From NCBI GenBank assembly GCA_964431605.1, contig CAYSLH010000005.1:1-47139 (forward strand): a stretch of DNA of 47,139 bases, given 5' to 3'. Below, in pieces: positions 1 to 47,139 of the stretch. Origin of the DNA: an uncultured Myxococcales bacterium. GTDB lineage: Bacteria; Myxococcota; B64-G9. The notes under the pieces were generated by a model that saw only the letters and a program-made list of their open reading frames with translations, did no database searches and was not told the DNA's origin. Each line of letters begins with the position of its first letter. Position 1 is the stretch's first letter. The translations under genes were made by a program, and so were the position numbers.

Positions 1-195
1 GTCAAAACCGACATCCAGCGCGTGTATAATCCAGGACGGTTTGATGCCGCTCGAGCAAGGAAGCGGAACGACATAAACCGTGGGCGGATAATGCATATGC
101 GCGCTTCCCGCCAGGTCGATACCTGGATCGGAGATATTATTGGTCGAAAAGACCAGTATCCTCGTCTCGCCACCGTTCGTGTCGCCCGCATCCAT
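1..195 (-). CDS. MvhD-like hydrogenase/heterodisulfide reductase iron-sulfur subunit (5' part; runs off the window)
   Basis: Not in the ORF track. Manual translation from ATG 195 gives MDAGDTNGGETRILVFSTNNISDPGIDLAGSAHMHYPPTVYVVPLPCSSGIKPSWIIHALDVGFD, matching the MvhD pattern DLAG..R/H..YP....I...CS....P..I..A...GFD. Starts right after the tusA stop. Confidence 0.8.
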   Translation of the reverse strand, partial: MDAGDTNGGETRILVFSTNNISDPGIDLAGSAHMHYPPTVYVVPLPCSSGIKPSWIIHALDVGFD

Positions 196-196
196 G

Positions 197-451
197 TCAC
201 TTGCCTCGCTTTACGAACAAGCGCCAAAACCCGGCTTCTTCGATATTTCCCAGATACTCGTGGCCGACCTTTTCAGACCACATGGGAATGTCCTCGTTGG
301 TACCTTCGTCAGATGAAAGCACCTCTAAAATCTCGTCCCGCTCTATAGAGACCATGGCTCTTTTGGCTTCCAGCAGGGGCCCCGGGCAAGCTGTTCCACG
401 GGCGTCTACGGTCTTTGCTACGTCGAGTTCTTTCAGTTCTTCAGGTGTCAT
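197..451 (-). CDS. tusA: TusA family sulfur carrier protein
   Basis: DARGTACPGP motif, 84 aa, GGAG RBS upstream. Confidence 0.9.
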   Translation of the reverse strand: MTPEELKELDVAKTVDARGTACPGPLLEAKRAMVSIERDEILEVLSSDEGTNEDIPMWSEKVGHEYLGNIEEAGFWRLFVKRGK

Positions 452-508
452 GTCACGTCTCCTTGGAAAAGAGTTTCAATACGAAAAATAAAATCTCCGC
501 CCCCACTA

Positions 509-862
509 TCAATCATCAGAAACAAGTTCCTGGGCATGTAAATCTCCTGCGATCTTTCCCCTGGCCTTCATCTTATCGATGAGAATCTCCCGCAAGGTAT
601 TGCACGCCTCGATCATGCGACGATCGACCAAACTGTAATATACCGTCTGACCTTCTTTTCTGGCTCGAACCACATCTCTGTCCTTGAGGGTTCTCAGATG
701 TTGACTGATGTTGGAAATCGGCACCTCGATAATCTCTGCAAGCTCCCCAACGCTCATCTCCTTTTTCGCCAGGAGCGCGATTATCATAAGGCGCTTGGGG
801 CTTGCCATGGTGCGGCAAAGGTCGGCATGAAAACGAAATATCTCTTTGTTTCGTAATTTCAT
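509..862 (-). CDS. ArsR/SmtB family transcriptional regulator
   Basis: P.RL.II..L...EMSVGELAE......SNISQHL..L wHTH and RKEGQTVYYSL; start taken at MKLRN (862). Confidence 0.9.
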   Translation of the reverse strand: MKLRNKEIFRFHADLCRTMASPKRLMIIALLAKKEMSVGELAEIIEVPISNISQHLRTLKDRDVVRARKEGQTVYYSLVDRRMIEACNTLREILIDKMKARGKIAGDLHAQELVSDD

Positions 863-900
863 TGTTGCGAATATATATATAACAGCAAAAGCACTGTCAA
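863..900 (-). promoter_or_regulatory. Putative sigma70 promoter and ArsR operator, possibly giving a leaderless transcript
   Basis: TTGACA at 900-895, then a TATATATATT tract ending 7 nt before the ATG; no Shine-Dalgarno; AT-rich quasi-palindrome. Confidence 0.4.
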
Positions 901-1092
901 GGTAAAAATACAATGTTGTGTAATTATTTTTTATATTATATTTCCATGGGTTATGTGTTTTCTGGATCTAATTTGCCAAAAAAAGAAACTTTACAGACAA
1001 AGTAGAATTTATTTGAGGCTTGGAATCTTGGACAACTTAGTGCAAAGTAGAATAGACTCAGTAGAGTGAATCTGACAAGCTGGAACCGAGAG

Positions 1093-1566
1093 ATGTTCGC
1101 ACAAAATTCGAAAGACGAAATCCATGTGTTTGCTGCCATAGCAAAAATATTGCTTGAATCCAGGACTTCACAAAAAAAAATGCAATACTTCGGGGCAATA
1201 GCCTGGATAGTCCTTGCCGGATTGATACTGGGGTTATCGTTGGTCATGGGAGATCAAAGTACACACAGAGTGCAAAAAATCCTCGTAGTGCTTTCAGCCA
1301 TTGTCGCCTTCATGGGAATCATTACCTTGATTTCAGGACTGCTTCGTAACCGCCGGCTTAATGCTATTTTCCATATTCTCGAAAACGAACCGGAAAAGGT
1401 AAATAAAATCGAAGTAACCAGGAAAACTTTTCACACAATTCCCGTCTTCAGGGTCAAGGTAATGGCTGAACGAAAACTCAACGAGACATTTACCGTATCC
1501 GAGCCCCAGGCCAAAAAAATCAAGGTATTACTTTCAGAACGAAGATCGTTGAAGGACAAAAAGTGA
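1093..1566 (+). CDS. Hypothetical membrane protein (2 TM)
   Basis: ORF with two hydrophobic segments; GTGA overlap with the next gene; start uncertain (1066/1093/1180). Confidence 0.65.
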   Translation: MFAQNSKDEIHVFAAIAKILLESRTSQKKMQYFGAIAWIVLAGLILGLSLVMGDQSTHRVQKILVVLSAIVAFMGIITLISGLLRNRRLNAIFHILENEPEKVNKIEVTRKTFHTIPVFRVKVMAERKLNETFTVSEPQAKKIKVLLSERRSLKDKK

Positions 1567-2318
1567 AAAAAATTCTCGTACCCATTCCTTCTTATGGATT
1601 TGATCCGACCGAAGTAGCTATCCCCTGGAAGATATTGACAAGAGATCATTGCGAACTGTTATTCGCGACCCCTACAGGCACCCAGGCGTCAGCAGACGAA
1701 ATAATGCTCACGGGAAAAAGGCTGGGAATTTGGAGAAATATCCTAAAAGCCAGAAAAGATGCAGTGGACGCCTATCGTGAACTGGAACAATATGATAATT
1801 TCCGCAATCCTTTGAAATACACTCAAATCCGGTATAGCGACCATGATGCCTTGTTATTACCAGGAGGACACGACAAGGGAGTCAAAGAATATCTGGAGTC
1901 TGAGATATTACAACGGGTGGTGGTTGACTTTTTTGAATCCGGAAAACCAGTTGCCGCAATATGTCACGGAGTGTTGCTGGCCGCCAGAAGCACGAGTCCG
2001 CAAACCGGCAAATCTGTGCTTTACGGCTATAAGACAACCGCATTACTAAAAAAACAAGAAATGCTTGCGTACAACATGACGCGTTGGTGGCTCCATGATT
2101 ACTACCTCACCTATCCTGGTATGACCGTTGAAGATGAAGTCAAGTCTGCTCTGTCCTCTCCTGACAACTTCATCACAGCTCCAACAGGAGCATCGAGAGA
2201 CAGTGAAAACAACCTGGAACGTGGCTTTGTAGCACGTGACAGAAACTATCTGTCAGCACGCTGGCCGGGCGATGCTTATAGGTTTTCCTTTGAATTCAGT
2301 AAAATGCTCATGGACTGA
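1563..2318 (+). CDS. DJ-1/PfpI (type 1 glutamine amidotransferase-like) protein
   Basis: GFDPTE, LLLPGGH, AAICHG nucleophile elbow, SARWPGD. Confidence 0.9.
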   Translation: MKKILVPIPSYGFDPTEVAIPWKILTRDHCELLFATPTGTQASADEIMLTGKRLGIWRNILKARKDAVDAYRELEQYDNFRNPLKYTQIRYSDHDALLLPGGHDKGVKEYLESEILQRVVVDFFESGKPVAAICHGVLLAARSTSPQTGKSVLYGYKTTALLKKQEMLAYNMTRWWLHDYYLTYPGMTVEDEVKSALSSPDNFITAPTGASRDSENNLERGFVARDRNYLSARWPGDAYRFSFEFSKMLMD

Positions 2319-2474
2319 AATCCTATCCTACCACGACGGATCAAAGACTATCTATTTTGATTTCATCTGGCTTTTGGTTGTTTCCATAATCTACCGTCAT
2401 TTGTGTTGCCATGCCATTGGTCTGGTGCATATTCTCCCCTGAGAATTCAACACCAACTTTTCCGGAGGTGACTT

Positions 2475-4544
2475 GTGAACATGAAAAATATCTGCCTGGC
2501 TTTTATTACTTGCTGTCTTGTTTTCGGATCAGCTACATCCATGGCTGACGAAGGCATGTGGACCATGGACAATCCCCCCACCAAGCTACTCCAAAAACGA
2601 TACAAGTTCACACCTGAAAAACCATGGCTGGATCATCTTAGGTTGAGCTCGGTTAGGTTCATGGATGGAGGTTCAGGATCCTTTGCATCCGCTCATGGCC
2701 TGGTGGTAACCAACCACCACGTGGCAGCAGGCCAACTGCAAAAAATGTCCACACCTGAACACAACTACATGGCTACAGGCTTTTACGCCAAAGAACTAAA
2801 AGATGAAATCAAGTGTCCCGACCTGGAAGTCAACGTGCTCGTGTCTCTGAAAGATGTAACATCCGAGATAATGTCAGTGGTAAAAAAGGGCGTGAACCCC
2901 CAAGCGCAGATCAAAGCACGTGATTCGAAAAAAGCAGCGATGGAAAAAAAATGCCAGGACAAGCCTGGTGTCAAATGCGAGGTGGTCAGCCTCTACCAGG
3001 GTGGCCAGTACTGGTTATACAGGTACAACAAGTATACGGACATTCGCCTGGTTTTCGCTCCGGAAAGACAAGCAGCATTCTTCGGAGGTGATTGGGATAA
3101 CTTCACTTATCCCCGTTATGACCTGGACGTGGCATTCTTCAGGGTATACGACAACGGCAAGCCTCTGGACACAAAAGATTGGCTTCGTTGGGATCCGGAT
3201 GGAGTACAGGACGGCGAGCTGGTTTTTATTACGGGCCACCCGGGCCGTACCAGCAGGCTCTATAGTGTAAAACAACTGGAAGTCACCAGAGATCTCTACT
3301 ACCCCATGATCCTGGGCTATATCGATCAGGCACTGAAAAATCTGGCCCAATATGCGAAACAAGGCAAGGAACAGCAACGCCAGGCTCTCATATACCAATT
3401 TATGTTTGCCAATGGTCAGAAGGCTCTAAGCGGTGAATACAAGGGACTAAAGAGCAAGGAGCTCATGGAGCAAAAAGCAAAACAGGAAAAAAACCTGAGA
3501 GACAAGGTGAACGCAGATCCCAAGCTCAAAAAGAAGTACGCCAATGCGTGGAACAGCATCGAGCGCACCTACAAAAAACACGGCAAGGAGCTGAAGAACA
3601 TGATGTATCGAAGCATGTTCAGGTCCGGGCTGATCTCAAAAGCCATCACCATCGTAAAATACGTACGAGAGATAAAAAAGCCGGATTCCGAGAGGCTGGA
3701 TGGTTTTCACGATTCCGAACTAGAAGCCCTGAAGTTTCGTTTATTGTCGCCTGCCCCAGTCTATCCGGGCCTGGAGGCGGTTCTCATGTCAACCTCCATG
3801 GGGATTTCTCTGAAAAACCTGCCAGCCGACGATCCATGGGCCAGGATTCTCCACAGCCTTGGCGATCCAAAGCAAGCGGCTTTGAAACTCTGCTCCAGTA
3901 CAAAGCTAAAGGATCCGGCTTTTCGCAAGAAACTTTTGACAGGTGGCATAAAGGCCGTGGAAAAAAGCGATGACCCAATGATCGTACTGGCGCGAAAATT
4001 GGTGCCTATTTTGGTGAAAGACGAAAAATGGCGGAAGAAAACCATCGAAAGTGTAACCACACCTGCCAAAGAAAAAATCGCCAAGGCAAGGTTTGCAATA
4101 TACGGAACGGACGCATACCCGGATGCTACTTTCACCCTTCGCATGACCTTTGGAGCGGTAAAGGGCTATCCCATGAACGGCACCAAGGCTCCATATCAGA
4201 CTACCCTGTTTGGTCTGTATGACAGGAATCTTGGTTTTGATAACCAGGGAGGATGGAGCCTTCCTGAAAGGTTCTTCAAGCGTCAAAAATACCTCGATCT
4301 GAAAACACAGGTAAACTTCGTCTCAGATTGCGACATCATCGGCGGAAACTCCGGTTCGCCGGTTGTGAACAAGGACGGCCAGTTGGTGGGTGTCGTGTTC
4401 GACGGAAACATCGAAAGCCTTTCCGGCAGGTTTATTTTCGATGCACAACACTCCAGGGCAGTTGCCGTATCGTCCCAGTACGTGCTCCACGCCCTGAGGA
4501 AACTTTACGACGCAGCAGATCTGGCAGACGAAATCACCCAGTAA
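2475..4544 (+). CDS. S46 family dipeptidyl peptidase (DPP7/DPP11-like), secreted
   Basis: Signal peptide then DEGMW; TNHHV; DIIGGNSGSPV catalytic Ser; GGAGG RBS. Confidence 0.93.
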   Translation: MNMKNICLAFITCCLVFGSATSMADEGMWTMDNPPTKLLQKRYKFTPEKPWLDHLRLSSVRFMDGGSGSFASAHGLVVTNHHVAAGQLQKMSTPEHNYMATGFYAKELKDEIKCPDLEVNVLVSLKDVTSEIMSVVKKGVNPQAQIKARDSKKAAMEKKCQDKPGVKCEVVSLYQGGQYWLYRYNKYTDIRLVFAPERQAAFFGGDWDNFTYPRYDLDVAFFRVYDNGKPLDTKDWLRWDPDGVQDGELVFITGHPGRTSRLYSVKQLEVTRDLYYPMILGYIDQALKNLAQYAKQGKEQQRQALIYQFMFANGQKALSGEYKGLKSKELMEQKAKQEKNLRDKVNADPKLKKKYANAWNSIERTYKKHGKELKNMMYRSMFRSGLISKAITIVKYVREIKKPDSERLDGFHDSELEALKFRLLSPAPVYPGLEAVLMSTSMGISLKNLPADDPWARILHSLGDPKQAALKLCSSTKLKDPAFRKKLLTGGIKAVEKSDDPMIVLARKLVPILVKDEKWRKKTIESVTTPAKEKIAKARFAIYGTDAYPDATFTLRMTFGAVKGYPMNGTKAPYQTTLFGLYDRNLGFDNQGGWSLPERFFKRQKYLDLKTQVNFVSDCDIIGGNSGSPVVNKDGQLVGVVFDGNIESLSGRFIFDAQHSRAVAVSSQYVLHALRKLYDAADLADEITQ

Positions 4545-4606
4545 TACAATCCAAATCCACCGCGAAAACTCAGACCGTATTGAAGCGCCTTGAAACAGCA
4601 AAAATT

Positions 4607-6946
4607 TCAGTGTCGGGATTTATCCTTCTTGTAAAGGTCGGCAAAAGGATTGTGAGTAAGAGAACCAGAAGAAGTTACCGATTTATTGGAAGAAGGCTTA
4701 GGCTTGGTGCGCTTGATTTTCTGAATTTTGTTTCTTGCTGCTCGAGGGCCTGGGGATCTCTTCCCCTTGTGATGCTCTGTCGTTTCTTTCTTGGCGCTGA
4801 GGGAAATTCGATTTCTCACCTGGTCGATCTCCAGGACCCTGACCTTCACCCGGTCCCCAACTTTGACTACCTTGTGAGGATCATTGACGTAGGAGTCAGA
4901 AAGCTCGCTTATGTGTACGAGTCCATCGCGATGTACTCCGATATCCACAAAGGCACCAAAGTTTGTTACATTGGTAACCACCCCTTCGATGGTCATCCCA
5001 AGCTTGAGGTCTTCTACTGTATGTACATCATCCCGAAACCTGACCGGATCGAACTTTGCCCTCGGGTCCCTGCCTGGCCTGGCTAACTCGGAGAGAATGT
5101 CTCGCAAGGTGAGTTCACCAACGTCGTCCGAGAGGTATTTTTCTATGTCGATTTGCGAAACAACATCAGCATGGCCCACGAGTTGTTCCAATGACACACT
5201 CAGGTCGTCGGCCATTTTTTTCACCAAGTCGTATCGCTCAGGGTGTACAGCTGAAGCGTCCAGGGAATTTTCTCCAGATCGTATTCTCAAAAACCCCGCT
5301 GCCTGCTCGAACGTCTTTGGTCCAAGGCCTTGTACTTTCAAAAGCTCCTTTCTGGATTTGAAAGACCCGGCCTCATCCCGGTACTTTATTATTCTTTGGG
5401 CGAGCTTGGGACCAACGCCGGCGACCCTTGACAGCAGGGGAGCAGAAGCCGTATTGAGTTCTACTCCCACCATGTTTACGCAGTCTTCCACGACCTCGTC
5501 GAGTTTTTCGGACAAAAGAGGCTGGTACACATCGTGTTGATACTGTCCAACGCCGATGGCCTTGGGATCTATTTTTACAAGTTCGGCTAATGGATCCTGG
5601 AGTCTGCGAGCTATGGATACGGCACCTCGCAAGGTAACATCCAGGTCAGCAAGCTCCTCCCTGGCCATGGTAGACGCCGAATATACGCTCGCCCCTGCCT
5701 CGCTGACCTGCACAACGACCGGACGGCTCTCTGGTTCTCCTCGAGCTGGTTCGTCCAGGACCTTCCTGAGGAAAGACTCAGTCTCCCTGCCTCCTGTTCC
5801 ATTCCCAACCGCAAGGGCTTTGGGCTGGTGGTCCTCTATGAGTTTTGTGATCTCTTTTGCGGCTTTTTGCCTTTCTGCCTCGGACCTGCTGAGGTAAAGC
5901 GTAGTCACCTGCATTACCTTACCTGTCTCATCCAAAGCAGCGACCTTTGACCCGGTACGCAATCCAGGGTCCACTCCGATGACAGGCTTGGGACCCAGCG
6001 GAGGCGCCATCAAAAGATTTCTAAGATTTTGTGCAAAAACATCCACCGCAGCACGGTCAGAACGGAGTTTCAGTTCGACCCTTATGTCGTTTTCCACGCT
6101 GGGAGATATCAATCGGTTGAAAGAATCTTCCAATGCTTTACGAAATTCCGGAGCATAGGGTGAAGCGCTCTTCAAGCCAAGCACTCGTTCCATTTCACGC
6201 AGGATGCGCTGATCGTCCACTTGTACCTTTATACGTAAAACGCCTTCCAACTCGCCACGACGAATGGCCAGGTACCGGTGGGAGGGGATAGATGCTATGG
6301 GTTCGGTGAAATCATAATATTGCGAGTATTTGGTCGGCTTATCGCGCATCTTTTCGACCACAGTCACTGTCAGTATACCGTTTTGGGAAAACTCCCGTCT
6401 GGCAAGCTTTCGGATTATGGCGTTTTCGGAGATTCGTTCTGCAACCACATCCCTGGCTCCGGCAAGTGCTTCGTTCACATCCTCTATGCCCTTGTCATGA
6501 TCCACGAATCTTACAGCGTCTTTTTGGGGATCTCCATGTGGTTCCATCTTCCAGATGATATCTGCCAGAGGTTCCAGACCCTTTTCCCTGGCCTTAGTCG
6601 CCCTGGTGCGCCTTTTGGGGCGAAATGGAAGATACAAGTCCTCCAGGGCTGATTTTGTGTCAGCAGCCATGATTTGGTTTTTGAGTTGAGTCGTAAGTTT
6701 TCCCTGTTCCTCGATGGAATCCAAGATAGTTTTGCGTCTGTTGTTCAGGTCAACCAGGTAGGAGTTTCTCTCCGAGATCTGTCTGATCTGGACCTCGTCC
6801 AGGGCGCCGGTCGCCTCCTTTCTGTATCGAGAGATAAAAGGTACTGTGTTACCCTCGGACAAGAGGTTCAAAACCGCCTCTACCCCTTTTTGATTGAGCT
6901 TCAACTCCAGAGAAAGAGCGTGTGCGAAATCAGTGTTGGTGTTCAT
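4607..6946 (-). CDS. tex: Tex family RNA-binding transcription accessory protein
   Basis: GNTVPFISRYRKEATG, LEDLYLP, GVDPGLRTG, EAGASVYSAS, C-terminal S1 domain. Confidence 0.95.
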   Translation of the reverse strand: MNTNTDFAHALSLELKLNQKGVEAVLNLLSEGNTVPFISRYRKEATGALDEVQIRQISERNSYLVDLNNRRKTILDSIEEQGKLTTQLKNQIMAADTKSALEDLYLPFRPKRRTRATKAREKGLEPLADIIWKMEPHGDPQKDAVRFVDHDKGIEDVNEALAGARDVVAERISENAIIRKLARREFSQNGILTVTVVEKMRDKPTKYSQYYDFTEPIASIPSHRYLAIRRGELEGVLRIKVQVDDQRILREMERVLGLKSASPYAPEFRKALEDSFNRLISPSVENDIRVELKLRSDRAAVDVFAQNLRNLLMAPPLGPKPVIGVDPGLRTGSKVAALDETGKVMQVTTLYLSRSEAERQKAAKEITKLIEDHQPKALAVGNGTGGRETESFLRKVLDEPARGEPESRPVVVQVSEAGASVYSASTMAREELADLDVTLRGAVSIARRLQDPLAELVKIDPKAIGVGQYQHDVYQPLLSEKLDEVVEDCVNMVGVELNTASAPLLSRVAGVGPKLAQRIIKYRDEAGSFKSRKELLKVQGLGPKTFEQAAGFLRIRSGENSLDASAVHPERYDLVKKMADDLSVSLEQLVGHADVVSQIDIEKYLSDDVGELTLRDILSELARPGRDPRAKFDPVRFRDDVHTVEDLKLGMTIEGVVTNVTNFGAFVDIGVHRDGLVHISELSDSYVNDPHKVVKVGDRVKVRVLEIDQVRNRISLSAKKETTEHHKGKRSPGPRAARNKIQKIKRTKPKPSSNKSVTSSGSLTHNPFADLYKKDKSRH

Positions 6947-7090
6947 GTTGCCACTCCTCGATGCAAGGCCGTGATGAAAACAATTTATCGAAATCCTTGC
7001 CTAGCATGACCGGACTCTGGATACAAGAATCACGGAATCAATCATAGAGTGGAAGATTCAATCAAATACTGAAATGGAAAATCTTTGGCA

Positions 7091-9166
7091 TCAAGGTGCG
7101 AGAAGAAACATTACGAGATCCGTCTGCATGGCCACAGTGCCAGCCCCGCAATTATGCAAAAGCATGGCGTGTGCGCCTCCAGGCACATTTCCACAGGCAC
7201 CTGGATCGTATGTCTTGAAGTCATCGCCCTGGGGTGAAAGTCCCAGCAATCCGGCGAGCAAGGAAGTGGAGCTGTTTAGAAACACCATGTCGCCATCAGC
7301 CTGTTGTACCAGGACCCGTTTTTTTCCGGCGGTGATATCCGAAGCCAGCGCATTTACATAGTTGACAGGATCAGCCGGGTCCAGCATCCACTGGGTGACC
7401 ATCCTGAATTGTGCAAAACCAGGATCTGAAAGCAGATCGCTTGACGAACAATCGTGAGCAGAACAACAGTCGCTGGTTATCACGCCTGCCAGACACAACA
7501 TGGAGGCCAGTTCCGGTCCCAAAACAGGCGATGAGGCAAAAGTATCCACGAGCCCAGCGCCAGTATTATTCAACACCACTCTCTTGACATCGGGAGACAT
7601 TGTGGCAAACAAAGTACCGATGACTCCACCCATGGATGTTCCCACGAAGTAGATCCTGTCAGGATCTATGTTCAAGCCACCGCAGGTATCGGCAGTACAT
7701 GACTTGAGAACCCGTACCAGTTGCAGGATATCCACCACGGTCTGGCGAATGTTGTCCCTAGTGACCATGGAGTCGGAGTTGATAATAGAGTATAGCTCCG
7801 TGCCCTGAGTAAGCGTGTTTTTGACCATGACCTGCCGGTCGCCTGCAAGTACCGAATCGATGGCGACCATGGCTATTCCATTGGCGCCCAACGCATTTGA
7901 AAGCGCCATCATGGACATCTTGTTTGCAGAGGCAGCTTCTTCCGGGTCCTTTGGTGTCAAAGGATGCTGGAAAATAACCACAGGGTAGGGTCCTTGTTGA
8001 CCATTGGGAGTTGAGGCAAGGAAGCTGATGTCCTTGTGGCCTTGAAGCGCCGGTGAATAAGAGTTTGAAAAGCGGCCAGGTACCTTTGCAGGCTGACCGG
8101 ATATGGGTTGGTATGGCAGGGCAATATCCATTTCCTGTTGGAAGTTTGGAGATTTGAACTGCCCGGATATGAAGGTTCCTATACCGGGGCAAGCCGGCAT
8201 GGGACCATCACCATCAGGGTCGGGAGCACCTATGGCTTCACAACTCAGTCCTATGGCACCGAGAAAAGCCCTTGCGTCCAGGGGAGGGACAGGTAAAGTC
8301 GCAGCAGGTATTGTCACTTGTGTTCCGTCCACATTGTCCCCAAAGGTTCCAAGTCTATTTGAAATATCAGCGAGAGCGGTGTCCGTGTACTGGGTATTGA
8401 AAGTAGAGGCGAGAATGATCTCCTCTCGTTTTATACCCATCAACCCAAACGCATCGAGTACCGGAGAATATGCAGCCTGGACCGGAAGAAGTTCGGGTAT
8501 ATCCACCTCGTCTTCAGAACGAATCATAAGAAAAATATAGAAAGGCTCCACCTCGTCTCCGTTCAAATCAAGGATGCCCTTGAGAAAAGCCAGGGCATAT
8601 TGATGATTACCCTCGAGTACCACGGGAAGGTGAGTATCGGCATTCATGGGAGTGATGATCATGGTGGGGATCATGGCAGGTTCAGCGTCGCAGCCGTTCA
8701 AGTACTTAGGTGTCTTGGTCATCATGGTGCTGACCGGTATGGGCGAATCCAGTCGCGCGTCGACGCCTCCGGCACCAAACGTTCCAAGGTCCACCAGTAC
8801 TACCTTCCCCTCGATGGAACTTTCATCCAGTTCCCTTCCGAAGAAAGCCATGATATTGCCCGGCGTATAGGTGCTGAAACCATTCAGGTCCTGTAGTTCG
8901 TCAAGGCTTTGCTCGGTTGTCGAACCAGGTTCGAAACACATGGAACTCTTGAGGTTAAGAGTTGGAGGAGTGTTTGTCGTGTTCAGAGCCAGTATGTTGG
9001 GTAGGGGCAGGATGGATTTTTCCGGATTGATAGGATCAATTGAAAAATATGCGCTGGTGACAATGTTGGGTTGATCCTGCTGTTGTTGCTCGGGATTATT
9101 ACACCCCGATATCACAAAGATCCAGAAAGCAACAAACACTATCAGCACGCTTGACATGTTTTTCAT
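7091..9166 (-). CDS. Lipoprotein with C-terminal alpha/beta hydrolase (Pla-1/cef-like extracellular lipase)
   Basis: Lipobox VISGC; LNGFST; GTSMG nucleophile; DPADPVNY; C-terminal His (GAHAML); start 9166 or 9178. Confidence 0.75.
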   Translation of the reverse strand: MKNMSSVLIVFVAFWIFVISGCNNPEQQQQDQPNIVTSAYFSIDPINPEKSILPLPNILALNTTNTPPTLNLKSSMCFEPGSTTEQSLDELQDLNGFSTYTPGNIMAFFGRELDESSIEGKVVLVDLGTFGAGGVDARLDSPIPVSTMMTKTPKYLNGCDAEPAMIPTMIITPMNADTHLPVVLEGNHQYALAFLKGILDLNGDEVEPFYIFLMIRSEDEVDIPELLPVQAAYSPVLDAFGLMGIKREEIILASTFNTQYTDTALADISNRLGTFGDNVDGTQVTIPAATLPVPPLDARAFLGAIGLSCEAIGAPDPDGDGPMPACPGIGTFISGQFKSPNFQQEMDIALPYQPISGQPAKVPGRFSNSYSPALQGHKDISFLASTPNGQQGPYPVVIFQHPLTPKDPEEAASANKMSMMALSNALGANGIAMVAIDSVLAGDRQVMVKNTLTQGTELYSIINSDSMVTRDNIRQTVVDILQLVRVLKSCTADTCGGLNIDPDRIYFVGTSMGGVIGTLFATMSPDVKRVVLNNTGAGLVDTFASSPVLGPELASMLCLAGVITSDCCSAHDCSSSDLLSDPGFAQFRMVTQWMLDPADPVNYVNALASDITAGKKRVLVQQADGDMVFLNSSTSLLAGLLGLSPQGDDFKTYDPGACGNVPGGAHAMLLHNCGAGTVAMQTDLVMFLLAP

Positions 9167-9388
9167 TTGACTCTCCACGATTTGTCTTGATGAATGAAAT
9201 AATTATATATTTTTTTAAAATTTTATAAAAGATAATATTTGTACTTGATTCCACCGTCTCAATCGCGTATTAGCAACGTTCCCTTGTTAATAAGGGAATC
9301 GGACTGCCGGTTGAATCGACTTCTTCACGCAAATCTGGCACGAAAATCGGGCAGTCTTTTTGTCAGCGGGGGCGGTTGGAGGCAGGCC

Positions 9389-11479
9389 GTGAAAAACGGC
9401 GCAGAACGATTGAGGAATATTGGAATCTCGGCTCATATCGACAGTGGCAAGACGACCCTGACTGAGAGAATTCTATTCTATACCAAAAAGATACGCCGTA
9501 TGCACGAAGTGCGTGGGTCTGACGGTGTAGGTGCCACCATGGATTCCATGGAATTGGAACGGGAGCGAGGCATAACCATCGCTTCCGCTGCCACGTACTG
9601 CACCTGGAACAAACACCATATAAATATCATTGATACCCCTGGGCATGTGGATTTCACCATAGAGGTGGAGCGAGCGTTGCGAGTGCTCGATGGTGCCATC
9701 TTGGTCCTATGCGCCGTGGCTGGAGTACAGAGTCAGTCCCTTACCGTGGATCGACAAATGAGGCGGTACAAGGTGCCCAGGCTGGCTTTTATAAATAAAT
9801 GTGATCGAGTAGGAGCGGACCCACTACGTGTGCATGCACAGTTGAGGGAAAAGTTGGGCCTGAATCCGGTTCTCCTGCAGCTTCCCATTGGTCTGGGTGC
9901 TGATTTCAATGGTATCGTCGACCTGGTGGAGATGAAGGCCATGACCTTCGAGGGAGAGCACGGCGAGGAGGTCGTTGAGGTTCCCATTCCTGCAGATATG
10001 ACACAAGAGGTACAAGAGGCAAGAGAGACACTCCTGGATTCCGTCTCCATGTTTTCCGACGAACTGACAGAAGCCTTGTTGGAAGACGAAAACAAGGTCC
10101 AGGCCGAGTTGATTTATCGTGCCTTACGTTCCGCCGTTCTCAAGCGACAGGTGGTGCCTGTTTTGATGGGCTCAGCTTACAAGAACAAAGGCGTCCAGCC
10201 ATTGCTGGACGCGGTAGTGCGTTACCTGCCTGCCCCTTATGAGATTCCACAAGAAGCCACAGACCTGGACACGGACGGTCAGCAGGTAGAGGTATGTTCG
10301 GATTCCACCAAACCAATGGTGGCCTTGGCGTTCAAGCTCGAGGATGGTCGTTATGGTCAACTGACCTACTTGCGCGTCTACCAGGGTACTTTGAAAACAA
10401 ACGATACGGTGATAAACGCTCGCACCGGCAAAAAACACCGAGTGGGCAGACTGGTTAGAATGCATTCGGATAGAATGGAAGAACTTTCATCCGCTCAATC
10501 AGGAGACATAGTTGCCATGTTCGGCATCGACTGCCGTTCCGGCGACACTTTTACCGATGGGCAACAGCGCCTCGCCATGACCCCTATCCAGGTGCCGGAT
10601 CCGGTAATCTCCCTTTCCATCAAGCCGGCCGATTCGGTGGATGAAAGTGCCCTATCCAAGGCACTGAGGCGCTTTACCAAAGAAGATCCCACTTTTCAGA
10701 CCAACGTGGATGAAGAAAGTGGAGACACGGTCATAAGCGGCATGGGTGAACTCCACCTGGATGTATACCTGGAGCGCATGAGAAGAGAGTATGGAGTACA
10801 GGTTCTCACTTCACCTCCCAGGGTCGCATACAGGGAGACCATCAGCAGGGTCTCTTCTTTTGACTATACCCACAAGAAACAAACTGGCGGCGCAGGGCAG
10901 TTTGGTAGGGTTATGGGCAAGTTGGAACCCATGGAAGAAGGAGATTTCGAATTCGTTGACAAGGTCACAGGTGGAGCCATCCCCAGACAGTTTATACCCT
11001 CGGTGAAAAAAGGTTTCGAGAGTGCCATAAAAAAAGGACCCCTTATCTCGGCACCCATGGTACAGGTAAGAGTGGTATTGGAAGACGGTCGACACCACCC
11101 GGTGGATTCGAAAGAAGTTGCGTTTTTCGAAGCAGCGCGTGGAGCCTGGAAAAAATCCGTATCCAAGGCCGGACCACAAATTCTAGAGCCGATCATGAGA
11201 GTCTCCGTTGAGTCACCGCCGGAATTTGCCGGGGGTGTTCTTGCTGGATTGAGCCAGAGGAGAGGAATAATCGCTGGACAGCAGGAGGACGGTGGACTCT
11301 CTAGAATTGAGGCGGAAGTCCCACTTGCACAAATGTGGGGTTATGCTACGGCATTGAGATCCGCCACAGAAGGAAAGGCTTCCTTTACAATGGAGTTTGC
11401 CAAATACCAAATCGTTCCTCCTCAGGTGGCCGAGGAACTCATGGAACAGGCCCGTCGCAACAAAGCGGCAGGACTGTGA
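9389..11479 (+). CDS. fusA: Elongation factor G (spdEFG1/mtEFG1-type), not in an str operon
   Basis: [39 protein letters not shown]; GTG start after GGAGG. Confidence 0.95.
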
Positions 11480-11495
11480 AGCCAGGGAGGACTCA

Positions 11496-12767
11496 ATGAA
11501 ATGGAACAAGGACGCCTGGCTTGGTGGTTGGATATTTGCAGGTGCAGAAAAAGCCCTCGGTCCGAAAGAGATGGGTGCCGTTATTGCCAGGGCCGGGGTC
11601 GGCAAGACCTCCTTTTTGGTACAGCTTGCCATAGAGCACATGTTGGATGGTCATGAGATATTTCATGTTGCCATAGGGCATGAGTTAGTCCAGGTAGAGT
11701 CTCATTATGACGAGCTTTCCCTGTCGCGGCTTTCATCATTGAATACGACCGAAAAACTAGAAGCAATGCAGGATATGGCCAGGCACAGGGCCATACAAGC
11801 CATGCCACCAGGACCCATCGATGCACAGAGATTGACCAAGGCTTTGCTGAGTTACAAACAGCACCTAGGGTTGAAACCGAAGCTTTTGCTGGTGGATGGG
11901 ATGGAGCCACAAAACCGTGAATCCGACATTCCGGTGCTTGCAGAACTTGCCCGGGATTTCAATCTAGCTGTCTGGTATTCCATGCTTTCAACAGGGCATA
12001 GTCCCTATGATGATATGGATGCTCTATGTCCCAAAAATTTGGTGGACCTGGTGGTAGTACTTCAGTCGGTATCCATGAAATCTGCGGGTACTGGTTCGTC
12101 AACAGCCATTATCGCAAAGTTGGCAAGAGCTTTTGCGCGTGATGATGTTGATGGTGGTGAACTAATGCTTCATCCCGATGGTCTCAGGCCCATGGAACAG
12201 GGGAAAACCACTCACAGGAGACCTTCCGACTTTACTCTTTTATCCGGCGGTGCCCAAGGTGCTGAAGAGATCTTCGGAAGGTGCGCCCAAGAACGTAACT
12301 TAACAGAGAGAAACTTCAGTTTTGCCGGCAGGCAGGTAGCCAGGACAAGGGGACTCGTGGAGCTTACAGACGAGGAACTCGCCCTGGGAGATGTAAGTTG
12401 GACCTATCTCGTACACCGCCTCAAGAGGGAACTCAATTCTTCCGAGACAATGAAAAAAGTCCTTCAAACCATTTGGCACCAGGTGAATCCAGCGGGAGAA
12501 GTTTTTTGCGTGGGAGAGGTACTTCAGGGAGGGACGGTCAAGGGTGGAACGGGTTGGGCCGTTGAGCTGGCAAAGCAGCAGAAAAAACCCATCTGGGTGT
12601 TCGATCAGCCCTCTTCGTGTTGGTATGAATGGTTTGGAGATGATTGGCGGGCTTGTGATCCACCTTTAATAACTCAGTACAGGTTTTGCGGGACCGGCAC
12701 CAGGAATGTCACAGATGCTGGAATCAAGGCTATAGAAGAGCTATTCCAAAGGAGCTTCGGATCCTGA
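11496..12767 (+). CDS. RecA/KaiC-like P-loop ATPase domain fused to a SLOG-like domain
   Basis: ARAGVGKT Walker A, LLLVDG Walker B; C-terminal SGGAQGAE...GGTGWAVELAK...KPIWVFDQ...GTGTR; GGGAGG RBS. Confidence 0.7.
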   Translation: MKWNKDAWLGGWIFAGAEKALGPKEMGAVIARAGVGKTSFLVQLAIEHMLDGHEIFHVAIGHELVQVESHYDELSLSRLSSLNTTEKLEAMQDMARHRAIQAMPPGPIDAQRLTKALLSYKQHLGLKPKLLLVDGMEPQNRESDIPVLAELARDFNLAVWYSMLSTGHSPYDDMDALCPKNLVDLVVVLQSVSMKSAGTGSSTAIIAKLARAFARDDVDGGELMLHPDGLRPMEQGKTTHRRPSDFTLLSGGAQGAEEIFGRCAQERNLTERNFSFAGRQVARTRGLVELTDEELALGDVSWTYLVHRLKRELNSSETMKKVLQTIWHQVNPAGEVFCVGEVLQGGTVKGGTGWAVELAKQQKKPIWVFDQPSSCWYEWFGDDWRACDPPLITQYRFCGTGTRNVTDAGIKAIEELFQRSFGS

Positions 12768-12795
12768 GCATGGGCTTCGCCGCAAGAACCAGATA

Positions 12796-12912
12796 TCAAA
12801 ATCCTTCGTCCGAGAGCTTCTGGTTGACCTGCTTGACCTTGTCCTGATCCAACTCGAACAGCACCTTGTTGTCCGAATCCACCAGGATCATCGTACCACC
12901 GTAAACAGCCAT
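12796..12912 (-). CDS. Putative 38-aa small protein
   Basis: Manual translation MAVYGGTMILVDSDNKVLFELDQDKVKQVNQKLSDEGF; GC3-rich codon usage; fills the gap after the OmpA/MotB gene. Confidence 0.4.
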   Translation of the reverse strand: MAVYGGTMILVDSDNKVLFELDQDKVKQVNQKLSDEGF

Positions 12913-12936
12913 CCTCGCGCCATGAGCAAAGCCTAT

Positions 12937-13791
12937 TTATTCAGACAAAACCTGGTCGAATCCAGGCAGTTCGTCTATCTTCGGCAGAAAGACTATCTCC
13001 ACCCTGCGGTTCAATGCGCGGTTTTCCTGGGTGTCGTTGTCCACCAGAGGATCGAATTCAGCGTTACCTGCGGCAGAGATCATCTCCGGTTTGACGCCGG
13101 ATTGAACCAGCAACTTTACGACCTCGACCGCACGCTGGGTCGACAGTTCCCAGTTGGACGGAAACCTGGCTGAGTGAATGGGCTTGGAATCAGTATGGCC
13201 CATGACCTGGAACCTCCTGCCTTCGAAAGTGGCTAAAGTATGGGCCAACTCTTCCAGCGCCGCTCTCGCTTCGTCCTTGATTCTGATCGAGCCTGGAGCG
13301 AACACGATATCCGAAGCCATTCTCACCACCAGCAAGCCGTTTCGAGGTTTGACCTCCAAGGTTCCCGCGTCCATCATGTCCTTGAGCTTGAACATGAGCT
13401 TGCGAAATTCTGCATTTCGTCGTTCAGCAGCGGCTCTCATCTGTTTCAACTTGTTTACCTGCTCCATCAGTTCCTGCTGCTTTTTGCTCAACTCCTGGCG
13501 TTCTGCCTTGAGTTGGCCCTTTTCTCCCGAGAGCTTGTCGATTTTCATGCTCATGGAGGCCAGCATGGCATCTTGTTCGTCGCCCTTTTTTATAGAGGCA
13601 GCCAGTTCGGCCTGGCACTTTTCCTTCGCTTCCTGTTGCTCCTTACGTTTTGCCTCCAACTGTTCCATGGCTGTTTGATGTTTTTCGTTGTTTTTTTTGA
13701 GTATCTCCTCGTGGGTACTCGTCATCATACACGCAGGCAAAACCAAGCCAGCAGCTAATATCAGCATAAACGCTTTCTGTGTCGTCTTCAT
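12937..13791 (-). CDS. OmpA/MotB-family peptidoglycan-binding lipoprotein with coiled coil
   Basis: Lipobox VLPAC; coiled coil; GHTD, NWELSTQRA, NRRVEI. Confidence 0.9.
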   Translation of the reverse strand: MKTTQKAFMLILAAGLVLPACMMTSTHEEILKKNNEKHQTAMEQLEAKRKEQQEAKEKCQAELAASIKKGDEQDAMLASMSMKIDKLSGEKGQLKAERQELSKKQQELMEQVNKLKQMRAAAERRNAEFRKLMFKLKDMMDAGTLEVKPRNGLLVVRMASDIVFAPGSIRIKDEARAALEELAHTLATFEGRRFQVMGHTDSKPIHSARFPSNWELSTQRAVEVVKLLVQSGVKPEMISAAGNAEFDPLVDNDTQENRALNRRVEIVFLPKIDELPGFDQVLSE

Positions 13792-13911
13792 CGCATCCTC
13801 CTTACCGCCATGCCGAAAAGACCAGGCTACACGGCGAATCTGAATATTTGTCTACTTGGTTTATACAGTGAAAATATCAAATAGTCGAGTTCCCCCACTT
13901 GGAGCAGAAAA

Positions 13912-14781
13912 TCATTTTATCGGCACAAGGTTCACATCAGCCTCCTTGGCCAGATTCTTGAGCAACTTACTCCATCTGGCTTTTGCTCCGCACCATCTTT
14001 TGTCTGCCAGGAGTTTATCGCCAATGGATATTTCCCTTTTAATATCCTGTTCCGCGTCATCTTCCTCTACTTCCCACAGGGCCTGGGCATAAAATATGTG
14101 ATTCAGAGGATGCTCCGGATAATAGGCTACCGCCTGTTTGAGAAGTACGAGCGCCTTGTCTCCATCTCCGATACCGCGAGGCCACGGAGGGGCCACGAGA
14201 TACAGTAGCCCCAAAACCCTGAGTGGTCCGCCCTTCTCCTCGTCCGGCACCAGTTGGATGGCCTTTTTCAGTGCTTTTACGATCCTATTGATGTTTTTGA
14301 TGGCCAGAGCAGTGTGATCATGTACGGCTATTCCGAGATTTACAGCCAGGTAATAATTGACACGACCTTCCTCTTCGGTTTCGTCTCCTCTGATCCCATA
14401 CAGGGCTTGCGCCGGAGCTCCATCCAGTGCTACCTGGGCCCACCTGACTCCTTCAGATGCCAGTCGCTCCTTGTTCGATCTTTTATTGTCTCTGTCGGCC
14501 AACAAATAGCACACCTTGGAAGGAGCCGAGGTCTCGTGAATGGAAGACGCACGCATGGTTCTCAACAAGTAAAGGGCACAGTGAAGTTCAGATGTGGGAG
14601 TGGATATGTCGAAACCTCGTATCCTGGCCAGAAGATCGTCCTGGTCCATGTCCTGACATCGTGATTCCATTCCCTCGAGTTTGTAGATATCTTTGGGTAG
14701 AGAAATCCTGCAACCGGTCAAGGTAATGGCAAAAAGGCCGTATAATAAACGATTCCTGAAGTTTTTCAGCGTCTGTCCCAA
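13912..14781 (-). CDS. Helical/TPR-like lipoprotein (TRAP T-component/BstC-like)
   Basis: Lipobox TLTGC; GGPLRVLGLLYLVAPPWP.GIGD.DKAL..L..A....P.HP.N motif. Confidence 0.7.
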   Translation of the reverse strand: MGQTLKNFRNRLLYGLFAITLTGCRISLPKDIYKLEGMESRCQDMDQDDLLARIRGFDISTPTSELHCALYLLRTMRASSIHETSAPSKVCYLLADRDNKRSNKERLASEGVRWAQVALDGAPAQALYGIRGDETEEEGRVNYYLAVNLGIAVHDHTALAIKNINRIVKALKKAIQLVPDEEKGGPLRVLGLLYLVAPPWPRGIGDGDKALVLLKQAVAYYPEHPLNHIFYAQALWEVEEDDAEQDIKREISIGDKLLADKRWCGAKARWSKLLKNLAKEADVNLVPIK

Positions 14782-15599
14782 AGTTTTTCAACCTCGATGT
14801 ACACATTCTGTGATGTTACAGGTTTGAAAGACTCCAGACCAAACATGTCGCAGATGTCTTTGCCTTGTGCACTCTTGCACAATTTACCCAAGGCCTCAGC
14901 CATTCGTTTTCTGTCTTGTACGCTGGTCCTGTCTGTCGCAGCAGCAAGGCCCACGAGGGGAAAAGGGTTGGACTCGAAGATCGGTTCGATTTCGGCGGCG
15001 AAGGGCAAAGAACTCAGTGCGCTGAATTGTTGTTGGTTTACGAGCACCGCGTCCAGTTTTCCTTTGGCTAATTTCCGCAAAGACCTCAAGGTCCTTTTGG
15101 AAGGTTTGAGCTGAAAATACGTTCCAGGTTCTATTTTGCCCTCAAAAACTATCCTATGCAAAAATTCAGACTCGGTAAGCAAAGATCCTCCCAGGGACTT
15201 ACCTTTGAGATCCTGTAGTTTTGATGCGGATCCTTTTTTTACAAGAATTCTATATACCTCGTCCGTTGATCCTGCGATGACAGGCTGCACCAAGACCTCC
15301 AACTTGTCTTTTTTTCTGCGCTGAAGGAACAACCCAGTAGAGGTTATGACATATGCGGGCTTGTCTTCATCCAACATCTTGAGACATTGGTCGAGCTTTG
15401 TGGTGAACTTGTGTTCGAAGGTGCCTGCTGGCCAACCTCCCAGGGATTCTAATGCCGATAGCATCCTTGCCATGGTGGGTTGAGCCTGGGAAGGTTTGAC
15501 GTTTCCACCTCCCGGGTAACATACCAAAATTTCCGTGGCGTGCGCTTGCGACAGAATAGCAAGTGTCACAAGTGTTATTAATGTTGTTTTTGCCATCAT
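14766..15599 (-). CDS. PhnD/SsuA-fold periplasmic binding protein (BstB-like)
   Basis: Signal peptide (AHA); Y.ILVKK....L.DLKGK.L; GKLDAVLV. Confidence 0.75.
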   Translation of the reverse strand: MMAKTTLITLVTLAILSQAHATEILVCYPGGGNVKPSQAQPTMARMLSALESLGGWPAGTFEHKFTTKLDQCLKMLDEDKPAYVITSTGLFLQRRKKDKLEVLVQPVIAGSTDEVYRILVKKGSASKLQDLKGKSLGGSLLTESEFLHRIVFEGKIEPGTYFQLKPSKRTLRSLRKLAKGKLDAVLVNQQQFSALSSLPFAAEIEPIFESNPFPLVGLAAATDRTSVQDRKRMAEALGKLCKSAQGKDICDMFGLESFKPVTSQNVYIEVEKLWDRR

Positions 15600-15600
15600 A

Positions 15601-18396
15601 TCAATGCCCCTCATCCTTTTCTTTCTGGTTCCGGTAAATAAGCTGAGCTATGGCCGGGGAGACCAGCATAGCAGAGGCCACACAACACAAAAGTCCGATG
15701 GTTATGGCCACTCCCATAGATGCGACCCCTCGGTAAGATGCCATGGTTATGGCACCCAGTCCTGCCAAGGTGGTGCCGGCAGCGAGTAAAATTGCCTTTC
15801 CTGCAATAGAGGCGATCTGCCATCCTCCCATGTCGGTCATCTCCATCTTTCTATGCGCAAACCACACGCCATAGTCCACGGCCAGCCCCATGACCAGAGG
15901 CAGACCGATTATATTCGCAAAGTTGAACTTCATTCCAGCCACGTACATGATCCCCATCATCCATCCGCCACCCACCAGGAGGGGTAAGGATGCTATGAGT
16001 ATTCCCTTGAATCTTCTGAACACCAGCGCAATCCACAAAAGCGCGATGATAGCTGCCGCCACAGAACCGTGCCTGAAAGATGATACAACCATCCTGGAAA
16101 ACACGTGGTGAGTGGTGGGAAAGCCTGTAACGTTTTTAGACACTGAGTAGACCTGCTTGATCAACTCATCCAGCACCTTTGTGTCATAAATGTTTCCAGC
16201 GGGAAAAGCATAAAAGGCCACCTGACCATCTTTGGAAAAGAACCGGTCGTAGAGATTGGAAGGAAGATCGCGGGGATTGAGTATGGATGCCTGCTTCCAA
16301 GCTTTCAGGACATCCAGCGCCGACTTGCCGGCTTGTGCGAGTTTGCCTACATAAAGACGTGTACGTTGTCTGCTCTTGTCGGGATTCTCATTCCAGCGAT
16401 CATTGATTTTTTCGATCTGGTCCAGAATTTTTTCCATTTGCTTGACCAGCTCTGCATGGCCTGCAGAAAAAGCCTGTTCCTGGCCATCCTCTATTACCTC
16501 CTGGAGTTTTTCCAGAGTGTGAAGGATCTTTGGGTCATATTCTTTCTCGAGTTTGATATCACCCAAAGAACGAATCCGGCTCGCATAGACAGATTCGTCA
16601 ACTTTCTTTCCTATGTCACGTGCTGTACGTGCTCTTTGAGCGGCATCCTTCGGGAAAATATCCGTGATGGTTTGAACCCGTGCGATGGCGGGCAGTTTTG
16701 CTGCCCTTTTTGCCATCTGCCTGGCTTCCGGTATGGAATTGGCCGTAAAAATCACAACCTCTCCCTGGTAATCGCTTTTTTTCAACATCAGTCTTTGCAA
16801 CTTGGCGGCCTCGGAATCTTTTGGTAACAAAGACATGACATCGTAATCGAACGGTATATGGAACGCAGCAATTGCCCCAAGCACCGCTCCCGAGACAGCC
16901 ACCAACACCAATAAGACGTTGGCAGACTGAAGTAACTTCACTTTTCCTTTCGATACTTTTTCAGAAACAAGAAAGGATTTTTCCGCAGCAAATCGTTTTG
17001 GCGATTTTACCTTTGGAGGAAGAAGGAAAAAAGCGATGGGCTGAAGCACGAAAGTGCTCACCAGCACCAGCAGGACTCCGCTTGCAGCCACGATACCCAA
17101 CTCGGAAAACCCATCGAACTCCACAAAGGAAAGTGATACGAATATCAGCACGGTGGCACCACCTGCAACCAGCAGCGCCCTTGCCGATGCCACCGTTCCA
17201 TTGACGATAGCTGCAAGCAAATCCTGCTCATGGGTCCTTTCTTCGATTATCCTGGTGCTCATGAAAATGCCGTAGTCTATTCCAAGACCAAAGAGAATAG
17301 CGGTGAAGCCGGATGTAATGATTGTGAGATGTCCAAGGATCAGGTAGGCAGCGCCAATGTTCCATACCACTCCCAATGCCATGGGAACGAACACCACGAT
17401 GGCCCAGCGAACCGAACGCAACCATATGAGGATCAACAGGATGATGAGCCCGATGGCAGTGGTTATGGTTAGCTTGATATCATGTCTGACCGCGACAAAC
17501 TCCTCGAACGAAGCGGCGGGCAGACCGGTCAGTCCCACTTGAGGGGGCGTCTTGCCTTGTTTGCGCCATTCGATCTGAAGTTCTTTTGCATTGATTTTCA
17601 CCCCGTCGATGAAGGGCTTGAGGTGCTCAAACTCTTCGGATGAATCCTTGGGTCTGACAAACATAAACAGAAGCTTTCCATCCCTGGAAGAGTAATAACC
17701 GCTGGACATGGATTGGGCACCGTGGCTGGCCAGCAAGGTATTCCATGAGATGGAGTTCGGTGCTTTTGGGGCATCGAGCCATCTGAGCCATTGGTCCAGG
17801 ACGAACTGAACCAGATTCATGCCCTCTTTTGCGCTTTTGATATCAATATCCAGAGAACCCAGGTCTGGAGGATTTTCCAGCCAGTCTGCGGTTCTTTTCC
17901 ATGCGTCTGCCCAGTCGTTGAGCTTGTCCGGAGGTCTCACTCCTATGAGCGAATCCACCACCTTCGAAAACTGCTCGAGCGTGTCAGGTGGAATCATAAG
18001 ATAGGCGTGTTTGAGAAAGAAAAGTATATCAACACGTTCGTTTACCGAACGAATATTTTTGTTTTTTTCCAGACGACGGGCGAGTTCCGTGGTGAACTCC
18101 TCCATCTGTGGCCTTGGGGCACCCTGTATGACGACGATGAGGTCGTTGGCGGAACCGAATTTATTCAGAAAATCATTGAGTCTTTTCGTTACATCCACAT
18201 TTGCGGGCAAAAGGGCTCTTCTGGAAGTGAGGATTCGTATATTGTATGCAGCCGCCGAGGAAAGAGCTGTCAGCACCAGAGCCAACAATAAAAAAATCAC
18301 CTTATGTTTGACAAATGATGAGATGATTCTCGTCAAAATTGACTCAGGTCGCAATGGGCAGGCTCCATGGTTGTCATACACACGAGCAATAGTCAC
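15601..18396 (-). CDS. MMPL/RND lipid transporter (HpnN/BstA-like)
   Basis: Two TM bundles with GLGIDYGI and GLAVDYGV motifs and large periplasmic loops; true start may be about 18336. Confidence 0.88.
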   Translation of the reverse strand: MTIARVYDNHGACPLRPESILTRIISSFVKHKVIFLLLALVLTALSSAAAYNIRILTSRRALLPANVDVTKRLNDFLNKFGSANDLIVVIQGAPRPQMEEFTTELARRLEKNKNIRSVNERVDILFFLKHAYLMIPPDTLEQFSKVVDSLIGVRPPDKLNDWADAWKRTADWLENPPDLGSLDIDIKSAKEGMNLVQFVLDQWLRWLDAPKAPNSISWNTLLASHGAQSMSSGYYSSRDGKLLFMFVRPKDSSEEFEHLKPFIDGVKINAKELQIEWRKQGKTPPQVGLTGLPAASFEEFVAVRHDIKLTITTAIGLIILLILIWLRSVRWAIVVFVPMALGVVWNIGAAYLILGHLTIITSGFTAILFGLGIDYGIFMSTRIIEERTHEQDLLAAIVNGTVASARALLVAGGATVLIFVSLSFVEFDGFSELGIVAASGVLLVLVSTFVLQPIAFFLLPPKVKSPKRFAAEKSFLVSEKVSKGKVKLLQSANVLLVLVAVSGAVLGAIAAFHIPFDYDVMSLLPKDSEAAKLQRLMLKKSDYQGEVVIFTANSIPEARQMAKRAAKLPAIARVQTITDIFPKDAAQRARTARDIGKKVDESVYASRIRSLGDIKLEKEYDPKILHTLEKLQEVIEDGQEQAFSAGHAELVKQMEKILDQIEKINDRWNENPDKSRQRTRLYVGKLAQAGKSALDVLKAWKQASILNPRDLPSNLYDRFFSKDGQVAFYAFPAGNIYDTKVLDELIKQVYSVSKNVTGFPTTHHVFSRMVVSSFRHGSVAAAIIALLWIALVFRRFKGILIASLPLLVGGGWMMGIMYVAGMKFNFANIIGLPLVMGLAVDYGVWFAHRKMEMTDMGGWQIASIAGKAILLAAGTTLAGLGAITMASYRGVASMGVAITIGLLCCVASAMLVSPAIAQLIYRNQKEKDEGH

Positions 18397-18525
18397 AGTT
18401 TATGGTTACGAACAAAGATGTCAAGGTGAACCGATGGGAATCAGACCTGATTACGGCAGGGTGGCGACTGGCCATTCATATGGGTTATACTCTCTTGCGC
18501 CAACTTTGCTCCCAGGAGGTCACAA

Positions 18526-19563
18526 GTGAAAAAAAATTCGGTTTTCATTTTCGTCACTGTCACTATTGTCGCAGTTATCACGGCATGGTTCTTGATGAAA
18601 AGCCGTCAAGCTCCGACACCAGGGGAGCAGACAGTCACGGTTTATGTCTCGGAAGACCAGGTTTTTTCCGAGCCCATCCTCAAGGACTTCGAAAAAGACA
18701 CTGGGATAAAGGTCAAGGCAATCTACGACACCGAAGAGGCCAAGAGCACCGGTGCCATGAACCGGCTCATTGCCGAAAAGGACAACCCGCAGGCTGATGT
18801 CTACTGGGCAAATGAACCCATACGGGCAGAGGTTCTGAAGCAAAAGGGCATACTCGCGCCTTATTTTTCTTCCAACGCAAAAGATATTCCGCCCATGTTC
18901 AAGGATCCCGATGGGAACTGGACCGGGTTTTCCGCGAGGGCCAGGGTCTTGATTGTCAATAACAATGTTGATCAAAAGCCCGGCAGCATAATGGCTTACA
19001 TAGATCCAGGGTGGAAGGACAGAGCGGTTATCGCAAATCCCCTGTTCGGCACCACCACGTCCCATGTTGCTGCATTGTTCACGATCTGGGGCGAGGCAAA
19101 GACAAAAAAGTTCATGCAAGATCTAAAGCAAAACAAAGTCGCCATATCCACAAGCAACGGCGAGAGCGCGGACTTTGTGGCGTCCGGGCAGTACAAATTC
19201 AGCCTCGTGGACTCGGACGATGCGGTCAACCGCACCAGGCAGAAAAAACCAGTGTCCATGGTGTATCCGGATCAAGGCAAAGACGCAACAGGTTGCTTCA
19301 TCGTGCCCAACACCGCCATGTTGATCAAGGGCGCCCCACACCCACAGGCTGCAAAAAAGCTAATCGATTACCTTTTGTCCAGACAGACAGAACAAAAGCT
19401 GGCCTTTGCCGATTGCGCACAGATCCCTCTTCATCCTGGTGTCAAGACACCTCCTGAGCTCAAGGCACTCAAAGACATCAAGCTCATGAAAGTAGACTAT
19501 GCCCAGGTGGCAAAGAAAATGGTCGAGATCCAACCTTTCCTCAAGACCTGGATGGGACTGTAA
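18526..19563 (+). CDS. Fe3+/thiamine-family ABC transporter substrate-binding protein
   Basis: RLIAEKDNPQADVYW, WTGFSARARV, ANPLFGTT; GGAGG RBS. Confidence 0.88.
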   Translation: MKKNSVFIFVTVTIVAVITAWFLMKSRQAPTPGEQTVTVYVSEDQVFSEPILKDFEKDTGIKVKAIYDTEEAKSTGAMNRLIAEKDNPQADVYWANEPIRAEVLKQKGILAPYFSSNAKDIPPMFKDPDGNWTGFSARARVLIVNNNVDQKPGSIMAYIDPGWKDRAVIANPLFGTTTSHVAALFTIWGEAKTKKFMQDLKQNKVAISTSNGESADFVASGQYKFSLVDSDDAVNRTRQKKPVSMVYPDQGKDATGCFIVPNTAMLIKGAPHPQAAKKLIDYLLSRQTEQKLAFADCAQIPLHPGVKTPPELKALKDIKLMKVDYAQVAKKMVEIQPFLKTWMGL

Positions 19564-19564
19564 A

Positions 19565-21109
19565 TTGGGTAAACGGGCAGCATTGAATTTCACAGTAATC
19601 CTGTTTTGTGTAATAGGACTTCTGCCAATGCTGTCCATGCTCGCAAGCAGCCTGTTTGCAGATGGCAAGCTCAGCATAGATGCCTACACGGGGGTGCTCA
19701 CATCCCCTCGTCAGTGGACACTCATGGCTCACTCCATGCTCTTGTCGCTGCTGGTGTCGCTGTTTGCCACCATAATCGGTGTTCCCCTTGGCCTGGCTCT
19801 TGGAAAAACAGACCTGCCCTTTCGGAAAACATTCGCAGTGCTCTTTGCCATCCCTCTTTTGATACCACCCTATATTGTGGCCGTAGCCTGGGCTGATCTG
19901 GCAGGTGCACAAAAAATCATGGGTCTCACCGGATGCGTCCTGGTGCTATTTTCTTCCTTCCTACCCATACCCATGCTGCTGACCATGGTATTTCTGCGAA
20001 CAATAAACCCCAGGCTGGAAGAAGCCGCCCGGCTCGTATCTGGCTGGCGGGGTGTCATAAAGGGCGTCACCATGCCGATGATCCTGCCCGGGGTTCTGCT
20101 CGGGACCATGCTGGTCTTTCTGCTGACCTTCGGTGAGTTCGGGGTGCCAAACTTTCTAAGATACGATGTCTTCCCGGTGGAAAGCTTTACGCAGTTTTCC
20201 GCCTTCTATGACTTCAGGGCCGCAACTGCAGCCGCCATGCCCCTGGCTCTGGTAACCTTGCTGGTGCTCATAATCGAAGCCAGGTTTCTTAAAGACAGGA
20301 CCTATCAACCAAGACCCTTTGCAGGTTCCAAGCACCGGCCGTGCATAGAGCTGGGCAGGATGAAATTTTTCTACTTTGGCCTGGTTAGCGCTATGGCTTT
20401 GGCCCTGGTTGTCGTTCCCATGCTCGTACTGCTCATACAGTCAGAAGGTGCAGATGCCTATGTGCAGGCTCTGGAGATGGCCGGAGACAGCCTGATTCGC
20501 AGCATCATTTATGCCCTTGTGGCAGCAAGCACGCTGACCTTAGTGGGCTTCTTTACTGCCTATATCATACACAACAGAACGGTAAAGTATTGGCGAATCG
20601 TAGACTCCACGACAATTTTTCTTTTTGCCCTGCCTGCGACGGTCATGGGAATAGGGCTCATCAACCTCTGGAACACCCCCTGGACCAATTTCATCTACGG
20701 CACCGCGTTGATAATCATCCTGGGCTACCTGACGAAATACACTGCCCTAACCAGCAGGATACTGGTGACTCAATTTGCGCAGATCCCACAATCCATGCAG
20801 GAGGCCGCGCAGATCTCCGGAGCAGGGTGGATGAGAACCTTGTTTTCAATAGTCGCCCCTCTGGCCAGACGAGGCCTTTTGGCAGGTTGGCTCGTGGCTT
20901 ACATCTTTTCCCTGAGGGACACCGGCATAGTAATGCTGGTCTATCCGCCAGGACACGAGACTCTCCCGGTGCGCATATTCACATTGATGGCAAATGGTTC
21001 TTCGCAGCTGATAGCAGCCCTATGCGTGCTGATGATAGGAGCGACGCTCCTGCCGGCAGGGATACTCTGGTCCATACCCAAGCTGATGAGCAAAAGGACG
21101 GCAAGATGA
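19565..21109 (+). CDS. Iron(III)-type ABC transporter permease (FbpB-like, duplicated)
   Basis: Two EAA motifs (LEEAARLVSG, MQEAAQISGA); TTG start right after the SBP stop. Confidence 0.88.
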   Translation: MGKRAALNFTVILFCVIGLLPMLSMLASSLFADGKLSIDAYTGVLTSPRQWTLMAHSMLLSLLVSLFATIIGVPLGLALGKTDLPFRKTFAVLFAIPLLIPPYIVAVAWADLAGAQKIMGLTGCVLVLFSSFLPIPMLLTMVFLRTINPRLEEAARLVSGWRGVIKGVTMPMILPGVLLGTMLVFLLTFGEFGVPNFLRYDVFPVESFTQFSAFYDFRAATAAAMPLALVTLLVLIIEARFLKDRTYQPRPFAGSKHRPCIELGRMKFFYFGLVSAMALALVVVPMLVLLIQSEGADAYVQALEMAGDSLIRSIIYALVAASTLTLVGFFTAYIIHNRTVKYWRIVDSTTIFLFALPATVMGIGLINLWNTPWTNFIYGTALIIILGYLTKYTALTSRILVTQFAQIPQSMQEAAQISGAGWMRTLFSIVAPLARRGLLAGWLVAYIFSLRDTGIVMLVYPPGHETLPVRIFTLMANGSSQLIAALCVLMIGATLLPAGILWSIPKLMSKRTAR

Positions 21110-21771
21110 CAATCATAGAACTGGATTCGGCGTCCAAGGCCTATGCCGGACAAAAGGCTCTGTCGGATATCTCCCTGCAGATAGAACAGGGGCAGCGCGT
21201 GGTGATCCTCGGCCCATCGGGCTGCGGCAAGACGAGCATACTGAGACTCATCGCCGGATTCATTACACCTGATTCGGGCAGTGTTTCCATAACCGGCAAG
21301 CTCGTATCCAAAGATGGTCGTATACTCGTACCACCGCAGGACAGAAGACTGGGAATGGTCTTTCAGGACCTGGCCCTCTGGCCCCATCTGACAGCCAAGG
21401 GAAACCTGGAGTTCGGCCTCAAGGCAAAGGGTATTGATAAAACCGACAGAGAGCGGAAAATACACGAGACACTGGATATGGTGGGTATGAAGGATTTTTC
21501 CAGCAGAAAACCCGCCGAACTCTCAGGCGGCCAGCAGCAGCGGGTGGCCCTGGCGAGAGCACTGGTATTGGAGCCTGAGATACTCCTGATGGACGAGCCC
21601 CTGTCGAGCCTGGATCTGGAGCTGAACCAAGCGCTGCGCAAGGAGCTTGTTCGCCTTCAGGAACAACTTGGGATAACTTTGCTTTATGTAACCCACGATC
21701 GGCAAGAGGCCTCGGATATTGCAACCAGAATCGTTACCATGAAACAAGGCCGCATTGTTTCAGACGAATGA
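21106..21771 (+). CDS. ABC transporter ATP-binding protein (FbpC-like, no TOBE domain)
   Basis: GPSGCGKT, LSGGQQQR, LLMDEP, VTHD; ATGA overlap. Confidence 0.9.
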   Translation: MTIIELDSASKAYAGQKALSDISLQIEQGQRVVILGPSGCGKTSILRLIAGFITPDSGSVSITGKLVSKDGRILVPPQDRRLGMVFQDLALWPHLTAKGNLEFGLKAKGIDKTDRERKIHETLDMVGMKDFSSRKPAELSGGQQQRVALARALVLEPEILLMDEPLSSLDLELNQALRKELVRLQEQLGITLLYVTHDRQEASDIATRIVTMKQGRIVSDE

Positions 21772-21800
21772 GATCCGGCGGCCGAGTCAGGAATCCTGTC

Positions 21801-22277
21801 TCACGCCGGAACCGGCACGACCTTACGAGAAGTCGCCTGCAGATCCAGCATGACCGATTCGGTCACTCTTTTTATGGCTGCCAGCCGTTCTGAAATTTGT
21901 TGCAGCTCAGCCTGGACCTCGGCAAGCCTGAACAGGCCCTGTGCCTTGATCCGTTTTGCCACCGCTTTTCTGTGCTCCAGCTCCAGCACTGTTGCCATTT
22001 TCAGAACCCGTTTCCAAGTCCTTTCCATACGATGGATTTGTTCCAGTTCAACAACTGATGCAGGACTGGTGCCAGTGGGATTATCCAGACCACCAGGGAT
22101 GTAAACCAAGTCATCTGGGTTTTTTGCGCTGGTGGCATTCAGTGCCCTGGAAAGGTATCTACTTTGCCGGGTCAGTTCTTTTTTTATGGCATCGAGGACT
22201 TTTATTTGCCGCACGCCATTGGTCAGGGCAAAGTCGGTCCGTTCTATGGCCTCACGAGTGGAAATGGGCAAGTTCAT
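21801..22277 (-). CDS. Hypothetical helical protein
   Basis: ATG after a strong AAAGGAGG RBS; 158 aa, coiled-coil-like. Confidence 0.7.
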   Translation of the reverse strand: MNLPISTREAIERTDFALTNGVRQIKVLDAIKKELTRQSRYLSRALNATSAKNPDDLVYIPGGLDNPTGTSPASVVELEQIHRMERTWKRVLKMATVLELEHRKAVAKRIKAQGLFRLAEVQAELQQISERLAAIKRVTESVMLDLQATSRKVVPVPA

Positions 22278-22304
22278 GATTCCCTCCTTTGGGCAACCGT
22301 ATAA

Positions 22305-22321
22305 TACAATCATCATGCCAA
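22305..22321 (-). promoter_or_regulatory. Putative sigma54 -24/-12 promoter
   Basis: TTGGCATGATGATTGTA: GG-N10-GT, near the TGGCAC-N5-TTGC consensus, 28 nt before the ATG at 22277. Confidence 0.5.
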
Positions 22322-22395
22322 CGGCTTGCAGATGAACTATTCGACGGAATACTTTGAAAATTTTCACAATGTGGTCTTGTTTTACTGATGACAGA

Positions 22396-22445
22396 TGGTC
22401 AAAAAACTGTGACATCATGGCGACAGTGTCGCGGATTTTAGACCA
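22396..22445. promoter_or_regulatory. Paired inverted TGGTC-N8-GYGACA boxes, candidate enhancer-binding-protein sites
   Basis: tggtc-aaaaaact-gtgaca (22396-22414) and tgtcgc-ggatttta-gacca (22427-22445), 75-125 bp upstream of the sigma54-like site. Confidence 0.4.
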
Positions 22446-22473
22446 TGAGAGCTTTTAGGATTATAATCCGGAC

Positions 22474-22905
22474 ATGAGATTGCTGGGTGTGGATTTTGGA
22501 ACCAAAAGAATAGGCGTTGCCATCAGTGAAGGATGTGGATGGATGGCTAGGGGCTTGACTACCATCGTCAGGAAGGGAGGATCCAGGGATCTAGCTGCCG
22601 TTGCGAAACTTGCAGCGGAGCATGATGTGCAAGCCGTGGTGATCGGCCTTCCGTTGAACATGGATGGAACGGAAGGAAGAATGGCCAGGTTGGCCAGGGA
22701 TTTTGCTGAAAAGCTTCATTCAAGTCATGGGCTTGTGGTGCATTTATTCGATGAGAGATTGTCATCGTTCGAGGCCGACATAGTAATGGAATCCGCCGAT
22801 GTCAAACGATCTCGTCGCAGGCAAATCCGTGACCAGGTCGCAGCGGCCATCATCCTGGAGGGCTGGATGAAGCTCAATGCCAACGAATGGGAGCGTGACT
22901 CGTGA
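22474..22905 (+). CDS. ruvX: RuvX/YqgF pre-16S rRNA nuclease
   Basis: LGVDFGTKRIGVA, GLPLNMDG, DERLSS, D.VAAAIILE. Confidence 0.95.
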   Translation: MRLLGVDFGTKRIGVAISEGCGWMARGLTTIVRKGGSRDLAAVAKLAAEHDVQAVVIGLPLNMDGTEGRMARLARDFAEKLHSSHGLVVHLFDERLSSFEADIVMESADVKRSRRRQIRDQVAAAIILEGWMKLNANEWERDS

Positions 22906-23918
22906 GGGGTGGTTGGTTGATTGCACTGGGGGGGGTTATGTGCCTGCTGGGTTCAGTTTGCTGGATAGGAGGGCATGCCTTGTACGGCTGGGCACGAACA
23001 CCACTCCGAAACAAGGCTTCGGCAATTTCCGTGGAGATCCCGCTTGGTGCGGATTTGAAAACTGTGACCGAGAGTTTGTTCAAGAATCGAATCATCGAAC
23101 ATCCTGATCTTTTCTATCATTGGGTACGTTGGGTCATGGATGCCGGGGATGATTTGAAGTGGGGGCAGTTGGAGTTTCGTGGCGACATGACACCCCTGGA
23201 AGTTTTGAGAGTGCTGAGAAAAGGCACCCCTGTGATCCATTGGCTAAATATTCCACCAGGACTTCGTCTGGAACAGGTAGCTGCAGTCTTAGAGGATTCG
23301 GATTTGGCAATCAGGGGCGACCTGTTACAAATTGCCACCGATGAACAATTCGTGAAATCCTTGGGAATCAAGTCATCGAGCCTCGAGGGATACTTGGCCC
23401 CAGGTAACTACGGCCTGGCTCGTCACCTGAACGCCGAGACAGTGCTGAAACTCATGGTGGCCAGGCGCTATGCTAACTGGAGCATCGAGCGGCGCAAAAG
23501 AGCACAGGCCCTTCGCACGAATCTACACAAAGTGCTGACCTTGGCTTCCATCATCGAGGCCGAGACCACGATTGATGGCGAAAGGGAAAAGATTGCTGCA
23601 GTTTTTTACAACAGGATCATACATGATTGGAAGCTCTGTAGTGACGCCACGGCAGCATATGCTGAAAAAATCGCCAAGGGAAGATTCGACGGTCTGGTGG
23701 ATGATGATGACCGAACAAGGGAAAATCCATACAACACATGGGTAAACAGGGGCCTACCCCCTGGGCCCATTTGTTCTCCATCACAAGCATCCATCAATGC
23801 TGCCTTGTGGCCGCCGAGCACCTCAGCCATGTACTTTGTTCCCATGGTCGGGCGGGACAAGGGTCATCGTTTCTGTCCGGATCTGTTGTGCGCGCTTGGG
23901 AGAAGTGCCAAAAAGTGA
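22902..23918 (+). CDS. mltG: Endolytic transglycosylase MltG
   Basis: SLEGYL.P, LASIIEAE, NPYNT...GLPPGPICSP. Confidence 0.9.
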   Translation: MRGGWLIALGGVMCLLGSVCWIGGHALYGWARTPLRNKASAISVEIPLGADLKTVTESLFKNRIIEHPDLFYHWVRWVMDAGDDLKWGQLEFRGDMTPLEVLRVLRKGTPVIHWLNIPPGLRLEQVAAVLEDSDLAIRGDLLQIATDEQFVKSLGIKSSSLEGYLAPGNYGLARHLNAETVLKLMVARRYANWSIERRKRAQALRTNLHKVLTLASIIEAETTIDGEREKIAAVFYNRIIHDWKLCSDATAAYAEKIAKGRFDGLVDDDDRTRENPYNTWVNRGLPPGPICSPSQASINAALWPPSTSAMYFVPMVGRDKGHRFCPDLLCALGRSAKK

Positions 23919-23938
23919 CACAAACAAAGGGAGAATAC

Positions 23939-24733
23939 TTGGATACGGTGATACATATCGATGGAGTGTACAAATCCTTTGCACAACCCCGGTCCCTTTC
24001 CGAGATTATGCTCCATCCTTTTTCACGCAGGCGTATCCATGTTTTGCGAGGGGTGAATTTACGGATACAACAAGGAGTTTTATTAGGACTACTCGGTTAC
24101 AATGGCGCAGGCAAGACTACCTTGCTCAGGTTGCTTTCAGCTACCGTGTCCCCTGACAAGGGAGTGGTGAAAGTTCTGGGCGAGGACGCCACGAAGAGGC
24201 CGGAACTCGTACACAAAAACCTGGGTGTCGTGCTGGATGACGAGAGGAGCTTTTACTGGCGCTTGACCGCCAGGCAGAATCTTCGGTTCTTTGCATCCAT
24301 GTACAACCTGACCAACCGCGAGGCAAAAAAAAGGATAGAGGTTCTTGCGGACTTGCTGGACCTGGGGTCTGAACTGGACAAGTCCTTTCGAAATTTATCC
24401 ACAGGCTGGCGCCACAGGTTGGCCCTTGCCAGGGCCATGCTTCACGATCCTAAGGTGCTCATACTCGATGAGCCGACCAGGGGCATGGACCCTAAGGCGG
24501 CCATGAGAGTTAGGTCTCTGGTGGCGAGCCGGCTGGTGGCAGAACAGGGAAAAACCGTGGTGATGGCCACACACGATCTCGAGACCATCGAACATTGGTG
24601 TCACAGGTTGGCGCTGCTGGACAATGGCAGAATCTCCATCGAAGGCCCGGTAGAAGAATGCATCGACGAAGTCAGGTCAATGTTTGGATTGCATCATGAT
24701 CCACTGGCCGAAGACAGTGTGGACGGGGAGTGA
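23939..24733 (+). CDS. ABC-2 type exporter ATP-binding protein
   Basis: GYNGAGKTT, LSTG, LILDEPT, ATHD. Confidence 0.88.
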   Translation: MDTVIHIDGVYKSFAQPRSLSEIMLHPFSRRRIHVLRGVNLRIQQGVLLGLLGYNGAGKTTLLRLLSATVSPDKGVVKVLGEDATKRPELVHKNLGVVLDDERSFYWRLTARQNLRFFASMYNLTNREAKKRIEVLADLLDLGSELDKSFRNLSTGWRHRLALARAMLHDPKVLILDEPTRGMDPKAAMRVRSLVASRLVAEQGKTVVMATHDLETIEHWCHRLALLDNGRISIEGPVEECIDEVRSMFGLHHDPLAEDSVDGE

Positions 24734-24737
24734 CACG

Positions 24738-25550
24738 ATGCTCATTCTTCGCAAATGTTGGGCTTTCGTGGTCAAGGATTTCAGGACGGACGTATCATAT
24801 CGGCTTGCGTTTGCGGGACAGATTCTGTTTACGTTCTTCATGGTGGCCTCTTTTTATTTCTTTGCCAGGATGATAGGTCAAAGCACCATACCAAGCCTGG
24901 CTCCATACGGTGGTGAATATTTTCCCTTTGTGTTGGTGGGTGTGGCTTTCTCTTCGTACCTGGACGTATCCATCAGGTCGTTTGCGGACACCATAAGGTC
25001 CGCACAGGTGCTGGGTACTTTGGAGGCGCTGATCACCACACCCACATCTCCGTGGCAGATCGTGCTTTTGAGCACCGTGTACTCCTTTGTGTCTACGTCC
25101 CTGCGAGTAGTGCTTACTTTGGCAATCGGTGTTTTCGTGTTCGATGTCAATTTCACCAACTCAAACTGGCCGGGAGCTTTGCTGGTGCTTGCACTGAGCA
25201 TCGTGTGTTTTTCCTTTCTGGGAATAATGTCAGCCAGCGCAGTACTCGCGTTCAAACGTGCCGATCCGTCAGGCTGGATGGTGCAGGGACTAAGCTACCT
25301 GCTGGGAGGAGTTTACTATCCCATTTCAGTGCTTCCCGGTTGGATTCAGATAGTAGCCCAAGCTTTGCCCATAACCCATTCCTTGGAAGCCATGAGAAAA
25401 ACGTTGTTGATGGGAGCAAGTCTCGACCAAGTGCTGCCTTCCCTTTTGGGCCTGCTGGTATTTGCCCTGGTGGCCGGCCCCACATCCATTGTATTGTTTT
25501 GGCTCGCGCTCAAAAGGGTCCGGCGAGAAGGAAGCTTAGGTCATTTCTAG
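24738..25550 (+). CDS. ABC-2 type exporter permease
   Basis: About 6 TM segments; GTLEAL, GVYYPISVLPGW, P.TH.LEAMR. Confidence 0.88.
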   Translation: MLILRKCWAFVVKDFRTDVSYRLAFAGQILFTFFMVASFYFFARMIGQSTIPSLAPYGGEYFPFVLVGVAFSSYLDVSIRSFADTIRSAQVLGTLEALITTPTSPWQIVLLSTVYSFVSTSLRVVLTLAIGVFVFDVNFTNSNWPGALLVLALSIVCFSFLGIMSASAVLAFKRADPSGWMVQGLSYLLGGVYYPISVLPGWIQIVAQALPITHSLEAMRKTLLMGASLDQVLPSLLGLLVFALVAGPTSIVLFWLALKRVRREGSLGHF

Positions 25551-26005
25551 CTTGTCTCCAGGGCCTTGAGCCTATTGTCGATGACCTTCATGAGATCCCC
25601 CATTTTTTTTACAGCCTTTTCAAGGGACCGAATCCTTTTGTCTGCCAGATTCTCTTGCGGAGATTGTTCCTGTGATTGTTCCTGGGGTTCCGTCTCTGAG
25701 GCGGAAAGATTGAGACTGCCGGGGATGGGTATCCACGAATTTTCCCGCATTTCAAATTCCGCCGTGGTATCAGACGCCTCGGGATATTTTTTCAGAAGCA
25801 TCCTGGTTTGTTTTATGAGCCTGTCATCCATATTCATGGATTCCATGGTGGTGAGTATCGTATCGCTGCCTTTCACGATATAGTCCATGGGCCTGAAGAT
25901 GGAATCAGCAACAGTTACAAGCTCTTCCACGGTCATGCTCCAGGCCTTAGCCCTGAGCGAAAGTAGCTTGGGTCGTGCATTTTCCAGTCGATGTTCCACG
26001 GACAT
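25547..26005 (-). CDS. Hypothetical protein with C-terminal coiled coil
   Basis: 152-aa ORF with GGAGG RBS. Confidence 0.7.
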   Translation of the reverse strand: MSVEHRLENARPKLLSLRAKAWSMTVEELVTVADSIFRPMDYIVKGSDTILTTMESMNMDDRLIKQTRMLLKKYPEASDTTAEFEMRENSWIPIPGSLNLSASETEPQEQSQEQSPQENLADKRIRSLEKAVKKMGDLMKVIDNRLKALETS

Positions 26006-26073
26006 CCTCCGACGGTCATGAACCTGTCAGAATATCGGCACAATGCATGGAATATGAAGCGAGGGGGTGTAAG

Positions 26074-27090
26074 CTATACCATTCTCATCCTCAATTCGGC
26101 ACAGATTTCCTCCAGTTGTTCATCGGTCGCTTTGGCCACAGAGACCTGACGCGAAATGTCTCTATTGACGCGGGGAACGAGGAAATCATCCAAAGAGCCC
26201 ATCCATCCACTTCTCCGTGCCAGGATAAACGTCCAGCGCTGTTGCCTGTCCAAGCCCAACAACCTGTCACATACAGAGACTAGGGAAGGCAGGTCTCGTG
26301 GGATATCTCCTCGGATTTCCATGAGAAGATTGAGGATGTGATCACTTTCGATCCTGGTCTCTGCACGCCTTAGTTTATCCAGAAACAGCCTCGTCTCTTT
26401 TATCAAACCCAATTCAGTACAGGGAATGAACTTGCCTTGCTTTACTAGATCCGCCAAGGGCGTACCGGGAATAACAGCCGTGCTCCTGAGCCTGGTAAAA
26501 TCTGGATTGATGGCACATATTGCGCTGGCCGTGTCTTCGGCATGTCGTTCCCATAGGGCTTTTCCGCCAAGGCCTGGCATTACATATTCACTCAACTCGA
26601 ACCCAGCCTGCTTGGCTTTTTGTCCAGCCTCGATCTGCTCTGCTCGGCTGACACCCTTTTTTACGAGTGAAAGCACCTGGTCACAACCTGATTCCATGCC
26701 CACGTGAAGTCTGTCCAGGCCGGCCTCGTGGAGCATCTCCAATTCTGACAAGGATCGTCTCACCAAGGTTCTCGACCGTGCATAAGCGGTGATTCTTTCA
26801 ACGGCTGGAAATCTCTCCCTGACACCTTTGACTATTTGGACCAGGACTTCGGGCTTTGAGATCAACGGGTTTGCATCCTGCAAAAACACAGTCTTCGGAC
26901 GGTCTCCGTAGATCTCCCTCATGGCGTCCAGATCGCTTAGAACCTCATCGACTCCTCGTCTCGACGGTTTCTTTCCTTTGTATACGGGGCAAAACGCGCA
27001 CTGGTTCCATGAACAATTGCGACTGACCCTCACAAGCATGCTGCCTGCTTCCGATGGTGGCCTGATGGGTCCTTGTTCAAAATCTTTCAT
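26074..27090 (-). CDS. Radical SAM protein
   Basis: RPPSEA; CSWNQCAFC cluster motif; GMESG; SDHILN. Confidence 0.9.
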   Translation of the reverse strand: MKDFEQGPIRPPSEAGSMLVRVSRNCSWNQCAFCPVYKGKKPSRRGVDEVLSDLDAMREIYGDRPKTVFLQDANPLISKPEVLVQIVKGVRERFPAVERITAYARSRTLVRRSLSELEMLHEAGLDRLHVGMESGCDQVLSLVKKGVSRAEQIEAGQKAKQAGFELSEYVMPGLGGKALWERHAEDTASAICAINPDFTRLRSTAVIPGTPLADLVKQGKFIPCTELGLIKETRLFLDKLRRAETRIESDHILNLLMEIRGDIPRDLPSLVSVCDRLLGLDRQQRWTFILARRSGWMGSLDDFLVPRVNRDISRQVSVAKATDEQLEEICAELRMRMV

Positions 27091-27258
27091 GTCTAAAACA
27101 ATATCGGGATACGAAATACCATTGTCAAATCTCCTGCAGAAAATATTTTGAAATTAAATCCTTGCCCTTTGTTGGATATTGTTTGATTTCTGATATGATC
27201 ACAGAGTGACTACTATCAGGGGCTAGGTGATCGATGGCCCCGGGAGGTCTATTTCAAA

Positions 27259-29301
27259 ATGCCGGACGGATCGAAACTACTGTCTTTCATCGGTGGGTTG
27301 CAGGACCGGGATCTTTACCAGTCTTTGCATTGGCAGGGATCTTTTGAGGACTATCTTGGCCTGGTAGCCGACAATCCCAGGGTCCTGAGAACCGCGTATC
27401 AAAGACTTTATGACATGGTCTTGTCATACGGTACAGAGGAATACGTGGACTCAAAGAAAAAGATAGTTCGATATAATTTCTTTACGGGCGCACTGGGTGA
27501 TGAGGCTATCTATGGATTGGACATTCCCCTAATGCGCCTTGTGAATGTCTTCAAGTCCGCGGCAAGATTTTATGGAACAGAGCGTCGCGTGCTTTTGTTG
27601 CATGGTCCGGTGGGCTCGTCCAAGTCCACTATTGTTCGCATGCTCAAGGAAGGACTGGAAAAATACAGTAGATCCGACGAGGGTGCCTTGTACACCTATT
27701 CGTGGAAGCTAGGTGTTACGGATGAATACACTCCATGTCCCATGAACGAAGAGCCGTTCAAGCTTATCCCGCCCGAGCAAAGAGCAAAGGTTTTGGACAA
27801 GCTGGGCATTGACGAGAGGGAACTCGATCATCCCATACCTGACTTTGGTGATTTGTGCCCCTTTTGCCGCTTTACTTACCAGGACTTGCTAAAGAAGTAC
27901 AAGGGAGACTGGGAAAAAGTCATTGGACACGTGAGGGTCAATAGACTCGTGCTGAGTGAAAAGGACCGTATCGGTATTGGCACATTCCAACCCAAAGACG
28001 AGAAAAACCAGGATTCCACCGAGCTTACCGGAGACATCAACTACAGGAAGATTGCCGAGTATGGCTCTGACTCGGATCCCAGGGCTTTCAATTTCGATGG
28101 AGAGTTCAACATTGCAAACCGTGGACTGATAGAGTTCATCGAAATTTTGAAACTGGACGTGGCATTTCTTTATGACCTGCTTGGCGCCACCCAGGAACAT
28201 CTCATAAAACCGAAGAAATTCGCCCAGACTCACATCGACGAAGTGATCATCGGCCATACCAACGAAGCTGAATACAGAAAGTTACTGAACAACGAGTTCA
28301 TGGAGGCATTGAGGGATCGTACAGTCAAGATTGATATTCCATATATAACCAAGGCTACTGAAGAGGTTCGCATTTACCAGAAGGACTATAACGAAAAAAA
28401 GATTCCGGACAAGCACATCGCTCCGCATACTCTGGAAATGGCCGCGGCGTGGGCTGTTCTCACTCGCCTCGAAGAGCCAAAGAAACACAACCTCACCCGT
28501 TTGCAAAAACTGAAGTTGTATGACGGGAAAAATCTCACGGGATTTACCGAAGACAACATAAAGGAGTTGCGCAAGGAGACCGAACGGGAGGGCATGGACG
28601 GAATAAGCCCCCGTTATGTTCAAGACAAGATCTCCAATGCCTTGGTGTCTGAAAAGGGAGAGGGTTGCATCAATCCATTCCTGGTATTGAACGAACTAGA
28701 GGCAGGACTCAAGAGTCACACCCTCATCACAAGTGATGAAGCCAGGAAGACATACAAGGAGCTGATGACCGTCATCAAGCAGGAATACGAAGACGTGGTA
28801 AAAAATGAGGTGCAGCGTGCCATCTCTGCGGACGAAGAAGCCATAACCAAGCTTTGCGCAAACTACATCGACAACATCAAGGCATACACCCAAAAGGAAA
28901 AAGTGCGCAACAAATACACCGGACAATACGAGGAAGCCGACGAGCGGCTCATGAGATCCATAGAGGAAAAAATAGGAATCCCTGAAAGCCAAAAGGATGA
29001 TTTCAGAACAGTCTTGATGAATCGTATAGGTGCCCTGGCAGTAGAGGGAAAGACATTTGATTACAGAGCCAACGAGAGGCTCCAGAAGGCGCTGGAATTG
29101 AAATTGTTCGAAGATCAGAAAGACTCCATCAAGTTATCCAGCCTGGTCAGCTCAGTGGTGGACAAGGAGACTCAGGAAAAAATAGACGTGGTAAAACAGA
29201 GGCTCATAAGCAATCACGGCTATTGCGAGATATGTGCAACTGATGTTCTCAGCTATGTCTCGTCCATCTTCGCACGTGGAGACGCCAAGGACGGGGAGTG
29301 A
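27259..29301 (+). CDS. prkA: PrkA/YeaG family AAA+ ATPase / serine protein kinase
   Basis: [36 protein letters not shown]. Confidence 0.95.
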
Positions 29302-29347
29302 CTCCCAGGCTGTTGTTGATCGGCGTCCTTGGCAGGAAGGCTGCGCC

Positions 29348-30457
29348 ATGACCCAGAAGATCGATGCAGATCATGCCAGGTTCAGACACATCGTTCGTGG
29401 CAAGGTCAAAGAAAACCTCAAGCGCTACATGAGTCAAGGTGAGATCTTTGGCAAAAAGGGTAAGGACATAGTCTCGGTCCCACTTCCCCAGATCCAGTTA
29501 CCCCGCTTTAGATATGGCAGCAAGGACAAGGGCGGTGTCGGCCATGGAGACGGCGAAATAGGCGACCCTGTGGCCCCGGGTGACGGCGAGCAGGGACAGG
29601 GACAAGCAGGAAAAGATCCCGGCCAGCACGCCATGGAGGTGGATGTAACCATAGACGAGTTGGCGGAGATCCTCGGCGAAGAACTCGAGTTGCCGAGGAT
29701 AGAGCCTCGCGGACAGCACAAGCTGGAAGCGGAAAAATCTCGCTACACAGGCATTCACAAGGTTGGTCCCGAATCGCTGCGACATTTCAAACGAACGTAC
29801 AAGGCTGCACTGAAACGTCAGATTTCGCTGGGGGCATACAACCCTGAAAATCCCATCGTCATACCCATCAGAGACGATATGAGATACAGGTCATGGCGTA
29901 CATCCTGGATTCCCGAATCCAACGCCGTGATTATCTACATGATGGATGTCTCAGGGTCCATGGGTGAGGAACAAAAACTCATCGTGAGAATCGAATCCTT
30001 CTGGATAGACACTTGGCTGCAAAGTCAGTACCAAGGGCTCGAGGTTCGCTATATAACCCACGATGCCGCGGCCAGAGAGGTGGACCGGGATACTTTTTTT
30101 CACACACGTGAAAGCGGTGGGACCATGATATCGTCTGCATATCAGTTGTGTGCCGATATGATTTCGTCTGACTATCCTTCCGGAGATTGGAATATCTATC
30201 CTTTTCATTTTTCCGATGGTGACAATTGGTCCAATGATGACACCAGGTTGAGCGTCGATCTGTTGAAAACACGAATCATACCTCACTCGAACCAGTTTGG
30301 ATACGGGCAGGTTGAGAGCCCATATGGCTCGGGCCAATTCATCAAGGATTTGCGGGAATCTTTTGGCGAAGAGGAAGAAAAGTTGGTGTTGAGCGAGATC
30401 CCGGATCGAGACGCTATTATTGGCTCCATCAAGGAATTTCTCGGCAAAGGGAGGTGA
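29348..30457 (+). CDS. YhbH/YeaH (DUF444) vWA-like protein
   Basis: [25 protein letters not shown]; operon with prkA and spoVR. Confidence 0.92.
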
Positions 30458-31977
30458 TCCAGGTGCCTTTACCCAGATACCTGGCCGAGTTGCGAGAAGA
30501 GATTGAAGTATATGCCAAGGATTATGGCCTGGATTTCTTCGAAGTCATTTTCGAGGTGTTGCCTTACAACACTATCAATATGATAGCTGCATACGGTGGT
30601 TTTCCAACCCGATATCCCCACTGGAGATTCGGGATGGAATACGAACAATTATCCAAGAGCTACACCTATGGACTGTCCAAAATCTACGAGATGGTCATCA
30701 ATAATGATCCATGTTACGCCTATCTGCTGGAAGGCAATTCCCTCGTGGAACAAAAAACTGTGATGGCTCACGTGTATGCCCATTGTGATTTTTTCAAGAA
30801 CAACAACTTTTTCCAGGATACAAATCGAAAGATGATGAACGAGATGGCTAACCATGCCACTCGCATAAGGCGTTACATGTCTAAGCATGGCGTCGAACCG
30901 GTTGAAAATTTTATCGACACGTGCCTGTCATTGGAAAACCTCATAGACCTTCATTCGTCCAAAATCAGGAGACGTCCGGTAAAGGCATCGTCTGAGGATC
31001 CCGAAAATGAAGACCATCCTGTGTCAGAAGTGGGAAGATTGCCGGTTCCGAGGCGTTACTTAGAGACATTCATCAATCCTGCCGAGTTTATAGAGGAACA
31101 GAAAAGTAAGCTTCAGGAAGAGAGAAAAAGATCGAAGCGATTTCCTCCCCAGCCAGAGCGAGACGTTTTGCTGTTCCTGATGGAGCATGCTCCACTTAGC
31201 CGGTTCCAGCGAGATATTCTTGGCATCATAAGGGAGGAAGCCTATTACTTTGCGCCCCAGGGCCAGACCAAGATCATGAACGAAGGATGGGCCACCTACT
31301 GGCACTCCACCATCATGACAACCAAGGCCATGGACGATTCGGAGGTTATCGACTTCGCTCAGTCCCACGCCGGAACTCTCGGCGGGGGCTCCAGGCGACT
31401 GAATCCATACAAGCTGGGCCTGGAACTTTACTATTATATCGAGGAAAAATGGAATACCGGCAGGTTCGGCAAGGAGTTTTCAGAATGTGAAGACATGGAT
31501 CGCAAACACAGGTGGAACAAACACCTTGGTCTTGGACGGGAAAAAATATTTGAAGTTCGCAGGCATTACAACGACGTGACTTTCATCGATGAATTTTTGG
31601 ACGAGGAGTTCTGTTACGAAAAGAAGCTGTTTGGCTTCGACTACAACCAACGTTCTGACCAGTGGGAGATTTCCACTCGTAAGTTCGAGGAGATAAAGAA
31701 AAAGCTGCTTTTTTCTTTGACCAACTTCGGACAACCAATAATAGAAGTGGTGGATTCAAACCATGCAAATCGCGGAGAGTTGCTTCTTGCCCACAGGCAT
31801 GAGGGGTTAGACCTGGACATGAAGTGGGCCAAGCCCACCATGGAGGCCCTGTTCAGGATCTGGTCTCGTCCCGTGTTGGTACGTACCGATTTCGATGGAA
31901 AACCCGTAGTGATAAAATATGATGGAACCGAGCACTCCAAAGAGGAGGTCGAAGACGACGGCCTGACCGACCCTTGA
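30454..31977 (+). CDS. spoVR: SpoVR/YcgB family protein
   Basis: [42 protein letters not shown]. Confidence 0.93.
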
Positions 31978-31999
31978 GTCTGGCTGGAGTTATAGCGCC

Positions 32000-33505
32000 T
32001 TACATCTCTTTGTATGGTGGTATTACTCGATCAGGATCAAAGGCTTGCGGTGCTCTCAAGGATGCTACAGGGAAGGTGGAGTTCCTCTGGTTGAACACAC
32101 CCATGGGTCGGTGATTTCCGCTCTGGCCCTGTCCTCCCATGGGAAGACGTATGCTCGTTTCTGTGGTGGATAGATTATGATTTATAAGTCCGAAGTTCAG
32201 ATCCTGGCAGTAGTTCAAGAATCGTTCCGGATCTTCGGTTATGACTGACACGGCCAAGCGATATGAGGTGGAATTTGCAACTCTCAACGCTTCTGACCTT
32301 CCTTTGAAGGGAATCACCACCACGTCCGGTCCAAAGGATTGGCCCATGGGTCTAATCTCATCAAGGGGCATGGGTCGCTTCATAACCAACACTGATGGGC
32401 TCAGGTAGAAGCCGGGCTTTTTCTTGTCCACCTCTCGAGCCAAGTGTATACGCACTGCTCCCATGCCAAGAAGTTTTTCCTGTCGGTCCAAGGCCCTGTC
32501 CATGGCTGCTTTGCTCAACAACGGTCCCATGAAAACCCCTGGTTCATCACAATAGCCTATCTTGAGATTGTCTACCTTTTGCAGAAAAAGCTCCGTAAAT
32601 TGTTCGAATCGCTGTCTCGCAACGAGTATGACGCCGGTGGAAGTGTAACGCTGCCCCGTGGTCATAAACGCGCCTTTTACACATTCGTACACAGCCCGAT
32701 CCATGTCCGCGTCTTCCAACACCAGAGCAGGATTGACCCCGCCCATTTGAACGGATACCAACTTGTGTGGTTGAGCGGACGTAGCCTCCAACAGCCTTCG
32801 CCCGGATTGGACAGCACCGGCAAAAAGCACCGAGTCTACTGCTGCATGACACGCCAGCCTCAAACCTGTATCAGCATCTCCCTGGATCATATTGAAAACA
32901 CCCTTGGGAAGCTCCACCTCGTCCATCAGCTTAGCGATCGCCTGGCCACATGCCGGGGCCAGCTTCGAGGGTTTGAACACTACCGTGTTTCCCGCCAGCA
33001 GGGTCGGCAATATCAATGATACCGGAATATCCATGGGAGAAGCGGCAGGACCCAGGATCGCAGCAACTCCCAGAGGGCGGAAGTTGCACGAACCATAGAC
33101 TCCCCAGCGAATTTCCCCGACCTTGAAAGGACTAGTTGCCCTGATTCCTTCTCTTACATCAGTCTCCACCTGCGCTTCTATGGTTGCCACATCGAGGGCG
33201 GATTCCCAAATAGGCTTACCGGATTCTGCGGAGATGGTTCGGGCTAATACCTCACGCTGGTTTACCACTTCTGCCGCAAACTTTCGAAGTATGTCTGCCC
33301 GCTCGCTCAAATCCATCTTGCGCCATTCGGCCGATGCCGCCTGTGCAGCATCTATGGCTGCGTCCACGTGACCGGGATATACCGAAAAGCTTCCAATTCG
33401 ATATCCCGTATCTCCCGGATCCCTGGAGACGATTTTATACTGGGCACCTCGGGGTCTGCGAAATCGTCCGTCAATGTAATCACCTAGCACTTTTACCGTG
33501 TGCAT
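32000..33505 (-). CDS. Aldehyde dehydrogenase-fold protein (AstD-like) with degenerate catalytic residues
   Basis: GKPIWES, GNTVVFKPS, LPKGVFN, GQR[Y]T, SGNHRP; start at MHTVK after an AGAAAGGA RBS. Confidence 0.85.
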   Translation of the reverse strand: MHTVKVLGDYIDGRFRRPRGAQYKIVSRDPGDTGYRIGSFSVYPGHVDAAIDAAQAASAEWRKMDLSERADILRKFAAEVVNQREVLARTISAESGKPIWESALDVATIEAQVETDVREGIRATSPFKVGEIRWGVYGSCNFRPLGVAAILGPAASPMDIPVSLILPTLLAGNTVVFKPSKLAPACGQAIAKLMDEVELPKGVFNMIQGDADTGLRLACHAAVDSVLFAGAVQSGRRLLEATSAQPHKLVSVQMGGVNPALVLEDADMDRAVYECVKGAFMTTGQRYTSTGVILVARQRFEQFTELFLQKVDNLKIGYCDEPGVFMGPLLSKAAMDRALDRQEKLLGMGAVRIHLAREVDKKKPGFYLSPSVLVMKRPMPLDEIRPMGQSFGPDVVVIPFKGRSEALRVANSTSYRLAVSVITEDPERFLNYCQDLNFGLINHNLSTTETSIRLPMGGQGQSGNHRPMGVFNQRNSTFPVASLRAPQAFDPDRVIPPYKEM

Positions 33506-33601
33506 GGGCGTTCCTTTCTCGGGCGAAATGTTACTGACGGATTGTATATCAGAGCAAAAAGGTTTAGTAAAATCAGTTGAGGATAAAGACTGGAGGTTGA
33601 A

Positions 33602-34087
33602 GTGAGAGCGGTTATACAGAGGGTGGAGCACGCCAAGGTAACGGTGGAGGAGCGAACGGTCGCCTCCATGGACAGCGGATTGCTGGTTTTACTGGCTGCC
33701 GGTCAGCAAGACACCGAGTCTGTGGCGGACTGGATGGCAGACAAAATAATCAACCTTAGGGTCTTTCCAGACGACGCTGGCAAGATGAATCTTTCGTTAA
33801 AGGACACAGCAGGGCAGATGATCGTTGTTTCTCAATTTACGCTATATGGCGATTGCAGAAAAGGCAGAAGACCTTCTTTTGTTGGAGCTCTGGAGCCTGA
33901 CGCCGCATCTCGGCTCGTGGATAGGTTTGTCCTGCGTGTAAACGAATCAGGAATCGTCTGTTCTCAAGGGGTGTTCGGTGCTCACATGAAAGTAGACTTA
34001 CTCAACGACGGACCTGTGACCTTGCTGCTGGATTCGGCTGTATCGAGACATTCGGCAAAAGGTGGATTCAGTGTGGATAATCCATAG
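33602..34087 (+). CDS. dtd: D-aminoacyl-tRNA deacylase
   Basis: MRAVIQRV, SQFTL, GRRPSF, NDGPVT. Confidence 0.95.
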   Translation: MRAVIQRVEHAKVTVEERTVASMDSGLLVLLAAGQQDTESVADWMADKIINLRVFPDDAGKMNLSLKDTAGQMIVVSQFTLYGDCRKGRRPSFVGALEPDAASRLVDRFVLRVNESGIVCSQGVFGAHMKVDLLNDGPVTLLLDSAVSRHSAKGGFSVDNP

Positions 34088-34089
34088 AT

Positions 34090-35763
34090 CTACTTTGTTA
34101 TCGCCCCAATGATGATCTCCTTGTTCTTTCCAACCATGATCGACATGACAGGAAGAAGTCTTCTATAAAAAAAGCACCCGAGCAGAGGCAAAACCAACAA
34201 CGTTATATTTGTAAGCACGCTATTTGAACCAAAGACACCAACAACCGCCATGGTCACTATGGTACAAAAAGCCAAGGTCGCCATCATCCACAAGAAAGAG
34301 GAAGGTTCCGGTCTGTCGCGTCGTGCCAGCCTGAAGTGGAATCGTCTTGGATGGATAGCGCTCAGCATGTTTCCCGTACACAACATGCAAAACAGACCAA
34401 AGAAAAAAGATCCGACAGGCAAGGCGAGCAGGTCTGAGGATGTGTCAGGCAGAAATAAAAACAAGACCATACCAAGGCCTGCAAATTGTACTGTAGCAAA
34501 AAGCCCATGGGCCAGGTTTCGTCCTACTATCCAAGCCCGGTGCGAAGCCGGCAACCAAAACACCCATCTTATCGCGTGGGAGTAATATCCAAATCCATTG
34601 GCGAGGATCTGTCCCCCTATCATGCTCAACACGTATGCTCCCAGCATGGACCACAATATGCAAGCCCATGAGTCACCCCACACGAACAAAAGCAGCTGAC
34701 TGGCGCCAACTATTTTGAGAATGATTAGAAGGAAGAACGGAACGGCAAAGAGCATCCTGGCCTTTGGATTCGAAATCAGAGATCTCATTTCCATCTCGAA
34801 AACGGCTTGTGCTTGTTCACTCATCAACCCAAGATGCCAACCGGTTCGCTTGATAGAATATTTTTTTCTTGTTTGGTTTTCCTTTCTTGCCAGCAACCCT
34901 ATGCCCTTGCCGCCGCGATAAAACCGAAGCAACAACCACAGACCACCAAACCATGCTATTCCTGCAAAGAACAGCATCAAAGCCGAAGCACCCAAAGCTG
35001 CCTGCCAATCACCGGCCGCTGAAGCAGCAAGTCCACGGGCCAACAGACCTGGTGGTGTCACTCCAAGTGCCCTGGCGGTATTGGCCAACAGATTCATGTC
35101 CTGGGTAGTGTTGCCAAATTCTCCCAATCGATCAAACAGCCATGATGCGTCCACCGACGGTATGAGCACAGCGAGTCCTAAACCTGTCAAAATACCCGCA
35201 AAGAGTATTTCGGCGGATCGCCTCGATGTCATGATGTTGAGCATGAGATTGAGAAGTAGTCGTCCAGTGGCAACGCACATGAAGATATAGCTCGTGGTCA
35301 ATATCAACATGGTACCAGTGTCCGGTTCCAGGGATGATGATATTCCGATCATGGCGCCTATGATGATCGGATAGAAGAACAAGACATTGGGTTCGAACAG
35401 GCCTTTCAGGAGTTGAATCGTGTATAGCTTCAAAGGACGAATCGGGAACCTGAAATATCGCTCCATTTCGTAAGCCTCATCTACCTGAGCCGCCACCACT
35501 GGCCAGATTATCCAAAACAGGCCCACGAGGAAGGTAAACAGGCTGAGGCTGAAAGCCATCCATGTCGAATCCGATACTATGCCGTTCATTTTTCCAAACA
35601 GCCACCAGGACCCGATCCCCAATCCCGACGAAAGCATCATTGCCAACACGGAGCTCGTTAAGATACCAATGGAACTCGATTTGCCGAATTTCCTGAGAAA
35701 GATTCTAAACCGTACGCCAAGGATGAGACGAAAGATCGTGGTCGCAGATGGATTGGATGACAT
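34090..35763 (-). CDS. Putative ABC exporter permease (multi-TM)
   Basis: About 12-14 TM segments; TGATG overlap with the upstream ATPase. Confidence 0.75.
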   Translation of the reverse strand: MSSNPSATTIFRLILGVRFRIFLRKFGKSSSIGILTSSVLAMMLSSGLGIGSWWLFGKMNGIVSDSTWMAFSLSLFTFLVGLFWIIWPVVAAQVDEAYEMERYFRFPIRPLKLYTIQLLKGLFEPNVLFFYPIIIGAMIGISSSLEPDTGTMLILTTSYIFMCVATGRLLLNLMLNIMTSRRSAEILFAGILTGLGLAVLIPSVDASWLFDRLGEFGNTTQDMNLLANTARALGVTPPGLLARGLAASAAGDWQAALGASALMLFFAGIAWFGGLWLLLRFYRGGKGIGLLARKENQTRKKYSIKRTGWHLGLMSEQAQAVFEMEMRSLISNPKARMLFAVPFFLLIILKIVGASQLLLFVWGDSWACILWSMLGAYVLSMIGGQILANGFGYYSHAIRWVFWLPASHRAWIVGRNLAHGLFATVQFAGLGMVLFLFLPDTSSDLLALPVGSFFFGLFCMLCTGNMLSAIHPRRFHFRLARRDRPEPSSFLWMMATLAFCTIVTMAVVGVFGSNSVLTNITLLVLPLLGCFFYRRLLPVMSIMVGKNKEIIIGAITK

Positions 35764-36539
35764 CACGAATCTTTTTTCTCCATGAGCCAACCAGGTAACT
35801 CCAGAGTTTTAGTCTCAGAAATGACTTTCCTGAAGAGTTCATCCAACCTCTCCCCCCTTTTCTTCATCTCGGCAAGGTCTGTTTCTATCACGATGGATCC
35901 CTTGTCGATGATTCCAACTTTATGGCATAGCTTTTCGGCAACCTCCATTATGTGGGTAGTCAAAAGAACCGTTGCTCCCCGCTTGGTAAGCCCCAACAAC
36001 ACCTGCCGGATGGTGTCGGCACTCGATGCGTCCACACCCTCGAAAGGTTCATCGAAGAACAAAACCCTTGGTGCATGGATGAGTGCACAGGCTATGGCGA
36101 GTTTTTTCTTCATGCCCCGCGAATAGTCTGCCACGAGAGTCTTCGAGTGAACATCGAGTCCCAGCAGGGCAAGGAGGTCCTCGGCTCTTTGCCTTGCCTC
36201 CGATCGCTCTATGCCGTACATCCGACCGGTGAAGACGAGCTGCTCAGGTCCTCTGAGCCTTTCGAACAGGGGAGGTTGTTCTGAGACCACCCCCATGGAT
36301 GATTTAAAAAACGGTGCATCAGGGTCAAACTTTTTCCCCAGGATTTCGATCGTGCCGGAAGTTGGCCTCAAACACCCGGTGAGCATGGCAACTGTCGTGG
36401 ATTTTCCAGCCCCGTTGGGACCGAGAAGTCCATAGAAAGTGCCTGATTCGATTCGAAGGTCGAGGTGATCCACGGCAAGAGTGTCTCCGAAATTTCTGCT
36501 GAGTTGCTTCGTGACAATGGCTGGGTTTTTATCTTGCAT
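35763..36539 (-). CDS. ABC transporter ATP-binding protein
   Basis: GPNGAGKST, YSRGMKKK, FFDEPFEG, TTH. Confidence 0.9.
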   Translation of the reverse strand: MQDKNPAIVTKQLSRNFGDTLAVDHLDLRIESGTFYGLLGPNGAGKSTTVAMLTGCLRPTSGTIEILGKKFDPDAPFFKSSMGVVSEQPPLFERLRGPEQLVFTGRMYGIERSEARQRAEDLLALLGLDVHSKTLVADYSRGMKKKLAIACALIHAPRVLFFDEPFEGVDASSADTIRQVLLGLTKRGATVLLTTHIMEVAEKLCHKVGIIDKGSIVIETDLAEMKKRGERLDELFRKVISETKTLELPGWLMEKKDS

Positions 36540-36621
36540 GTTGGATCGTTGTAACAAATACCCTTTCAGATCTGAAGTAAATTTGTTAGACAGTACTGAA
36601 GCTGTGTTCAAGGAGGTTCAA

Positions 36622-37047
36622 ATGTCGACATCCAGTTTGCCTGACATGAAACAAAAGCAAAAACTTCTCTATGCTGATGATATCTCCGCCGAAATTCTCA
36701 TAAAGCACGGCATGGCTTTTTATGAGCAAGGATGGTTTAGCGATGCCCTGGATTTTTTTTCCAAGGCTGAGCATACCGAAGGCTTAGAAATGCTAAAAGA
36801 GGCTGTGGTGCAACAGGGAGACGCTTTTTTATTCAATCGTTGCCTTGTGGCTCTTGGTATAGACGATGCCGGCTCTCAGTGGTGCGAGGTTGCAGACAGG
36901 GCCTTGACATTGGGCAAGCTCCAGTTTGCCAGGGAGGGCTACCGTAGGTGCGGCGACCGTAAGTCCATGGAAAAAGTGGATAGGATGATCTTGCCTGACC
37001 AAGAGAGTGAGTCTACGGAAGAGGAACTTGGAGACGAACCGCAATGA
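36622..37047 (+). CDS. Hypothetical TPR-like protein
   Basis: AGGAGG RBS; helical repeats. Confidence 0.7.
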   Translation: MSTSSLPDMKQKQKLLYADDISAEILIKHGMAFYEQGWFSDALDFFSKAEHTEGLEMLKEAVVQQGDAFLFNRCLVALGIDDAGSQWCEVADRALTLGKLQFAREGYRRCGDRKSMEKVDRMILPDQESESTEEELGDEPQ

Positions 37048-37484
37048 GGTCAATGGCACTAAGAGCCGCAGTTTTCATGATGCCACTGCTATTTATATCC
37101 GGCTGTTACTGTCCCTTGTTGGCTAAGGCTGGATACGAAAAAGAGTGCGAAGGTTCCATGATAGACAGCTTGGATGCAAAATCCTATCGATTGTCCAGGA
37201 TCGAACGAGGCATGAGCAAAGGGCATTCTATCACTTTGAATATTTCCAGGGATGATTGTTCCATACGGGTGCCGGATGACTTCATCTCCATGGGGATCGT
37301 CGGGTTGCACATTGAAAAACCCCGTTCGGTAAAAAAAGGGGCCATGGTGCTTGTCATAACTGACCCGGACCCAGTGAACAAAGGAAAGACAATGGAGTGT
37401 CGGGCGCCGATTTCAGACACTGATCCCATGGTGTTTTCCTGCCCGGAAAAGGCAGGCGATGTACGATACCTTCTACAACCCTGA
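37044..37484 (+). CDS. Hypothetical lipoprotein
   Basis: Lipobox ISGC; ATGA overlap. Confidence 0.6.
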   Translation: MRSMALRAAVFMMPLLFISGCYCPLLAKAGYEKECEGSMIDSLDAKSYRLSRIERGMSKGHSITLNISRDDCSIRVPDDFISMGIVGLHIEKPRSVKKGAMVLVITDPDPVNKGKTMECRAPISDTDPMVFSCPEKAGDVRYLLQP

Positions 37485-37488
37485 TCTT

Positions 37489-38037
37489 TTACTCCACCTG
37501 ATTGAAAGTATCGAGGGCAGTGAAAACCGAAGACGATGATGGAGGCAACAAAGCCATAGTGAAAGCCGGTGCTGCAAAAAACAACCCGGTGATCCAACCT
37601 GAAGCCCCCATCATACCTGTCATCAACCCATAGAGGCCGACGGCTTCACATATTCCCCAGGTCGCAACACATCCGGCAGTATATCTTGATAGAAACAATG
37701 CTTGCCTGCCAATACGTTCGTCTATATTTTCCGGAAGTCCAAGCTTTTTCAAATCCTGTGGACCTACCTCGAGAATCTTTTCAGGCTTGATAAGTCTGTT
37801 TCGGGAAAAAGGCACAACCAAGCCCAACAAGACTAAGGCGGTAACCGCCAGGAATAACTTGATCCAATCGAATTCATGGAAGTATGAAAAATCAGCCGGG
37901 CCGCCAAGCCAAAGGGCTAGCCCAAGTAAGACAGCCAACAAAAGGTTCATAATTATGTAAATTACTCTAAGGGTACGAATTTGACGGTGTGTCACTTCCA
38001 CCACGAGAGGATGGATGGTGGCACCATATCGAGGCAT
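37489..38037 (-). CDS. Hypothetical membrane protein
   Basis: About 4 TM segments; translationally coupled to recR. Confidence 0.7.
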   Translation of the reverse strand: MPRYGATIHPLVVEVTHRQIRTLRVIYIIMNLLLAVLLGLALWLGGPADFSYFHEFDWIKLFLAVTALVLLGLVVPFSRNRLIKPEKILEVGPQDLKKLGLPENIDERIGRQALFLSRYTAGCVATWGICEAVGLYGLMTGMMGASGWITGLFFAAPAFTMALLPPSSSSVFTALDTFNQVE

Positions 38038-38627
38038 CAGTTGATCTCCGTCCTGCCGCGAATTGCGAGACCAATGGTGGATCGGTCCACGTATTCCAAT
38101 TCTCCTCCCACCGGAATGCCTGCAGCCAAGCGGGTCACTGTGATACCCTTGTGCTCTATTCTTTTTTTCAGGTAAAGTGCCGTAGCTTCTCCCTCCACGC
38201 TCGAAGACGTGGCTATGATCACTTCCTGCACGTCACCACTCAGCCTGTTCATGAGACTTTCAATTCTCAACTCATCCGGACCTGCATTCTGTAGGGGATT
38301 GAGCACTCCACCCAGCACATGATAAAGGCCGCCATACTCGCCGGAAGCATCGATGGCCATGAGGTCCTGAACCTTTTCCACCACGCAAATGACATTCTTT
38401 TGGCGTTGAGGATCTCGACAGATGCGACAAAGATCGTCTTCAGTCAGATTACCACACACAGGACATGGATGGACCAGCCGAACCAGCTCCTCCAGGGAAA
38501 AAGCCAGCGACCTGGCATACTCGGGGTCCGCGGCCAGGATGGCGTGTACCAATCTTGTAGCGGTCTTCTCGCCGATCCCCGGCAATTGCCTGAGCAGGAT
38601 TACCAACCTCTGTATCGAGTCAGCCAA
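38037..38627 (-). CDS. recR: Recombination mediator RecR
   Basis: LPGIGEKTA, C4 zinc finger, YHVLGG, EGEATA, GGELEYVD. Confidence 0.95.
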   Translation of the reverse strand: MADSIQRLVILLRQLPGIGEKTATRLVHAILAADPEYARSLAFSLEELVRLVHPCPVCGNLTEDDLCRICRDPQRQKNVICVVEKVQDLMAIDASGEYGGLYHVLGGVLNPLQNAGPDELRIESLMNRLSGDVQEVIIATSSSVEGEATALYLKKRIEHKGITVTRLAAGIPVGGELEYVDRSTIGLAIRGRTEIN

Positions 38628-38636
38628 GGAAAAATC

Positions 38637-38975
38637 TCACAACCCGAGTCCGCCCAAAAGGTCTCCAAGGCCGGGAATTGATATACCGCCGGTCAAAGAC
38701 GCAGTCTCGGCATCAATCATCTCTCGAGCTTCTGAAAGGGCCTGGTTCGTCGCAGCCGCTATGAGATCCTGCAGCATGGAGACATCGTTGGGATCTACCA
38801 CTTCTTTTTCTATCTCGAGCTTTACTATCTGCATGGCTCCATTGGCAGTGGCCTTGACCATTCCACCACCTGCGCTCGCGGTCACAGTTCTCTTCGCCAA
38901 GTCTCTCTTTAGCTGTTCCAGCCGAGCGCTCATTTGCTGGGCCTGCTTTAGCATCTGTTCCATGTTAGGAATCAC
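38637..38975 (-). CDS. ybaB: YbaB/EbfC nucleoid-associated protein
   Basis: KQAQQM, AGGGMV, LQDLIAAA; located between dnaX and recR. Confidence 0.93.
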   Translation of the reverse strand: MIPNMEQMLKQAQQMSARLEQLKRDLAKRTVTASAGGGMVKATANGAMQIVKLEIEKEVVDPNDVSMLQDLIAAATNQALSEAREMIDAETASLTGGISIPGLGDLLGGLGL

Positions 38976-40747
38976 TGAGTCTTCTCCTCTTCTTTTTCGG
39001 GGTTGATCTCGACCCTTTCGACCTTTGCCCCGAAAACCCTGATCGCCTCCTGAACCGCAGGGTGTTCCATGGCCAGTTTGCGTTTCTCGTCCATTTCTTT
39101 TTGCCGGGCCTTGTCGGTTTTTTCAGCCAGGCTGGGTGAATCTGATTCCTCTGCGTCTTCTACGGATAATTGTGTCTCGCATCCAAAAAACGTGCTTGCC
39201 ATGCGCTGGATTTCTTTTTTATTGCGGGGCAGCCTAACCTGCTCTCCGAAAAAAGAATCTAGTTCAAAGGCAATTATGATCTGTCCAGGTTCCACCTTCC
39301 GAATTCGAGCATGGGACAAAAAAGATCCGAGAGAAGGGCGTCTGGAATTAATCTCGTCCACGAGTTTCTTCCAGGCATCCATACCCTTGAGCCCAGCGCC
39401 AGGTGAGGATCCAGGTTTAGCAAAGACGTGCTTGGGTTCTGGTTGCGAAGGCGGCTCTTTATTTGGATCGGGCTTTTGTGCCTCGTGTTGTTGCTGGTTT
39501 TGATTCTGGACAGGTCGAGGGTGTGGTTGTACGGGTTGTCTTGTTCTTGAAAAAGGTTTTGGTGGTGGTGCCCCTGTATTTGTATTGGACGAAGCCTGGC
39601 TATTTATAGCAGCGGCAAGATTCTCAACTCTGGTCAACAGCTCGTCCACCGACACCATGGGTTCGATAACACTCAATCGCAAAAGTGCCGTCTCCAGCAC
39701 CAGCCTGGGATAAGGGTTTTTAGATATTTCCTCCGCTGTCCGGCTCAGCACATCGAACACCTGGTGCCATCTCAGCACAGGAGCCATGGCTGCCTGTTGT
39801 CGAAGTCTGTGTCTCTCATCTTCGAGCAGGTCCACCAGGTCTCCAGGATCGTCCAGTGTGGAAAACAGGATGAGGTTGTGGATATACCAGAGAAGACCTT
39901 CGATAAAACGTTTCAGATCATGGCCTTCGTCGAAAAGCTTCTCTACGAGCCTCATCATTTGTTCCAGGTCGGAATCCAACAGAAAACTTATGAGAGATTC
40001 GAACACCTCGTATCCGGTCAGGTGCAAGGCCATGCGCACCTGTTCCGCTGTGATATGTTCTCCGCCGAACGCGAGCACCTGGTCTGTGAGACTCAACGCA
40101 TCTCGCACGGATCCAGACGCCTGCCTTGAAATGATACGGATACCTTCAGGATCTATGTCCATCTTTTCCATGTCCAGGACATGCTTGATGTGAGCCTGGA
40201 GTTCGTCCGAAGAAATCCTTTTGAAATCGAATCGCTGGCAGCGAGAAAGGACTGTCAATGGAATCTTGTGAGGTTCGGTGGTTGCAAAAATAAACTTTAC
40301 GTGTGCGGGCGGCTCTTCCAATGTCTTTAGAAGAGCGTTGAATGCACTGTTGGAAAGCATGTGAACTTCGTCGATGATATAAATCTTGAACCGACTGCGC
40401 GCAGGCATGTACTGAAGGTTGTCCCGAAGCGCTCTTACATCATCCACACCAGTGTTGGATGCTCCGTCTATTTCAAAGACATCGGGGGACGCACCGGATG
40501 ATATCTCTTTGCAGATAGAGCAGTTGATATCCGGATCTGGAGTCGGGCCTTTTTCACAGTTGAGCGCTTTGGCCAATAGGCGGGCAACCGTGGTCTTTCC
40601 AACTCCCCTTGCCCCTGTGAAAAGATAGGCATGGGCCACTCGTGACAAACGTATGGCATTTTTCAGAGTCTGTATCACCCCCTGCTGTCCGATGACTTCA
40701 TCGAACGTAGAGGGCCTGTACTTTCTGGCAAGGACTAGGTACGACAT
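38972..40747 (-). CDS. dnaX: DNA polymerase III gamma/tau subunit
   Basis: YLVLARKYRP, GARGVGKTT, IDEVHML, SRCQRF. Confidence 0.95.
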   Translation of the reverse strand: MSYLVLARKYRPSTFDEVIGQQGVIQTLKNAIRLSRVAHAYLFTGARGVGKTTVARLLAKALNCEKGPTPDPDINCSICKEISSGASPDVFEIDGASNTGVDDVRALRDNLQYMPARSRFKIYIIDEVHMLSNSAFNALLKTLEEPPAHVKFIFATTEPHKIPLTVLSRCQRFDFKRISSDELQAHIKHVLDMEKMDIDPEGIRIISRQASGSVRDALSLTDQVLAFGGEHITAEQVRMALHLTGYEVFESLISFLLDSDLEQMMRLVEKLFDEGHDLKRFIEGLLWYIHNLILFSTLDDPGDLVDLLEDERHRLRQQAAMAPVLRWHQVFDVLSRTAEEISKNPYPRLVLETALLRLSVIEPMVSVDELLTRVENLAAAINSQASSNTNTGAPPPKPFSRTRQPVQPHPRPVQNQNQQQHEAQKPDPNKEPPSQPEPKHVFAKPGSSPGAGLKGMDAWKKLVDEINSRRPSLGSFLSHARIRKVEPGQIIIAFELDSFFGEQVRLPRNKKEIQRMASTFFGCETQLSVEDAEESDSPSLAEKTDKARQKEMDEKRKLAMEHPAVQEAIRVFGAKVERVEINPEKEEEKTQ

Positions 40748-40783
40748 CGCACCCCCACAGTCAGGAGGGCCTTTTGAAAAAAA

Positions 40784-40889
40784 GGGACGGCCAGGCAACC
40801 CTGCATCACACGGACGATGTTACGACCGCTGCTCCCTTCCGGGCCTGACGGGGTTAGTAACTCGCCGTTGCGCAGGACCCGGCCGTCCC
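40784..40889 (-). ncRNA. ffs: Signal recognition particle RNA (4.5S)
   Basis: TCAGGCCCGGAAGGGAGCAGC helix-8 motif; terminal stem GGGACGGCC/GGCCGTCCC followed by a U-run; upstream of dnaX. Confidence 0.92.
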
Positions 40890-40900
40890 AGGCCGGGATA

Positions 40901-40985
40901 CGGAGAGAGAGGGATTCGAACCCTCGGTAGGTCGCCCTACACACGATTTCCAATCGTGCCCCTTCGGCCTCTCGGGCATCTCTCC
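40901..40985 (-). tRNA. tRNA-Ser(GGA), CCA not encoded
   Basis: GGAGAGA acceptor stem, CACGA-TT-GGA-AA-TCGTG anticodon arm, long variable arm, GGTTCGAATCC. Confidence 0.95.
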
Positions 40986-41021
40986 AAAATAATTTTTACA
41001 ACCGTCAGGCGACGATCATTG

Positions 41022-41052
41022 GTTTATACAAACCGTAGTTTATACCAACCGT
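41022..41052. repeat. Tandem 15-bp imperfect direct repeat GTTTATAC(A/C)AACCGT in a tRNA spacer
   Basis: Copies at 41022-41036 and 41038-41052; partial copy near 40994-41005. Confidence 0.6.
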
Positions 41053-41072
41053 TTTACACGGTTTTTGCACAA

Positions 41073-41158
41073 CGGAGAGAGAGGGATTCGAACCCCCGGT
41101 ACCCAAAGGGTACACTTGCTTTCGAGGCAAGCGCCTTCAACCACTCGGCCATCTCTCC
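41073..41158 (-). tRNA. tRNA-Ser(CGA), CCA not encoded
   Basis: CTTGC-CT-CGA-AA-GCAAG anticodon arm; long variable arm. Confidence 0.95.
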
Positions 41159-41239
41159 TCCACCTCCCGGAGCCTGATCCACACAAGTCATCTGAACCAA
41201 GCCCCAGGCGGATGCCCGGTTGCAAAAAATATATCCCAT

Positions 41240-41713
41240 TCATTTAAAAGAACGATTCGCACGCCTGGCGCGGAAAAACGTCTTCAGTAATTCCGACGCT
41301 TCATTGGCCCTGACTCCACCGCGCACTTCGAATTGGTGATTCATGCGATGGTCGTCGGCCAACGAAAATAAGCTTTCCAATGCACCGGCCTTTGGGTCTG
41401 TGCACCCGAAAACCAACCGGGAGACCCTTGCTGCCAGCATGGCTCCCGCACACATGGGACATGGCTCCAGAGTGACATATACGATGCAGTCGGTAAGGCG
41501 CCATCGTCCCAGTGCTTCAGCCGCCTGGCGAAGGGAGAGAATCTCTGCATGGGCCGTGGGATCCAGGGTGCTTTCCTTGCTGTTGAATCCTTGTCCTACC
41601 ACCTGTCCATCTTTTACGACCACCGCTCCAACAGGAACCTCCCGTGCTTCAAATGCCAGGTACGCCTGTTCGAGGGCCAGGCCCATGAAAAAATCATCCA
41701 CATCCCGTGCCAT
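41240..41713 (-). CDS. tadA: tRNA adenosine(34) deaminase TadA
   Basis: EVPVGAV, DPTAHAE, TLEPCPMCAGA, DPKAGA, FF..RR. Confidence 0.95.
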   Translation of the reverse strand: MARDVDDFFMGLALEQAYLAFEAREVPVGAVVVKDGQVVGQGFNSKESTLDPTAHAEILSLRQAAEALGRWRLTDCIVYVTLEPCPMCAGAMLAARVSRLVFGCTDPKAGALESLFSLADDHRMNHQFEVRGGVRANEASELLKTFFRARRANRSFK

Positions 41714-41731
41714 CAAGGGCTCCTCAAAAAA

Positions 41732-41805
41732 CACGCCCAAGAGGATTCGAACCTCTGACCTTCGGATTCGTAGTCCGACGCTCTATCCAGCTGAGCTATG
41801 GGCGT
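41732..41805 (-). tRNA. tRNA-Arg(ACG), CCA not encoded
   Basis: TAGCTCAGCTGGATAGAGC D-arm; TCGGA-CT-ACG-AA-TCCGA anticodon arm. Confidence 0.95.
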
Positions 41806-41812
41806 ATCAGCA

Positions 41813-41897
41813 CGGAGAGAGGGGGATTCGAACCCCCGGTACCTTGCGGTACACTGGTTTAGCAAACCAGCGCCTTAAGCCTCTCGGCCATCTCTCC
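41813..41897 (-). tRNA. tRNA-Ser(GCT), CCA not encoded
   Basis: CTGGT-TT-GCT-AA-ACCAG anticodon arm; long variable arm. Confidence 0.95.
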
Positions 41898-41962
41898 AAA
41901 TGCGATTTCGATCCATTTTTCACAGAGCATACTTTCTTCCGCCACAGCGCAGCGGGCATAAA

Positions 41963-41991
41963 CGCATAGCATCGGGAATGGGTGATGTCAA
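41963..41991 (-). promoter_or_regulatory. Putative sigma70 promoter of the tRNA-tadA-ffs-dnaX cluster
   Basis: TTGACA-17 nt-TATGCG with TG extension; GC-rich sequence downstream. Confidence 0.45.
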
Positions 41992-42081
41992 GGATGATAG
42001 CCAATCTGTGATAGCCGAATGAAATCCGAATGTGGCTGGGAAATTCCGGGCCAGCCTGAGATATCCGTCATTTGGTGCCGA

Positions 42082-42102
42082 AATTCAGAAATCGTCCGGC
42101 CA
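42082..42102. repeat. 21-bp exact direct repeat, copy 1 (matches the 3' end of the toxin gene at 45731-45751)
   Basis: AATTCAGAAATCGTCCGGCCA at both sites. Confidence 0.9.
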
Positions 42103-42105
42103 TGA

Positions 42106-45100
42106 TTAGTAACACTGCCAGAAAGCGCTGTCAGAAAATACGTACATTACTCCGCTATCGCCAAGGTTTACATCAACGAAACTCTCATCGAACTGCAACA
42201 AAAAAGATCCATCGGTTAATTCATCTGATTGTAACCAAATCGGCTCCCCCAGTACCCTTGCGCCTGCACCAAATATCTCTTGGCAAAGATCATTTTCTCG
42301 AGATTCTTCACACCAAACTCCAGAATCAACATCCACGGCTACCACATCGAATCCCAAGGTTTTTTCGTCTATGGCAACACCTTTGGAAAACACGGGCACA
42401 GCATCTACTTGCTCTTGCGTAGAGAATATTATTTCAGTCTCATTATTGTAGGGCTCATATGCCTCGTTCATGTCCGGGTTTGAAATAAACAGCGATACGG
42501 TACGAAAATCGTCACCTACCCTGTCGCTCAACTCAGGCATTGTCCTTACATCCAAAGTAAACAGGTGATGCATGGGTTCATCGTTGAAAACCGGCCACCG
42601 GTCTTTTCCTACGCCTGGCGCAGGGCCATATCTCACATTGAGATCAGACCCATTTGGGGCTTTATCACTTGGCCTGAGCAGATAGATACGATCCCCTTTT
42701 GCTGCTGTTTGCTTGGCCATGGTGATGATTCTATCTATCTGGTCCATTTCTTTTGGTACCTGTACGCCTTTATCGGCAATTTCCTTTTCGAGTTCATCAA
42801 ATTCGCTTGCGCCCAACGCATCTTTGAGAGCACTCTTACAGCCGGAACCTCCCTTGTTGAGTAAAATCCACTTAATCCACTCTCGCTTGTCCCTCAGTCC
42901 CTGCAAACCCTTTTTGATGGCATCGAGTTGTTCATACTTCAGTGACTTTTCCTTTTGAAGGAGTTGTCGAAACGCTGCCTGAAGAACATCCTGTGTTGGA
43001 TGTAAAGAGATGCACCGAAACGCCCTGTAGTAAGAACTTGTCTGAAGTCCTCTGAGCAGAATCTTTTCCGCGCGATCCCGAGGCAAACGATACACAATGC
43101 GTCTGATGAACGGCTCTAAAAATTGATAGTAATAATCATCCTTCATTACATCGAAACGAACATGCTCGTCCCACGCCGCGTCGAAGTCTCCTTCATCTAT
43201 GATCGTTCGGTTGAGTGCTACGATAATTGCCTGGTACCAACCCTCTTTCTTTTTCTTGGTTTTGGTATGCTTCAAAATCTGTTCGAACCTGGGTATTATG
43301 GATTTACCCAACTCACCTATACCGTATGTCCACCTTTCCCGATATCCTTCAGGCTCAGTCTCCATCATCTCGATGGATCTATCGACAAGGTCACTATCAG
43401 GCAGAAGAAACAGATAGGGAATCACGTAAAGTTTCATATAATCTTGCAGATGTCTTTCGAACACCTCACGAAGTTGTTCCTTTGGCAAACACGACAACGC
43501 TTGTATCATCAGGTTCATGCTTGGCATCCATGAACCTGGATCCGTAGGCAGCAACAGGTCGAACAGACCAGGATCCTGCTTTTTTTCCTCATCCAAACCC
43601 TGCAATGGCTTTTCGAACCAGTCAGTGGAGTATGTAGGTGTTTGCGTATCGAGCGTCAACGCATCTAAAAGCTCTTGTGAAACTTGCTTTCCTTCTTTGC
43701 GACAGCCCATGATCGCAGTGCAGACAGCCGGCCATTTACGCAACCCATGGTCCTCTATTCCAAGAGCTATGGTCTCTAATTCGTCAGAGGTAAAGCGCGG
43801 ATTGCTCAATACATCATGGATTTGGCCCTGGGTGAAACTGTTCAACTGAATCATGTTGCAATACTTGGAAATCGCCTTAGGGTCTGCACGCTCTAGCAAC
43901 TCCTGTATGACAGGAAAATAAATATCTTCATCGAATTTTTCCAGCTTGGCCTCGATCTTTTCAATCCAGGAGTCCATACCACCGAAAAATTCTATATACT
44001 CTTCAAACACAGCTGTGTGCGTATTTCCTTCAAGGAACTTGCGTTCCACCAGGAAAGTCCTGTCATCAGATGGCCAAACGATAGAATCAGTAACACCATG
44101 AGGCAAATAACTATCGACGAGTGTGTCCATATGACCGGCAAGCAACTCCCCCGTGTCTTTTCCGAAACGGGCAAGGCAGGTAGCAACTCCCAATTTCATT
44201 TTTTCAGGTAGTGCGTGCCAAGCTTCATCGATGGGCCCGGGATCTCTCATATAGACATCCATGACCAAATCATCCAACCACTTGTTCCACCCTGGAAGAT
44301 AAGGAAATGTATCTTCGGAGTTTTTTTCAGGTTTGGCCTTTGCAAGAAACTCCATCAGCATTGGTCCATCGAACACTCCCGAAGCATTGGATAGCATATA
44401 CCAAAGTTCAAAATTCGCGGTAATATCAAGTAGGCTTTTCTTCCAAAGAAAAACCAGGTAGCAACCTTCCTGCCCAGACTCAATCGAATATTCGGAAGCT
44501 AAGACGCCCTCTTTGTCATATGCGTCACGTGCCTTCTTTATCTTCTTGGCTATGCGGGCTGCCAATTTTTCATTTTTTCGCAATGACTCAGGTAGACCGT
44601 ATTCGAACGATATTCTTGAAGCTTTGCCATCTTCATCCCAAGTCACATGTTCACCAATGGCCACATCGTGGCACCACTCGCCCTTGAACTTAGGTTTACC
44701 ATCTTTGTAAAATGACACTTCCTGTCCGTCTTTTCTTCTGTACAAAGCTTCCAAAAAATATCGATAGGCGAGTTGATCTTTTGAATACCAAGCTTCGACC
44801 GTACCGGGAACATCCAGGGAGAAAGCATGGGAAATTTTAGCGTACCCCTGCTCATCCCAATATGTCCAATCGCCGATTCTATCTCCATGTTTGAACCATC
44901 CCTTTGTTTTTGGGCTGCCGTCTTGATTCAGCCTACTATATGGTCCGTGCTTTTTTCCTTTATCATCACATTCCCATGTCTCTGCAACAGAGCCGTTTTC
45001 ATACCACCTCGTCCATTTGCCCGAGGCAAGGCCCCTGTCGTTCGTCCCTTGCAATATTTTTGTTCCGTTCTCAGCCCATTCCTGTTCCTCCCCATGGACC

Positions 45101-45570
45101 AGACCCTGCTTCCACTCCTGAGCTTTTTTTATTTGACCATTTGGCCAATATTCCTTCCAAATTCCATGCTTTCGCCAGTTTTCGTATTCACCCTGCTCGA
45201 GTACCTGGTCGGTTCCTGGGTAATGGCTGCTCCACTGACCATCTCTGGGATAATCCTCCGTCTGAGGATATGGAATATCCGGCACGTCGCTGGGCTCTTG
45301 TGTTTTTTCGACCTTGTTTTTCAATATGTCATCGAGGGATTTTCCTCCGATGAGCGCCATCATCTCCGTCTCATCAAGTATGGGAATACTCTTCTGCCTG
45401 GCTTTCTCAAGCTTTGAACCAGGATCCTTTCCGGCTATGAGCGCACTCGTTCTGGAGCTCACGTTTGAAGTAACATCAGCTCCAAGCAATTCAAGCTTTG
45501 CTGTTATATCCTTTCGGGAGCCATCTTTGAACTTCCCGGTCAATACCAGTTTGACTCCTTTCAAACACAT
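42106..45570 (-). CDS. Multidomain protein: N-terminal BRCT, MORN/YwqK-like repeats, helical region, C-terminal DUF1963/YwqG-like domain
   Basis: VLTGKF...R......LGA.V...VS..T..LIAG..PGSKLEKA (BRCT); G.W..YW.NG repeats; LGEPIWLQ...FLLQFD.....NLGDSG.MYVF....FWQC; AAGGAG RBS. Confidence 0.85.
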   Translation of the reverse strand: MCLKGVKLVLTGKFKDGSRKDITAKLELLGADVTSNVSSRTSALIAGKDPGSKLEKARQKSIPILDETEMMALIGGKSLDDILKNKVEKTQEPSDVPDIPYPQTEDYPRDGQWSSHYPGTDQVLEQGEYENWRKHGIWKEYWPNGQIKKAQEWKQGLVHGEEQEWAENGTKILQGTNDRGLASGKWTRWYENGSVAETWECDDKGKKHGPYSRLNQDGSPKTKGWFKHGDRIGDWTYWDEQGYAKISHAFSLDVPGTVEAWYSKDQLAYRYFLEALYRRKDGQEVSFYKDGKPKFKGEWCHDVAIGEHVTWDEDGKASRISFEYGLPESLRKNEKLAARIAKKIKKARDAYDKEGVLASEYSIESGQEGCYLVFLWKKSLLDITANFELWYMLSNASGVFDGPMLMEFLAKAKPEKNSEDTFPYLPGWNKWLDDLVMDVYMRDPGPIDEAWHALPEKMKLGVATCLARFGKDTGELLAGHMDTLVDSYLPHGVTDSIVWPSDDRTFLVERKFLEGNTHTAVFEEYIEFFGGMDSWIEKIEAKLEKFDEDIYFPVIQELLERADPKAISKYCNMIQLNSFTQGQIHDVLSNPRFTSDELETIALGIEDHGLRKWPAVCTAIMGCRKEGKQVSQELLDALTLDTQTPTYSTDWFEKPLQGLDEEKKQDPGLFDLLLPTDPGSWMPSMNLMIQALSCLPKEQLREVFERHLQDYMKLYVIPYLFLLPDSDLVDRSIEMMETEPEGYRERWTYGIGELGKSIIPRFEQILKHTKTKKKKEGWYQAIIVALNRTIIDEGDFDAAWDEHVRFDVMKDDYYYQFLEPFIRRIVYRLPRDRAEKILLRGLQTSSYYRAFRCISLHPTQDVLQAAFRQLLQKEKSLKYEQLDAIKKGLQGLRDKREWIKWILLNKGGSGCKSALKDALGASEFDELEKEIADKGVQVPKEMDQIDRIITMAKQTAAKGDRIYLLRPSDKAPNGSDLNVRYGPAPGVGKDRWPVFNDEPMHHLFTLDVRTMPELSDRVGDDFRTVSLFISNPDMNEAYEPYNNETEIIFSTQEQVDAVPVFSKGVAIDEKTLGFDVVAVDVDSGVWCEESRENDLCQEIFGAGARVLGEPIWLQSDELTDGSFLLQFDESFVDVNLGDSGVMYVFSDSAFWQCY

Positions 45571-45709
45571 AGGAATTCTCCTTGTCCTGATGATCTCAGT
45601 ACTTTGTATACCAAGTCTCAACCCAAGACGTACGGAATTTTTTATATATTTATGTGAACAACAACAGGATTAGTTTCTTCTACAACAACTCTGTCCCAAC
45701 ACTAACAAT

Positions 45710-45728
45710 CCCATGAACCGCTCATGGG
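45710..45728 (-). terminator. Hairpin after the toxin gene
   Basis: CCCATGA/TCATGGG stem; weak U-tract. Confidence 0.45.
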
Positions 45729-45730
45729 CT

Positions 45731-45751
45731 AATTCAGAAATCGTCCGGCCA
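45731..45751. repeat. 21-bp exact direct repeat, copy 2
   Basis: Covers the WPDDF-stop codons of the toxin. Confidence 0.9.
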
Positions 45752-46018
45752 GCGCCTGGAGGCATGGATTATGCGGAGTATCTCTATATGCTTTCCCTTG
45801 ATACGATATGGAACGATGTAGGCTGTTTCCGGAACAATCAGCTCACGAGTATTGGCGACCCTTCCCGGTCCGCCTAATGCCGGATATTCCTTGAGACTTT
45901 CAATTGCTGCCATTATCCGCCTAACCACATCGGCTGCGGCATGGGGATTGTCTGCTGCAATGTACTCGGCAAGATCATTCAGGTTGGCCAACGCGTTTCG
46001 AGTCCACCTATGATGCAT
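45734..46018 (-). CDS. RelE/ParE family toxin
   Basis: WT..A..DL..IA.DNP.AA, P..G..GRV..TREL, Y...YR....IEILRIIH..R.WP. Confidence 0.9.
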   Translation of the reverse strand: MHHRWTRNALANLNDLAEYIAADNPHAAADVVRRIMAAIESLKEYPALGGPGRVANTRELIVPETAYIVPYRIKGKHIEILRIIHASRRWPDDF

Positions 46019-46253
46019 CACTGCTCCACTTTTTGACCACAGCTCTGACTTCCTCATCTGAAGCAAAATTACCGGCATCGGCCTCTTCAAGCCCGGCCTT
46101 GATCTCCTGGATCTGCCATTCCTGGATCTCGATGTATGCCCTGATGGCATCTGCGGCCAACCAAGACTTGCTTCGATCGGTTGCCTTGGCCAGCTTATCC
46201 AGACGCCTTTTTATTTCATTTGGCAACCGAACCGTCATGGTGCTGGTTTCCAT
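46008..46253 (-). CDS. RHH/CopG antitoxin
   Basis: TMTVRL.....RLD.LA..TDRSKSWLA..AI, I.AGL.EADAG.F; overlaps the toxin. Confidence 0.9.
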   Translation of the reverse strand: METSTMTVRLPNEIKRRLDKLAKATDRSKSWLAADAIRAYIEIQEWQIQEIKAGLEEADAGNFASDEEVRAVVKKWSSDAS

Positions 46254-46265
46254 GAAAATCTCCTT

Positions 46266-46290
46266 GTGTTATATGTGCACATTATAACAC
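46266..46290 (-). promoter_or_regulatory. Palindromic TA operator overlapping an extended -10
   Basis: GTGTTAT-A-ATGTGCACAT-ATAACAC near-perfect palindrome containing TGtTATAAT. Confidence 0.75.
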
Positions 46291-46330
46291 CCAGTGGCCT
46301 TTCTCAACTACGCCTGTTTTCCCAGAATCT

Positions 46331-46453
46331 CCTTTTTTGATGGCATTGAGTTGTTCATATTCTAGTGACTTTTCCTTACCTATTTTCATTTTTTCGTAAT
46401 TACTCGGTTAGCCGTCTTGATTCAGCCTACTATATGGTCCGTGTTTTTTCCTT
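46331..46453 (-). pseudogene. Condensed relic made of three collinear fragments of the BRCT-MORN gene
   Basis: 46331-46377 ~ 42908-42954 (42/47 identical); 46383-46415 ~ 44567-44600; 46411-46453 ~ 44917-44960 (33 nt identical). Confidence 0.85.
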
Positions 46454-46460
46454 ACTACCA

Positions 46461-46745
46461 TTACTTTCGCCTAATTAATCGTCGGTAGACTTCTTTTCTG
46501 TGTCCAACACCGATTATATATACCACCACCTCGGTGGCATGGACCTCATAAAGCAATCTGTAGTCAGACACTCTGATTCTGTAGGCACTCTTTCTTCCTT
46601 TCAGCCTCTGAGCAGCCAGGGGAACAGGTTCTGTGGACAGCTTATCTATTATTTGGATGATTCGTTTTTTGGTTCCTGATGGAAGTTTCTCAATTTCAGA
46701 CACGGCAGCCTTGTGTAGCACTACCCTATAGATCATCTTTGACAT
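46461..46745 (-). CDS. RelE/StbE family mRNA interferase toxin
   Basis: I..L...P.P....LKG....YRIRV.DYRLLY......V.I..VGHRKEVY. Confidence 0.92.
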   Translation of the reverse strand: MSKMIYRVVLHKAAVSEIEKLPSGTKKRIIQIIDKLSTEPVPLAAQRLKGRKSAYRIRVSDYRLLYEVHATEVVVYIIGVGHRKEVYRRLIRRK

Positions 46746-46926
46746 GTTCCCAATCTACCCATGGCCCATCACGCCTGTGCTCTATCAAGGCCAAGTCCTG
46801 CGCATCCTCCAGCCAGGTCGCGATTGCATCCGCAACCACTGCCTGTTGCTTGAGACCATGGGTTGCACAAAATTCATCGAGTGCTGCCTTTAGCTCATCA
46901 TCGATTCTGTGAGTCATAGTAACCAT
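46726..46926 (-). CDS. RHH antitoxin (RelB-like)
   Basis: RID.ELK..LD.FC...GLK...VV..AI...LED..DL, W..VK..L; overlaps the toxin. Confidence 0.85.
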   Translation of the reverse strand: MVTMTHRIDDELKAALDEFCATHGLKQQAVVADAIATWLEDAQDLALIEHRRDGPWVDWEHVKDDL

Positions 46927-46932
46927 GATTCG

Positions 46933-46961
46933 ATGATATAGAGTTTTGCAATCTTTTGCAA
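46933..46961 (-). promoter_or_regulatory. sigma70 promoter predicted to give a leaderless antitoxin mRNA; TTGCAAAA direct repeats as candidate operator
   Basis: TTGCAA-17 nt-TATCAT-6 nt-ATG; no Shine-Dalgarno. Confidence 0.6.
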
Positions 46962-47023
46962 GCAAAATGTTTTACCAGGAGCCACTCTCGCTAATCCAGA
47001 TCAGGACATCTCCAGCCCTTGCA

Positions 47024-47139
47024 TCAGAATTTCCTGTGCAACCATGCCAATGAAATCAGCAGGCCCAATAGCAATAGGATATTTCCTCTTGCCCTACCGC
47101 CTGATTCACATCCACATCCACTGCCGCCTCCAGTGCCAG
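47024..47139 (-). CDS. C-terminus of a MYXO-CTERM surface protein (partial)
   Basis: Not in the ORF track. Manual translation GTGGGSGCGCESGGRARGNILLLLGLLISLAWLHRKF*: GCGC motif, TM helix, basic tail. Confidence 0.8.
   Translation of the reverse strand, partial: GTGGGSGCGCESGGRARGNILLLLGLLISLAWLHRKF

Follow-up and report, generated by a model that had tools for sequence, protein, structure and literature searches.

Bacterial intergenic spacers are known to hold remnants of pseudogenes, and a deletional bias has been described alongside them (PMC3164680, PMC2916853, PMC2817411). Such a remnant, as these reports outline it, is a short, disabled, non-coding leftover of a gene that has been shaped by deletions, and it is the closest described counterpart of the locus considered here, a short spacer in the genome of an uncultured member of the Myxococcales that is made up of pieces of a neighboring gene. 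The locus departs from this known kind in several respects: the parent gene is intact and lies only 0.7 kb away; the spacer consists of three directly abutting islands of 28-44 nt which together span 2 kb of that gene; the islands fit exactly between two toxin-antitoxin (TA) modules; and the genome, at 5.2 Mb, is of free-living size rather than reduced.

A second class of described events involves the joining of short sequences at microhomologies. In Acinetobacter baylyi, short ectopic segments of the same genome are joined in this way during SPDIR (10.1101/2023.11.22.568220), and short-range template switching has also been reported (PMC7954356). In the form in which these sources present them, both processes bring short ectopic segments of the same genome, joined at microhomologies, into a new place, much as seen in our spacer; here, however, three serial, collinear segments come from one gene and have diverged from it by about 8%, with indels. 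Among the matches listed in literature searches on SPDIR, on gene remnants and deletional bias, and on template switching, there was no multi-piece collinear relic located between TA modules.

Partial gene copies can also be put to use. MgPar and pilS are examples of silent donor cassettes. In Anaplasma, functional msp2 pseudogenes are silent donor cassettes for segmental gene conversion (PMC2789410). So described, donor cassettes are, like the spacer, partial, non-expressed, collinear gene fragments stored nearby, but the spacer would be a single tiny cassette carrying a stop codon, and the available strain variants display no tract-wise exchange. Finally, in the DGR of a Bordetella phage, as summarized in the source, the variable repeat lies at the 3′ end of the target, and a GC-rich IMH and a hairpin come after it (PMC3240598). 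The spacer resembles a DGR template repeat in being a non-coding near-copy of part of a gene, close to that gene, and in that the mismatches fall mostly on adenines of the copy. Unlike a template/variable repeat pair, however, it comprises three segments with indels and non-adenine mismatches, faces parts of the gene other than its 3′ end, and is associated with neither an IMH-like element nor a reverse transcriptase (RT) detectable in the genome.

Gene-derived pieces in the spacer

The window (the whole stretch of DNA analyzed, 47,139 nucleotides) contains, on its minus strand, a gene for a protein with BRCT and MORN domains. Positions 46334-46453, possibly extending to 46468, consist of three abutting pieces derived from this gene, all on one strand and all in the order and orientation of their sources. 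A first-pass annotation, made from the letters alone, had described such a three-part match, its collinearity with the gene and a CCGT microhomology at one of the junctions, and all of these features were recovered here. BLASTN with word size 7 (46280-46480 against the window), local alignments and a search of the whole genome (5.17 Mb, 477 contigs) returned the identical three matches, with no further match above chance level in any of the 477 contigs, and in dinucleotide-preserving shuffles aligned to the gene the observed score was reached in 0 of 300 for every piece.

Piece C (46411-46453, minus strand) corresponds to gene codons 221-235 (source 44917-44960) and agrees with them in 43 of 44 alignment columns (E = 3.8e-14 genome-wide); it has no substitutions, and a 1-nt deletion in an A-run divides it into 33 + 10 nt of perfect identity. 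A doubtful extension to 46468 (source to 44973), with 10 of 13 positions matching after a 2-nt indel, would overlap the stop codon of the toxin gene of the adjacent module, TA2. Piece B (46383-46410, minus strand; codons 343-352) derives from 44567-44595, or to 44603 through the shared CCGT at its junction with piece C; when aligned as 46383-46411(18) to 44567-44595(603), it is 84-91% identical depending on the chosen ends (E = 0.005). It carries 4 substitutions, one of which turns TCA into the stop codon TAA, and lies in a frame different from that of pieces A and C. The next 5 bases (46378-46382, minus strand) fit neither source cleanly. Piece A (46334-46377, or 46331-46377, minus strand; codons 890-904) matches 42911(08)-42954 in 40 of 44 columns (E = 6.8e-11), from which it differs by 4 substitutions and an additional A in an A-run, and abuts the right end of the other module, TA1; an apparent extension of piece A to 46320 is of weak similarity and belongs to that module.

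The junction between pieces B and C falls on the shared CCGT, a direct repeat that is present in the gene and there extends to 6 of 7 bases, and includes a 1-nt deletion. A-runs occur at the borders of the pieces, and a AAGGAAAA-type motif is common to the starts of pieces C and A. The copy has a stop codon in piece B and 3-4 indels, and its pieces lie in two frames. The only open reading frame (ORF) of the spacer has 35 codons, is not preceded by a Shine-Dalgarno sequence and extends into the TA1 promoter. Given the stop codon, the frame shifts and the lack of a ribosome-binding site or start codon of its own, the copy encodes nothing. The spacer thus combines significant similarity to the gene, in gene order and orientation, with disabling lesions and the absence of any coding potential, as expected of a gene relic.

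The source gene and its surroundings

The source gene (42106-45621, minus strand) is an ORF of 1171 codons, with a called product of 1154 aa starting from the ATG at 45570. Its product contains a BRCT domain and a MORN_2 repeat recognized by Pfam, whereas about 800 residues have no Pfam match: across residues 341-1171, no significant similarity was detected, the best being to VRR_NUC (E = 0.15), far below the cut-off. Domains of the BRCT and MORN_2 types are typical of intracellular proteins. The family is small, with about 14 full-length relatives among 5.8 billion proteins, the closest of which are 47-51% identical. Orthologues are 41-51% identical, and their loci are not syntenic; the orthologue loci of the genomes G001 and G002 have no neighbors in common with the window and are not flanked by clusters of gene fragments. 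Gene-derived pieces are likewise missing from the four other spacers that surround the gene and the modules.

The three source segments are rich in adenine on the coding strand, at 0.43-0.45 compared with 0.30 for the gene (91st-95th percentile), and a random triple of segments equals the observed A-richness with P = 0.0025. Possibly, template switching or deletion end points were located at A-runs.

The G+C content of the 42-47 kb part of the window is 0.45-0.48, lower than in the preceding 19-42 kb (mostly 0.50-0.55). A cluster of RNA genes (40786-41898, minus strand) contains a small SRP RNA gene (40786-40884), upstream of dnaX, along with tRNA-Ser(GGA), tRNA-Ser(CGA) and tRNA-Ser(GCT). A tadA-like deaminase gene (41240-41740, minus strand) is followed directly by the gene for tRNA-Arg(ACG), the substrate of TadA. 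Two plus-strand ORFs that overlap the RNA genes and tadA, 40653-41177 and 41343-41969, are probably spurious.

The flanking modules

The spacer is bordered by two TA pairs, as had been noted in the first-pass annotation, for which the protein families can now be named. TA1 (45730-46333, minus strand) is predicted to encode a ParE toxin and an RHH antitoxin and is homologous to cassettes found elsewhere. Its antitoxin gene occupies 46008-46253 on the minus strand (RHH_1, E = 1.3e-7), and the toxin gene, on the same strand, ends at 45734 and probably starts near 46018, as suggested by comparison with an ORF of 94 aa in the genome G014. An extended -10 promoter with a palindromic operator was recognized by eye at about 46262-46300 (minus strand), and a terminator-like hairpin (45710-45728) follows the toxin gene just outside the region of module homology. 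TA2 (46463-46971, minus strand) comprises a ParE toxin gene at 46461-46745 and an RHH-like antitoxin gene at 46726-46965. Both flanking toxins match the ParE_toxin family (E = 1.3e-17 and 9.7e-12), which is the basis of their predicted function. For the second antitoxin, the match to DUF6290 is weak (E = 0.006, below the cut-off), but the protein is 34% identical to the N-terminus of the first, which carries the RHH domain. Small antitoxin genes overlapping or abutting genes for ParE-family toxins are thus present on either side of the spacer, an arrangement that identifies the flanks as putative type II TA modules. Upstream of TA2, on the minus strand, lies a gene for a protein of 1186 aa (G000:C5:47106-50666; L028:107-3667) with PKD, lamin-tail and bacterial Ig-like domains, which is unrelated to the BRCT-MORN gene.

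A DNA search of 18 genomes of the same family produced separate counterparts for the two modules. TA1 is 86% identical over 604-606 nt to a region of G014 (G014:C5:11045-11648), a genome of a different genus in which the context is unrelated, and a cassette in the genome G009 matches the TA1 region at 73% identity. For TA2, the counterpart (G010:C455:6126-6631; 71% identity) belongs to a third genus. Because the two cassettes are matched in different other genera, TA1 and TA2 are taken to be separate modules with horizontal mobility. Homology with the other genera stops at 46333 for TA1 and at 46463 for TA2, so that the gene-derived pieces exactly fill the 129-nt gap. Thus, as judged from these comparisons, the patchwork is the exact 129-nt spacer between two TA modules that are mobile independently of each other, the homologies of the modules being new relative to the first pass.

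The TA1 homologue in G014 is flanked by an exact direct repeat of 16 nt (E = 9e-5; L033:1440-1455 and L033:2100-2115, G014:C5), which overlaps the 3′ ends of two convergent ORFs and looks like a target duplication resulting from insertion of the cassette. A 10-nt core of this repeat is also found in the hairpin to the left of TA1 in the window (45718-45727). No filler comparable to our spacer was found in the flanks of the TA homologues in G009, G010, G014 and G015, G014 having only the 16-nt repeat.

Two further arrangements were considered and rejected. A tandem duplication of a unit comprising a TA pair and the gene is contradicted by the modules themselves, whose toxins are not significantly similar (E = 0.54) and whose antitoxins share 34% identity over only 38 residues. 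If, on the other hand, TA1 had been inserted into a copy of the gene, a fourth gene piece would be expected beyond TA1; none is present in 45571-45733, for which 79 of 200 shuffles reach the alignment score with the gene, and three other spacers are equally devoid of a piece.

Reproducibility and strain variation

The first-pass annotation had called for a check of the junctions against misassembly. At the level of contigs, the joins are reproduced in an independent metagenome contig and in contigs from another assembler. The metagenome contig (L021; JGI, 3165 nt) aligns without gaps to window positions 43970-47133 with 6 mismatches, and a further mismatch is at its terminal base (43969), outside the alignment; its spacer is identical letter for letter, and none of the mismatches falls within the spacer or the facing gene segments. 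In the Logan contigs of run X1, one contig covers 44920-46440, spanning both the A|B and B|C junctions, and another covers 46414-46971; neither differs from the window in the spacer. The only breaks are within the exact 33-nt repeat, where a 31-mer graph is bound to be interrupted. Run X1 may be the source sample, in which case it is independent as an assembly but not as a sample. At 45987, 45992, 46584 and 46587, the window, L021 and X1 present three different combinations of single-nucleotide variants, indicating that the populations carrying the same spacer differ at least slightly.

An assembler error, in the form of a chimeric join at short repeats, is therefore extremely improbable as the origin of the spacer: L021, which has variants elsewhere, and the X1 contigs carry the same letters, and chimeric joins do not create the substitutions and indels that separate the pieces from their sources. 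The fragmentation of the metagenomic bin (477 contigs) and the presence of exact repeats elsewhere in the genome that look like assembler artefacts are what would speak for such a join. These repeats are of 55 nt, spaced 155 nt from start to start, and occur in six contigs of the genome (G000), namely C1:90396-90605, C3:31883-32092, C60:6548-6757, C64:13653-13862, C198:4376-4585 and C309:4209-4418; they are probably assembler artefacts (duplications of k-mer length) rather than biology.

The gene itself varies in the strain X2, represented by contigs of the run of that name. The X2 contigs shown (8 of 11) leave 46128-46429 uncovered and are uninformative with respect to the spacer, but, among these 8 of 11 contigs, divergence in the gene is mosaic, with 10 and 9 differences (2.6-2.8%) in two contigs and none in three others. 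The two divergent contigs (42846-43237 and 44512-44830) are those that contain the sources of pieces A and B, and the contig with the source of piece C has no differences. At position 42940, X2 carries the base of the copy, in a contig of 392 nt with 10 differences, whereas the copy-specific bases at 42937 and 42939, located 1-3 nt away, do not appear in it. Altogether, 1 of the 8 copy-specific bases is found in the X2 gene and none in L021 and X1, although comparison at the contig level hides rare variants. The majority of the X2 variants are located outside the facing segments, with none in 44567-44603. The difference at 42940 is thus ordinary strain divergence, with no sign of mutagenic homing or of a conversion tract.

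Substitutions and signals in the spacer

The confident cores of the three pieces contain 8 substitutions (on the coding strand, four G>A, two C>A, one A>G and one T>C), 6 of which place an A in the copy; with the doubtful extensions included, the count is 8 of 12. The first-pass annotation had counted 7 adenines among 9 substitutions and saw in this bias a possible echo of a DGR. The excess of adenines stands as a count, at 6 of 8 in the cores, but is not significant in a copy that is 49% A on the coding strand (P = 0.13; P = 0.08 for 7 of 9), where 6 of the 60 adenines differ from the gene. By type, 4 of the 8 substitutions are synonymous-type changes at third positions and 4 are replacements or a stop, a mix that fits change in both the constrained gene and the unconstrained copy. 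All 13 aligned homologues retain P344, so that the change at this residue is derived in the copy; the homologues, at 47-51% identity, are too distant to polarize the other differences. Divergence is uneven, with 0 substitutions in 43 positions of the piece C core compared with 8 in 73 for A and B (Fisher P = 0.025), a difference that is lost when the doubtful extension of piece C is included (P = 0.35).

No indication of an RNA or recombination signal was obtained. Positions 45500-47139 match no Rfam family at E ≤ 1, and the spacer folds no better than its shuffles on either strand (z = +0.84 and -1.44) and contains neither a terminator nor a structured-RNA signal. Promoter-like sites are at chance level (4 compared with 2.5 expected), and none is placed so as to transcribe the spacer specifically. 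An attC site was considered as a candidate and rejected, given that the spacer holds neither hairpin-forming imperfect repeats nor any inverted repeat, in line with the same folding scores.

Discussion

The spacer between the two modules is very probably a non-functional, gene-derived scar, whichever history produced it. The best explanation, and one that we moderately favor, is the stepwise erosion of a single contiguous, partial copy of the BRCT-MORN gene, the reading that the first-pass annotation had offered as the simplest, a duplicate worn away by deletions. It continues to account best for the collinearity, the junction microhomology, the stop codon and frame shifts, and the occurrence of the same spacer in three assemblies. 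The starting copy would have been contiguous and would have included at least codons about 217-905; it could have been a duplicate or, alternatively, a displaced allele diverged by roughly 8-10%. Illegitimate deletions would then have removed its 5′ and 3′ parts together with two internal stretches, of 0.3 kb and 1.6 kb, with at least one of these deletions, that at the B|C junction, occurring at a short direct repeat. An origin from one contiguous template is indicated by the shared order and orientation of the pieces, which independent pieces would display in about 1 case in 24 (an estimate rather than a computed value), and the polymorphism at 42940 fits ordinary allelic divergence. The persistence of so small a remnant could reflect its position: larger deletions would cut into the flanking ParE/antitoxin addiction modules and be counter-selected, such that its removal would require a deletion lying entirely within the 129 nt. 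We infer the existence of an earlier, longer copy, the order of these events and the sheltering effect of the modules from what remains of the locus.

Several observations sit uneasily with erosion. No longer or intermediate copy was found in the genome, in one scan of metagenomes, which returned only the identical form, or at the loci of relatives. Four deletions that leave three abutting islands of 28-44 nt are not the most economical route to such a structure, and a single complex event would explain the small size of the pieces better. Divergence is also uneven, to the extent that the contrast survives the doubtful extension of piece C, and the A-richness of the source segments (P = 0.0025) would not be predicted from simple random erosion.

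The main alternative, therefore, is that no long second copy ever existed and that the spacer is filler made in one event, a history that we consider unlikely but that retains appreciable weight. Under this scenario, a single pass of copying along the gene, with two forward template switches at microhomologies, took place during the illegitimate joining of TA1, or of another segment, to the neighborhood of TA2, along the lines of serial template switching, copy choice, MMBIR or SPDIR. The very small pieces (28-44 nt), their direct abutment and their exact fit into the gap between the module boundaries are as this scenario would have them, as is the junction on a 6/7 microhomology, although deletion between direct repeats leaves the same signature, so that the junctions cannot separate the two histories. 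The A-runs and the AAGGAAAA-type motif at the borders, together with the A-rich sources, look as if the switches had been made in slippery tracts; the distance to the template, which is on the same strand, is 1.4-3.5 kb; and TA1 is evidently mobile, its 86% identical counterpart in G014 being flanked by the 16-nt duplication. In Acinetobacter baylyi, moreover, short ectopic single strands are described as integrating at microhomologies (10.1101/2023.11.22.568220). The substitutions (about 8%) and indels, however, have to be added afterwards, through later mutation or error-prone synthesis, and multi-template synthesis does not require strict collinearity and a single orientation. Nor does comparable patchwork accompany the TA homologues in G009, G010, G014 and G015, or occur elsewhere in the genome, where self-comparison yielded 81 short local repeat pairs, nearly all of them domain or tandem repeats, and no second collinear arrangement of several distant pieces.

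A functional role is far harder to reconcile with the data than either history of a scar. The spacer could act on the gene as a plus-strand antisense RNA pairing at three sites of the BRCT-MORN mRNA or as a silent donor cassette, and the 33 + 10 nt of perfect identity in piece C might in principle suffice for RecA pairing or an RNA duplex. It could also be argued that, among the 8 of 11 X2 contigs shown, those with the sources of A and B are the most divergent, that the contig with the C source has no differences, and that X2 carries the base of the copy at 42940. We nevertheless regard such an element as very improbable. The genome holds only one cassette, which bears a stop codon and frame shifts; the presence of 1 of 8 copy bases in X2, with 42937 and 42939 unchanged, is not a conversion tract; most X2 variants fall outside the facing segments, and none in 44567-44603; no fitting promoter-like site, RNA structure signal or Rfam family was detected; the element is not conserved beside orthologues; and a protein with BRCT and MORN_2 domains, being presumably intracellular, is no obvious target of antigenic variation. 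Preservation of the spacer for its action on the parent gene is just as hard to credit, even if the addiction modules would shield an antisense or donor element from deletion in the same way as debris.

A DGR-like arrangement, in which the adenines of a multi-segment template are mutagenized on copying into the gene, can be set aside as having next to no likelihood, despite the 6 of 8 core substitutions with an A in the copy and the strain variability of one such site (42940): it fails on the RT, the indels, the mismatches, the position of the facing segments and the IMH. The observation made in the first pass that the window lacks an RT is borne out and extends to the rest of the genome, where RVT_1 (PF00078) has no matches (neither of 2 candidates passed; the genome is 92.8% complete, and the same search found the domain in 3 of 14 genomes used as controls). 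The accompanying search for Avd in this 92.8% complete genome returned a sole four-helix-bundle hit (PF05635), outside any DGR context, on the 2.5-kb contig C419, with no RT nearby, no similarity to the BRCT-MORN gene on that contig, and neighboring ORFs that by eye resemble those for a B12-binding mutase subunit and a MeaB-type GTPase. Copy and gene are unequal in length owing to 3-4 indels, 2 of the 8 substitutions are not at adenines, and the bias toward adenine is within chance (P = 0.13). Furthermore, the facing segments are three in number, separated by 0.3 and 1.6 kb (codons 221-235, 343-352 and 890-904 of 1171), none of them at the 3′ end of the gene, and no GC-only 14-mer resembling an IMH follows any of them.

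The finding is thus ordinary in kind: the spacer is neither a DGR nor an attC site nor a recognizable RNA gene, and an adenine bias in a short, A-rich copy is insufficient to call a DGR. As a relic, the spacer carries little functional weight, its value being that of a clean natural example of how a gene stretch of 2 kb may be reduced to three abutting islands through illegitimate recombination at microhomologies. If the single-event history were true, the locus would record how, in an environmental bacterium, multi-jump template switching accompanied the insertion of a cassette. Under the erosion that we favor, the space between two addiction modules may be a place in which such debris is sheltered.
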